A stretch of DNA of 62,002 nucleotides, the filler included, from Basidiobolus meristosporus CBS 931.73 (Eukaryota; Fungi; Basidiobolomycota): the NCBI GenBank assembly GCA_002104905.1. It is 3 parts of 3 records of this genome, joined end to end, with 100 filler letters (N's around TTAATTAATTAA, not from the genome) between each part and the next. Parts side by side here need not be neighbours in the genome. Positions count along the whole stretch, not along the records: positions 20,446 to 49,721 come from MCFE01000871.1; 2 more parts are not named here. One strand, given 5' to 3'. This document shows positions 1-62,002 of the stretch, piece after piece. The notes under the pieces are model-generated. The model searched no databases. It worked only from the letters and a program-made list of their open reading frames with translations, and had not been told where the DNA came from. A program made the translations under genes and the position numbers. Within the stretch, counting starts at the first letter, position 1. Each line of letters starts with the position of its first letter.

Positions 1-2371
1 CCTGGGAACTTACTCAGTTCATGCTGCCAAATCTGGTCCTAGGAGAAGTGACCCCCTTTGGAGACCTCACTCTGCCTCAGCTGCCCAGCAGGCTGCAGTG
101 ATATTCAAGCAAGCTCAAAGGGTAACTCAGGCAGAAGTAATAATCAGTTTTAGAGATCCTGGTATCTCTGCTGTGGATGATGCATACAAGTACTTTCAAG
201 AAGTATTTGCATACCCACCTGCTCATTGCCTTAAAGATGGCTTGGTTTCAGCATTTGGGACTTTCATGCAAGACACCCTCTCTGATACTTAATGGTTCAC
301 TGCCAAGTCTCTTCTTCTTGCAATCAGCAAGTATCCCTCTTCCAAGTCTGCTGGTCTGGACCCCCTTCATATATGCATTCCCAAGGTTTTGGCTAGAAAT
401 GCAGCTTTGATAGATGATTTGAAGATTTTCTTTCATCATTGCCTCAGGCTAGGGTTTACCCCTTCACAGTGGAATCTCTCTCACATTCACCCTTTGCCAA
501 AGAAGTCCACTTCCTCAACCATTGTCAACTTCAGGCCTATTGCCTTGACACCAATGCTTAGAAGAATATTTGAGGCCTGCCTCCTCAACCACTTGAAGGA
601 CTCCCCCTTGGCCCAGTTTCATCCTGCACAAGCTGGCTTTAGGGGTGGCTACTCTACTGTAACACATTCAGTTGTATCTCATGATGCTTTTTACCTATCA
701 GGTCATAAAGAAAGAAAACACAGAATCTTTATTGACCTAAAGCAAGCATATGATAGGGTAGTGATCCCAATACTCCTGAAGAAGCTAAAGAACCAGAATG
801 TATCCAGTCAGCTTCTTAGGATTGTACACTCACTCTTCTCAGCCTGCTATTCCACAATTAGTGTTAATGGTGTGATATCATCTCCATTTCCCAGGCTCAG
901 GGGGCTATTCCAGGGATCTTTGCTTTCACCAATCCTGTTCAATGTCTACATTGATGACCTAGCTCAAAGTCTCTGCTCCAATGACTCAGCAGCAGCTGTG
1001 CCCTCTGCACTGCTATTTGATGATGACATCCAATTGCTGCCTAGGAGTCTCTCAGAAGCTAATCATTTGCTGAGTAAAGTCAGCCAATGGTGTACTGCCA
1101 ATGGTATGGAAGTGAACACTTCTGAATCAGCATACATTGGTCCTACACCAGAGTGGAATATTACCTTCAATAACTCCCTTCTGCCTCAACCTTCCTCTTA
1201 CAGCTACCTTGGACTCCCAACTTGTCAAAGTGGTATTTCTTGGGCAGCTTACACTGAAAAGTGTATTCAAAGGGCTTCTGCCACTTTGAGTTTCCTACAG
1301 CTCAAAGGGACCAGATGGCATCCCCTGATTAGGCTACAGCTATTCAAGGCCTTTGTGAGGTCATCTTGGGAGTATGTTGCTCCTATGATGTGTTTGGCTG
1401 CTGATCCTGACCTCATTACCAAGGTACAAGCTCTTCAGCAAGAAGCTATTGGCTGGGTAGTCAATGCTTCTGACTACCATTCTAGGCAATATCAGAGGCT
1501 TATGCATAGTCTGACTGGTATTGAGGCTGTGCCAATCAGATTTGAGACTTTAGGTATCAGATTTGGGCAGCACTATGCAAAAGCATCACCCAACAATCCT
1601 TTGAAGATCTTAGTCAATAAGATTACTAACAACTTAGTCCAAGCCACCCCAAAGTCATTGGTCAGGAAGGAGATACACTTTCCTGATGGTTATAGAGATT
1701 ATCTGGCCTCCAACAGTGCCAAGCCACCTAGAGAGCATATTCCTCTCTCTGTAGCAATGCATAAAAGGAAGCTGGAGAATATTGCCAGAGTTACTAGCTC
1801 AAAAGACAGAGTTGGACTTATTTCTCATGAAAGTAGACATTCCCATAGTGGAGCAGACATATCCCTTTACATCAGGAGTTCCTTCTTTGCCTTCCAGGCC
1901 ATAAGGTGAAGAATGAACACACTTTGCTTGGGTTTCAAGTGCCCCTACTGTAGCAGGTATTTTTACTTCTCTCATGAAGAGAGCTGCTTTGGGTTCAAAG
2001 ATACCCAATCTTTGTTCCAATTTCACAAACAAAGGGAGCTCATCCAGAGACTTTCTGCTATCATATCTGCAATTAGACCTGAGCTTCTGCCTTCCTGTGA
2101 GATCTCTGCCTTCCAGGAAGTGGTAGTATAGCTCTACACTTTCCCTTGGTGCTTTGCTTTCAAATAACTCCCAGCTTTACTTCATTTTCTAGCCTAATTT
2201 GTTGACTAATTTCTTTTCAGAACTCAACTCAACTTAAGCAGTATGTTTACCTTCACATTACCATAGATATATTTTCTTTGTACAATTTGCACTACTCAAC
2301 TTGAATCAAGTTGAAATGGTATTACTATACTTGATCAGATTCAATAAAAGAATTTAGACCCCTAACCCTAA
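1..2371 (+). mobile_element. Non-LTR retrotransposon (APE-type LINE), 3' part cut by the window edge; inactive copy of family A
   Basis: One reading frame from 2 to 2131 broken by TAA (290-292) and TGA (1907-1909, aligns to TGG/Trp in the copy at 57.7 kb). RT motifs FRPIALT, QAGFR, IDLKQAYDRV, GLFQGSLLSP and FDDDI (FADD in the other copy); C-terminal CPYC..H..C. Collinear with ORF2 at 55.8-57.95 kb. Ends AATAAA (2343) then CCCTAACCCTAA. Confidence 0.93.
2360..2371 (+). repeat. Telomere-type (CCCTAA)2 tail of LINE copy 1
   Basis: Sequence aataaaagaatttagac-ccctaa-ccctaa-g; CpG-depleted sequence stops here. Confidence 0.85.
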
Positions 2372-2739
2372 GTGCTCTAGGAAGCCCTGCACAGTGCGCT
2401 GCCTACTTCGAAGATTACAATGGCAAATAGGAACACTATTCTATGTCCAAAGATATCTGAAAACTAGTCCGACTGATTAGTACCATGAAATATGTTGCCC
2501 TGTATTGGTGAACTCACCTTTCCATAGAGAGGTTGACAAGCTGTGGCAGTCAGCATGTAGGTAGTGGCCACAATTGTCTGATCAAGACTGGTTTAAAGGA
2601 TGGCCATAGCAAGACCAATAAAGACCAGCACTAGCTTTCCAAAAGGTAGAAGGGCAGAACCGTCCACTGCAAGATCTGGCTTAGCTAAGTCCTCTGAAAG
2701 TTAGGGTTATCTACGAAACAAGGTGCTAACCGATTTGGA

Positions 2740-2795
2740 TTGAACTATCAAAAATCATGTTGAATTGAACCATCACAAATCACGTTGAGTTGAAC
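2740..2795. repeat. 25-bp imperfect tandem repeat, about 2.2 copies
   Basis: ttgaactatcaaaaatcatgttgaa / ttgaaccatcacaaatcacgttgag / ttgaac. Confidence 0.7.
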
Positions 2796-3228
2796 GCTTA
2801 AACTATAGATACCCTTGGCTACCATAACTCGCAACATTACCACATGTGTTAGCAGTCCGAATCGACCTTAGCCACATGATGGATGGCTCATGCATGCTAC
2901 CGATATAAATGGAATAGGCCAGAAAGAGGGAACTATCCAAATTCGGTGATATCAAGGAATGTATGTGCGGGCCAAGAACCTCGAAAATCATCCGGGCAAA
3001 TGAGCAGACAAAGCTACTTCTATAATCGAAGATATTGTTGATAACTTATCCAGAAAATTGAACGTCGATATGACCATCATTACTAATAAGACTAGAATTT
3101 TCTGTCTGATCCGCAGAATTAAGTGCCAATCATTAAAGGTCGTTAATTCACAGTATTTATAGGCAGACTCTTGGAAGTATCAGCTCAACATTGCTTTTTG
3201 CAAATAGCTGATCGCTCTTAATATTAAC

Positions 3229-4299
3229 ATGGTTGAAGGCAAAATTAACGAAATTCGTGGCTGGGCTGCCAAGAAAGCCGGTCTCGAAGTCGAGCCCTGG
3301 AGCTACGTTCCACGTCCTTTGGGCCCCAATGACGTAGAGATCAAGATCGACTATTCTGGTATCTGTGGTTCCGATCTCCATACTCTCAGGGACGAGTGGA
3401 AGAACTCTATCTGCCCCACTCCATATCCCGCGATCGTCGGTCACGAGATCGTGGGTCGTGTTATCACCAAGGGAGCAGATGTCAAGGACCTTGAGGAAGG
3501 CGATATTGTCGGAGTTGGTGCCCAGGTCAATGCCTGTCTAAGCAAGGAGTGCCATGCTTGTAATCGTGGACTTGATCCTCACTGCCCTGAGATGGTGGTT
3601 ACTTATGCCGGTTTTTACAAAGATGGCCAACAGAGTCACGGCGGTTATGCTGAGGCTATTCGAGTCAATTCTGCATATGCTTTCAAGCTACCAGAGAGCG
3701 TTGACCCCAAGCTTGCGGCTCCTCTGATGTGCGCGGGCACCACCGTCTTTGCTCCTATGCTCCGTGATGGTGTCAAGAAGGGTGATCGTGTTGGTATTGT
3801 TGGTATAGGTGGCCTAGGTCATTTGGCCATTCAGTTTGCCAACGCTTTGGGTGCGGAGGTTGTTGCATTCTCTCAATCCCCTAACAAGCGTCAGCAATGC
3901 CTTGACTTGGGTGCCTCGATCTTTGTTGACACCTCAAAGAAGGAGGAAGTTGACGAGATTCGTCACACACTCAACTATTTGTTTGTCACAGCTGACTGCA
4001 AGTCTGAGCAGTACAACGAGTTCTTTTCGTGGATGGACTTTGGTGGTGAAATCTGCCTGCTCTCTGTTCCTCCGGAGAAATTGGCTTTCCAGCCAATTGA
4101 CTTCATTGCAAGTGAAATCAAGCTAACCGGCTCCTTGATTGGTGGCGTAGAGGTGATCAAGAAGGCTTTGGAGTTTGCTGGTAAGCACAATATCAAGCCT
4201 ATGGTAGAGCACTTCCCATTGTTCAAGGTCAATGAAGCTCTGCAGCATATGGAACAAGGCAAAGCTCGTTATCGTATTGTCCTTGATGTAGAATACTAG
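3229..4299 (+). CDS. NADP-dependent medium-chain alcohol dehydrogenase (cinnamyl-alcohol dehydrogenase / ADH6-like), intronless
   Basis: 356 aa; GICGSDLH, GHEIVG, structural-zinc cysteine cluster, APLMCAGTTV, GIGGLGH, C-terminal RYRIVL. Confidence 0.95.
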   Translation: MVEGKINEIRGWAAKKAGLEVEPWSYVPRPLGPNDVEIKIDYSGICGSDLHTLRDEWKNSICPTPYPAIVGHEIVGRVITKGADVKDLEEGDIVGVGAQVNACLSKECHACNRGLDPHCPEMVVTYAGFYKDGQQSHGGYAEAIRVNSAYAFKLPESVDPKLAAPLMCAGTTVFAPMLRDGVKKGDRVGIVGIGGLGHLAIQFANALGAEVVAFSQSPNKRQQCLDLGASIFVDTSKKEEVDEIRHTLNYLFVTADCKSEQYNEFFSWMDFGGEICLLSVPPEKLAFQPIDFIASEIKLTGSLIGGVEVIKKALEFAGKHNIKPMVEHFPLFKVNEALQHMEQGKARYRIVLDVEY

Positions 4300-5392
4300 A
4301 AAGATAAATAGAAAGTAAAGCGATTTAATACAACGTAACTGTAAAATCCAAAAAGCCAGAATCGGGATCGCGTAGGCTTACAAATACTACCTGGTAAACA
4401 CCATCTGAATATATGGACAGGACCGCACAGTATTGGATGAAATAAATCAAAGCCAATTTCGCTCCTTCCCAGCTTAATTCCCATATTTATATCCTCATTC
4501 ACTTTCAAATCCTGTTGCAGTGCCTTGGTGTTCTTGAGACTCTAGGCAGTAGTTTTGATGAGGTGGCCATGTTGCCCTTCCCAACTAAGACACATTGACC
4601 TCTAATCTTGAAATATCCGTGAGGGCTTTCGAGGCCTCCAGCTGGCACCGTTTAGCTCGACCCATATTGGCATTGCTCTGCACTTGGACAATCTTACCGC
4701 CTTCATTGACTACAACTACTCCTTTGGTGGCATATTTCAAGGAGAAAGTGGCGTTAACCAGATGAACAAAGCTGTCATGGAATATTTGCTGAGCGGAGAT
4801 AGCATTTCAGTGGGTATGATGGCCAAGGAGAAGCACATAGTATACAGAGCTGTTGACTGAATGCTGCTTCGTTCACTGTATTTCTATTGTGTGTTTCAGG
4901 TAGGTAAATGCAATGCCTAATCATATTACATGATGGCTTGTATGCTGGGTGTAGCAAGTATTCATATTATTGAAACAAATATGCAAAACACTTTTGAAAG
5001 TGCTACTACCAGTGCCATTGCTCCAGTCACCCTATTCTTATATCTTTGTATATGTATTTTATCAATGTATTTGTGAAACTGTTATCTAAGTTACACCAGC
5101 TGAACGGTGACCGATACAAAAAATACTCTTGAAGATTAAACTACACGCTGTCAAGGCATTGCAAATAACATGATTAACTGCTCTGCTTCATAATATTCTG
5201 TTAGCATGCATATGTTTCCCACAGCAAAGGTTCAGGGTCTTGATACTCATTTGTGATTGGTGTAAATCACCAACAGCTGGCTTCACTGTCAAACAACACT
5301 TGACTCAAATACCTTAGGTATAGTAGAGATGTTAATGAATAATTGAACTTGGCGTACACAAACAGCAAAAATATTCCTGTCAAGTTGTCAGA

Positions 5393-5935
5393 GTTGATCA
5401 TGTGGTTTTCACTTAATTATTATTGAGTGTAAAAATGGCTTTTATATTTTTACACGATCTTCGCAATACAAACCCGCAGAATACATTTGGGTGCTCCCAA
5501 GAGTATGTGTGCAAAGTTTGAGGGACTTTGGACAACTGAGTAATCCTTCATGTCCTGCGTACCTGATATTTTGGCAAAGTATTCTTGAAAATTTCGTAAT
5601 TACACCTAAATATTCACCCTACTTAGTCACACAGATCATGGTCTACAAATCTTAGAGAATTCTGAGCCAATTCCCTGTCGGAATTTACTTTGAATACTTT
5701 CACCAAAACATCAGGTACCCAGAACATGAACTTTTGTAAAGTTGTCCAAACAGCTCCTAACTTTGCACACATGTTCTTGGGATCTTACTAAACATAGTCT
5801 ACGTGTTGGTTTTTCCAGGATCATGTAAAAGTATAAACACCACTTTTACATTAATAAATCATTAAGTGAAAACCACATAATCCACTTGTTCTCCCAATCA
5901 CTGCCAATATCTCCAAAAACTCTCACAACAACTTC
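5393..5935. mobile_element. Foldback / MITE-like element with ~200-bp imperfect terminal inverted repeats
   Basis: 5401-5460 (tgtggttttcacttaa...tttttacacgatc) pairs with 5819-5878 (gatcatgtaaaag...ttaagtgaaaaccaca); cccaagagtatgtgtgcaaagttt pairs with aactttgcacacatgttcttggg; acctgatattttggcaaagtattc pairs with gaatactttcaccaaaacatcaggt. No ORF. Confidence 0.75.
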
Positions 5936-8900
5936 TTTACATATTTGACCTAAGTAGATAAAGATTTTGCCACCTGGTGACGTTCATCCCTCCCCCTAAG
6001 CAAATCTTGCACCTCTTCAGAAATCTGCTCAGTTTGAGTTGGTTTCTTTATTCATTGTCTTAAATACAGATATCACCTCTGGATGATATCATGTCCGTAG
6101 GTATACCTACACCGATAACCAATTTTGGACAGATTTGCAACCACGCGCACTACAATAACACTTCCCATTTATTTGTTAATTCTTTGGCGGTGATAGATAA
6201 TGACCCAAAGTGTTAGACATTGACAATATTTGCTTTGGTACTAACTATCTTATCAGTGAGGGTTCTGGAGAGGTTGAGCCATTCCAGCCACAGTTCATTG
6301 GCAAGTTTGCTTGTAACTGTAAAACCTATGGCGTCATGCTTGCTTCGACTTAAACAGGAGTATTTTTGTAATGTAGATGGCGTGGAAAATAGCTGAGATA
6401 GAGAAGCAAACTTACGTGGCTAGTTGCAACTGGCGATTTTCATTGCATTTTTAATTCTGAAAACCGTCAGATGACCTTGATTCGTAAAGCTGGGAAAATT
6501 ACTTCCAAGTTGCTACTGCCACTTCCAACAATGCTCACCTCTATGCGGCTACCAATGATTTTTTCGTGATTTGCGACTATCGGTAGCCACAATCAGGAAA
6601 GTACCGACTTCCTAATTGGATTCGGCTTATCAAACTTCTTTTCAAGAATTCTTTGATTGTCACTCCGAATTATTGGATTTTATAAACCAATTCCGGAACT
6701 CTGACCCCAGGCACAAAATCAAGGTACATATCCGCTCTATCGGAACAAGTTATCGGATTCAAAAAATATTAGCCAGAAATCTAGGTGTGCGGCGCTATTT
6801 TGAAGCCAATATGTTCAACAAAAAATTTAGGTTGCTTATGCCAAACAGATTATGGCAAGTAGCTCCAACAAGTGCTCGTGTCGCGCGCCGTGGATCTCTA
6901 GCACCAACTACAGGTATGTTCTGTTAGATGAATAAACGTCCTTATTTCATGCTAAGAATTATTCGAGTGATGGTAGAGGATACACTTCTCAAATATCCTG
7001 ACTGTTTTCAGTGAAATAGATCACTGTGACTTACAATGGCAAATTCCTTAATATAAACATAATATAGATATTTCCATATGTAGTGTGGTTTGCTTTGACA
7101 ATGAAGTCCACTCAAACCAAGAAAGCCACCATCGATGATGTGGTCGAATAAGAAGCTGTATCAAGATGTGTAGATCATGGGTTTTTATCTACACCATCTC
7201 ATAGCTTCTCAGCTTTGCTCAATCCTTACTGTTAACCGAATTATGGGATTTGATGGGACTCCAGCACCTGTTTGACGACCACCTTTCATTTTTCTGGACC
7301 ATCTTGCACAAATATATGGACAAATATGATTTATCTATCAAATATCTTTATCGTGGAAATTTCTGATGAAATGGTTGTAACGGTGGCTTACTGTAGGTTG
7401 TACAGTCCCAAATACAGTGGAAAAGATTGGGCAACAGTAGAGGTAGCGCGTCAGTTTGGCAGATTAGCGACAGTGTCATCTTGAATTAGTGTTTCTGTTG
7501 TGGTATCATACGTATTTTTTATGTCTGCAGACGGAGTAAATGTTGTTAATGCGGTACTTGTGCTGCGTACTATTTCGGTCTGTACAATGGTATCGATCCG
7601 AGTCTCCAACGAAGTAATAATGGGCTCGATTGTATGGGTGTGCCATTGCTTCGAAGTTGTAGTTGTAGCTCTTGGGTAAACCGTTTGTAATAAACAATAA
7701 AGAAAAGCCACATCCTATGAATTCCGTAAGATACGCTGAGTATATCACTTATATGCACATATACTCAGAGATATGACCTTCAATTGGATACGGATGAAAA
7801 GACTTTGTACTTAATGGAGCTGTATGCAGAAGGCAAGGTTTTTGGATATTTCCTGGAATTCAAAAATTAATGTGTCATATATATTTTGCTGTCTAATACT
7901 TGATGAGCAACCAAACCACCAATTGCTAACTATGCAGAGCCTACTTTCAATGAGCAATATGTTGTATATTCTCTACTTGTTGTTAGCAATTGGAAGAACA
8001 AGTAGGTTGAGTGCCAGGAAGGATATGGATAAACATTCATGTGCAATCTGAAAAGGTTACTCCTAGTTCCAGCAATGCCGCATCCAGTGAGTAGTAGCAA
8101 TTCGAACGCACCAACTGAAAACTAGTAGAAATTCCACCCAAGTATCGATTGTCGCTGTCCCTATTAGGGAAATCAATGCCGTACGTTTGGGGAAATCAAT
8201 GTACCAAACAATTGGGCTAATCAGCATACGATAAGAAGGGCGATCCAATCCAAAAAGGCCATAGAGGTCGGTGAAACCAATTGTTGTAGGTACTTCCGGG
8301 CTTACTCCAAGGATGACATTTTTTGCCAATAGCCGTTTTGGAGATGATATGGTAATCTTGGCCAAATATGCATAAGAAGCAACGCACCTAACTTGTTTAG
8401 GAATTCCACTCCCGTGACATTATGCACAACCATCATACACAAGGCTCAGAATGATTCTCAGTCTAAGGGTAAGTAGCCCTGGAATCACGACAGTCCAGGG
8501 GATGGTATATCTGATGCTGTTTATCTGGCGCAAGAGCATGCAATTGCTCTGCTAGCGCCTGTATTATACTTTTTGCAGTTCAGGCTATAACAGAACTAAG
8601 AGCTGAAAGTTTGCCACCAATCATGTCCGAATTATATAAATGTTGGCCTCGGAGGCTGATCGCTGCATAAGCCAACAGACTTACAGGCTATTGACGGGAA
8701 CTTGAAGTTAAAGTTGGATGTGGAGATGACCCACTAGCCTGTTTCGGTGGGTCCCTGTCTGTGAGCCCATTATAGTAATACAAATTCAGTCATGGGTGAG
8801 GTTTTTCGGTGACAAGACCAATCTGGGGAATTAGTTGTAAATGGAAGACTCGGCTGTAAGATGCCCCATTCCGACGTAGCAAATGGGTTCGATTTTTCCT

Positions 8901-9059
8901 CTTTGAGCTACTGGTTAGAATGCTATCTAGACAATTACTTTTCCACTAGACTTCGGCGACGACGCGAAGATTTTTTTGCCAATTCTAGATCAATATTAAT
9001 ATCCCACGCAGCAAGTCCAATTTATAGAGTCGGTCTGACATCACTTTCTCAGGTTAAGC

Positions 9060-12000
9060 ATGCGGTTTACCTATGGTCTATCCGCTGCTATAGCATTTGC
9101 AAATGCTCTATCTGCATTGCAACAAAGTGGCCCAGTCCTTGACGATGGAATTCTACCATTATCCAAGAAAGCAGACCATCAGTCAGCTCAGTCCAAATCC
9201 ACTGTGCCAGCCCCTACCCACTCTTCGTTAACTACAGTGGCTACGGAGGCTTCCCTTCGCAGTTCTTCAGTAAATAGACCATTATCCTCCCAGGAACATG
9301 ATTTAAAGCCGAAGAATAGTGAATTACCTGACGTCAAAGCCATGGTATCCGACCGTCGTGTGGAAGATGATCATAGAATAGTGTCAGAACATGTAGCAAG
9401 TGGGGGAAAAAAAGCAACCTCAACTGGCTCTTCGCTTCTACCCAAGTCAACCATCAGTATGTCGGTAATTTCAAAGAAACAGAAAGAGCATAGCGCTGCG
9501 GCGGTTGACACCTTGCCCGATACTGTTTCGGTTTACAGCACGTTCCTAGAATACCAGACGTATACAGAGCCTCCCACTGTTATATTCGAGACCACCAACC
9601 AGTTGCTCACGACCGATGTTGGCTCTGGATCGGTAAAAGTGACCCACGTTGAAACAATTCATGCCACCGTAACCAGCAAAGAATCGGTAACCCACGTGGA
9701 TACAGTCAAAGAAACCATCACCATTGCTGCAAAGCCAGAAACAGAACGACACACGCTTACCGAACATCATACTTTGACCAAAAAGGAATTCGAAACACCA
9801 ACGGAAGTCGTCCGAACCGCTTTAGATACCAAACATGAGGTGCACACGGTAACCAAGAAGAAGACTTTGAAACCCGTGACCGTGACTCCTACAGTATTGG
9901 TAACCAAAAAGCCAGCAAATAAGGACTCAGCAACAGAAAGCATACCAGATACTGCTACAGTTTACAGCACATACATCGAATACCAGACGTATACGGAGCC
10001 ACCCTCCATTATCGTCGAGACTACCAACCAGTTGCTCACAACAGATGTTGGCTCCGGATCAGCTAAGGAGACCTACGTTGAAACAATTCATGCCACTGTC
10101 ACCCGCAAAGAATCGGTAACCCACGTGGATACAGTCCAAGAAACCACCACCATTGCTGAAAAACCGGAAACAGAGCGACACACCGTTATCAAATATCGTA
10201 CTTTGACCAAAAAGGAATCCGAAAGTCCTACAGTAGTCGTCCGAACCGCTTTAGATACCAAACACAAGGTGCACACGGTAATCAAGAAAAAGACTTTGCA
10301 ACCTGTGACCGTAACTCCAACGATCACAGAATCTATAATCATCGAAAAGGAAACCTTCCAGCACACAGTCACTGCTCCTACAGTGACTGTTAGTGAGACA
10401 GATCAGCATACTGTAACTGCCCAAGAGACAAATCAACATACCGTCACAGATAAAGAAACAGTACAGCACACTATCTCTGCTTCTACTGTGACGGATAGAG
10501 AAACAGACCAGCATACTCTTACCGCTCCTACCGTCACTGACAAAGAAACAGTGCAACACACGGAAACCGATGAAAACACAATACAACATACGGTTACTGA
10601 AAGAGAGACAAGTCAACACACCATCACCGCTCCCGTTGTAACTGATAAAAAAACTGTACAGCATACTGTAACTGCTCCTACAGTAACTGATAAAGAAACT
10701 GTCCACAATACAGTTACCGCTCCCACAGTAACGAGTAAAGAAACGGTTCAACATACAGTTGCTGCTCCAACAGTAACTGATAGAGAGACTGACCAGCATA
10801 CTATCACTGATAAAGAAACAGTCCATGTTACCCCCACTGCTTCAACGGTTACGGATAAAGAAACATTCCAACATACAGTTTCTGGTCCAACAATCACTGA
10901 TAGAGAGACTGATCAGCATACCATCATTGATAAAGAAACAGTCCATGTTACCCCCGCTGCTTCGACCGTAACCGCCAAGGAAACAGTCCAACATACAGTT
11001 TCCGCTCCAACAGTAACCGAAAGAGAGACTGATCAGCATACGATCACCGACAAAGAAACAGTCCATGTTACCCCCGCTGCTTCAACAGTAACGGAAAAAG
11101 AAACCGTCCAGCATACTATCGCAACTCCATCAATTGAGAGAGTGACAAACCAGCACACTGTCACCGATAGAGAAACAATGCAACATACAATTACTGCTCC
11201 AACAGTCACTGAAGTACACACTTACAACCAAACACTTCCTGGGATCACAGTAACTGACGAAAAGACCAGATCGCTTGAAGCAACTATCATTAGGGATAAG
11301 ACTGTCACTGCACCTACTGTTACTGTTGATAGGACTATCACCGGTGCTAATGTTACAAATGAGGAGACTGTCACCGCACCTACTGTAACTGAGGAAAAGA
11401 CTATCACCGCACCTACTGTAACTGAAGAAAAGACCGTCACCGCGCCTACAGTTACTGAAGACAAGACCGTTGTTGCGCCCACTGTTACTGTTGACAAGAC
11501 TATCACCGACTCTGATAATACTAAGGATAACTCCGTATCTACCGTCACAGTGGATAAGACTATCATTATGCCTACCGTTACCGGGGATAAGACCGTCACT
11601 ATTGATAAGACTATCACCGACTCCAATGTTGCAGCTGAAAGGACTGTCATTGTACCTACTGTTACCAAGGATAAGACTGTCACTGAACCTACTATTACTG
11701 AGGATAAGACTGTCACTGAACCTACTATTACTGAGGACAAGACTGTTGCTGCTGCCACTGTTACTGTTGATAAGACTATTACCGACTCTAATATTGCAGG
11801 TGAAAAGACCGTCACCGTACCTACTGGTACTGAGGATAAGACTGTCATTGTTGATAAGACAATCATCAACTCCGGTACTGCTGATGAAAAGACAGTCACC
11901 ATACATTCTGTTACCGATGATAAGACTGTCACTATTCCAACTGTTACTGTTGACAAGACCATCACCGGCTCCAATGTTGTAGATCAGAAGACTGTCACTG

Positions 12001-15000
12001 AGGATAAGACTATTGCTGTACCTACAGTTACTATTGATAAGACTATCATCGATTCCTATGTTACAGATGAGAAGACTATCACTGTTCCTACTGTTACTGG
12101 GGATAAGACTGTCACTGTTGATAAGACCATCACCGACTCCAATGTTGCAGATGAGAAGACTGTTACTGAGGATAAGACTGTCGCTGTGCCTACTGCTACT
12201 GTTGATAAGACTATTACTGACTTTAGTGCCACTGATAAGAAGACTATCACCATACCTACTGTTGCTGTACCTACCGTCACTGTTGATAAGACAATCACCG
12301 ACCTCAGTAATGAGAAGACAGTAACCTTACATTCTGTTACGGATGACAAGACTGTCACTGTACCTACTGTTACTGAAGATAAGACTATCACCGTACCTTC
12401 TGTTACCAAGGACAAGACTGTCGCTGTTCCTACTATTACTGTTGACAAGACTGTTACTGAGGATAAGACTGCTACTGTGTCTACCATTACTGCTGATAAG
12501 ACTGTCACCAACTCTAATGTTGCAGATGAGAAGACGATCACTGTACTAACTGCTAGCGAGGATAAGACTACTACTGTGCCTACCGTCACTGTTGATAAGA
12601 CTATAACTGACTCTAATGGTGTTGATGAAAAGACTGTCGCTGTAACAACGGTTACCGAGGACAAGACTGCCACTGTGCCTACCGTTACTGTTGATAAGAC
12701 TATCACCGACTTCGAAGGCTCGGATGACAAGACTGTCACTGTACCAACTGTTACCGAGGACAAGACCGCCAATGTGCCTACTGTTACTGTTGATAAGACT
12801 ATCACCGACTCTGATGGTGCTGACAAGAAGACTGTCACTGTACAAACTGTTACCGAGGACAAGATTGCCACTGTGCCTACCGTTACTGTTGATAAGACTA
12901 TCACCGACTCCGATGGTGCTGACAAGACTGTCACTGTACCAACTGTTACCGAGGACAAGACTGCCACTGTGCCTACTGTTACTGTAGATAAGACTATCAC
13001 CGACTCCGATGGTGCTGACAAGAAGACTGTCACTGTACAAGCTGTTACCAAGGACAAGACTGCCACTGTGCCTACTGTTACTGTAGATAAGACTATCACC
13101 GACTCCGATGGTGCTGACAAGACTGTCACTGTACCAACTGTTACCGAGGACAAGACTGCCACTGTGCCTACTGTTACTGTAGATAAGACTATCACCGACT
13201 CCGATGGTGCTGACAAGAAGACTGTCACTGTACAAGCTGTTACCAAGGACAAGACTGCCACTGTGCCTACTGTTACTGTAGATAAGACTATCACCGACTC
13301 CGATGGTGCTGACAAGACTGTCACTGTACAAACTGTTACCGAGGACAAGACTGCCACTGTGCCTACCGTTACTGTGGATAAGACTATCACCGACTCCGAT
13401 GGTGCTGACAAGACTGTCACTGTACAAACTGTTACCGAGGACAAGACTGCCACTGTGCCTACAGTTACTGTTGATAAGACTATCACCGACTCCGATGGTG
13501 CTGACAAGAAGACTGTCACTGTACAAGCTGTTACCAAGGACAAGACTGCCACTGTGCCTACTGTTACTGTAGATAAGACTATCACCGACTCCGATGGTGC
13601 TGACAAGACTGTCACTGTACAAACTGTTACCGAGGACAAGACTGCCACTGTGCCTACTGTTACTGTTGATAAGACTATCACCGACTCTGATGGTGCTGAC
13701 AAGAAGACTGTCACTGTACAAGCTGTTACCAAGGACAAGACTGCCACTGTGCCTACTGTTACTGTAGATAAGACTATCACCGACTCCGATGGTGCTGACA
13801 AGACTGTCACTGTACAAACTGTTACCGAGGACAAGACTGCCACTGTGCCTACCGTTACTGTGGATAAGACTATCACCGACTCCGATGGTGCTGACAAGAC
13901 TGTCACTGTACAAACTGTTACCGAGGACAAGACTGCCACTGTGCCTACAGTTACTGTTGATAAGACTATCACCGACTCCGATGGTGCTGACAAGAAGACT
14001 GTCACTGTACAAGCTGTTACCAAGGACAAGACTGCCACTGTGCCTACTGTTACTGTAGATAAGACTATCACCGACTCCGATGGTGCTGACAAGACTGTCA
14101 CTGTACAAACTGTTACCGAGGACAAGACTGCCACTGTGCCTACTGTTACTGTTGATAAGACTATCACCGACTCTGATGGTGCTGACAAGAAGACTGTCAC
14201 TGTACAAGCTGTTACCAAGGACAAGACTGCCACTGTGCCTACCGTTACTGTGGATAAGACTATCACCGACTCCGATGGTGCTGACAAGACTGTCACTGTA
14301 CAAACTGTTACCGAGGACAAGATTGCCACTGTGCCTACTGTTACTGTTGATAAGACTATCACCGACTCTGATGGTGCTGACAAGAAGACTGTCACTGTAC
14401 AAGCTGTTACCAAGGACAAGACTGCCACTGTGCCTACCGTTACTGTGGATAAGACTATCACCGACTCCGATGGTGCTGACAAGACTGTCACTGTACAAAC
14501 TGTTACCGAGGACAAGATTGCCACTGTGCCTACTGTTACTGTTGATAAGACTGTCACCGACTCTGATGGTGCTGACAAGAAGACTGTCACTGCACAAACT
14601 GTTACCGAGGACAAGATTGCCACTGTGCCTACCGTTACTGTTTATAAGACAATCACCGACTCCGATGGTGCTGGTAAGAAGACCGTCACTGTACCAACTG
14701 TTACCGAGGACAGGACTGCCACTGTGCCTACTGTTACTGTTGATAAGACTATCACTGACTTCGAAGGCTCTGATGACAAGACTGTCACTGTACAAACTGT
14801 TACCAAGGACAAGACTGCCACTGTGCCTACCGTTACTGTTGATAAGACTATCACCGACTCCGATGGTGCTGACAAGACTGTCACTGTACAAACTGTTACT
14901 GAGGACAAGACTGCTACTGTACCTACCGTCACTGTTGCTAAGACTATCATTGGCTTCGAAGGCTCTGATGACAAGACTGTCACTGTAACAACGGTTACCG

Positions 15001-16580
15001 AGGACAAGACTGCCACTGTGCCTACCGTTACTGTTGGTAAGACAATCACCGACTCCGATGGTGCTGGTAAGAAGACTGTCTCTGTACCAACTGTTACCGA
15101 GGACAAGACTGCTACTCTGCCTATCGTCACTGTTGATAAGACTATCACTGACTTCGGAGGCTCTGATGACAAGACTGCCACTGTGCCTACCGTTACTGTT
15201 GATAAGACAATCACCGACTCCGATGGTGCTGGTAAGAAGACTGTCACTGTACCAACTGTTACCGAGGACAAGACCGCCACTGTGCCTATCGTTACCGTTG
15301 ATAAAACTGTCACTGACATCGATGGTGTTGGCAAGAAGACTGTCACTGTGCCAACTGTTACTGTTGATGAGACAATCACCGACTCCGATGGTGTTGGTAA
15401 GAAGACTGTCACTGTACCAACTGTTACTGAGGACAAGACTGCTACTGTACCTACCGTCACTGTCGATAAGACTATCACTGGCTTCGAAGGCTCTGATGAT
15501 AAGACTGTCACTGTAACAACGGTTACCGAGGACAAGACCGCCACTGTGCCTACTGTTACTGTTGATAAGACTATCACCGACTCTGATGGTGTTGGTAAGA
15601 AGACTGTCATTATACCAACTGTTACCGAGGACAAGACCGCCACTGTGCCTATCGTTACCGTTGATAAAACTGTCACTGACGTCGATGGCTCTGACAAGAC
15701 TGTCACTGTACCAACTGCTACTGAGGACAAGACCGCCACTATGCCTATGGTTACCGTTGATAAAACTGTCACCGACGTCGATGGCTCTGACAAGACTGTC
15801 ACTGTACCTACTGTTACTATTGATAAGACAATCACCGACTCTGATGGTGCTGACAAGACTGTCACTGTACCAACTGCTACTGAGGACAAGACTACCACTG
15901 TGCCTACTGTTACTGTTGATAAGACTATCACCGACTCTGATGGTGCTGACAAGAAGACTGTCACTGTACAAGCTGTTACCGCGGATAAGACTGTCACCGT
16001 ATCTACCGTCACTGTTGATGAGATTACCACCGACTCTAATGCTACAGATGAAACGACTGTCACAGCTGAAATGACCGTCACTGTGCCTACTGTTACCAAG
16101 GATAAGACTATCATTGATGGAATGACCACAACTGAGAAGAAGACTGTCGTCACAGTAACTGCTATTGAGAATAAGGATATCGCAGCTCCAACGATTGTCT
16201 CCACGATAGCTGAAGTATCTATTGCTACGCCTACGGGTGCAACCAAGAGCAGTACAGAGACCGATTCTGTCGTTGCTACCATAGCTCAACGTACTGAAAT
16301 TGCCAGGGAACATACCGCTGTGTCTCACTCTACCCTGCGTTCTGCATCGCAACAATGTGATCCTCAAACTATCACCGTTACCATCACAAAAACCGTTGAT
16401 ACAACCATCTCCACTGAACCTACAGTTGGCATTGAATGCGTTGATGGGCAGTACAAATGTATAGATCCAGGCTATTCACCGAGATTTACCATCTGTAGCA
16501 ATGGTAAACTATACGAAAACCAGTGTTCTTCCGGCACCGTATGTAAACCACTGGAAGGATCAATCATTTGCGATTGGTAA
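9060..16580 (+). CDS. Giant secreted Thr/Val/Asp/Lys-rich tandem-repeat (mucin/adhesin-like) protein with C-terminal CBM19-like chitin-binding module
   Basis: 2506-aa single ORF; signal-peptide-like N-terminus MRFTYGLSAAIAFANALSA; several repeat strata; C-terminal CVDGQYKC...FTICSNG...QCSSGTVC...CDW six-cysteine pattern; no GPI-type hydrophobic tail. Confidence 0.85.
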   Translation: MRFTYGLSAAIAFANALSALQQSGPVLDDGILPLSKKADHQSAQSKSTVPAPTHSSLTTVATEASLRSSSVNRPLSSQEHDLKPKNSELPDVKAMVSDRRVEDDHRIVSEHVASGGKKATSTGSSLLPKSTISMSVISKKQKEHSAAAVDTLPDTVSVYSTFLEYQTYTEPPTVIFETTNQLLTTDVGSGSVKVTHVETIHATVTSKESVTHVDTVKETITIAAKPETERHTLTEHHTLTKKEFETPTEVVRTALDTKHEVHTVTKKKTLKPVTVTPTVLVTKKPANKDSATESIPDTATVYSTYIEYQTYTEPPSIIVETTNQLLTTDVGSGSAKETYVETIHATVTRKESVTHVDTVQETTTIAEKPETERHTVIKYRTLTKKESESPTVVVRTALDTKHKVHTVIKKKTLQPVTVTPTITESIIIEKETFQHTVTAPTVTVSETDQHTVTAQETNQHTVTDKETVQHTISASTVTDRETDQHTLTAPTVTDKETVQHTETDENTIQHTVTERETSQHTITAPVVTDKKTVQHTVTAPTVTDKETVHNTVTAPTVTSKETVQHTVAAPTVTDRETDQHTITDKETVHVTPTASTVTDKETFQHTVSGPTITDRETDQHTIIDKETVHVTPAASTVTAKETVQHTVSAPTVTERETDQHTITDKETVHVTPAASTVTEKETVQHTIATPSIERVTNQHTVTDRETMQHTITAPTVTEVHTYNQTLPGITVTDEKTRSLEATIIRDKTVTAPTVTVDRTITGANVTNEETVTAPTVTEEKTITAPTVTEEKTVTAPTVTEDKTVVAPTVTVDKTITDSDNTKDNSVSTVTVDKTIIMPTVTGDKTVTIDKTITDSNVAAERTVIVPTVTKDKTVTEPTITEDKTVTEPTITEDKTVAAATVTVDKTITDSNIAGEKTVTVPTGTEDKTVIVDKTIINSGTADEKTVTIHSVTDDKTVTIPTVTVDKTITGSNVVDQKTVTEDKTIAVPTVTIDKTIIDSYVTDEKTITVPTVTGDKTVTVDKTITDSNVADEKTVTEDKTVAVPTATVDKTITDFSATDKKTITIPTVAVPTVTVDKTITDLSNEKTVTLHSVTDDKTVTVPTVTEDKTITVPSVTKDKTVAVPTITVDKTVTEDKTATVSTITADKTVTNSNVADEKTITVLTASEDKTTTVPTVTVDKTITDSNGVDEKTVAVTTVTEDKTATVPTVTVDKTITDFEGSDDKTVTVPTVTEDKTANVPTVTVDKTITDSDGADKKTVTVQTVTEDKIATVPTVTVDKTITDSDGADKTVTVPTVTEDKTATVPTVTVDKTITDSDGADKKTVTVQAVTKDKTATVPTVTVDKTITDSDGADKTVTVPTVTEDKTATVPTVTVDKTITDSDGADKKTVTVQAVTKDKTATVPTVTVDKTITDSDGADKTVTVQTVTEDKTATVPTVTVDKTITDSDGADKTVTVQTVTEDKTATVPTVTVDKTITDSDGADKKTVTVQAVTKDKTATVPTVTVDKTITDSDGADKTVTVQTVTEDKTATVPTVTVDKTITDSDGADKKTVTVQAVTKDKTATVPTVTVDKTITDSDGADKTVTVQTVTEDKTATVPTVTVDKTITDSDGADKTVTVQTVTEDKTATVPTVTVDKTITDSDGADKKTVTVQAVTKDKTATVPTVTVDKTITDSDGADKTVTVQTVTEDKTATVPTVTVDKTITDSDGADKKTVTVQAVTKDKTATVPTVTVDKTITDSDGADKTVTVQTVTEDKIATVPTVTVDKTITDSDGADKKTVTVQAVTKDKTATVPTVTVDKTITDSDGADKTVTVQTVTEDKIATVPTVTVDKTVTDSDGADKKTVTAQTVTEDKIATVPTVTVYKTITDSDGAGKKTVTVPTVTEDRTATVPTVTVDKTITDFEGSDDKTVTVQTVTKDKTATVPTVTVDKTITDSDGADKTVTVQTVTEDKTATVPTVTVAKTIIGFEGSDDKTVTVTTVTEDKTATVPTVTVGKTITDSDGAGKKTVSVPTVTEDKTATLPIVTVDKTITDFGGSDDKTATVPTVTVDKTITDSDGAGKKTVTVPTVTEDKTATVPIVTVDKTVTDIDGVGKKTVTVPTVTVDETITDSDGVGKKTVTVPTVTEDKTATVPTVTVDKTITGFEGSDDKTVTVTTVTEDKTATVPTVTVDKTITDSDGVGKKTVIIPTVTEDKTATVPIVTVDKTVTDVDGSDKTVTVPTATEDKTATMPMVTVDKTVTDVDGSDKTVTVPTVTIDKTITDSDGADKTVTVPTATEDKTTTVPTVTVDKTITDSDGADKKTVTVQAVTADKTVTVSTVTVDEITTDSNATDETTVTAEMTVTVPTVTKDKTIIDGMTTTEKKTVVTVTAIENKDIAAPTIVSTIAEVSIATPTGATKSSTETDSVVATIAQRTEIAREHTAVSHSTLRSASQQCDPQTITVTITKTVDTTISTEPTVGIECVDGQYKCIDPGYSPRFTICSNGKLYENQCSSGTVCKPLEGSIICDW
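9519..10322 (+). repeat. Two-copy internal duplication (~125 aa homology, 429-nt offset)
   Basis: DTVSVYSTFLEYQTYTEPP...KTLKPVTVTPT (9519-9893) repeated as DTATVYSTYIEYQTYTEPP...KTLQPVTVTPT (9948-10322). Confidence 0.9.
12700..14620 (+). repeat. Near-perfect 96/99-bp coding minisatellite with a 486-bp higher-order unit
   Basis: Unit A (33 aa) DKTITDSDGADKKTVTVQAVTKDKTATVPTVTV; unit B (32 aa) DKTITDSDGADKTVTVQTVTEDKTATVPTVTV; order ABABB-ABABB-ABAB-AB. Identical off-frame ORFs at 13303 and 13789 are 486 nt apart. Confidence 0.95.
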
Positions 16581-17514
16581 GTGCTGATTGATACGTGGAG
16601 CTACCAATGCTACATGAGAAATAAAATGATTTAGACAAAAATGGATGCTCCAAAGGTTGTATGTTTGGTGGGAGTATTATGTATATATATATCCATGAAG
16701 TGCCACACACTAGAATTACTATAAATGCAAAATACCCTCTGAAGTTCCTGTTAAGCATCCGCATGCAAAATACCTTTGTAGAAATTTTAGATCAGGATTC
16801 TACTCTTTTTTGCTGGCACTCCTAAGAATAGCGTGACCAGGTTTCATAAACGACAATACACAAAGATCCGATATTTGCCATTTATAAGATTTGGATTTTA
16901 GCAAATTTTCATGGATAATCCGATGACTACGTTATGCGAACAAAAATAACATTTACCGTTTCAATTTTATTGCTATTATGATTTTCCTCCATACTTGCAG
17001 CCAAAAACATTGCTAGGAAATTTACAACAAAAATCACTGACAAATCCACACCACCATACTCAGCAAAAACAAGATACCTTTTGGGGTCTTTGAAATCCAG
17101 TGAAGTATATGTGAAGGAAAACGCCATAGGACTATGTGTGTGCAACCTTGATTGTATATAATATAGCACACTTATCTCTTTAGCATAAATAATCTATTTT
17201 TGCTTGAAAATAGCTTTTATTCCAATCATACAAAGGGTAGGGTGCTATGTGAAGTATTTGCAATATGCCTGTGGCCAATATCTTCTCTTTTACATTCAAG
17301 CACCATGTTTGATAACCAGCCCATTCACAAAGCTCTTCAGAGGCAAGAACATAAGGCAAAACCTTGGGACCAAGGTTGTCAAATACTCAAAGGGCCCACG
17401 GTTGCTAGAATGGCCTCTGGTCACATATATTGTAAATTTTGTATTTACGCCTAAATAATTCATTAACTTGGCCACTAAGATCATAACTTATGAACTTTAC
17501 TCTTTGTTGGTACG

Positions 17515-17730
17515 TCTGCCAAAATGTCATTTACCCACGACATGAGAATCCTCGAAGTTGTCCAAAAGCCCCCACACTCTGCATACATGTTCTTGGGACC
17601 TTCTGAAGCATACTGTAAAAGTATAAATACCACTTTTACATTCAAGGACATATCAAGTGAAAACCACACAATCTGCTTGTTCCCTCAATCACCTCCAATA
17701 TCTCCATGACTCTTACAACAACCAACACCC
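17515..17730 (+). repeat. Diverged solo copy of the right arm of the 5.4-5.9 kb foldback element
   Basis: aagttgtccaaaa...gcatacatgttcttggga...tgtaaaagtataaataccacttttacatt...aagtgaaaaccaca...caatcacctccaatatctcca matches 5700-5935. Confidence 0.8.
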
Positions 17731-17916
17731 TTTCAGCATAGTTTCTAATCATTTTTTAAAATACAATTCTGCTTGTAATAAACCACCTCTCACAGTGGGC
17801 CCTTATTTGCGCAGATTTCTCATAATAGTCTTTTCCTTTACATGATTGTTGAGAAGCTGATTTCACCATTTTATGAATGTTACTGGAGCAGTGATGCTAC
17901 ACATGAATTTTATTGA

Positions 17917-18314
17917 CTAGTATGCAAGATGGTGGAGGGAAGGCTGACCCAGTAGAGTAAAATTGATTCCATTGAAATCATCATTCTTCCCCGGGTTTCC
18001 ACCTTCCAGGGATTTATGGAAGATCAAGTGGTTTCCATCATTATCCTTAATAGTGAATTGAGGATATCCCCACTTGGATTGATTCCACAATATCAACTGT
18101 AGCGCTGGGAAGTCAACGGGAACACACGCATGAAAATAGATGTTCGCCTCTGCTTTTTTACCTATGAATACAGAGCAGAACGTAGGTTCTGAAGAGTCCT
18201 CCTCTGGGTGGTAGCCTTGAGCTCTTCAGTGTAGAATTTTATTGTGACCTTGATTGAGCGAGAGGGGAATTGAGGAATAATCTTCCAGGCGGAACGAGCA
18301 GTTTCTGCGGTCAT
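17917..18314 (-). pseudogene. Glyoxalase / bleomycin-resistance (VOC fold) family pseudogene
   Basis: MTAETARSAWKIIPQFPSRSIKVTIKFYTEELK, frameshift near 18215, then GYHPEEDSSEPTFCSVFIGKKAEANIYF...WGYPQFTIKDNDGNHLIFHKSLEGG. WGY.QF.IKD.DGN.L.F is the VOC C-terminal signature; the middle looks deleted. Confidence 0.7.
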
Positions 18315-18822
18315 GACAACACAGCGAAAGCGCAAGTGATATGAAAAGAGCAACGCACCGTAGCAAAGCCAACATGGTGTGACGTTGTTTCTTGTAGAAT
18401 CTAGCTCTAATACCGCGCTTCCAATGAAAGTGATTGACAGTCCTTGCTAGTGGAACTGCAAATACTTTGTTTAATTATTGGCAGAGGAGTAGACAGGGTT
18501 GCTAACTAATTTAATCAATTTGGTCACAGTACATATATTTGTGCGGATAGCTGAAAGTAGCATTTATATTTAAATATATACTTACTCTTGGATGTTTTAC
18601 CATACACATTTACTCTTGTCTTTTTGTTTTATGTACAGGCAATGATGATGTCATGAATCTTTCTTTTTTTCCATGAGGATTTGATCGTTGGAAAACTTGC
18701 TTAAACAACCTGTAATTAGTTTAGTTGATCCCCTTGACGAGATGAGCGTAAATGGTAAATATCCGAATTTATACATGATTAATTTAACAAATTAGTTTGA
18801 AATCTTTGTTGTGTATACAGGC

Positions 18823-20164
18823 ATGTCGGTAGAACGAAAGCGTTCAGGCAGATCGCGTACGCACGAGGATCAAGAAGAGATCACCATTTGGGAAAAGACA
18901 TGTCGAGACCTAGGGAAACTAGAGGTCGTTCAACAGGAGGGATTGGACATCTTTGCTCAAATTAACAAACTCCACGAATTAGTTGAAGACGAAGGTAGCA
19001 TTGAATCCAGCCACCCTTTCCACCAAGCTAAAGTCCTTACGCCGTATATAGGCCCGATACAAAGTCTGAATGTAAACTTGGGACGGCTATACAGAGAGGG
19101 TGATGAGAATGTCTCTCGGGAACAGAAGTAATTTCCCAGTATTCACCTATTTCGAAGTCCAAGCCTATTCCTCATAACTCAATCAACCCGAATCATTAGA
19201 TATATAACACACGCCCTCGAAAATCTTGGTATACTAATTGCGTTGAGGGATAACGCGGATCTAGGTATGGAATACGGGCCTTCCGTAAGTTTTATTGACT
19301 TACAAATATTAAATTCTATATAGAACTCAAGCGTAAGAAACGCAAAGATTCTTCCGATAGCGTAAGTAGCTTAGGTAGTCTACCTACCTTCAAAAAGGCC
19401 AAAAGGTAACTCTTTCGCAATACTCAAAGCCCACATATAAACTGAGCCCCAGTTAACTTACTAGCAACACGCACGTTCATGATAATGGAGGAATTATACC
19501 CAAACGTAGCTATGTACGCAGTATCCCTGTTTCTTGCTAGAGGGGTTTGCCAGATACATTGCTGATTACTTTCCCTAGGTTGCCGCCAAAACTCCAAAAA
19601 TCAAAGACAAAAGCCAGGAGTGGATATTAGCAGTCGTGTTGCAATTCCTTCCCGAGAAGAACAAGTAACGCAATGACACTTTTCCCCATGTTAACTATCC
19701 AACGGCCTTGACCAGTTTTGATACAGATATCAAGTTGAAGACGCAGAAGTGGATGAGAACGGCAAACGGATGTAAGTATCTCCATGGCCACTACCACTTG
19801 GACCTGTAGTAGACAACTTTGTGTGTTATAGGAAATATAACCTTCCGTTGCGGAATATCATTCCATTACCCGAGGAGTACGCATTGGATGAGATCTCAGA
19901 GTTTGAGGTTAACCACGTTGTACTGGCGCTATATCCCAATACCACGTGTTTTTACAAAGCAACGGTCGTACTTCCACCAAGCAAGGTATGTATCACTTCT
20001 AATTGGATCCAACGGCAAGGCTCTGACACTCATTGCCACAGATAAGTGAGCCGGAGTATCAAGGAACATACCGGGTTAGTTTTGAGGATGACGATGATGT
20101 TGACCGATTTGTCCCCATCATGTACGTGGTTGATATGCCGAAGAGTCCGAAGCAAAAGAACTAG
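18823..20164 (+). CDS. SGF29: SAGA complex subunit Sgf29 (tandem Tudor H3K4me reader), multi-exon
   Basis: Exons read MSVERKR..., VAAKTPK...EWILAVV, YQVEDAE, VLALYPNTTCFYKATV, YRVSFEDD; GT..AG introns with ctaac-type branch points. Confidence 0.9.
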
Positions 20165-20345
20165 GCTCAGTTCTCGTGGGCTCAGAAGCAGTAGGACTAG
20201 GCGTGAACCTAGCTCAACAAACTTAGATATTAGAGGAAATGCCAGTAATGAATTTTGAAGAATAGCAACATGTTTCCAATGTAGTCAAAGAAATAATCAT
20301 GAACGACGTCAAGTCGGATATACTATAAACGCCCCAAGCCTCCTA

Positions 20346-20445
20346 NNNNNNNNNNNNNNNNNNNNNNNNNNNNNNNNNNNNNNNNNNNNTTAATTAATTA
20401 ANNNNNNNNNNNNNNNNNNNNNNNNNNNNNNNNNNNNNNNNNNNN
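20346..20445. other. Artificial contig spacer (six-frame stop linker)
   Basis: 44 N + TTAATTAATTAA + 44 N; an identical construct lies at 49722-49821. Confidence 0.97.
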
Positions 20446-21179
20446 ACTGGCATCAACACCTCTTGGTTGTGGGATTTAAATCTTGCAATAGGCTTTTGAC
20501 CAGATCATCCATTTATATTTCATAGGGTCAGTCAAAGTCAGCTGCCCTTTCATCTTGACAGAGCTCTCTCCTAATCCAGGAGAAGATTCCCAGTCAGCCC
20601 TGTTACTCCTGCTACTGCCACTGGGCTATCTGCAATTTTGGAAATGCTATTACCCTCCTATATCAAAACAAATAAACTACCTCAAGGATTGAGGTACCTA
20701 TATACATAGATATACTGATGTTCAATACAAAGCCAGGGATCTTGCAGAAGTTATTCTTCACAAGAACACTGGCAAATAGTTTAGAAGAGAAGTAAAGTGT
20801 ATGCTTAGTTGGGAGCTCTGGGTACACTCAAACATCATTTCAACAGTCTTCACTTTATATCATTCTCTCTGGAAAACAAGCTACACAAGTGAATTATCAG
20901 TAAATTGAAACTTCTATTTAACTCCAGGTCACCAACTTCCTTGGGAAATAGAGAGTTAGCAAGCAGTTTTATTCCATTCTCCACTTGACTTTGACAATCA
21001 GTATGTTTGGGTAGCAGTGAAGTCCTAGTTCATCTGGTAAGTTTTGTGCAATCTAAAAATCTACACTTTAACTTGGCTTCTTTATTTATGATATCAAATT
21101 AGAAGCTCACCCTTTGGCAAGACCTATGGGATATTAACATTGGAAAAGAATGCTCTCTTGAAGGTATAGGAGTAGAAGA

Positions 21180-21370
21180 CTTGAAGTACCAGAAGAAATA
21201 ACAAATGTCTTTAGCTGCATGTCTCAATATCAAAGACAAACTGCTGATTCCATGTTCAGGAGCAAAAATTGTAAGGAATGCCTGGAAGGCATTAGAAGAC
21301 ACCTCTCAGTCATGTTCAGCTGCTGAAAAAATGTATCTTAGACAAGAATTGTTTACCATAATGATTCCCC
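21180..21370 (+). mobile_element. Ty1/copia gag (UBN2-like) relic within CpG-depleted decayed repeat DNA (20446-21520)
   Basis: KYQKK*QMSLAACLNIKDKLLIPCSGAKIVRNAWKALEDTSQSCSAAEKMYLRQELFTI resembles the copia gag pattern (A.IxLxL.D...T.keaWdaL.......kmyLrrqLftlkm). Confidence 0.55.
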
Positions 21371-21863
21371 TAGGAGAAGAAAGGCAACTGTCTCTCCCTC
21401 ACAAAAATACCGATATTAATCCACTGCAGTACATAGTCATTGGAAAGGCTCATGAACTCAAGTTATAATCTGTTATAAATTCATAACTTCTCGTATCAAG
21501 CAGCTAGAGTATAAAGTTGAAGACTCAGCCTCGGTGCGGGTCTATGCAATTGAGCTTATCTTTATCTCACAACTCACTAAGAAAAGGTGCACTAGGATGC
21601 TATAGTACTAGAGTACCAGTTTAACCGCTGAAAATGGGTTTATGCAGTGTAGTGGAATGTCAGCCACAATTGGAAGTACTAATCTATAACCAGATGGTGC
21701 TCCTTCTTTCTTGCGATGCCTTTATCTCAAATTTACAGCAAGCTGCCTCGTGGAGCAGATAGCTTCCTACCTTTTGCGACACCATACATCCCCCACATAT
21801 CATCACTGCTGGGCAAATCTTCCAACCGATTTATTGTAAGTAGCAATTCTCAGAGTCCAACGC

Positions 21864-23142
21864 TTACCCAGCTGATGAAGACAGAGGAGAGGCTAAAGTT
21901 GAGGCCCCATGCTTTCTCTTTTTGCCCAATCTACCTGGAATCTGAAAAACAGCAGTGTAGCGGTGGCCTTTAGATTTGGATAGCACCGAAGTGGTTCCAT
22001 GCTCATCGACGCATGGCCTCCAGAACCACAGCATATTGTGGCTGAGTGGCACTGCAACCTTGTATTTGGGGATAATGAAGTACTGCTCTTCGGTATCGCC
22101 ATCAAGGAAACATACGCCTATAGCATATTGTGACTTGTCCTTATCAACATGAATCTTTGTGGAATAATCTTTTGTCGCGAAGAAGCTTGGGAGTGAGGTG
22201 TCCTTATGTAACAAAGGCATCTGATACTCCAATTGAATCTTTTGCCAATCTTGTTTCACATCGGGTAGAAACACATCTACGAAGCTCTGGATTAACACTG
22301 CCAATGCCTCGGCATTCTTCTGGATCTCGTTTATATGATCAACATCGGATTTCTTCAGGGATGGGATGCTGTAAAGAGAGATTCCGGACATATTCCCGCC
22401 CCGCGGGCTTCTATAGCCCACGCCGAACATTTGACCGGTTATATACTTTGATTTTCGAATCAGATTATTCCGGTAGCCAGGAATGCTTCGCAATGTCTCC
22501 AAAGAGAAATCCGCTTGGTCTTTGGAGAACGGGTGCTGGATAACTCCGAATACAATGGCGTCGTTTTGCAGCAGAAAAGTGGTTCTCTCTAAGATCGTGA
22601 AGCTTTTTATGTCCCGCATGTATATTTCGACATCCTCAAACTGAGAGCAAAAGGATCTAGCTTCAGAAACGGCAAATCGGCATTCGAAGTTGGTTAATCC
22701 CTACGGTTTAGAGGTTGTAAACACAGGGAAGAAGAAAACGCATATGTGTGTGTAAGGACGTCGGCGTACCTTGACAATCAACCCTTTCCTGTGGAAGTTC
22801 ATTTCTCTTACTTTGAACCTCTGGTAGGTGCCATATAAGATCCTCAGCTTTTGAATACCCGGAATATCTTGATACATGGGGCTTCTCAGTCGGTTGCTTA
22901 AGTAGTTGAAGATATGGGGCCTTTTGGAATCCTACAAAACTATTGGTGAGAAATGGAGTCGGTAGCATGACGTTTCTAGCGGAACCAACTTCGAGAGTAA
23001 CGAATTGATTTGCAAACTCAAACAGTAGATGTTTATCAGTAAGCAAGGTGGCAAGGTGGGATGGATTGTTTTCAATCAACTCTACCAAGGATGCAATCCA
23101 CCTTCTCCAAGGTGCATAGCGATCTATCTTGGATTCGTTCAT
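21864..23142 (-). CDS. TET/JBP-family 2-oxoglutarate/Fe(II) dioxygenase, predicted three exons, 383 aa
   Basis: Exons 23142-22990, 22931-22770 and 22700-21864; introns GTTGGT..TAG (58 nt) and GTACGC..TAG (69 nt), both phase 0, give an open frame. Motifs GQMFGVGYR, TKDYSTKIHVDKD (HxD), YFIIPKYKVAVPL...WFWRPCVDEHGT (distal His), RYTAVFQ (2OG-binding Arg); KKRKH NLS-like tail. Confidence 0.75.
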
Positions 23143-26100
23143 TACAGTGATAGTTGTGGGATCTGTTGGCTTTTAAGCTCACCTCGTTTCCATGTTACAC
23201 TCGATGGTCACAGTCATGGTTTGCAGGAGATGGTTAAAAAATTGAACGCGGATGGCGTAACTATGTTTTGGTAGGATCTTCTGGCCAATAGATGGCCAGT
23301 AAAATTACATATTGCGCTACACTCGAAATTGCGCTACAACCACACTGACTGTTTAATGGGAAGTGGAGTGACAGCTACCTCGCGCTTATCTAGACAGGCT
23401 GCGTGATGGCTCATTCTTTTGCTATTAATTACTTTTACGCGCCATTCCAATGATTTAACTTCACGACTTTGACTAGTTTCTCGGCTGCGGGACCATGGAA
23501 GTATAATCTTTGAATATATGGAAGCCTCTCGGCTTCCATCGGCACAGAAAAATGATATATTGTTGGAGATATATATGGTCATTATTGGAGGATATTGCAG
23601 CAAATTATGATTCATCGCTACCGGGAAATCCAACCATCATAGTAAAGTCTGTGCGGATGGGAAGCCCGAAATCCGCCCATACATCGTGATTGGCGCAATC
23701 GCGCTATGGTTGGAATATTGGTAGATTGCCCTGCACCAATAGACACCACCCCATCACTTTCCGATTATGGCAATGCGGAGTAAGGAAGTGCTTTAAACTA
23801 CTACATCATTGAATCAAAGATTAAGGTTGGGAACAACCAGTGGGAAGTAGTAACGCAGAACTTGATTCACCTGCTGCGTCATCTGCTCATTGAAATCTAT
23901 GATCTTCTTTCCTAATCCAGCAGAAAGTATATTACCAATCTCAGTCCTAATTAGTGCCCAGGAGGTGAACACAGTTTCGGGAAAAAGAATAGCAGTAATA
24001 CAGCTATGCACATTCTATGTGGTTGATTTCTTCTATCTCCGTTGATTGCACTTTCGTTCCTAACCGCACAAGATGCGTAGTTGCATATACGGGAATTGCG
24101 CCACAAATACGCATCCAATTCCACATTGTTGGGTAATTAGCATCTACTCAGAAAATGCTCGAGGATAGAGACAAGAAATCGGTGATTTATCTGTATATGC
24201 GTTTGTATTCCCGCAATATGCATCCAAGTAAATACTAACCTGACACCCTTGAAACATAACGTAACTTATAACTGCACCTATAGCTCTAGTCAAACTAACT
24301 GGATCTCGGCATTAGTTTACAACCATGAATAACCTTTACATCCGCCATCGCATGTCAATAACATGCGATATTTGAGTGTTCAACCATGAATTGTAAACAT
24401 GCTCTTGGTTGCTTTGTGTGTTTCAAGACTCATGGTTGGGCAGCTCCGGCTGCTAATGCAAATTGTAGCTGTTATTATTGTTTGGGTTGTTGCTCTACTT
24501 GAAGTTAAATGGATATGCCAACTCCAAGAATGAGCTAATATCTTACAAACTTGATCTCTAGCTGATTTAGGTGCTAGCAATGGGCTACATAGGATCCAAA
24601 GGTACATGGACAGTTTCAGTGTAAACTAGATAATCACAACAGATACAAGCTACCTCTAGAGCTATGAGCAATACCATATTTGTAATCATAGCGGAGGTGA
24701 AATGCATTCCAGGATCTGATTTAAAATCATCTAGTTGGTAGATCCAATATGATATTTTACTTGGGTATTGGCTACTATTGGATGCAATTGCCCATTAGTT
24801 TTGTAAGCATTAGATATGTGATCATTCTCATTTCCTGTTTGACCGGATTCTAGTTAGGAAATGAATTGCGCCAGCTGATTGTCAAGATGTAATTATTCAA
24901 ACCGGTAGTTGATCCTGATTGGGAAGAGTCTCAAGATACATTTCTACTAAGATCGTAAGGTATATAGTAGCGGCAGTCAGGTTGTAGCTGCTATAGGAGT
25001 ATAGAGGAGGATCAAGAGGCAACATTATTTTTCTAGCCAACCTATATGTAGGGCATGATGCAAATCTTACATTTGCACTCGAATGTTTACACTAATCTAG
25101 TCAACAAAACCCTGCTCTGAACCTTGCTGATTCCAGCTCAAATTCATGCAGTCAATCTTTTGCCCTCACAGCAACATCAAACATAATCAGGAGACTGATG
25201 ATAACTATTTATTAAGATACTTATAAAGCAGCTTTATCAGTACTCCAGATACTAATGGCAATCAGACCCTCAAAGTTGACTAAATACCTTGAAAAATTTC
25301 AAACTTGGAACTCATCTAACTTTCAGCTGGTATTCTGATTGTATTTTGTTGATACGAGCTCGTGTTTTTCTTCCAAACTTTTAGTTGCAATTTTAGTGGA
25401 GGTAATAGGCAGCTGATTATAAATTATGGTATGAATGCTAGTTGGCCTATTCTCCTGCTGAAAATATATCTGCTTGTCTTCCTAATAGCTAGTACCTGTG
25501 ATTCTGAGAGAGAGATGTCAGTTTTGAGAAACCTGGAATTCAGCAAATGATGGCATTATGCAGGCTTTTTTTTAATATTTTCTGTTAAGTAAAAGCTCGT
25601 AGACTTCATACATATGCTCTGAGGAACCTTCTTAATGTATTAAACTTGCTTTAGCGTACCATTCATCATTATGTCACATACCATTCTCTCAATTAGCTAC
25701 ATTAGGATAGTAAATAAGTCAGCTTTATCTTACTCTGGCACTTTATATTACTATATGAAGCTACATCACGCTGTTAGCACTCATTGGCACTATAAGTGTT
25801 ACCCAGTAATATTACTTAAGTCAGTTGACATAATATGTATTATTGATTTTCTTGTGTAGATTACTCAAGCAAGGGAATGGTTAAGGCATGATGTGTCTTA
25901 ATTGTTAAAGTTATAACATAAATACAACAGTGCAAGTTTTATATGTACCACTCACAAGACGTTTGTTGGTGCTTTGTGTCAAGACTACTCTGTGCATATT
26001 AATATAGAAGTTTATTTTTCACTTTGAACTAAGTTATCTGATCAGTGTCTCAAGTATGCATAGGGCTTGCTACAAGTAGCTTTGCACTTGACCACTTGCA

Positions 26101-26948
26101 AACTAAAGCAAAGTTACAGCAAGATAATACTCAAGTATCACGCACCATGTATTATGCATGCCTCAAGAAAACATCACTATGCGTCCATAATGAAGTCCTA
26201 GTCAGTAATGTCAGAAATCCGGTGGACTGCATTGGGGATGACCCACAAAAAAACCGAAAAGGTCGTTTGCAAGTACTGAAACGCGGTTTTCATTGCAGGT
26301 TCTTAACTGGACCTCAAGGCCATGCTGGGTTGTATAATTAAGATTGAATGTGTAGTAAAAGACATACTGTTGATGTGCACTATTTTTCTTTCATTTATAT
26401 ATATAGGTAGAGTGCTTGAGAATCAAGCAAGACCTGAGGCAATAAGCTAATATATCCATAATTTGTATGCACTTCAATATACGACTGATCCCACTACTGA
26501 TATAGCATTTGATTTTGCTCGGCTGGATGAGTGTATAAAATTGCTAGCGAGAAGGTAGAGTGAAGGCTAATACGCTAACAATGCATTTTCTTTTAGGCGA
26601 TTGGGGAGAGGGCAGTATAATATGTAGTCAATGAAACAAGATGCAAAATTCCCAACCAAATATAACTCCATACACTTATTCCACGCTCATTGACCAACCC
26701 TCTGTCAAATCAGATGTAATGGAAAATCCCAGGTCCACTGATACGCTAGGTATTGCACTTTATGTACAGGAGTAGTTCTAAACTTGTGTATTTAGTGGCG
26801 AGTAGCTGTGTAAGAATTCCCGATTGGATTGAACATGTTTGCTTAGACAAGCAATAAACTGGAGGTAATAAAGTACTGACAACTTTAACTATCATCTATT
26901 AGGAATACATAATTCTGTAAGTGTTATATATTGATGTATGTTGGCTTC

Positions 26949-28238
26949 CTATTGGCAAGGTGTTTGCCCTTCTACATCACCTTGCTCTACTGTGCAAGTT
27001 TGGCTGTTACCGCCTTCCTCCCCTCCACTATTCGCTGCATCAGGGGTATTTTCCATTTCGGAGTCACTCGGTGGAAGGTCGCTACCACTAGCTTCAACCC
27101 TCTCATTATTGACAGCATCATTAGGGCTGGCCTCAGGATATCCATCACCATTACTTTCACTACCAGCTTCGATATTACTACTTTCAGCACTAGTATCAGA
27201 ATCACTGGCCACGACATCCTCGCTTTTGGCGCCGGTATTCCCGTTTTCAGTACTAGTCTCAGGATATCCGCTATCGGGGTCGGCTCCAGTTTCTCCACTT
27301 GGGGTGCTCCCCTCAGTCTCTCCGCTTTCAGTGCTGCCCTCAGTATTTTCGACACTACCCTCTGTGTATTCGTTTTCGTCACTCTCTCTATCTACAGTCC
27401 GGTCCTCTGTATTCTCGGCCCCACTCTCCTCGGGACTTTCTTGGCTTTCTTCATCTTTCGAGGCGGGAGTAACTGGTTCATCACTTCCATCACTTTCAGA
27501 ACCAGTTTTGTAGTCACCTTCATTATCAGCACTATCGACACTGTCTTCAGCATCACTTTCAACGCTGTCACCATTTCCAGAATCGGATTTGCTTTCAACA
27601 CCTTCATCAGAAACATCATTCTTACTAGAGCCATAAACGGTTACCCCACCGTCGTTATTTTGGCTGCCCGTTCCATCTTTGCCATCTCCTTTATCTTGAG
27701 TATCGAGCTTCTTGGTATCGTTACTGTTGTCTGTATCGGCGGTTTTGCCTTCTTCATTGCTCGGGATACCGTCTTTGGTATTGGCTGCGTCATCCTTTTC
27801 GGATTTCGAAGTGTCTAGCTCCTTTTCACCGCTACCCTTACTACAACCCGAACCATCTCCATCACCATTGTCACCAGAGCTTTCACCAGCTCCAGAATTA
27901 TACGAGTCGGCTTGGTTGCCATTTCCAGCATTAATACCAGTGGCACTCCTACCGCGGCCCTCATCATCTCCAGCTTTGTATCCATTCTCATCGTTGTTAC
28001 CACCATTTTCAGGTTCACCCCTAAATTTTGGACTGTTCTTCCCTACATCGTACACCCCCGCACCGCTTGACTCGCTGGCGATACCTTTACCACTGCCGTC
28101 GCCGTTCCCGACATTGAAAATATCTATGATGTCGTAATCGCCGCTGCTTCTAAGCCGGATTCTTCGGTCCAAGGCTGCGGTGTGGATGACTGCCAACCCG
28201 GAGAGTAGGCATAGGACTTTGGAGGCTGCGAATCGCAT
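26949..28238 (-). CDS. Secreted low-complexity acidic Gly/Ser/Asp/Glu-rich protein of unknown function
   Basis: 429-aa ORF with hydrophobic N-terminus MRFAASKVLCLLSGLAVIHTAA; the rest is polar and predicted disordered; the 3' end is uncertain. Confidence 0.7.
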   Translation of the reverse strand: MRFAASKVLCLLSGLAVIHTAALDRRIRLRSSGDYDIIDIFNVGNGDGSGKGIASESSGAGVYDVGKNSPKFRGEPENGGNNDENGYKAGDDEGRGRSATGINAGNGNQADSYNSGAGESSGDNGDGDGSGCSKGSGEKELDTSKSEKDDAANTKDGIPSNEEGKTADTDNSNDTKKLDTQDKGDGKDGTGSQNNDGGVTVYGSSKNDVSDEGVESKSDSGNGDSVESDAEDSVDSADNEGDYKTGSESDGSDEPVTPASKDEESQESPEESGAENTEDRTVDRESDENEYTEGSVENTEGSTESGETEGSTPSGETGADPDSGYPETSTENGNTGAKSEDVVASDSDTSAESSNIEAGSESNGDGYPEASPNDAVNNERVEASGSDLPPSDSEMENTPDAANSGGEEGGNSQTCTVEQGDVEGQTPCQ

Positions 28239-28765
28239 GTTGTAGTGGATGTCAATGTATTTTGGTGGTAATCTCGACGTTCTAGTCCTGATTTATACTC
28301 GCCCATGACTTCGCCCCCCCCCCAACCTTCGATTGCTCCTTATTAGTGCTCCACTGTAAGCACCTCCCCCTTGCCTCCAATCGGTTTATGCACAGTGATG
28401 CCTCTAATCAGCCGGTGTGCGTGTGAGGTGGCTATGACAAACAAAGCCAAGTGATGCCACTAATCACCCAACAGCATCTACCCGATGAAAGTTGTTTGTA
28501 ATGGCCCAGGAAAGGCAATGGTCGCAGTAACTGTGTGCCTACCCCAATTATACTACGGGCGCATATTCTCTAATGCTGATAAACTCCGCATTCTTTCTTG
28601 ACATCTATTCTCCTTTTAAAATCATTATGAAGACGAAAGAGGGTAGAACCGCTCGTCGAGAGCTTAGCAGTAAAGTAATTAACCAAACATACATTACATG
28701 TCGGTAAGATATGTGACTGTATAATACGTGATTTATTAGTTATTTATGATGACAATGCTTTGGGT

Positions 28766-31015
28766 TTACCAATCTAACTTCTTGGGCTTTTGCTTGGGGC
28801 TGGCTGTGGGCTTGATGGCTTTCCCACTGTACTCTTTACCGTCCAGCCATGGCCATTCGTTAGTTCTTTTCACTTCGAACGCCTTGATCTTTTCGCTCTT
28901 CTGCATGGTAAGACCGATATCATCCAATCCATTGACAAGGCAGTGCTTGCGGAATGGCTCCACGTCAAACTCTATTTCACCATCGGGATGGCGGACGACC
29001 TGGTTTATGAGATCCACCTCAAGCTCAGCTCCTTGCTTTGCAGCCTCAGCCAGAGTATCTACATCAGCTTGGGGAAGCACGATCGGAAGCATGCCATTTT
29101 TGAATGTATTGTTGAAGAAGATATCTGCGAAACTGGTGGCGATAATGCAGCGAATCCCGAAGTCGTTGAATGCCCATGGTGCGTGTTCACGTGAGCTGCC
29201 ACACCCAAAGTTAGGTCCTGTGCACACCAGGATCCGTGCTTGACGGTAAGGCTCCTGGTTCAACACGAAGCTTGGGTTTTCTTCCCCGGTGCTGGGATCG
29301 TAGCGCAGCGCGTAAAACAATGCGCTGCCAAGACCTGTGCGCTTAATCGTCTTCAGGAACTGCTTAGGAATGATCATGTCCGTGTCTACATTAGAGATAT
29401 CTAGAGGAGCAGCGTAGCCCCTGAGTGTAGTGAACTTCGGCATCCCAGAGACAGCGGGTGCTTGGCTACCAGCAGATGGGCTAGAAGCTGGCGCATCAGT
29501 GACTGGGTCTGCTGCATTAGCGGCTTTTTCGTGGTTCTCGAACTGTGGTTCGATCACTTGAGGAGCTGAGGATTTTCTAGGCTGTGGTAAATCGGCTGGG
29601 ACAAGCTTACGCACATCAGTGAGGTAGCCCCTGATGCCGGCAGCAGCAGCCATGGCAGGGCTCATCAAGTGGGTGCGACCACCAGCGCCTTGACGGCCTT
29701 CGAAGTTACGATTGCTAGTACTGGCGCAACGCTCGCCAGGGCTCAACTGGTCAGGATTCATACCCAAACACATGGAGCAGCCAGCCTCTCTCCAGTCGAA
29801 ACCGGCCTCCTTGAAGATGGCGTCCAGTCCTTCTCTTTCAGCTTGAAGCTTGACAAGACCGGATCCTGGGACAACCATGGCATACACCCAATCGGCAACG
29901 TGGTGACCTTTCACGATCTGGGCTGCGCTTCGAAGATCCTCAATACGGGAGTTGGTACAACTGCCGATGAATACTTTGTCAATCTTAACTTCTTCCATTG
30001 GGGTGTTCGGCACCAAGCCAATATACTCCAAGGCTCTTTCCATAGCGGCACGCTTGGCGGGATCCGAAACTTGGCCTGGATCAGGGACAACCCCGTCAAT
30101 AGGGACCACATCCTGTGGACTGGTACCCCAGGTAATAGTGGGGGCAATATCGGCAGCATCGATCTCTACATTGATATCGTATACGGCATCAGGATCGGAG
30201 CGAAGAGTGTTCCAATATTGAACCGCATGATCCCATTCGTTGGCGTTTGGCGCAAGTGGCTTGCCGCGAAGGTAAGCGAAAGTTATTTCATCGGGAGCGA
30301 TCATACCGGCACGAGCACCTGCTTCGATCGCCATGTTACAAATAGACATTCTTGCTTCCATCGACAAGGTAGAGATGGCGGAGCCACAGAACTCGATGAC
30401 ACAACCAGTACCACCGGCAGTGCCAATAACTCCAATAGCATGAAGGACAATATCCTTGCTGGTGACACCAGGGGCTAGCTTCCCCTCGACCCGGATACGC
30501 ATATTCTTCGACTTCTTCTGCAAGAGTGTCTGGGTGGCAAGGACGTGTTCGACCTCAGAGGTACCGATACCAAAAGCCAGAGCACCGAAAGCACCGTGTG
30601 TAGAGGTGTGGGAGTCACCGCAAACGACAGTGGTTGCTGGAAGGGTGAATCCTTGCTCGGGGCCAATGACGTGCACAATACCCTGGCGGCTATCATCCAT
30701 GCCAAAGTAAGTGAGTCCGAATTCCTTAACGTTGCTTTCCAGAGTCTCACACTGAGTTCTTGAGTCAGCCTCATGAATGAACGTGGAGATATTCTTGAAG
30801 TTCTTGCGGTTGGTTGTGGGGATGTTGTGGTCCACGGTAGCAAGGGTACAGTCAACACGGCGGACACCGCGTCCGGCGTTTCTCAACCCCTCGAAGGCCT
30901 GTGGGCTGGTGACTTCATGAACAAGGTGTCTATCAATGTAGATCAAGCAGGTTCCGTCTTCTTGACGATCGACCACATGGTCGTCCCAAATTTTGTCGTA
31001 GAGAGTGCGAGGCAT
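28766..31015 (-). CDS. LEU1: 3-isopropylmalate dehydratase (fused large and small subunit, fungal type), intronless
   Basis: [92 protein letters not shown]. Confidence 0.98.
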
Positions 31016-31672
31016 CAAATTTGATCGAATGGTAACGAGAACTAACTATATATTTACAATACAAAATGAACTTGTAGAAATAATGGTCTGGGGTTAGGAT
31101 TCATGGAAGCAGGCTTATATACAACCCCCACCCCACTGATCTTATCATCATAACTATGAATCATCCCACATCCAAGTGATACAAGACAAAAGCGTCCATT
31201 GACTCACATTGATGCATTAAATAAGTCAACTCTCCCTTTCCACATCAGCTGATACCATTGATCCTGGCTATCCATATATGCTCATGTGTTTCCATGTTTG
31301 GAGGTTTGCTCGACATGCATACTTGGGCTCGGTGTACAGTATACAGTGTACAGTGCAATTAGAAATGATGACTGGAGTAAGTTTCATCGGCCTCATCTTC
31401 CCTTTGAAGATCCCAACCAGCACCGGCGCAAGCGAGGGCAACCTGCACCATTCTGGCTTTGCGGGCCAACGTAGGAACCCATGAGAGGTGTGGACAAGAC
31501 AATACCCTAGACGAAGTTGCCTGTCTCAGACACACTGGCAAATAGCATCTCCGGTGCAACCCCAAACTGACTCCCTGTCATGCACGACCTTGTTTACGAT
31601 TCTTGCTTTAGATTATTGTAGCTTTATTGCAACGTTGGAAATGATTTACATACAGAGATGAATGGGGTGTGT

Positions 31673-33860
<2,188 letters not shown>

Positions 33861-33926
33861 TGTAATGCATGCCTGGAGGTCTGAGGATGGTCTGATCTGC
33901 GTGCGAATAGGGTATAGAGCCGCCCA

Positions 33927-34040
33927 CCGTTTGGTGGCTATCTTGGTTCTATGCACCCCGTCCATGTTACGATGACAATCACAAGCGGCTGAGAGCTGCA
34001 CTCCGCAAGTGTGTTGACAAAGAGGTCACGCCCTTGACCG
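33927..34040 (+). pseudogene. Fragment of a duplicate acyl-CoA dehydrogenase gene
   Basis: Reads WFYAPRPCYDDNHKRLRAALRKCVDKEVTPLT versus WYYAPSPYYNDSHKRLRAALRKFVDSEIMPFT at 35.43-35.53 kb; ctgagagctgcactccgcaag is identical. Confidence 0.9.
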
Positions 34041-34158
34041 GTGGATATGATATTTTGAGAGTGGGCAAGACCAAGATCAACCTGGAGTCTAAGCTAAGCC
34101 AACCAACCGCAGACAAAAGAAATATATAAAGGGTTATCATCATCACTCCAAAACTCTA

Positions 34159-34262
34159 AGCACCAACACCGAGGTTGCCTTTCATACCATCAGTATCCGC
34201 TTGACAAGAGAAGGTGAGGTTGAGGAACATGCCAGGGGAAGTAAACGCGATTCTTAACGTGT
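34159..34262 (-). pseudogene. Fragment of a duplicate aspartate aminotransferase 5' end
   Basis: gcaccaacaccgaggttg...tcagtatccgcttga matches 32862-32907; the start codon position reads ACG (34260-34258). Confidence 0.9.
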
Positions 34263-34992
34263 TCAAGTAGAGGATTGAAAGTTCAATGGTTTACCGAAAA
34301 CCCCTCACAAGTGGCTTTTATAGGAACTCAGCTATTCACACCTGTTAAACCCCCAGTCCTAATGATCGGCTGAGCCTCAATGGTTGGCCCACTCCAGCCA
34401 CCAGGCAAGTGCATCTATCGATCTTCGTCATTCTGACTTTCGGAAGCTGTGTTCGACGAAAATGAACAACCAGAACTAAACCTGAAAAGCAGTGAATATT
34501 AAGATGGCTTCTGGCTGTTATCCGTAACTGTTAATGCCAATTTCCGCTAGGCCAGAAAACGCGAGGAAATGTTTGTTGTATTTTATGAGTCTGGGCTTGG
34601 TTCTTGAATAAGTTATGTCCAGCCTACGGACATTGATCTTGGTTCTTGGGTAAATTCAAATTGCTGCAGAGTTGAGGACACTGCCGCTACAATTGCTATA
34701 CACATCATATTGATCTTCCAACAAAATGCCGAATCATCCCCTGTTGACTTGTATGATGTTTTACACCTGACCCTCGACAATAATCGTTTACATAAGATGT
34801 CCACGTGAAAATACAGTGGGCCCCTCTGCATTTTAATGGGTACTATGCATCTGAAAGGTAGAATGGGTTCAGGGTTTTGGTCTGGCTCACGTGCGAATAG
34901 GACATAGGATATGTGATGACAATATAAAGCCTGCCTCCCCTTTACTGCTCCTCACTGTCCACTCTCACTCTTACCCTTCAGATTTACTAACC
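34258..34992. promoter_or_regulatory. Divergent promoter copy P2 (upstream of intact acyl-CoA dehydrogenase)
   Basis: Shares cactccagccaccaggcaagtgcatctatcgatcttcgtcattct with 33180-33225, and CACGTG at ~34802; TATAAA at ~34923. Confidence 0.65.
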
Positions 34993-36683
34993 ATGGGAAA
35001 ACCACTCACTGCACAAGATGTCCAGAAACACAACACCGAAAACGACTGTTGGATCATTGTTCATGGCAAGGTAAATGCAGCAAGATGTCAATGGCGTGCA
35101 CATGTGGTCTAACCATTTTGCAATAGGTTTATGACCTTAGCAACTTCCTAAGCGAGCACCCAGGTGGTAAGAAGGTTGGTGTAGCTATTTTCTCCATTCG
35201 CCTGATATTGTAGTGACCATTTATGCTGTAGGTTCTTGTTCGAGTGGCTGGTACCGATGCTTCGAAGCAGTTCGATAACTTCCATAACAAGGCAGTTCTT
35301 GATCAATGGGGTCCCAAGCTTCTTGTTGGCAGTATTGGCGAAGCGTCAGCCTCATCGAACGAGGTCAACGCTTCGTCCACTGAGGAGAACCCTGAATATT
35401 TCGGAGAGCTGATACCATTTGGTGACCCATCTTGGTACTACGCACCCAGCCCATATTACAATGACAGTCACAAACGACTGAGAGCTGCACTCCGCAAGTT
35501 CGTTGACAGTGAGATCATGCCCTTCACTCATGAGTGGGATGAGGCAAAGAAGATTCCACAAGAACTATTCATCAAATTGGCGAAAGCGGGAATCCTTTCC
35601 GCTGTCGTCGGTCATCCATATCCTACTGCATACGCGTACACGAAGAATCTCATCGGCGACGTCACGCCAGAGGAGTTTGATCCATTCCACGAGTTCATTA
35701 TCTGTGATGAAATCTCTAGATGTGGCAGTGGCGGTGTACTGTGGGGATTGGTGGGTGGTTTAGGTATCGGACTCCCACCTATTCTTAACTTTGGGTCCGA
35801 GGAGCTCAAGCAAAAGGTTGCGCCTGGCTGCCTATCCGGAGAGAAATTCATCTGCCTAGCCGTCACCGAGCCCTACGCTGGCAGCGATGTAGCAAACATC
35901 CGATGTGAAGCAAAGCTTAGTGATGATGGGGAGCATTACGTTGTCAATGGAGAAAAGAAATGGATCACTAATGGAGTTTGGGCTGATTACTTCACCGTTG
36001 CTGTGAGAACGGGGGGAGAGGGAATGGGAGGAGTGTCACTGTTGTTGATTGAGCGTTCCATGCCTGGCGTGAAGACGAGGCAGATGCAGTGCTCCGGGGT
36101 CTGGTGCTCTGGAACATCCTATATCACGTTTGAAGATGTAAAGGTTCCCAGGAGCAACCTTGTTGGCAAAGAAAACAAGGGGTTCAAGTATATTATGTAT
36201 AACTTCAACCACGAGCGCATGGGCATCGCAATCCAAGCATCAAGATTCTCACGTGTCTGTCTAGAAGAATCCATCAAGTACGCCAACAAGCGTAAGACTT
36301 TCGGAAAGAAGTTGATTGATCACCCAGTCATCCGTGACAAGTGCGCGAGAATGGCTGGTAAAATTGAAGCGGTGCATGCTTGGATGGAATCATTGATTAA
36401 CATGACGAAGGTGATGCCGAAGGATATGCAGATGGTCGCCCTTGGTGGACCTATTGCACTTCTCAAGGCACAGTCCACTCAGACATTTGAGTTTTGTGCT
36501 CGTGAGGCAGCCCAAATCTTTGGGGGTCTGTCTTACACCCGAGGTGGCCAAGGAGAGAAGGTTGAGCGGCTGTATCGTGAGGTGAGGGCCTACGCCATTC
36601 CAGCTGGTTCGGAAGAAATCATGCTTGATTTGGGTATAAGACAAAGCCTCAAATTGGCCAAAATGTTTGGTGCAAAGATGTAG
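34993..36683 (+). CDS. Acyl-CoA dehydrogenase with N-terminal cytochrome b5-like domain, two introns
   Basis: Exons 1-2 KHNTENDCWIIVHGK|VYDLSNFLSEHPGGKK; then CLAVTEPYAGSDVA, NGEKKWITNG, FNHERMGIA, RKTFGKKL, QIFGG, AIPAGSEEIM. Confidence 0.95.
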
Positions 36684-37022
36684 ATCGCCTCACCAAGCGC
36701 CCAAATTTGGAAGAAGCAACCACCTACAAGTGGGCCAATATCTGCAACCTTCCTCCACCTGTGGTTCATGTTTGTATGTATTAATGATTCAATAAACAAC
36801 GAGAATTCCAACCATTCCCGTCACGTGTATGGCCTGTGGCCTTGTCACACCACCTCTCCATATACTTCATCAGAGTAGACGGAAAGAATCTAGGTCCTTT
36901 GGACGTCACTGGGTTTCAATTCCCCAACGATTACGTACCCAGAAGGCCTTCACGTGCAACGTCAGACAATGCTTATAAGTAATATTCGGACGCGATTGCA
37001 CCAAGCATACTATATCTTCTCA

Positions 37023-37550
37023 ATGAGCGCGGAAGCAGATTCAGCAATTCACGACCAAGTTGTGCACCAGGACGAGCGTACCCAGGAGACCAATCGGGTG
37101 ATCCTCATTCCCGTTGACGAGTCACAAAACAGCAGATACGCGATCGAATGGTCCATTGAAAATTTCCTCAGACCGAAGAGTGATATCGTAGTCCTAACGC
37201 ATGTACGGCCCCTGTACGTTAGCAGCGGCACCTTTGCCACTGGTTACGTAGATATGGGTAGCTATGCGACCACCATCGAAGACCAATATCGCGAGGGCAG
37301 CCATCGATTGCTCAAGGAATACGCACATATCTTGAAAGACAAAAATATTCTTTGCAAAGCCATAGCCATGCGTGGCGATGCGAGGGAGGAAATCCTCCGT
37401 AAGGCGGTAGAGCTGAAGGCGGACATGGTGATCATGGGATCTCGTGGCCTGGGCACCCTCAAGAGAGCGCTTCTGGGTAGCGTCAGCGACTACTGTGCCC
37501 ATAACCTACCCATGCCTCTGGTGATTGTAAAGGAGAAGGAAAAGCATTAA
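37023..37550 (+). CDS. Universal stress protein (UspA domain)
   Basis: VILIPVDES..S.YAIEW, GDAREEI, ADMVIMGSRGLGTLKRALLGSVSDYCAHN. Confidence 0.93.
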   Translation: MSAEADSAIHDQVVHQDERTQETNRVILIPVDESQNSRYAIEWSIENFLRPKSDIVVLTHVRPLYVSSGTFATGYVDMGSYATTIEDQYREGSHRLLKEYAHILKDKNILCKAIAMRGDAREEILRKAVELKADMVIMGSRGLGTLKRALLGSVSDYCAHNLPMPLVIVKEKEKH

Positions 37551-38173
37551 GCCAGCTTTGTTTGATAGCCCTTGTAAAGAATCATTTTGTAAACACCCAA
37601 CAATAAATGCCTACTACATTAAATACTATGAACCTCGCTGGATGTTCACGGGATATCTGGAACCACGCTTCCAAACCGCATATCGATCAGCTGTACCACC
37701 CTACAAACTAATACTGAGCACCCGCTCTGGCTGAACCCCCAGGCACCCGATTCATTGCTATAGTTGCATTGGTCATTCCTGTACATACATACGTCATGTT
37801 CCCCAGAGGGCAACTGTATTGCTGTGCGTGCATGCTGGGAGGGGCTAAAGCTTCACGCCACTCGACTTCTTATGAGTAAGCTAACAGCAATCATACTGGC
37901 TCGTTATACAAACAATGCGGCTTAATAGCTCGCCAGCTGAGACCTTGAGGAGCCGAATTGATGCGACCCTCTATTCCTACGGTTTGCGAGCATGTGCTGA
38001 TTTTTGGCGTGTAGATACTGCAGCAGGCCGCAACCCACCATGTACAGCATGCACAGAACGAAAAAACCTCATACGCCCACCGGTATCCTATCAGCGCTCA
38101 CTGGGAAATGAAAAAGTTCAGTTACAAGAAAAAACGTGGCAAGTTTTTTCATGTTTATTCAAAGTGGCAGAGC

Positions 38174-38529
38174 TTAGATCTCGGCAACAGTGAGGGAAGG
38201 AGGAAGAGATTGCTTGAGCTTCTCGGCCTTGTCAAGGTCAGCAACAACAAGGGTGTAAAGATACTTGGAGCATCTGATCTTGAACTTAACTTCAGCACCG
38301 TTCTTCTTGATACGGGCGGATCTGGCGTCCTTGCGGCGAGCGATTTCAAGGAAGTTCTTGATGTCTTGGACTTGCTTAGGCTGTGGAAGAAAAGGGTTAG
38401 CAACTGCTCCGTATCAATCAACTGGCCAGTGTCCATCCATCGTCATTCTTGCTGTTGTGCGATAAACAATCTCAGCGAACGTTCGAGATGTGACCTGAAA
38501 CCGATAGAAATGCTTGAAATGCTAACCAT
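38174..38529 (-). CDS. RPL38: 60S ribosomal protein L38 (eL38)
   Basis: ATG exon at 38529-38527, intron 38526-38381, then [26 protein letters not shown]...[28 protein letters not shown]. Missed by the ORF track. Confidence 0.95.
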
Positions 38530-38820
38530 ATTGAAGAACGGCCAAATAGGTCGATATGTCGAAAGAGAGAGCTTCGTTGCTGTTTGTTCTCAACTTTTAT
38601 TGTTCCTTAAGCCCCTCCTCATGATTCGTTTATCCTTCCAAGTTTGTCCGGGAGGACAGCCAATTATATCAGTTGGTGATCATCAATTTTCAAGTTTTCA
38701 AAATCTAAGGAATATTTATTCGAGAATCAGCACATTCTAGAATATAGTGTTTAGTTCACGTCTATGGTATTAAGATATGATGGGCAATTAAAGAGGCTGG
38801 ACGGGTATGCACGAAAAGAA

Positions 38821-39563
38821 TCACTTGAGGAGTACGGTCTCATCCTTGAGAGTCATGACAAACTAAACAACTGAAGCGTTAGTTTCTACGAAATTGAGTG
38901 GCATTGAGAGAAACCAGTGTTGGGGACTTACGAATTCCTCGAATTTTTTCTCAATCTCGCTCTTCTCGAGTTTGCACTCGGGATGTTTACTAAACTTCTT
39001 GACCACTTTTTTGCGGAGGGCTTTGAGCGATAGGTCGTTTTCCTTCTCCAGGACGCTTCTGATAGCCAGTTTGACAGTCTTGGAGTAGTCCGAGTCAAGC
39101 TTCTTCTCGTCCCACTGATTGTCGCTCTTCTTGGACTTCTTGCTGGGGGTATCTTTCACCTTTTCCTCTTCCTTGCGCTTCTTGGGTGTTTCAACTGGGG
39201 CTTCGTTTTTCTCCTCAGTCACTTTCTTCAAGTCTGCGACGATAGTGGCTGGTTGGGCAGCGGGTTTGGGAGTATTGTTCTGCTTGGGAGTTTGCTGCTT
39301 GTTGGCACCCTTCTTTCCCTTGAAAAGTCCCTTTTCATACTTCTCGGCCTCGCTGATACAAGAGGTATGTTGGCGATACTCTGTCCCCTGGAAAGATACG
39401 TAGCAGTCGATACAAGAATACGAAGCGTAATGGCAGCGGTTGAAGTGGGAGTCGAGTTTATTTTTTTTCAAGGTTTCTTGACAAGTATCACAGACTACAT
39501 AGACAGAGTTAGCATGTGCTGCACTTCGATATACCCCAACACACACTTACCAAAGGAGACCAT
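38821..39563 (-). CDS. LYAR-type C2HC zinc-finger nucleolar protein
   Basis: MVSF|VCDTCQETLKKNKLDSHFNRC...SCIDC...F...YRQHTSCISEAEKY; Lys-rich C-terminus; two introns. Confidence 0.88.
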
Positions 39564-39884
39564 TTTTGGCACGGATTCAAGGAAAAAGAGCAGTTGGTAA
39601 ATCCACTTACTCTCAGGTTTACATATATATGCACATTACATTAACTATACTAATCAATACGCAAGGCGGCTTTTTTTTTCCGCACCATGTTTTTTTTTAT
39701 CCATCATGGCTGTTCATCCAGATCCGGAAGGTTGAGGAGCCGTAGGAGATAAACAACTATTTACTCAACATCCCAGATGACGCTGATTTTTTTTTTTCTG
39801 CGCATTAAGCAAGTTTGATTTATTCTTGAACAAGCGTATCCCCCCTTTTCCAAGTACCACTGCTTGAGTCAATATACCATAGAC

Positions 39885-41589
39885 ATGGCTGCATCCGGAA
39901 AACTCTGTCAAGGCATCGATTGTCAAAACCCTGCCAAGTTGCAGTGCCCCACCTGCCTCAAACTTAACATTGAGGATTCCTACTTCTGCTCTCAAGAATG
40001 TTTCAAGAAGAACTGGCCAACTCACAAGTCGGTCCACAAGAGCGTTCTCCAAGGTATTCAACCTGTTGCTGCGTGAATCGGTTCTCGCTTCTAACCTTGC
40101 TGAAATATCAGAAACCACCAACCCTTGGCCTGGTCACCATTACACCGGCAAATTGAGACCTCACTATCCTTTATCACCTAAGCGTGAGCTTCCAGAGCAC
40201 ATCAAGAGACCAGACTATGCCGACAAGGCAGACGGTATTGTATGAGTTTATGGTAATCAACTAGGAATAGCTTCTAAATGAGGACAATCTAGGTGCCCCT
40301 GGATACGGACCTGGTGGCTGGGCTTCGACCAAAATCGCTCCTCTCACCGATCCTTCCGATATCGAGAAAATGAGAACCGTATGCAGGGTATGTATTGTAT
40401 TGTGCTCCTATTTTCGTTCCTTTGCTTACGGTGTTTGGTGCGAAGCTCGCTCGTGAGGTATTGGATATTGCCGGTAGAGCTGTCAGACCAGGCATCACCA
40501 CTGACGAGATTGGTTAGTAGTCAGCATATAACTAGCATTGTTATTGGCACGTGTGTTTACCTTCAGTTCAATAGACAAAATCGTTCACGAAGCATGCATT
40601 GAGCGTAACGCTTACCCATCTCCCTTGAACTACCACCGATTCCCCAAGTCTTGCTGCACGTAAGTATTCAGTAGCAAATGGCGAGGCCAAGGCTAACCGA
40701 TGTATCCATCAGCTCCATCAACGAGGTTATTTGCCACGGTATTCCCGATCGTCGTCCTTTGGAGGACGGTGATATCATCAACATTGATGTTACCCTCTAC
40801 CACGATGGATTCCACGGTGACTTGAATGAAACTTATTTCGTTGGAAATGTCGACGAAAAGGGCAAGAAGCTTGTCAAGGTCACTATGGAATGCTTGGAAA
40901 AAGCCATCGCTATTGGTTGGTAGATCTCATTCACATAGCCCAGTCCCACTCTAACCAGTATCCTTCGCTAGCCAAGCCCGGCACCCTGTATCGTGACATT
41001 GGTGGGGTCATTGACAAGCATGCCAGAAGCAATGGATTCTCCGTCGTCAGAACGTATTGTGGCCACGGTATCAACCAGTAAGTTTCTGTCAGCGCTATGA
41101 ACAAGCTGGCGATACTAACGAATGTCTTAGATTCTTCCATTGTGCTCCCAACGTTCCGCATTATGCCAGTGAGTTGGTTTCAATCTCCCCACGTCTCAAC
41201 CGGATCTAAGACATCGTTTGATTTATTTAGAAAACAAGGCAGTTGGTGTCATGAAGCCTGGTCATACATTCACCATTGAGCCTATGATCTCCGAAGGTAA
41301 AACACAAACGCGCTCTTCTAGCTAACGTCAGAGTATTCACCATCGTTCCTTAACATCAGGTGTGTGGCAAGACGAGCAGTGGCCCGATGAGTGGACCGCT
41401 GTCACCGCCGATGGCAAGCGCTCCGCTCAGTTCGAGCAGACCTTGCTCATCACTGAGACTGGTTGTGAGATTTTGTAAGTCCCCCACTGTTGCCGTGCAT
41501 TTGCTACGCAACGAGCTAATCAACTCGAATCATCTAGGACCCGCCGCTTGGCCGACTCCCCTTATTCTGTCCCCAGCACCCTTCAATAG
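39885..41589 (+). CDS. MAP1: Methionine aminopeptidase 1, multi-exon
   Basis: N-terminal zinc finger CPTCLK...[13 protein letters not shown]; FPKSCCT|[48 protein letters not shown]. Confidence 0.96.
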
Positions 41590-42360
41590 TCTCCCCAACT
41601 GTTGATCACCCTCTTTAAGGATCCATCCAATAAAGTAGAAAACATCCATAGATTTGTTACCTACTGCACGTCATCGTTCCAGAATGGTTGGGTGGATTGT
41701 TACGGAATATCCTGTCGGTATCCCGCGCTCTCAGTTGCTTAGTCCATCACAATCCCGTTATAACAACGTAGAACAGAGCGAGAAACAGGCTACCGAAGTA
41801 ATACCAAATTCCACCGGCTTCAATGGTGGGAAATTAGGGCTTCTTAGGAACCGGAGTGAGAATCAGCCACCGTGGAAAAGCAATGGTTACCCAGGAAGGT
41901 TACTGGATAGATGCAGGCTCTTTATAGAAGCCCATGGTAACGTGCCTCTACTGTGGTAATTAATATAGAGTAAAAAAGGTCATATCAAACGTTATACAGG
42001 CTTTGAGGGAGAGGAAAATTTCGGAATTCGCTCAGTATGTTGCAGCATTTACTTGTATTATCTAGCTTGCGATATTGGATAAACCTAGTAGTGGGGTGGT
42101 CGTTACACCGTTTCTCGCATTGATTATCATTTTCGTAACGCCGCCAGGCTCCAGCGAGCAGAGCTCAATTTATTTCACTCGATCAAATGGGTTGTGTGTA
42201 CGACCAGAATTAATCCATTATAGAATATTACCAAAACCGACCACAACTGATTAAGTTGTATCACTCGATGGAAAATGGCTCGTGTAAGCTCCCTACCACT
42301 ATAAATTCTTACGATGATGCCCACTCATACGGTGTCCATACAGACTATTGTTTACTAGAG

Positions 42361-43895
42361 ATGTCTTCCTACCGTTCTAGTTATACTGTGCGCTCGAGAG
42401 CCTCCAGGGTTGCTGAGGGGGTCCTCTCTTCATCTCATAGAAGCAGCACACTTCACCTTCTAGCCAATGCATTCCCCGAGTAAGTCACCAACCCAGCATC
42501 GCCTCGAAGTTCCACGAGCTAACATGAGTTGTACATTGTAGTGCTGAGGATATTGTTGGCGAGGACTATCTGCGGCCCTCAGAATGCAGTATGTGCCTTC
42601 CGACCTCCTCCCAAGAAGGCTTTCTGGCTCCCGAGACAATCAACCCTGATGAAAAAACTTCTCTGCTCCAGGACCCACACGGCATGGACCTTTTGGACGA
42701 ACCAACAAGCACCTTCTCCCAATCCGTATTCAACGCCGTGAATGTGTTGATGGGCCTTGCGATTTTATCGTTGCCGTATGCATTCAAGATTACCGGCTGG
42801 GTGCTTGGCTTGTTCATGCTACTGGTGTTTTGCCTGCTGACCCGCTACACCGCCATTTTGCTCCGCAAATGTCTGGACCTAGATCCGTCAATGCTTTCGC
42901 TTTCCGATGTAGGACATGCCGCATTTGGAAACAAAGGAAGAATTGGGATGGCTGTCCTATTGGTTGCTGAGCTCTTAGCTACCAGTGTGGCACTGTTGAT
43001 GGTTCTCGCCGACTCCATCCATGCATTGTATCCCAACTTGGACTTGAACTTACTGAAGGTGATTGGTATTCTTGTTCTGATCCCCTCCACCTGGGTTCCG
43101 CTCGGCATCTTGGCGTACACCTCCATCATCGGTATCATCTCCACCATTGCTCTGGTCGTTGTGGTTATCATCAACGGCCTTTCCACCACGGTGTCGCCAG
43201 GCTCGCTGCTTGTCCCAGCACCGACCAACCTCTGGCCCACCATGCCGATGTCGATTCCCATCAGCTTCGGTCTCTTGATGGCCGGGTTCGCGGGACATGC
43301 AGTGTTCGCCAGCATCTATCGCGACATGAAGTGCCCCGAGCGATTCCCCGCCGTGCTCAGATACTCGTATATGATCACATCCGTCGTGTATGTCGTGATG
43401 GCCGGTGGAGGCTATTTGATTTTTGGTAGCTCCGTCCAGCACGAAGTCATCGTGAACCTGGTGAACAATCCCCACTACAACCAGTTCCTCACACGCCTCG
43501 TGGTCTGGACCGTCGTGCTCAACCCCATCAGCAAGTTTGGACTCACCCTCAACCCGGCCAACCTGATCCTGGAGGTGTTCTTCAGCAACGCGCCGTTCAA
43601 CCTCAACATCAGAGCATCGAAGGCCCGTCGGATCGTGTTCCGCACCATGCTGTGCCTGTTTGTGTGTCTGGTGGCGATCTTGATCCCCGGGTTCCACCGC
43701 GTCATGGCCTTGCTGGGATCGTTCTCGTGCTTTACTATTTCGGCCATCTTCCCGATCATATGCCATCTCAAGCTATTCGGTAACCGCTTGTCACCGGCCC
43801 AGAAGACCTTAGACTGGTTCCTTGTAATCTTGTGCAGTATTCTTGCTCTCACTGGGACCGTGTGGTCGTTCCTTCCTGAGGAACTTCTCCAGTGA
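42361..43895 (+). CDS. Amino-acid transporter (Aa_trans / vacuolar AVT1-like), copy 1
   Basis: STFSQSVFNAVNVLMGLAILSLPYAF, FAGHAVFASIYRDM, NPISKFGLTLNP; one 5' intron (GTAAGT at ~42480). Confidence 0.92.
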
Positions 43896-44586
43896 GTTGT
43901 ATCATCAGCCATAGTCATAGCCATAACCGTAACCATAAGCCTAATATCGTCATACAGTTTCCACACATCACGCTTGTTTCATAAGTTTTCTTTGTGGTGT
44001 CGCTTGTACGTTTTCAATTTTCCCTTTTACATAAACTGCCTAATATTTTTCAGCAAAAGCCTCTTAGTCCAACTAACTCGGCTATCTTGGGCGATCGAGC
44101 CAATGGCCAACTAGGTCATGGTATCCCGTTCAGTACAAGCCGAGTGTGTGGAGCTGCATGACCTGTAACTCTATAGTGAATCTCCTGGCAAGGCAATCAT
44201 TAAGCCGGATTGGTGCACGTGCAGGGATTGGTATCGGCACAGTTGTAAGTGCCAACCACCTAACAGGAAGGTTTCCAATGAGCACTCCACCCATTCATGT
44301 ATGAGCATGTCGCTACCATGGGCATGTGATCTTGGAAATAAGGTTATAATTCGCTCCCTTTCCACCCACTGATCCACCATCCGCACACTATTTCTTCCCT
44401 GACCAACATCAGGATGATTTCAATTTTACCTCATTGTCGATTTTCGATTTGGGTTAAATATACCACAGGAATGGACATATGATCCCTATATAACAAGCGA
44501 GGCCTTCGAGTCGATAATTTGCTTCACGCGTCATTTATTTCGATAAGTAGATCACGCTTTTCAATTTTCTCAACACCACAGCAATC

Positions 44587-46132
44587 ATGTCTTCCTACAA
44601 ATCGACCTACACCATTAGGTCGGCTCGCTCAAGAGCCTCTAGGGCAGTGGACAGCGCCTTATCCACCTCCCATAGGAGTTCTACTCTGCAGCTTCTTGCC
44701 ACCGCCTTTCCTGAGTAAGTGCTTTCAGAGACAGTGCTGGACAATTGGCCGTTCCTTGATGACTAATCTACTTCTCAGCCCCGAGGATATTGTAGGTGAG
44801 GAATATCTGCGGCCCACAGAATGTACCATGGGCCTTCCAACCACTTCAGAGCAGGTGGCCGAGCCCTCGCAAATGAAGAACCCGGAAACAAAGCCGTTGC
44901 TACCTATCCAGGACGAGTGCGAAGTATTTGACGAGCCTACAAGTACCTTTTCTCAGTCAGTTTTCAACGCCGTGAATGTCCTTATGGGACTTGGCATCCT
45001 CTCTCTGCCATATGGCTTCAAGATCACTGGCTGGGTGCTCGGTTTATTCATGCTACTTGTGTTCTGCTTGTTGACCCGCTACACCGCCATTTTACTACGC
45101 AAATGCCTAGACCTGAACCCGTCCATGATATCGCTTTCCGATGTGGGGTACGCGGCTTTTGGGAACAAAGGCAGAGTTGTCATGGCAGTTTTATTGGTGA
45201 CTGAGCTACTTGCGGCTAGTGTGGCACTACTAATGGTGTTTGCTGACTCGATTCAGGCACTATACCCCACATTGAACCTGAACATGCTCAAGGTTATAGG
45301 GGTAATAGTTTTGATCCCCTCCACCTGGGTTCCGCTCGGCATCTTGGCGTACACCTCCATCATCGGTATCATCTCCACCATTGCTCTGGTCGTTGTGGTT
45401 ATCATCAACGGCCTTTCCACCACGGTGTCGCCAGGCTCGCTGCTTGTCCCAGCACCGACCAATCTCTGGCCCACCATGCCGATGTCGATTCCCATCAGCT
45501 TCGGCCTCTTGATGGCCGGGTTCGCGGGACATGCAGTGTTCGCCAGCATCTATCGCGACATGAAGTGCCCCGAGCGATTCCCCGCCGTGCTCAGATACTC
45601 GTATACGATCACGACTGTCATTTATCTCGTAATGGCCGGTGGAGGCTATTTAATGTTTGGTAGCTCCGTTCATCACGAAATCATCGTGAACCTGGTGAAC
45701 AATCCCCACTACAACCAGTTCCTCACACGTCTCGTGGTCTGGACCGTCGTGCTCAACCCCATCAGCAAGTTTGGACTCACCCTCAACCCGGCCAACCTGA
45801 TCCTGGAGGTGTTCTTCAGCAACGCGCCGTTCAACCTCAACATCAGAGCATCGAAGGCCCGTCGGATCGTGTTCCGCACCATGCTGTGCCTGTTTGTGTG
45901 TCTGGTGGCGATCTTGATCCCCGGGTTCCACCGCGTCATGGCCTTGCTGGGATCGTTCTCGTGCTTTACCATATCAGCCATTCTACCCCTGGCTTGCCAC
46001 CTCCAGTTGTTCAAAGAGCAACTAGGAAGAAAGCAAAAATTCCTCGATTGGGCACTCATCATCATCTGCGCGATCTTGGCAGTGGTGGGCACGGTTTGGA
46101 CCTTCCTTCCCAGCGAATGGATTGAATCGTAG
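44587..46132 (+). CDS. Amino-acid transporter (Aa_trans / vacuolar AVT1-like), tandem copy 2
   Basis: Same motifs and same intron position; starts ATGTCTTCCTAC like copy 1. Confidence 0.92.
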
Positions 46133-46570
46133 ATGAAACCTCGCGCCAGTCCATCTCCATCTCCAGCCCCAACCCCACCATCTACATTCACATTGTACAT
46201 ATTGAAAACAACACATGTGGCAGAGGGAACTATCCCCACGCCTTCTATTCTATTCCAGTTGGCGCACGTAGCCTGACATACAATAAACCTGATTACCCTG
46301 TCTTATCGGCACTGCTGGCACCTCCTTTCTTATATGCACCGTTGGCGCACGTGCTCCGAGCTATTGGTGGGGTGCGCTGATGGATGCAAGATGCCTTGGT
46401 GATTCACGGATGGATGAACAATGCGGCCTCCGGGCGGGGCCACCATACAAGCGTAAGACATACACCAAAAAGGGAATTTATTTCAGAGAAACGGTAAAAG
46501 TAGTTCAGTTAAGAAATACAAGTATATGAGTGTCGGGTAAAAGTGATCATTGCAAGGGAAACCACGCAAT

Positions 46571-47125
46571 TTATTGGCGGCTGGCGACCAATCTCTTGCG
46601 AGCCAATTGGCGCTTGTTGAGCTTGGGTCCCTTAGAACCATCGTCTTCGCGCTTGACAGTAGAGTCCTCCTCGGACACGATGATCTCGATGTGGCAAGGA
46701 GAGCTCATGTAGGGGTTGATTCTACCGTGAGCGCGGTAGGTACGTCTACGTTGCTTGGGTGCTTGGTTGACTTGGATGTGCTTAACAATCAAGGCCTCAG
46801 TTTCCAAACCCTTGTTCTCGGCGTTGCTCTCGGCATTCTTGAGGAGACCCAACAAGAACTCGGCGGACTTGACGGGCCAGCGACCCTTGGTGGTGTTGAA
46901 AGCCTTGGCTTGGGCGCAACGACCAATACCACCGGCGAAACGGCGGAAAGGAATGCATTGCTTGTGGGCCTTGACATCCTCGAGGTAAGTGATGGCCTTT
47001 TGCAATTTCATACCGGAGATGGCAGCAGCAGCCTCACGGGTGTTCTTGAAGTGAACACGGAGGTAGGAACCGCGGGTTTGAGCGGACTTAGCACTGTTAG
47101 CAGGAGTGGCAGAGTATCTGACCAT
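46571..47125 (-). CDS. RPL17: 60S ribosomal protein L17 (uL22)
   Basis: MVRYS...[14 protein letters not shown]...[22 protein letters not shown]...[22 protein letters not shown]. Confidence 0.98.
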
Positions 47126-47654
47126 ATTAACTTACTGACCTAGAAGGTAGGGCAAGGGCTTTAGTAAAACTGGATGGATGGAAACGTGGGCGGTGGGTGA
47201 GCTGCATTGGGAAGAAATCACCCGCTTCTATACTCGTTATCTACTTACCTACAAGGCGATGCTCGAATGGTATGGACAGTGGAAAGAGGGTGAAGCGATG
47301 TCCATCATAGAGACTATATCTGACACTAGCTCGAAAATTTCTGTATTTTCACTGGCCCAAAAGAATCAGGGGCAGTGGAAAATTTTCATTTTCATCTCTG
47401 ACCGAACATTGCGAAACGGTCTATTCCGGTACACACGAGCCATGTTATGAGATCCAAGTGTGGTGAAGCTTGATTGGGTAGATTAGGTACTTTGTAAAGA
47501 TCATCCGATGGGCTATATTGCTGGACTTGCATTTCACAGTCCATCAAGTTGCTGACTTCAAAGGGCATTCACTCGACGCCCGTGGATACTATTAGTCCCA
47601 GAGCTTACTGACAAATCTCACACGCGAGCTAAACATTCCGTCGATTTTTAAGAA

Positions 47655-49721
47655 ATGAAGATATCGTGCAAAAGCTGCACGTTACTTCTGCTGCTTATAG
47701 GTAATGAGATCCCCCCCGTATCTTCGTAGCTTTAGTGTTGTTCACTGATATTGTTCCTTCTGGCGCACCAGGCTGTACGATTTCGAGTCATGCCGAGGAT
47801 GAGAGCATAGAGACTCCTAGGGAAGTTTCCTTCGAGGACGCTAAACCAAATATCAGCCCCTACGATCAAGCCATGGCCCTATTGAAGTCCATGCCCAAAG
47901 ATCGGGTGACGTTCAAAAGATCGAAACCCATCACCAATGGATTATTTCAAAGTCAATTCCAGAAGCTCACTACTTTCCTATACAACCGCATATTCCATTC
48001 CGAGAACGGCGATTCCCTCCGTAAAGCACCTCACCCGAAACTCCAACAAGCCGCCGCGTTGTTAGAGGCCGAGGCCAAGCTCGGCAATGCCGACGCAATC
48101 TTTACCCTCGCCGAGCTGAACTTTGTACGTGCCAACCGAGTGCTACTCTGTGGCCTGTTCGTGCCTTCTCGTTTCATTCACGACTAATCACTGCCCCCTT
48201 GCATTTCAGTTTTCCTATTACGACTATCCTCGAAACCTCAAACTCGCCTTCGATTATTATTCCCAACTGGCCTCAGAGAAGGGCAACGCCACGGCTCAGA
48301 GAATGGTTGGCTTCATGTTCGCCACCGGGATCGGCAACGTGGTCGAGAGAGATCAGGGCAAAGTAAGTACAGTCTCGGATAGGCCCTTGTTGAACAGCCT
48401 CCCCCTTAACGATTGACATCTCGTCAGGCTTTGCTTTATTCTACCTTCGCTGCGTCGGGCGGGGATTATGAGGCACAGATGATGGTGGGCTTCCGTTATC
48501 TCATGGGCATCGGAGCCTCCAATAACTGTGAGAAAGCTGTGGAGCAATACAAGAAAGTGGCCGATAAAGGTCAGTATCAATGCAGTAGTGGTGGAATTCC
48601 CGGGCGACTAAACATTCTGCTCAGCTATGGAGTACTATCATTCCGGTGCTTCGAATAGACGGGTCCCTCCTTCTCCCAAGATACGCCTACCTGACGAGCA
48701 TGGGGGTATTTATGGATACGCGCACAACGGAGGAAGTATCCATCGGGATCCTTCAGAGGTGGAGGATATCTTACAGTACACTCGGGAACTTGCCGAGCGC
48801 GGGGATATCCAGGCGCAAATCAGTCTGGCTCACATCTACTACAGCGGCGGCCATCACATTGAGCGGAACTACCGGAAGGCCTATAGGTACTATTACGATG
48901 TGGCCAATAGCCAGGTCAGGGATGCGTCGGATACAGAAACCAGCAAACTCATTGCTCAAGCCCGCGGGATGTTGGGGGAGATGTTTCGTCGTGGAGAGGG
49001 TGTCACGCAAGATGACGAGACTGCCTACGAATGGTACATACGAGGCGTACAACTGGTGAGTTAGTGTTTAGGTTACGTAATGCTTTGGATGCTAAGCATT
49101 TCCTAGGAGAGTCCTATCGCCAACAATGGCCTAGGTGACATGTATTTGAAGGGGGTTGTAGTTGCCGAGGTAATCTTCCATTCCAGCATGGCTCTTCTGA
49201 TGTTAATTCTAACAAACCGCGTCCATCCCCAAAGGATGCCGAACAAGCCAAGAAATATTTCGAAGTAGCCTCGTCAATGGGCTACCCTGAAGCCCATGTC
49301 AACCTCGGCCTGTTGCATCTGAGTAAGTGAAGACTGGGGAGTGTGAAATGTCCTGGAGGTGAACTCACATAGCTGCAATACATAGAGGCACCACAGCCAG
49401 ACTACGCAAATGCCTACGCGCTATTCCTCAAAGCCTACGAAGGACACTATGTCCCCGCCTATTATCATCTGGCCGAGCTTATCCGCAAGGGGCATGTGGA
49501 GCAGCCTTGCTCAACTGTAGTGACTGTAAGTGCATCCTCGGATGGAATTCACCTTTGAACACCGAACTAAGTGGGCATTAGCTTTACAAAAATTTCGTGG
49601 AGCGAATGGACTGGTTACATTCGCCATTTCCAGACGCTCACCGTGCCTACAAGAAGGGTGATATCGAGACGGCATTCTTGCGGTATCTGATGGCCGCTGA
49701 GATGGGCTATGAGATCGGACA
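47655..49721 (+). CDS. HRD3: Sel1-repeat ERAD component Hrd3/SEL1L-like, multi-exon, truncated at contig end
   Basis: Signal-peptide-like start; GNADAIFTLAELNF, GNATAQRMVGFMFATGIG, AQMMVGFRYLMGIG, GDIQAQISLAHIYYSGG, FYKNFVERMDW; YLMAAEMGYE at the break. Confidence 0.88.
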
Positions 49722-49821
49722 NNNNNNNNNNNNNNNNNNNNNNNNNNNNNNNNNNNNNNNNNNNNTTAATTAATTAANNNNNNNNNNNNNNNNNNNNNNN
49801 NNNNNNNNNNNNNNNNNNNNN
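49722..49821. other. Artificial contig spacer (six-frame stop linker)
   Basis: 44 N + TTAATTAATTAA + 44 N. Confidence 0.97.
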
Positions 49822-49857
49822 AACTGTGCCCTGCTGTTGATGCAAAAAAGGCTCTCG

Positions 49858-49983
49858 TTAGGAAACATCGGATCTCTTCTTCTGTAGTGCTGGAGCGGCT
49901 TAGGAAACATCGGATCTCTTCTTCTGTAGTGCTGGAGCGGCTTAGGAAACATCGGATCTCTTCTTCTGTAGTGCTGGAGCGGC
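49858..49983. repeat. 42-bp tandem repeat x3
   Basis: taggaaacatcggatctcttcttctgtagtgctggagcggct; in frame on the minus strand (SRSSTTEEEIRCFL x3). Confidence 0.97.
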
Positions 49984-50296
49984 AAATCATTATTTGCCAT
50001 GGCTGTGAATACTGTTTACAGTTCACAAACAGCGATATTACGATGTTTGGTATCGGCTGGCGCAGGCAACTACGAACAACTTTCCCGGCTGAACAATATC
50101 CAGTGTGGACTGTGGCATGCTGTATGGACGGTTTTCGGAAGGTCGCCAAGGACATCCCTCAAACGACTCCCAATATACGAAAGGATAAGTGAGTAATTTT
50201 CAGCCACGAGGAGTGCATGATCGAAAGATGGCGCTTTCGGGTGGTAGAATCGAAGTAGATCGTGGCATTTAGTCGGAATATCAGCATCGCCTGGGT

Positions 50297-50404
50297 AACA
50301 ATTTGATAGAAGTACTGGTAAAAGATCAGGAAAACAATTTGATAGAAGTACTGGTAAAAGATCAGGAAAACAATTTGATAGAAGTACTGGTAAAAGATCA
50401 GGAA
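50297..50404. repeat. 36-bp tandem repeat x3
   Basis: aacaatttgatagaagtactggtaaaagatcaggaa; in frame on the minus strand (FLIFYQYFYQIV x3). Confidence 0.97.
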
Positions 50405-52187
50405 ATCGTGTGGATTGTAGAATGTCAGGTAATAGTTTTCTCGCTGCGCATCACCGATGATAAACAACAGATCTTGAAAATCCTCCTTGAGTTCCGTAGC
50501 CAGGGCCACCAACTCGGACTTTCTGACAGCTTTCCGGACGAAATTGATATACTTCAGGTGGCCCAGTCGGATCAGCTTGGTAGCAATTGGTATCATGCCC
50601 TGTATAGTATCCACGATCTGCACAAACTCGTGCATGATGTCCACCATATGCTCCTCGTCTTTTCCAGCTCCCAGCGATAAGGACTTCGCTTCTGACATGG
50701 CGGACCTGGCATACAGCCTTGCCCTTCCACAAAGATCTTGAAGCTCAGCAAGTGACGTCTGCTTAGATTCTCCGCGGTAATTCAGCAAAACATCCACCCT
50801 TTCTTGGAAGACAAAGTCGTACGTCCCACGCTTAACAGCATTGGCTATTTTATCCTTCGTAGCTTCTCCACGATTTGCAATATTGTTGTATAGATTTTGA
50901 AGGGCAACATACTAATTCTTGAATGTAGCACCGGATTGTCCCTGGCAATTTCTTGGAGGATATTGAGAAGTGGGGCCTCCCTCCAGGTATGGATTGCTTG
51001 AAGAACCGGTTTTAGGGATCTTTGGACTTCGATCATGGAAAAGATTGTTTCCTCCTGGATCACACGCGCATCATCATATTCCGCAAGTCATTCTCGACTA
51101 CAGCAGTCAGGAATTGAAGAAAATCCTTCCCGGATACCATCTCTTGCAACAGTTTCCAAAACCGGCGATCGTAGGAATTGAGGAGTTGCTGAATTTTTCC
51201 GAGTGCTTGCTGGTAGCTTCCCAAGGTATGCTCTGGTGACTTCAAGTTGGTCAATATATCCTCGGTTGCCACCGATGAGGTGTAGCATTCTGGGGCACCA
51301 TAGATTGCTTTGATTTCTTGGACCGGCATTACACGAGATCAATGAAGGACTTTACGGCTTGAAGTCGTCTCTGCTCTCTTCCCTCAGGAATCGCAACTCC
51401 TTCTCCGCATCCTTTACGGGCACTCGTTCCCATACTTGTTCGATTTCTTTCAGGGAGATTTTTTGCCAATCATCATAGAGCTTGGCATGCTGAGAATATG
51501 CTTGAATAGCGGCAGGAAAAAAGGTGGCTGCTATATCCGCAACCAGTAGCATATCTTTTTTCGAGGACATGGATTTTAGTATATTTGTAAAAGTCCCTAC
51601 TTCATAGTATTTGGTCAGCACACTTTAACGTCCCAGAAACAAGCACTTGAAATAGATGATAGTTTAGAGGCATCTATCGACTTCTCCATGTCTTTTAACT
51701 GGCACAGTACCTCGCCAGCATCCATAGCATTAGTCAAAACACACACCCCGAGAAATCTGTTTAAGGTGCGCATCCGAGTTCTTGCCAGCCTACATTCCCT
51801 ATAAAAATTTGCGAGCTCCTCTGTCGAGAGAGTACATACGGGGAGATGAAGGATTTCTTGAGCGGCTTTCATAATTGGGATGATGTCGTGTTGCGGCAGA
51901 GCTTGCAGTTGTTCTATAGCCATTACAGATACTTCCCCCTCGGAGAGGAGCTCTGTGCCAGTATGTATGACCTGTGCAACCCGCAATAAACGGTGATTAC
52001 CTCGCAACGTTTCACTGGATTTGGATATGCTGAGCAGAGCACCCCAAAAGGCTCCTTCCCTCAGGACCTCAATAAGACTCTTCTCAATCTTGGAACTGTG
52101 TGAATCGATTGTAATAGGCAGGTCAACGAGTTGAAGAATATCAACTAGCATAGCCTCTGTCAAACTAAACAAGCAAGCAACCTGGTC

Positions 52188-52307
52188 AATGTCCTGTTGT
52201 TGACAATCCAAACCTGTTTGTGACTAGAATGTCCTGTTGTTGACAATCCAAACCTATTTGTGACTAGAATGTCCTGTTGTTGACAATCCAAACCTGTTTG
52301 TGACTAG
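52188..52307. repeat. 40-bp tandem repeat x3
   Basis: aatgtcctgttgttgacaatccaaacctgtttgtgactag, with one mismatch in the middle copy. Confidence 0.97.
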
Positions 52308-53068
52308 TGGTTTTCTCCTTTCATACAAGGGGCATAGTAGAGTAATCACATCAAGTAGATGGTTTCTCGGAACCAGCGTTAGTTTACGGTGCAGAACAGT
52401 CGATATCTTGGTACTCCACGAAACGGACCTGCAAGAAACCCAAAATAGTTCCTTCTAAGCCACTTGGTATATTTTCCGAGAATAACAGGATCTGATCGAA
52501 TGATGCCTAGCTCACGTGAACTTGAGCCTGGAACAGATATCGTTCTTGGGCTGACTGGCAACAGGTATCCAAAACCAGATTCGCCTTAGTATACAAGGAT
52601 TGCTACAGAGCTTTGCTAGTGCCTAAAGGAGGTAATTAGTATACGGCGCACTTTTTTAGTGTATCACCAACCTCTATCACATATGACCCTTTAGATTAAC
52701 TTGTTGAAGTAGTCTTCGTTTAGTACCAGATATTTGCTAACGTATTAAAACCGCAACCCTAGACTGTTTTCAGTTTTGGAACGGCAAGCCCACAATTCTT
52801 AGCACCTACTGTGGTAGTTGAAGATTCTTTAAAGCTAGTCATCCTAACCTTACTTTGGTGCACTTTGCTGCCGCGCGGTGCCATACTGTATCAGGAAGTC
52901 ATAGCTTGCCCTTTTTTTTGAATGCTGCACTGTTGATCGATCTATTGTTTTGATTTTGATCTGCACTGTGTCTCCTCCCTCTCAAACTTGATGGCGTAAC
53001 ACATGCAATAATGTGTCCATGGGATTTTGGGGAGTAATCCTGTCAATATTCATCTTGAGATTGTATGC

Positions 53069-53180
53069 CATGTTTCGTATACACCAAATACCCAACATGT
53101 TTTGTATACACCAAATACCCAACATGTTTCGTATACACCAAATACCCAACATGTTTCGTATACACCAAATACCCAACATG
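53069..53180. repeat. 27-bp tandem repeat x4 upstream of LINE ORF1
   Basis: catgtttcgtatacaccaaatacccaa, with one CG>TG change in copy 2. Confidence 0.97.
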
Positions 53181-53376
53181 GCTGGCTATGATGTGGCAAG
53201 ATACTCGCATATAGTATTTACCTAGTCATCAGCAGTCCAGTTGGTATGGGGTGATACAGCCATGAAACATTCTATGCTGTTCGCTGTGATCTATTTCTAG
53301 CCTCTAAAACCGTTGCTGCTTTTGTTTATATTTAAAGTAATGGAAACGTGGACGGATAATTTATGCAATTTTCAAT

Positions 53377-54963
53377 ATGTCTTTATCTCGGAATATTAGC
53401 CCCAACATGAATTCCCCTAACCCATCTACAACTAACCCGCCAAGGGGTTGGTATTGGTCTCTGGAGCCAAGTAAATCCGCACTTGCCTATTATGAGAGTA
53501 ATAGGAATAAAGCAATATGCCCGAAGTGTGGTCCTGGCTACGGCTTTACTAAGGATTCTAATGGAGTGGGTAGTGCTACTTATGGCTGTTTCAAGTGTAA
53601 GCACTGCTCCACCAAATACAAGGCCTTGCAATTCTGGACTGAATGCCTTCTACTTTCGGAGGACTTGCTTCCAATCAAGGCTAAAGCCTCAAATGCCTTA
53701 TGGGCCGCTTGTTCAGAGTCCGAAGCTGACCATCTGCCCGCTGCACAACTTATTCAAAATCACTCTCATAACTTGGAAATCGTAATTTCATCATCATGTG
53801 AGCGTGAGCACTCTGGTACCTCTTCTGACGATGAATCAATGAATGGAACGCCAGCAGGCAGCTTATATAGCCTTGAGTACAACAAATCTAAACCGGATAT
53901 AGCACTACATTCACCAAGCTTACCTTCTGTCAGCAATCCATATGAGCACAAACCAAAGCATTCAAGAAAGCAAAAAGCCTACTCCCCATTACAACAAGAC
54001 CCAAATTCTACTAGCACTACAGCAAGAATCCTTTCATTAGAGCAGAGTTTGCGGTCAATGGAGGCAAAAATAGCTTCTTTTGACTCAAGAATAGACAAGC
54101 TAACTATTCTAATAGAGAATCTTCTCGAAGTCCAAAAGGGACAGCTTGGCACTGCTCAAAGTTGCAGTAGTCTCACAGAGTTGGTTCTGGATGAGCAGAA
54201 GTCATTGGACCAAGGAAAAGCTGCCTTTCAGGATACAACACGATGTGAGCTCCCTACAGTGACCACACATGCCAGCACTTCAGCAACAACCAATGTACCT
54301 AATGAGTACACAATAGCAAAAAAGATCCACAAACCAACATTTGCCGAGATAGCTAAAAAAAATGCTAAGACCGGAACAAGAGAGGAAATTGCACGGATGC
54401 AAGCAGCTATGCGAAAATGTGTTGGAGCAAAACCTCCATACACTACTACTCATGCAGAAGAGCAGCATCAATGTTGTCGCATATATCTCAGAGGAATACA
54501 ACATCAGCGGATTAGGGATGTTAAAACCATTCTCTATGATCTGAGATTTCAGCTCTCAAAGATATGGAGTATAGATTTTATTGGAAAAAACACCTTAGAA
54601 TTCACTATTGCTGCATCATATGCACATTCATTTGTTGCACACGTGAAAAAATATCCCTTCTTGACACTGTTATCAAAGCTGGATCCTTCAAAACCATCAG
54701 ATCCAAATGCTTCAACCGAAGTTGCACAAAAGGTTAAGGCAGCATATGTTAAGCGCATACAGCAGTCTTATACACTGTCCAACAATACAATTTATAAGAA
54801 CTATTTGGCTGCTTTAGCAAAAGAATGTGGCATACCACTAGAAACTAACACTGAAAAGCAAGGTACTAACGGTACATCTATGGAAACAGCAGCTATTGCT
54901 GAAAGTCCTACATGTTCATTAGTAAAAGGCTTAAGTGAGCACTCCCCATCAGACTGCCAATGA
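53377..54963 (+). CDS. LINE ORF1 (gag-like): CxxC...CxxC zinc ribbon, coiled coil, RRM-like region
   Basis: 528 aa; CPKC...CFKCKHC, RILSLEQSLRSMEAKIASFDSRIDKL heptads, PTFAEIAKK, IYLRGIQ...IWSIDFIGKNTLEF. Confidence 0.8.
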   Translation: MSLSRNISPNMNSPNPSTTNPPRGWYWSLEPSKSALAYYESNRNKAICPKCGPGYGFTKDSNGVGSATYGCFKCKHCSTKYKALQFWTECLLLSEDLLPIKAKASNALWAACSESEADHLPAAQLIQNHSHNLEIVISSSCEREHSGTSSDDESMNGTPAGSLYSLEYNKSKPDIALHSPSLPSVSNPYEHKPKHSRKQKAYSPLQQDPNSTSTTARILSLEQSLRSMEAKIASFDSRIDKLTILIENLLEVQKGQLGTAQSCSSLTELVLDEQKSLDQGKAAFQDTTRCELPTVTTHASTSATTNVPNEYTIAKKIHKPTFAEIAKKNAKTGTREEIARMQAAMRKCVGAKPPYTTTHAEEQHQCCRIYLRGIQHQRIRDVKTILYDLRFQLSKIWSIDFIGKNTLEFTIAASYAHSFVAHVKKYPFLTLLSKLDPSKPSDPNASTEVAQKVKAAYVKRIQQSYTLSNNTIYKNYLAALAKECGIPLETNTEKQGTNGTSMETAAIAESPTCSLVKGLSEHSPSDCQ

Positions 54964-57950
54964 TGAAGCAAACCTTTCTAAAGATAGGTTTCTGGAACTG
55001 TCAGGGACTAAGCATAATCAAGTGGAACAAGATACTTTGCTTAATGAAAAGCTCATACGACATAATCTTTTTAGCTGAAACATGGTTTGTGGATCAAAGC
55101 TTACATGCTTCACATCCATATTTTCTTGCCTCATCAGAAAGAGTTGCTCCTAGCTCTGATCGGGGACACCACAAGGCAGGTCTCATATGCCTAATCTCTC
55201 CGCATCTTAGAAATCAAGTATCTAGCGTGGTTGCAACCCAATATACAATCTCTGTCAAATTACCTGCAGCAAGCATCATGGCGGTTTACTTTCCACCATC
55301 CATGTCATGCTCTACCCTTGCTCAGTACCTACCTTCTGATCCACTCACTCTACTACTTGGTGATATCAATACGCACTTTGGGAGTGCTTATGGATCGCAA
55401 AGAGTAGGACCAAGAAATCGTATTGATATATTTGCGCAAATGGCCTTCCAGTTAGGGCTCAATCATTTAGTACCAAACCCTCCAAGAAATACCCCAGACC
55501 ATGCTTTTGTCAGCTATAGTGCTGCTGGTAGTTGGTTATTTCAATCTAATTCCCTTAATGACCTCTCAGACCATGCATTTATGCTGGCTGAGATTTCTCT
55601 TAGCTGGGCTCCTTCAATTCCATTATCTAGTTCGGACTCTACCAAGCTCTTTCTGCAACCTCTTGAAAAGCCTATCATCAAGAATCTTATTCTAGCGCAA
55701 TATGCGTTAGAATCTAAATCAGCTCCTATAAAAGCTGCTTGGAGATTGTTGGATTCGTTACATGTTTCTAGTCCAACTCCAGACATTGTTGCAGCAATAG
55801 ACGCTGTATATACAATCTTTGACTCTATTGTAGTGTCAATTTGTGAATACTTCCTAGGGAGCTATTCTGTACAGCATGTGCGAAGTAAGTCTAACAATAC
55901 CGAGAAGCTGTTACTTGCCAAGTTAGACTCCTCTAGTGCAGCAAATAAGGCAGCAATGCTTTTTAAAAACTCACAAAAGTCTCAGTGCTCCAGCTGTTGC
56001 ATCAATTCCAGAGATCCCAATTTATCTGCTTTAGACGATGCTGTGCTTTATTTTAAGCCAAATATTTGCAATGCCTTCCAACATAGATTATAGTGGCACC
56101 TATATACCGCCAAGCGGTCTATATTTTAAGGACCAGCTGTCTACTTCAGAATGGTTTACTCCTAGTGCATTACTGGCTGTAATTCAAAAGTATCCATCAT
56201 CTAAGTCTGCTGGAGAGGATCCCATGCACATCAAGATTATCAAAGTTTTATGCGGATCATCAGCATTTGTTGATGACTTATTAAAGCTATTTCACTCCTG
56301 TCTAAGGCTTGGCTGTACTCCTTCAAAGTGGAACATCTCGCATATACATCCCATTGCAAAGAAATCATCTTCAGCAACCATTGATGGATTCCGGCCAGTG
56401 GCACTAACAGCCATGTACAGGAGATTATTTGAGGCTTGTCTTCTCCAATATATGAACTCCCTAGCTCTCTCGGGATTTCACTACTTGCAAGCTGGCTTTA
56501 GAAAGGGCTACTCTGCAATCTCCCACTTGGTGGTATCCCATGATGCATTTCATCTATTAGGGTCCCATCATCGGCCAAACAGAGTGTTTATTGACCTAAA
56601 GCAGGCATATGATAGAGTTGTAATACCTGTGCTTTTGAGGAAGCTACAGCTACAAGGGGCCACACATCAACTTCTGAAGCTTATTCACTCGTTATTCTCT
56701 TCCTGTTATTCTACGGTGAGCATCAATGGTGTGCGATCATCACTCTTTCCGAGATGTAGAGGTCTATTCCAAGGATCCCTACTTTCTCCTTTTCTCTTTA
56801 ATATTTACATCAATGATTTGGCAAAGGAGTTAGCTTTTGATGACTTACCATGCACTGTCCCTTCTGCTTTGCTATTTGCAGATGATATCATGTTACTCCC
56901 TCGGAGTCTTGATCATGCAAATATGCTGCTCAACTGCGTTCAGAAATGGTGCACTAAGAATGCTATGGAAGTGAATGTACAGAAGTCAGCCTTCATTGGG
57001 CCTAATCACAGTTGGAATCTCTCATTATACAATTTAAGACTACCAAAACCTAAGTCATATTACTATCTGGGTCTTCCAGTTACCCAAGAAGGCATTGACT
57101 GGCCAATGTATGTACAAAGGTGTGTTACTAAAGCTTCAAATACACTGAAGCTACTCCAGCTCAAGGGTGCCAGATGGCCTCCTCTCATTAGGTTGCACCT
57201 ATTTAGGGCTTTCATCCGATCCAGGTGGGAGTTTGCAGCCCCAATGATGCAGTTATCACTTCAAAGTTCTCAGTGGCAACAACTTGCACTAGTTCAACAA
57301 CAATCACTTGGATGGGTTGTAAATGCCTCTATATATCACTCAAAACAGTACTGTAGGCTCATTCAGAGTCTTTGCGGTATAGAGTCCATACCTGACAGAT
57401 TTGAGACTCTTGGGATTAGATTTGGCATGCATTATGCTAAGTCCTCCCTTGAAAATCCATTACAAGGCTTAGTGAATATCATTAAGTCTCAGAAAGTAGC
57501 TACCACTTCAGACTCATTAATTTTGCAAGATATACACAAGCCAGAAGGCTACAAAAAGTTCCTAGCTTGCAATGCTGGTTTTTCTTCTAATTGTCAAATA
57601 TTATTTGACCTTGCAATGGCTGAGAGAAAGCTTTACAACATCTCTAGGGCCACTAGGCCCGTGACAGAGTAGGATTGATTGCAGTAAGTAGCCGCCATGC
57701 ACATAGTCATGCAGATGTCTCATTATATATGAAAGAAACATTCTTTGCATTTCAAGCTATCAGATGGAGAATGAGCACACTATGTTTAGGATCCAAATGT
57801 CCTAAGTGTCAGAAATACTTTCACTACACTCATGCTGACAAATGCTTTGGATTCAAGGATACTGATGCACTATTTCAATTTCACAACCAAAAAGCTTTGA
57901 AATTAAGGCTTTCAGCTTTGATATCAGCAATTAGGCCAGAATTATTATAG
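54960..57950 (+). pseudogene. LINE ORF2: APE endonuclease + reverse transcriptase + C-terminal Cys/His knuckle, frameshifted
   Basis: WNCQGL, FLAETW, VYFPP, LLGDIN, PDH, LSDH; FRPVALT, QAGFRKG, DLKQAYDRV, GLFQGSLLSP, LFADD, YYLG; CPKC..H..C. Confidence 0.92.
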
Positions 57951-58113
57951 ATAAGACTTTAGTGAATGCTATCCCTTCCCAAGTCTGAAGTGCATCCCAT
58001 ATTGATTCCAATTACTCCCTCTTTATTGCATGTTACAAGGATACTATCTTAATTGACAAGCACTTGATATGAAATTCCCAATAAAGTGTCTAGAAACCTA
58101 ACCCTAACCCTAA

Positions 58114-61100
58114 GTGGCCTGGAGAAAAGGGAAGATTCTGGAGGTTATCCTAGACCAAAACATTGCTGACCCATTTGTTGCCTTTGTGGAGAAGAACCTT
58201 AACTGGCTGAAAACTGACTTCAAGATAGTGCCTGAAGAATCTGAATCCTCTGACTCTCTACTGTTCAACAAGCCTCCAGCCCATGTTGCCATTCTGTCTT
58301 TCTTTGCTGCCATCAAGAGACAAGCCCCCTCCTATGATGTGGCATACTTCCTCAAGAACCATGCCATTTCCCTCCTTGCTGACTTAAGTGATGCACCATT
58401 TGAAGAGCTCTGGGACTCTGCAGGTCACATTGTTAATGCTGCCTCTGAAGAAGCTACAACCTCTGCCTGACTACCTGAAGTTCTGTTGCTTAACTGCAAC
58501 AGCATACAGCCATCAAGACCAACTCTAGAGAGACTTCTTTCAAGATTTTCCCTCCTGTGTTTGATTGATGTCCAGCTACCCTCTATACTTTTGACTAATC
58601 TATATTGCTTTTCTACTCCTAGAACAAAGAATACCTCCTCTATCTGCTTCATCTCTTCTACCATCAATACTCCTCAGCTCTGTGTTCCTCTTTACTCCCC
58701 TTACTGTGCTACTCTCCAGTTGACAACTATCAGTCTGGTGCTCTGCTATCTGCCTCCAAGTCTAGCCCTTCAGGAAGTGCAAGTTTTATGCCAGAAGGTT
58801 CAGCAATACCAACAATCTATATCAACACCTGTTATCTTGCTTGGAGATCTCAACATTCCCCATCCTGAGAACAAGACTACTCTGACTGCAAGAATGAAGC
58901 CAAGGTCTACATTCCTACTGAACTTCCTGAGAGAAAGCCACCTGCTAGCACTAGGTGCTCAATCTGAGAAAAGATGTGTTGACTGGATCTGCCCTTCTGC
59001 TGCTGCCCTCTACTTTGTGAATGAAGTTAAGCAATTCTCTGGAGCTGAGCTAGGATCCTTGAGAGCCTCTGACCACCCAGCCTGGTCCCTTTCTATGCAA
59101 CCAGTTGTGAAGAAGAAGCTGCCAAAACTTACTGTGCTTACCCACAAAGCTACCAAGAATCAGAAGAAAGACTTTGGGAACTACTTGAAGCTTGCCAGTT
59201 TGCTACTTTCTCTGCCAGATGATCTCAACTTTGCCTGGCTCTTTGTGAAGCATCTGATTCTGGTGTCTGCCTCCCTCTCACTGCCAAGCAAGACTACTGC
59301 TGTTACCTCAAGAAAATGGGAATCCATTGTTTCAGCCCTGCAACAAAGCTACCTGAGCTTCCCTAACCCAAAAACAGAGAAACTCCTCCTGACAGCAATA
59401 CACCACTCCAAGGCAATTCACCACACTCTGCATACTCAGCTCTGGGATCATATTATGAGTTCCTTGCCTCTGCAATCTTCCAACTCTATAACAAGAACAG
59501 TATCAAGACTCTACAGGGCAATGAGGCCCTCTTCCAGGGAGTTACCTTCAACAGAACAGCTGGCTAACATCTTCTTCTCTACAAAGCAGTACTCAACTCC
59601 TGGCTTTCATCCTGACTTCAAGACTCTGCCCATCCCACTTGCACTTGATCAAAGGAGAATCCATAATGTGCTCAAGAGGCTTCCCAACTCTACTGCTCCA
59701 GGTGTGGACACAATCTCCTATGAGCTTCTGAAGACTAGTACCAAGGCCATGTCTGCACTTCTGCTTCCACTGTTTCAGCAATGCTCAGCCCAGCTTTCTA
59801 CTCCTGAGGAATGGTCCTTTGCAAATGTTCTGCCACTGTACAAGGGTAAAGGAAAGCACCTGGATCCTAGCTCCTACAGGTCAATATCTCTGCTGCCCAC
59901 CTGCAGAAAGGTGTTTGAGCTTCTGCTTGCTCAGGAGCTCTACTCTGACTCTCTCAAGTTTCATCCTGCACAGTTTGGCTTTGTTCCTGGCCTCTCCTTG
60001 GAATATGCAGTCATACTTAGCCAAGATCACTCTCTCCAGTGCAAGTATCCCTCTGTTCTGTTTGATATTACTAAGGCCTTTGATTCAGTTGACAGAAATC
60101 TGCTTTGGTCCAAGTTGCAATGCTTCTCCAGTGCCTCTCTCACCCTCCTTGTCAGGTCTCTGTTTCTGGATCCACAAGCAAGAATTCTGCACCCAAGTGA
60201 GCAATCAGCTGTGTTCTCAGTTCCTAATGGAGTGGTTCAAGGCTCTGTGCTTGGTCCTATACTGTTTGCCATCTTCCTGAATGATTTCCCAAGACTCTCA
60301 GCTGACTGCCTGGTTACTCTCTTTGCTGATGACATCAGAATATCCTCCTCCAATGTGCAACAAGACTCCCAGACCATCCACCAGTATCTGCAGAAGAATA
60401 ATCTCCAGCTTTCCATTGCAAAGACAGTACCTTTGGGCTCTCCCATCAACTTGGAGAACTCCACTCTACCTGCTCAGGTTTCTGCTACATATCTTGGCTT
60501 TCCTTTCCTTCCTACTGGACTAGACTCTGGAGCACACCTGAAGAAGAGAATTATCCTGGCAAGACAGGCACTCCACAAGCTACTGGCTGTTACTCCTCCT
60601 ACAACTTCAGCTCCCAGCTGCCTCCTTCTACTCAAGCAGTTTGTCTTCCCTGTCCTGGAATTTGGCTTACCACTTCTCTCTCTTACTTCTAGAGACTGCA
60701 CTAAGCTTGACAAGTTTGCAGTATGGTGCATTACCTCCTTGGTGCCTCATTTGCCTGAATGCCCCTACAGACATGCTATTCTTGGTGCTTTTGGGTTTAT
60801 GCCCTATAAGATCAGACTTCTCTACCTTAGAACCAGATTATACCTCAGACTTCACAACTGCAACAACCCACTGATTAAGGCCTGGAAGAGAACACACCAC
60901 ACAACACCTGGCTCCTGCTGGAGAACTATACTTGGAGATCCTGAAGTCAAGAAGTTTGCTCGAATATATTCTGCAGTCAGAAAAACCCAAGCTGGCCTAC
61001 CTGAAGTACTTGACAGACCTTTGGCAGCAATATCTGCAGCAGCACACTCCCTTTATGATGAATATCAATCCTTATCACATTCCCCTCATTAATGTTGTTC

Positions 61101-61309
61101 ACAAGTCATTCTTACCTCTCTTGCTACCCCCCTTCCCACTGAACAGTGTCTTGAGCACTGAAGAACTATCATCACTTCTTATTAACTTACCTACAAATTC
61201 CCCTCAGCTACACACTCTTGTATCAAAGCTACAACAGTAGCGCTGGCTTCTTTGTTTCAACTGAAATAAAGATTTCACCTGTTGGTGACTGTCTCCCCCC
61301 TAACCCTAA
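58114..61309 (+). mobile_element. Second-family APE-type LINE (family B), 5'-truncated in ORF1, directly after the CCCTAA tail of the previous element, ending in (CCCTAA)2
   Basis: ORF1 remnant 58114-58470; uninterrupted ORF2 frame 58471-61092 with LLLNCNS, YLPP, LLGDLN, ASDH, APGVDTI, YRSISLL, QFGF, DITKAFDSV, GVVQGSVLGP, LFADD, YLG; AATAAA 61265, CCCTAACCCTAA 61298-61309. Confidence 0.92.
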
Positions 61310-61329
61310 GCTTCTAGATAACTTCAGAT

Positions 61330-62002
61330 TAACTGCTTCTTTAGATACTGATTAGTATAGATCACACTGGTGACTTCTACGTCGCTATGTGAAAGCCAAG
61401 TTTGGTAAAGGTGTCTAGACCAATGACTACCTGAGGCCCATCTGGAATGTCAATAACTTCCATCTGATGGATTATAGTTATTGAGCCACAGTGTATGCTG
61501 ATTGGGTTGGTGATACCAATTCTTGGGGCTGAGAGGTCCTTAGCCCACAAGTATGATTTTTCCTGGTCGCTTTTCTATCTGCCAATTTGAGTTCTTTGAC
61601 CACATTAGGTGATACAATAGAGTCAGATGACCCAGTATCCAGTAGTGCTACATATGATTGGCCATTGAGTTTGAGTGGCACCTCTATAGCTTTTAGCTGC
61701 GCAATTGGTTGCTTCTTTTCTTGAACAGTTGCAATTTTAGCTGGAAATTCAAAGAGGTTGTGATAGTCTTGAGCTGTAAGCTCTTCATATGCTTCTTCAT
61801 ACCCATGTCATATCATTGGTTGAATGATCATCTAGAATCTGAGTAATTTTTGCCAATGGTGTAGAATTCTTGTCAGGACAGGCAGGTGATCTATGTCCCA
61901 TCTTTCCACATTTAAAGCATTTGTCATCAGCATATGGATTATTGGTTTTGGTATTTTGCTGCTTCTCTGACATGTTTCCTGACTTGTTTGACTGCTTGGT
62001 GA
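61330..62002 (-). mobile_element. Ty3/gypsy-like LTR retrotransposon gag-protease relic
   Basis: CCHC knuckle CFKCGKMGHRSPAC (~61880-61925), retropepsin ALLDTGS (~61640) and VVIGLDTFTKLG (~61400); interrupted by stops and frameshifts. Confidence 0.82.

What the first reader, a model, noticed from the sequence alone, without database searches (positions are those of the whole stretch)
21864..23142. Intact spliced TET/JBP-like dioxygenase, a candidate DNA base-modifying or demethylating enzyme
Seen: a three-exon model with canonical short introns gives 383 uninterrupted codons, with HxD (HVD), a distal His (EHGT), the 2OG-binding Arg (RYTAVF), a GxMFGxGYR motif and a basic NLS-like tail; the ORF track shows only pieces of it. 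Known: fungal TET/JBP genes are mainly described in basidiomycetes, often as cargo of Kyakuja-Dileera-Zisupton transposons; the Coprinopsis enzyme oxidises 5mC and acts on 6mA; many early-diverging fungi carry abundant 6mA. Inference: a possible eraser of 5mC or 6mA, either host-encoded or a transposon-borne anti-silencing factor. It sits beside a CpG-depleted copia relic, and its ~130-aa N-terminal extension matches nothing I recognise.
Basis: partly seen in the sequence, partly recalled or inferred. Interest (0 to 1): 0.82.

Follow-up and report, generated by a model that had tools for sequence, protein, structure and literature searches.

The report
Host-encoded TET-like dioxygenase in Basidiobolus
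This is an intact, selectively maintained gene of the early-diverging fungus Basidiobolus meristosporus for an iron/2-oxoglutarate enzyme with the TET fold (the enzymes that oxidise methylated DNA bases). It sits among ordinary host genes rather than in a transposon, its deposited gene model is wrong, and its base-contacting residues differ from all characterised TETs, so its substrate is still open.

Summary
On the minus strand, 23142..21864, a three-exon model (51 + 54 + 278 codons) gives 383 uninterrupted codons carrying HVD, EHGT, RYT, GQMFGVGYR and a KKRK tail.

The window is the 29,276-bp Basidiobolus meristosporus contig of K493DRAFT_363281. That deposited model splices out 39 codons holding the distal His and the Arg. 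Comparison with a paralog (dN/dS 0.06 there, 0.10 over the domain) shows those codons are coding.

Exon 3 passes Pfam PF20515 (Tet-like). An AlphaFold model (pLDDT 82) matches TET2, CMD1, NgTET1 and CcTet at Z 17-20, against 13.8 or less for AlkB, FTO and PHD.

- **Not transposon cargo:** both loci, and the chytrid and amoebozoan relatives, lie among host genes with no transposase or terminal repeats. A CpG-free copia relic does lie beside the gene.
- **Rare clade:** only 23 relatives turned up among 1.84 billion representatives.
- **Substrate open:** the three positions that contact 5mC in solved TETs are substituted.
- **No RNA evidence:** intron 1 rests on comparative evidence alone.

Verdict: a new, divergent, host-encoded member of the TET/JBP family. 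Interest is moderate.

The parts
22990..23142 (-). Exon 1 (51 codons, ATG at 23142)
   Evidence: The start and N-terminus (M-x-x-SKIDRYAPW) are shared with paralog L002. Nucleotide identity is 86% and dN/dS 0.27.
22932..22989 (-). Intron 1 (58 nt, GTTGGT...CTCAC...TTGTAG); shifts the frame by +1
   Evidence: GT and TAG are conserved in L002 (GTTAGT...TAG). Identity drops to 69% between exons at 86% and 88%. The TAG of the acceptor is the stop that opens the exon-2 frame. No RNA evidence.
22770..22931 (-). Exon 2 (54 codons, frame B)
   Evidence: Identity to L002 is 88%. dN/dS is 0.26 in frame B against 0.59 in the ATG frame. Three of the 4 differences from homeolog L001 are synonymous in frame B, against 1 of 4 in frame A. 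This is the only frame that joins the conserved donor at 22769 to exon 3.
22701..22769 (-). Intron 2 (69 nt, GTACGC...CCGTAG)
   Evidence: Identity to L002 is 63%, with indels, flanked by conserved exon sequence. All three deposited models use this acceptor.
21864..22700 (-). Exon 3 (278 codons plus TAA): the whole TET-like double-stranded beta-helix domain and the C-terminal tail
   Evidence: PF20515 scores 31.2 bits against a cut-off of 27. dN/dS is 0.098. The AF2 model has pLDDT 82.4 and pTM 0.82. Z is 17-20 to TET2, CMD1, NgTET1 and CcTet.
22410..22436 (-). GQMFGVGYR motif (exon-3 residues 89-97). R97 is the candidate N-terminal Arg (TET2 R1261 / CMD1 R244 / CcTet R205)
   Evidence: G95 is present in 19 of 22 clade sequences and R97 in 15 of 22. 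The equivalence to the TET arginine is inferred from order and spacing, not from a superposition.
22143..22151 (-). HVD: Fe(II) ligands H184 and D186 (H289/D291 of the 383-aa model)
   Evidence: H is present in 21 of 22 and D in 20 of 22 clade sequences. They align without gaps to CMD1 H345/D347.
21999..22001 (-). Distal Fe(II) ligand H234 (EHGT)
   Evidence: H is present in 21 of 22, with G and T also nearly invariant. It aligns to CMD1 H397.
21954..21962 (-). RYT: R247, 13 residues after the distal His, in the classical RxS/T 2-oxoglutarate motif
   Evidence: R is present in 18 of 22. It aligns to CMD1 R410, which PMC7854593 equates with TET2 R1896 and NgTET1 R289.
21942..22058 (-). The 117 nt removed as an 'intron' in the deposited model K493DRAFT_363281 (P0003). 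This stretch is in fact coding (VAVPLSHNML...RYTAVFQ).
   Evidence: In frame it gives dN/dS 0.06 against L002, and 13 of 17 differences fall at third positions. It holds H234 and R247. With it removed, the PF20515 score falls to 16.8 bits.
21912..21923 (-). KKRK basic cluster in the conserved IPGRLGKKRKH tail (NLS-like)
   Evidence: The tail is identical in paralog P0002 and near-identical in B. ranarum P0004 (GRLGKKRTY). The sequence after it diverges freely: dN/dS over 21941..21864 is 0.74. Nuclear targeting is inferred from composition only.
23143..23996 (-). Upstream region duplicated together with the gene (promoter/leader), with a nearly invariant block at about 23275..23347
   Evidence: blastn and MAFFT against L002 show patchy similarity with indels. 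The block contains GTAGCGCAAT twice and TGGCCA-N7-TGGCCA.
20446..21486 (+). Neighbouring copia-type retroelement relic at the contig edge (context only, not part of the gene)
   Evidence: ORF 21205..21468 hits Retrotran_gag_2 at E 4e-4, 20.2 bits, below the cut-off of 27. CpG observed/expected is 0.03. The stretch is absent from homeolog L001.

Best explanation
The locus is a functional, host-encoded nuclear gene of Basidiobolus meristosporus. It encodes a roughly 383-aa Fe(II)/2-oxoglutarate dioxygenase of the TET/JBP family.

Shown here:
- The open three-exon gene.
- The TET-type fold.
- The full HxD...H iron triad.
- The RxT 2-oxoglutarate arginine.
- Strong purifying selection since duplication.
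- A host-gene rather than transposon setting.

Inferred mechanism:
- The KKRK tail takes the enzyme into the nucleus.
- It flips a modified base out of DNA into the iron centre.
- It hydroxylates a methyl group using O2 and 2-oxoglutarate.

The most likely substrate is 5-methylcytosine, because the genome shows CpG-depleted repeats and carries 5mC-maintenance factors. However, the residues that read the base differ from every characterised TET, so the substrate is the weakest link. The protein belongs to a small, previously undescribed clade shared with spizellomycete chytrids, an amoebozoan and environmental eukaryotes.
For: **Gene structure**
- Sequence and exon structure.
- Comparative support for the introns and frames.

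**Organism and locus**
- P0003 lies on a 29,276-bp contig, the same length as this piece.

**Family**
- PF20515 scores 31.2 bits, above the cut-off of 27. The paralog scores 32.6.
- The clade profile against the PDB hits only CMD1, E 1.9e-9, with H, D, H and R aligned.

**Fold**
- The model has pLDDT 82.4.
- The top 25 Foldseek hits are all TET-family.
- VIA-align gives TET2 Z 20.4, CMD1 19.9, NgTET1 18.3 and CcTet 17.5. The next class is at 13.8 or lower.
- The nearest ESM Atlas clusters are a Mucoromycota cluster (TM 0.81), phage Tet_JBP (0.77-0.79) and basidiomycete PF20515 (0.77).

**Catalytic residues**
- They are nearly invariant across the clade.
- The CMD1 W358 position, which blocks 2OG in CMD1, is Cys here.

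**Selection**
- dN/dS is 0.098 over 214 codons and 0.06 over the His/Arg segment.

**Host context**
- The order Aat-Leu1-acidic protein-gene is kept in homeolog L001.
- The paralog L002 sits between a cyt-b5 gene and choline kinase.
- Chytrid and amoebozoan relatives lie in gene-dense host DNA.
- No inverted repeats were found in 20446..27000.

**A 5mC substrate is plausible**
- CpG observed/expected is 0.03 in the adjacent copia relic, against 0.75-0.98 in genes.
- B. meristosporus encodes CDCA7F, which that paper finds almost always together with DNMT1.
Against: - No transcript evidence: no RNA run was listed. Splicing of intron 1, and expression itself, are therefore unproven.
- The ATG frame also stays open across intron 1 and exon 2 in both copies, and codon usage does not separate the two frames.
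- Codon usage of the gene is much weaker than that of neighbouring housekeeping genes: 0.06 against 0.29 bits per codon.
- PF12851 Tet_JBP itself is not reached: 13.2 bits against a cut-off of 34.9.
- The 5mC-contact positions common to TET2, NgTET1, CMD1 and CcTet are all substituted. HxD+3 is Asp/Asn/Gly in those enzymes and Lys here (Arg or Lys in 13 of 22 clade members). Arg+6 is Phe/Tyr there and Gln here. Arg+8 is His/Arg there and Pro here.
- No biochemical data exist for any member of the clade.
Confidence: 0.72

Rival explanations
1. Same fold and chemistry, but the substrate is a different base. Candidates are thymine (JBP-like, giving 5hmU), 6mA (as CcTet also does), or an already oxidised cytosine.
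For: The position that donates or accepts the hydrogen bond to cytosine N4 is Lys here, and Arg or Lys in 13 of 22 clade members. That position is CMD1 D350, TET2 N1387 and NgTET1 D234. Its loss in CcTet (Gly331) opens the pocket to 6mA. PMC7854593 notes that Asp at this site disfavours thymine O4; a cationic side chain would favour a carbonyl or carboxylate instead. The Arg+6 aromatic and Arg+8 His/Arg residues are absent. Early-diverging fungi are rich in 6mA.
Against: The residue equivalences come from an ungapped HMM alignment and from counting along a strand, not from a superposition with DNA. A nearly invariant Asp (D188, 19 of 22) sits one residue earlier and might take over N4 contact. 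F252 (Arg+5) and R257 (Arg+10) might substitute after a small register shift. No 5hmU pathway is known in fungi.
Confidence: 0.2
2. A CMD1-like enzyme that uses ascorbate instead of 2-oxoglutarate and transfers a glyceryl group to 5mC.
For: CMD1 is the only solved protein that the clade profile finds by sequence, E 1.9e-9. It ties with TET2 for the best structural match, Z 19.9.
Against: In CMD1, Trp358 fills the site of the 2OG C5-carboxylate. The aligned residue here is Cys197, and it is V, C or A in most of the clade. Only four distant members have Trp, and those four also lack RYT. The classical R-x-T motif is kept here.
Confidence: 0.05
3. Transposon cargo: an anti-silencing TET/JBP carried by a KDZ-type or other DNA transposon, as in Basidiomycota and Pezizomycetes.
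For: Fungal TET/JBP genes are typically transposon-borne. The gene exists in at least three copies, and a retroelement relic lies 380 nt downstream.
Against: - The duplicated unit is only the gene plus about 850 nt upstream.
- There are no inverted repeats and no transposase-like ORFs in 20446..27000.
- The neighbours at both loci are housekeeping genes, and one copy is a syntenic homeolog.
- Relatives in Geranomyces, Powellomyces and Planoprotostelium sit in gene-dense host DNA.
- The relic is a copia gag fragment, not a DNA transposon, and it is absent from the homeolog.
Confidence: 0.04
4. A TET-fold oxygenase that does not act on DNA. Its substrate would be RNA or tRNA bases, a protein or a metabolite.
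For: The base-reading residues are not conserved. The clade is very distant from characterised TETs (11-14% identity in structural alignments). A shared fold does not prove a shared substrate.
Against: Every characterised protein with this elaborated TET fold acts on nucleic-acid bases. The match covers about 260 of 278 residues, including the TET-specific helical insert. The conserved basic tail suggests a nuclear location.
Confidence: 0.1
5. A decaying or unexpressed gene copy (pseudogene). This is how the deposited model, which lacks the distal His and the Arg, would read.
For: The deposited model K493DRAFT_363281 lacks 39 catalytic-core residues. Codon bias is weak. No RNA run was listed.
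Against: The frame is open across all 383 codons. dN/dS is 0.06-0.10 against a paralog whose synonymous divergence is about 0.46. The catalytic residues are all intact.
Confidence: 0.03

Closest known systems
Pfam PF20515 (2OG-FeII_Oxy_6, 'Tet-like 2OG-Fe(II) oxygenase'), the mainly basidiomycete fungal TET/JBP family that is often transposon cargo
   Same: The protein passes the family's gathering score (31.2 against 27). It shares the HxD...H...R core and the fold: TM 0.77 to the basidiomycete cluster.
   Different: The match is marginal. No basidiomycete protein is among the 23 HMMER relatives. The gene is host-encoded in a zoopagomycete, not transposon-borne.
CcTet of Coprinopsis cinerea (PDB 7vpn, 7w5p, 8jkk), a bifunctional 5mC/6mA dioxygenase
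   Same: It is the best Foldseek match (E 3e-11) and gives Z 17.5. The Fe triad and the Arg after the distal His are shared. Like this protein, CcTet lacks the canonical Asp/Asn at HxD+3.
   Different: Sequence identity is only 11-14%. CcTet has Gly at HxD+3, Asp337, Phe391 and Arg393. This protein has Lys189, Gly195, Gln253 and Pro255 at the positions counted the same way.
CMD1 of Chlamydomonas reinhardtii (PDB 7cy4-7cy8), an ascorbate-dependent 5mC glyceryl transferase
   Same: It is the only solved structure detected by sequence profile (E 1.9e-9) and gives Z 19.9 over 261 residues. The His-to-Arg spacing is the same (13 residues).
   Different: CMD1 Trp358 and Asp350 correspond to Cys197 and Lys189 here. 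The RxT motif is retained, which points to 2OG use.
Human TET2 and Naegleria NgTET1 catalytic domains
   Same: These are top structural matches: Z 20.4 and 18.3. The order of elements is the same: N-terminal Arg, HxD, distal His, then Arg.
   Different: This protein has no Cys-rich domain and no low-complexity insert. N1387/D234, Y1902/F295 and H1904/H297 are not conserved.
JBP1/JBP2 thymine hydroxylases of kinetoplastids
   Same: They belong to the same superfamily, and the PF12851 region aligns weakly (13.2 bits). A non-cytosine substrate is conceivable.
   Different: There is no J-DNA-binding or SNF2 domain, because the protein ends about 30 residues after the core. The PF12851 threshold is not reached.

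Membership tests
TET/JBP family of Fe(II)/2OG nucleic-acid dioxygenases | Double-stranded beta-helix fold with the TET-specific elaborations, matching TETs better than other 2OG-oxygenase classes | tested here: met
   The model has pLDDT 82.4. Z is 17.3-20.4 to TET2, CMD1, NgTET1 and CcTet over 218-261 residues, against 13.8 or less for ALKBH3, FTO and PHD2. Foldseek ranks 1-25 are all TET-family.
TET/JBP family of Fe(II)/2OG nucleic-acid dioxygenases | HxD...H iron-binding triad | tested here: met
   H184, D186 and H234 (exon-3 numbering) are present in 20-21 of 22 clade sequences. They align to CMD1 H345, D347 and H397.
TET/JBP family of Fe(II)/2OG nucleic-acid dioxygenases | Arg after the distal His that binds 2-oxoglutarate (TET2 R1896, NgTET1 R289, CcTet R385) | tested here: met
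   R247 lies in the R-Y-T motif, is present in 18 of 22 sequences, and aligns to CMD1 R410.
TET/JBP family of Fe(II)/2OG nucleic-acid dioxygenases | N-terminal Arg that stacks on the base and contacts the co-substrate (TET2 R1261, CMD1 R244, CcTet R205) | tested here: inconclusive
   R97 of the G-x-M-x3-G-x-R motif is conserved in 15 of 22 sequences. It lies 87 residues before HxD, compared with 101-121 in the solved TETs. No residue-level superposition was available.
TET/JBP family of Fe(II)/2OG nucleic-acid dioxygenases | 5mC-reading residues: Asp/Asn at HxD+3, aromatic at Arg+6, His/Arg at Arg+8 | tested here: not met
   K189, Q253 and P255 occupy these positions by position count. Across the clade the residues are R/K, Q/T/S and T/S/P. 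This bears on the substrate rather than on the fold. It was not checked against a structure with DNA.
TET/JBP family of Fe(II)/2OG nucleic-acid dioxygenases | Oxidation of a base in DNA | not testable with these tools
   This needs an enzyme assay or LC-MS of genomic DNA.
Pfam PF20515 2OG-FeII_Oxy_6 (Tet-like) | Score at or above the curated gathering threshold (27 bits) | tested here: met
   The score is 31.2 bits, E 2.7e-7, covering profile positions 21-209 of 211. P0002 scores 32.6 and P0001 29.3.
Pfam PF12851 Tet_JBP | Score at or above the curated gathering threshold (34.9 bits) | tested here: not met
   The score is 13.2 bits, E 0.053.
Transposon-encoded fungal TET/JBP (KDZ, hAT, EnSpm and other carriers; PU/AG/PE types) | Gene lies inside a DNA transposon, next to a transposase and within terminal repeats, in many copies | tested here: not met
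   No inverted repeats and no transposase-like ORFs were found. The neighbours are host genes and synteny is preserved. Only two distinct loci were found.
   The aligned residue is Cys197. The orientation of the Arg cannot be tested on a ligand-free model.
AlkB/FTO family | Best profile or fold match to AlkB-type oxygenases (PF13532) | tested here: not met
   There is no PF13532 hit. Z is 13-13.8 over about 170-200 residues, clearly below the TET matches.

The most novel reading that the evidence does not exclude
This gene and its chytrid, amoebozoan and environmental relatives would form an ancient, host-encoded branch of the TET/JBP family. Its base pocket has been rebuilt, with a cationic Arg/Lys where TETs read cytosine N4 and no stacking aromatic at the usual place. 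It would therefore oxidise something other than 5mC, for example thymine to 5hmU or 6mA to 6hmA. That would give early-diverging fungi a DNA-modification pathway not yet described in them.
Probability: 0.2. Interest if true: 0.75.

Novelty: new member of a known kind. Interest (0 to 1): 0.45.

Why it matters
TET/JBP enzymes in fungi have been described almost only in Basidiomycota and Pezizomycetes, mostly as transposon cargo (PMC12730594). A 2026 review names CcTet and the AlkB-type Dmt1 as the only characterised fungal demethylases (PMC13297926).

This is a conserved, host-encoded TET-fold enzyme in a zoopagomycete, with relatives in spizellomycete chytrids and an amoebozoan. That would extend the family to lineages where 6mA is prominent and where 5mC marks repeats. 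It also offers a candidate eraser or modifier to test.

The practical result is a corrected gene model. The deposited protein for this locus lacks the distal His and the 2OG arginine, so it escapes Pfam annotation. The altered base-contact residues make the substrate a real open question rather than a formality.

Tried and rejected
- **RNA evidence:** The look-up of sequencing runs listed no run.
- **Single-sequence search of the PDB:** nothing found. Only the clade profile worked.
- **Codon-usage scoring of the exon-2 frames:** frames A and B both score near zero (-0.03 and -0.01 bits per codon), so it could not decide between them.
- **B. ranarum ortholog as a third sequence for the 5' exons:** its contig starts 29 nt before the truncated gene, so it was of no use.
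- **N-terminal regions of chytrid relatives:** too divergent to align to either frame.
- **Pfam on the N-terminal 135-145 residues under either model:** no hit.
- **JGI model P0001** (28-nt intron from GTAAGA at 22811): rejected, because that GT is AT in the paralog and the intron is too short.
- **JGI model P0002** (single 118-nt intron from 22818): disfavoured, because 22818..22770 is 92% conserved while the rest of that 'intron' is 63%.
- **JGI model P0003** (third intron, 22058..21942): rejected on dN/dS 0.06.
- **P0005 and P0021 from the exhaustive search:** repetitive proteins and spurious hits.
- **Literature:** no paper in the library links Basidiobolus, or chytrids, with TET/JBP.
- **Joined 383-aa model:** not folded or searched. 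See referred steps.
Full report
**What is there**

The finding lies on the minus strand. The mechanical ORF list shows two pieces: 23142..22708 (144 aa) and 22619..21864 (251 aa).
- exon 1: 23142..22990
- intron 1: 22989..22932 (58 nt)
- exon 2: 22931..22770
- intron 2: 22769..22701 (69 nt)
- exon 3: 22700..21864

This gives 51 + 54 + 278 = 383 codons without a stop.

**Organism and deposited models**

A word-based protein search with exon 3 found only four proteins, all from Basidiobolus.
- P0003 (K493DRAFT_363281, 344 aa) sits on a 29,276-bp contig, exactly the length of this piece. It is the deposited model of this locus.
Those bases encode VAVPLSHNML...EHGT...RYTAVFQ, which includes the distal His and the Arg.
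- P0001 (99% identical) lies on contig MCFE01000311 with the same neighbours, Aat, Leu1 and an acidic 426-429-aa protein. It is therefore a homeolog or haplotype.
- P0002 (86%) lies on MCFE01000010 among different host genes.
- The three deposited models use three different exon structures.

**Which gene model is right**

I aligned the three loci and measured divergence by segment against the paralog L002.

| Segment | Identity to L002 | dN/dS | Note |
|---|---|---|---|
| Exon 1 | 86% | 0.27 | |
| Intron 1 | 69% | n/a | |
| Exon 2 | 88% | 0.26 (frame B) | 0.59 in the ATG frame |
| Intron 2 | 63% | n/a | with indels |
| Exon 3 up to 22059 | 85% | 0.098 | |
| JGI 'third intron' (22058..21942) | 85% | 0.06 | 13 of 17 differences at third positions |

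- The GTAAGA donor used in the P0001 model is ATAAGA in the paralog and would give a 28-nt intron, so I rejected it.
- The single-intron P0002 model would make the 92%-conserved 22818..22770 intronic, so I disfavour it.
- Of the four differences between the window and its homeolog in exon 2, three are synonymous in frame B and one in frame A.
- Two caveats remain. Frame A stays open through this stretch in both copies, and codon usage does not discriminate between the frames.
- No RNA run was listed. I put about 75-80% on intron 1 as drawn. Intron 2 and the intact catalytic exon are firm.

**What the protein is**

- Exon 3 passes Pfam PF20515, 'Tet-like 2OG-Fe(II) oxygenase', at 31.2 bits against a cut-off of 27. 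It does not reach PF12851 Tet_JBP (13.2 against 34.9).
- The deposited P0003 scores only 16.8 bits because of the missing segment.
- An exhaustive HMMER search of 1.84 billion representatives found only 23 proteins at E of 0.001 or better. Two of these (P0005, P0021) are repetitive proteins that hit spuriously.
- Outside Basidiobolus the named relatives share 24-33% identity with the query. They come from the chytrids Geranomyces variabilis and Powellomyces hirtus and the amoebozoan Planoprotostelium fungivorum. The rest are unnamed short environmental contigs. Several of these also hit PF20515.
- A 22-sequence alignment (A4) shows nearly invariant H184, D186, F208, P211, Y213, H234 and T236, and a well-conserved R97 and R247.
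- A profile built from A4 finds a single solved protein, the Chlamydomonas TET homologue CMD1, at E 1.9e-9. The iron ligands and the Arg align without gaps.

**Fold**

- AlphaFold2 on A4 gave pLDDT 82.4 and pTM 0.82.
- Foldseek's first 25 PDB hits are CcTet, TET2, NgTET1 and CMD1, followed by FTO and ALKBH proteins.
- VIA-align gives these Z-scores:

| Structure | Z | Aligned residues |
|---|---|---|
| TET2 | 20.4 | 261 |
| CMD1 | 19.9 | 261 |
| NgTET1 | 18.3 | 218 |
| CcTet | 17.5 | 235 |
| ALKBH3 | 13.8 | 177 |
| FTO | 13.5 | 201 |
| Prolyl hydroxylase | 13.4 | 171 |

- In the ESM Atlas the nearest cluster is an unnamed eukaryotic one, commonest in Mucoromycota (TM 0.81). Phage Tet_JBP clusters and the basidiomycete PF20515 cluster follow.

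**Co-substrate and substrate**

Co-substrate:
- The CMD1 paper (PMC7854593) attributes CMD1's inability to use 2OG to Trp358 and a turned-away Arg410.
- Here the aligned residues are Cys197 and an Arg in a classical R-Y-T motif. I infer ordinary 2OG dependence.

Substrate: the same paper and the CcTet paper (PMC11040006) define three base-contact positions shared by the solved TETs.

| Position | TET2 | NgTET1 | CMD1 | CcTet | This protein | Clade |
|---|---|---|---|---|---|---|
| HxD+3 | N1387 | D234 | D350 | G331 | K189 | Arg/Lys in 13 of 22 |
| Arg+6 | Y1902 | F295 | F416 | F391 | Q253 | Q/T/S |
| Arg+8 | H1904 | H297 | R418 | R393 | P255 | T/S/P |

- These equivalences rest on an ungapped alignment and on counting along a strand, not on a superposition with DNA.
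- A nearly invariant Asp188, Phe252 and Arg257 lie one or two residues away and might compensate.
- I therefore treat 'TET-fold, 2OG-dependent base oxidase' as well supported and '5mC oxidase' as a plausible but unproven default.
- Two things support a 5mC substrate existing in this genome. The adjacent copia relic has a CpG observed/expected ratio of 0.03, against 0.75-0.98 in genes. B. meristosporus also encodes CDCA7F, which co-occurs with DNMT1.

**Host gene or transposon cargo**

- Similarity between the two paralogous loci is limited to the gene plus about 850 nt upstream.
- There are no inverted repeats in 20446..27000.
- The short ORFs in the flanks give no transposase hit. The only hit is a weak copia gag match at 21205..21468, in a stretch that is absent from the homeolog.
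- Both loci, and the loci of the chytrid and amoebozoan relatives, are ordinary gene-dense host DNA.
- This differs from the transposon-borne TET/JBPs of Basidiomycota and Pezizomycetes (PMC12730594).

**N-terminal and C-terminal parts**

- The 105 residues from exons 1-2, plus the first 30 or so of exon 3, have no Pfam match. The part that was modelled has low confidence.
- In TET2, CMD1, NgTET1 and CcTet, 65-115 or more residues precede the region that aligns with exon 3. An N-terminal extension is therefore normal for the family.
- The tail IPGRLGKKRKH is conserved in the paralog and in B. ranarum, while the residues after it diverge freely. This fits a nuclear-targeting signal, but that is an inference.

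**Left out**

The catalytic exon was used by reference, and the N-terminus was examined through the deposited protein P0003.

**Novelty and verdict**

- The paralog already carries an automatic 'Tet-like' name, and the Pfam family is known, so this is a new member of a known kind.
- No paper in the searchable library mentions TET/JBP in Basidiobolus or chytrids. The 2026 review lists only CcTet and Dmt1 as characterised fungal demethylases.
- The added value is threefold: the corrected model, the host-encoded setting, and the small clade spanning early-diverging fungi and an amoebozoan with a rebuilt base pocket.
- Interest is 0.45. It would be higher if the substrate proves not to be 5mC.

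Noticed in passing
window 20446-21486: A copia-type retroelement relic at the contig edge. ORF 21205..21468(+) gives a weak Retrotran_gag_2 hit (E 4e-4). The stretch has almost no CpG (observed/expected 0.03, against 0.75-0.98 in genes) and is missing from the otherwise collinear homeolog L001.
   Followed up: partly
window 21486-32879 vs L001: The homeologous contig is collinear, but identity is uneven. It is 98% around the TET-like gene, 94% over the AT-rich spacer and the acidic protein gene, and only 89.5% over Leu1 and Aat. This suggests gene conversion or a mosaic history.
   Followed up: no
window 23143-23996, especially about 23275-23347: The upstream region was duplicated with the gene. 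A block 133-205 nt before the ATG is almost identical in the 86%-identical paralog. It contains GTAGCGCAAT twice and TGGCCA-N7-TGGCCA with a CCAAT box, so it is likely a cis-regulatory element. A short upstream ATG near 23206 is also conserved.
   Followed up: partly
window 42591-43895 and 44519-46132: Two tandem amino-acid-transporter-like genes, 86% identical at the DNA level over 1.2 kb.
   Followed up: no
window 32856-34038 vs 34154-35527: Four collinear 73-82% DNA matches, offset by about 1.3 kb, lie upstream of the cyt-b5/acyl-CoA dehydrogenase gene. This looks like a degenerate tandem copy of its 5' part.
   Followed up: no
window 26949-28238 (-): A 429-aa ORF that is extremely rich in Asp, Glu, Ser and Gly and has an N-terminal hydrophobic segment. 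It has no Pfam family on record in the homeolog. It may be a secreted acidic protein.
   Followed up: no
P0012, P0022, P0023, P0025 (environmental relatives): A subset of the clade carries Trp at the CMD1 W358 position and R-I-[AG] instead of R-Y-T. These proteins are the more CMD1-like ones and could be ascorbate-using enzymes.
   Followed up: no
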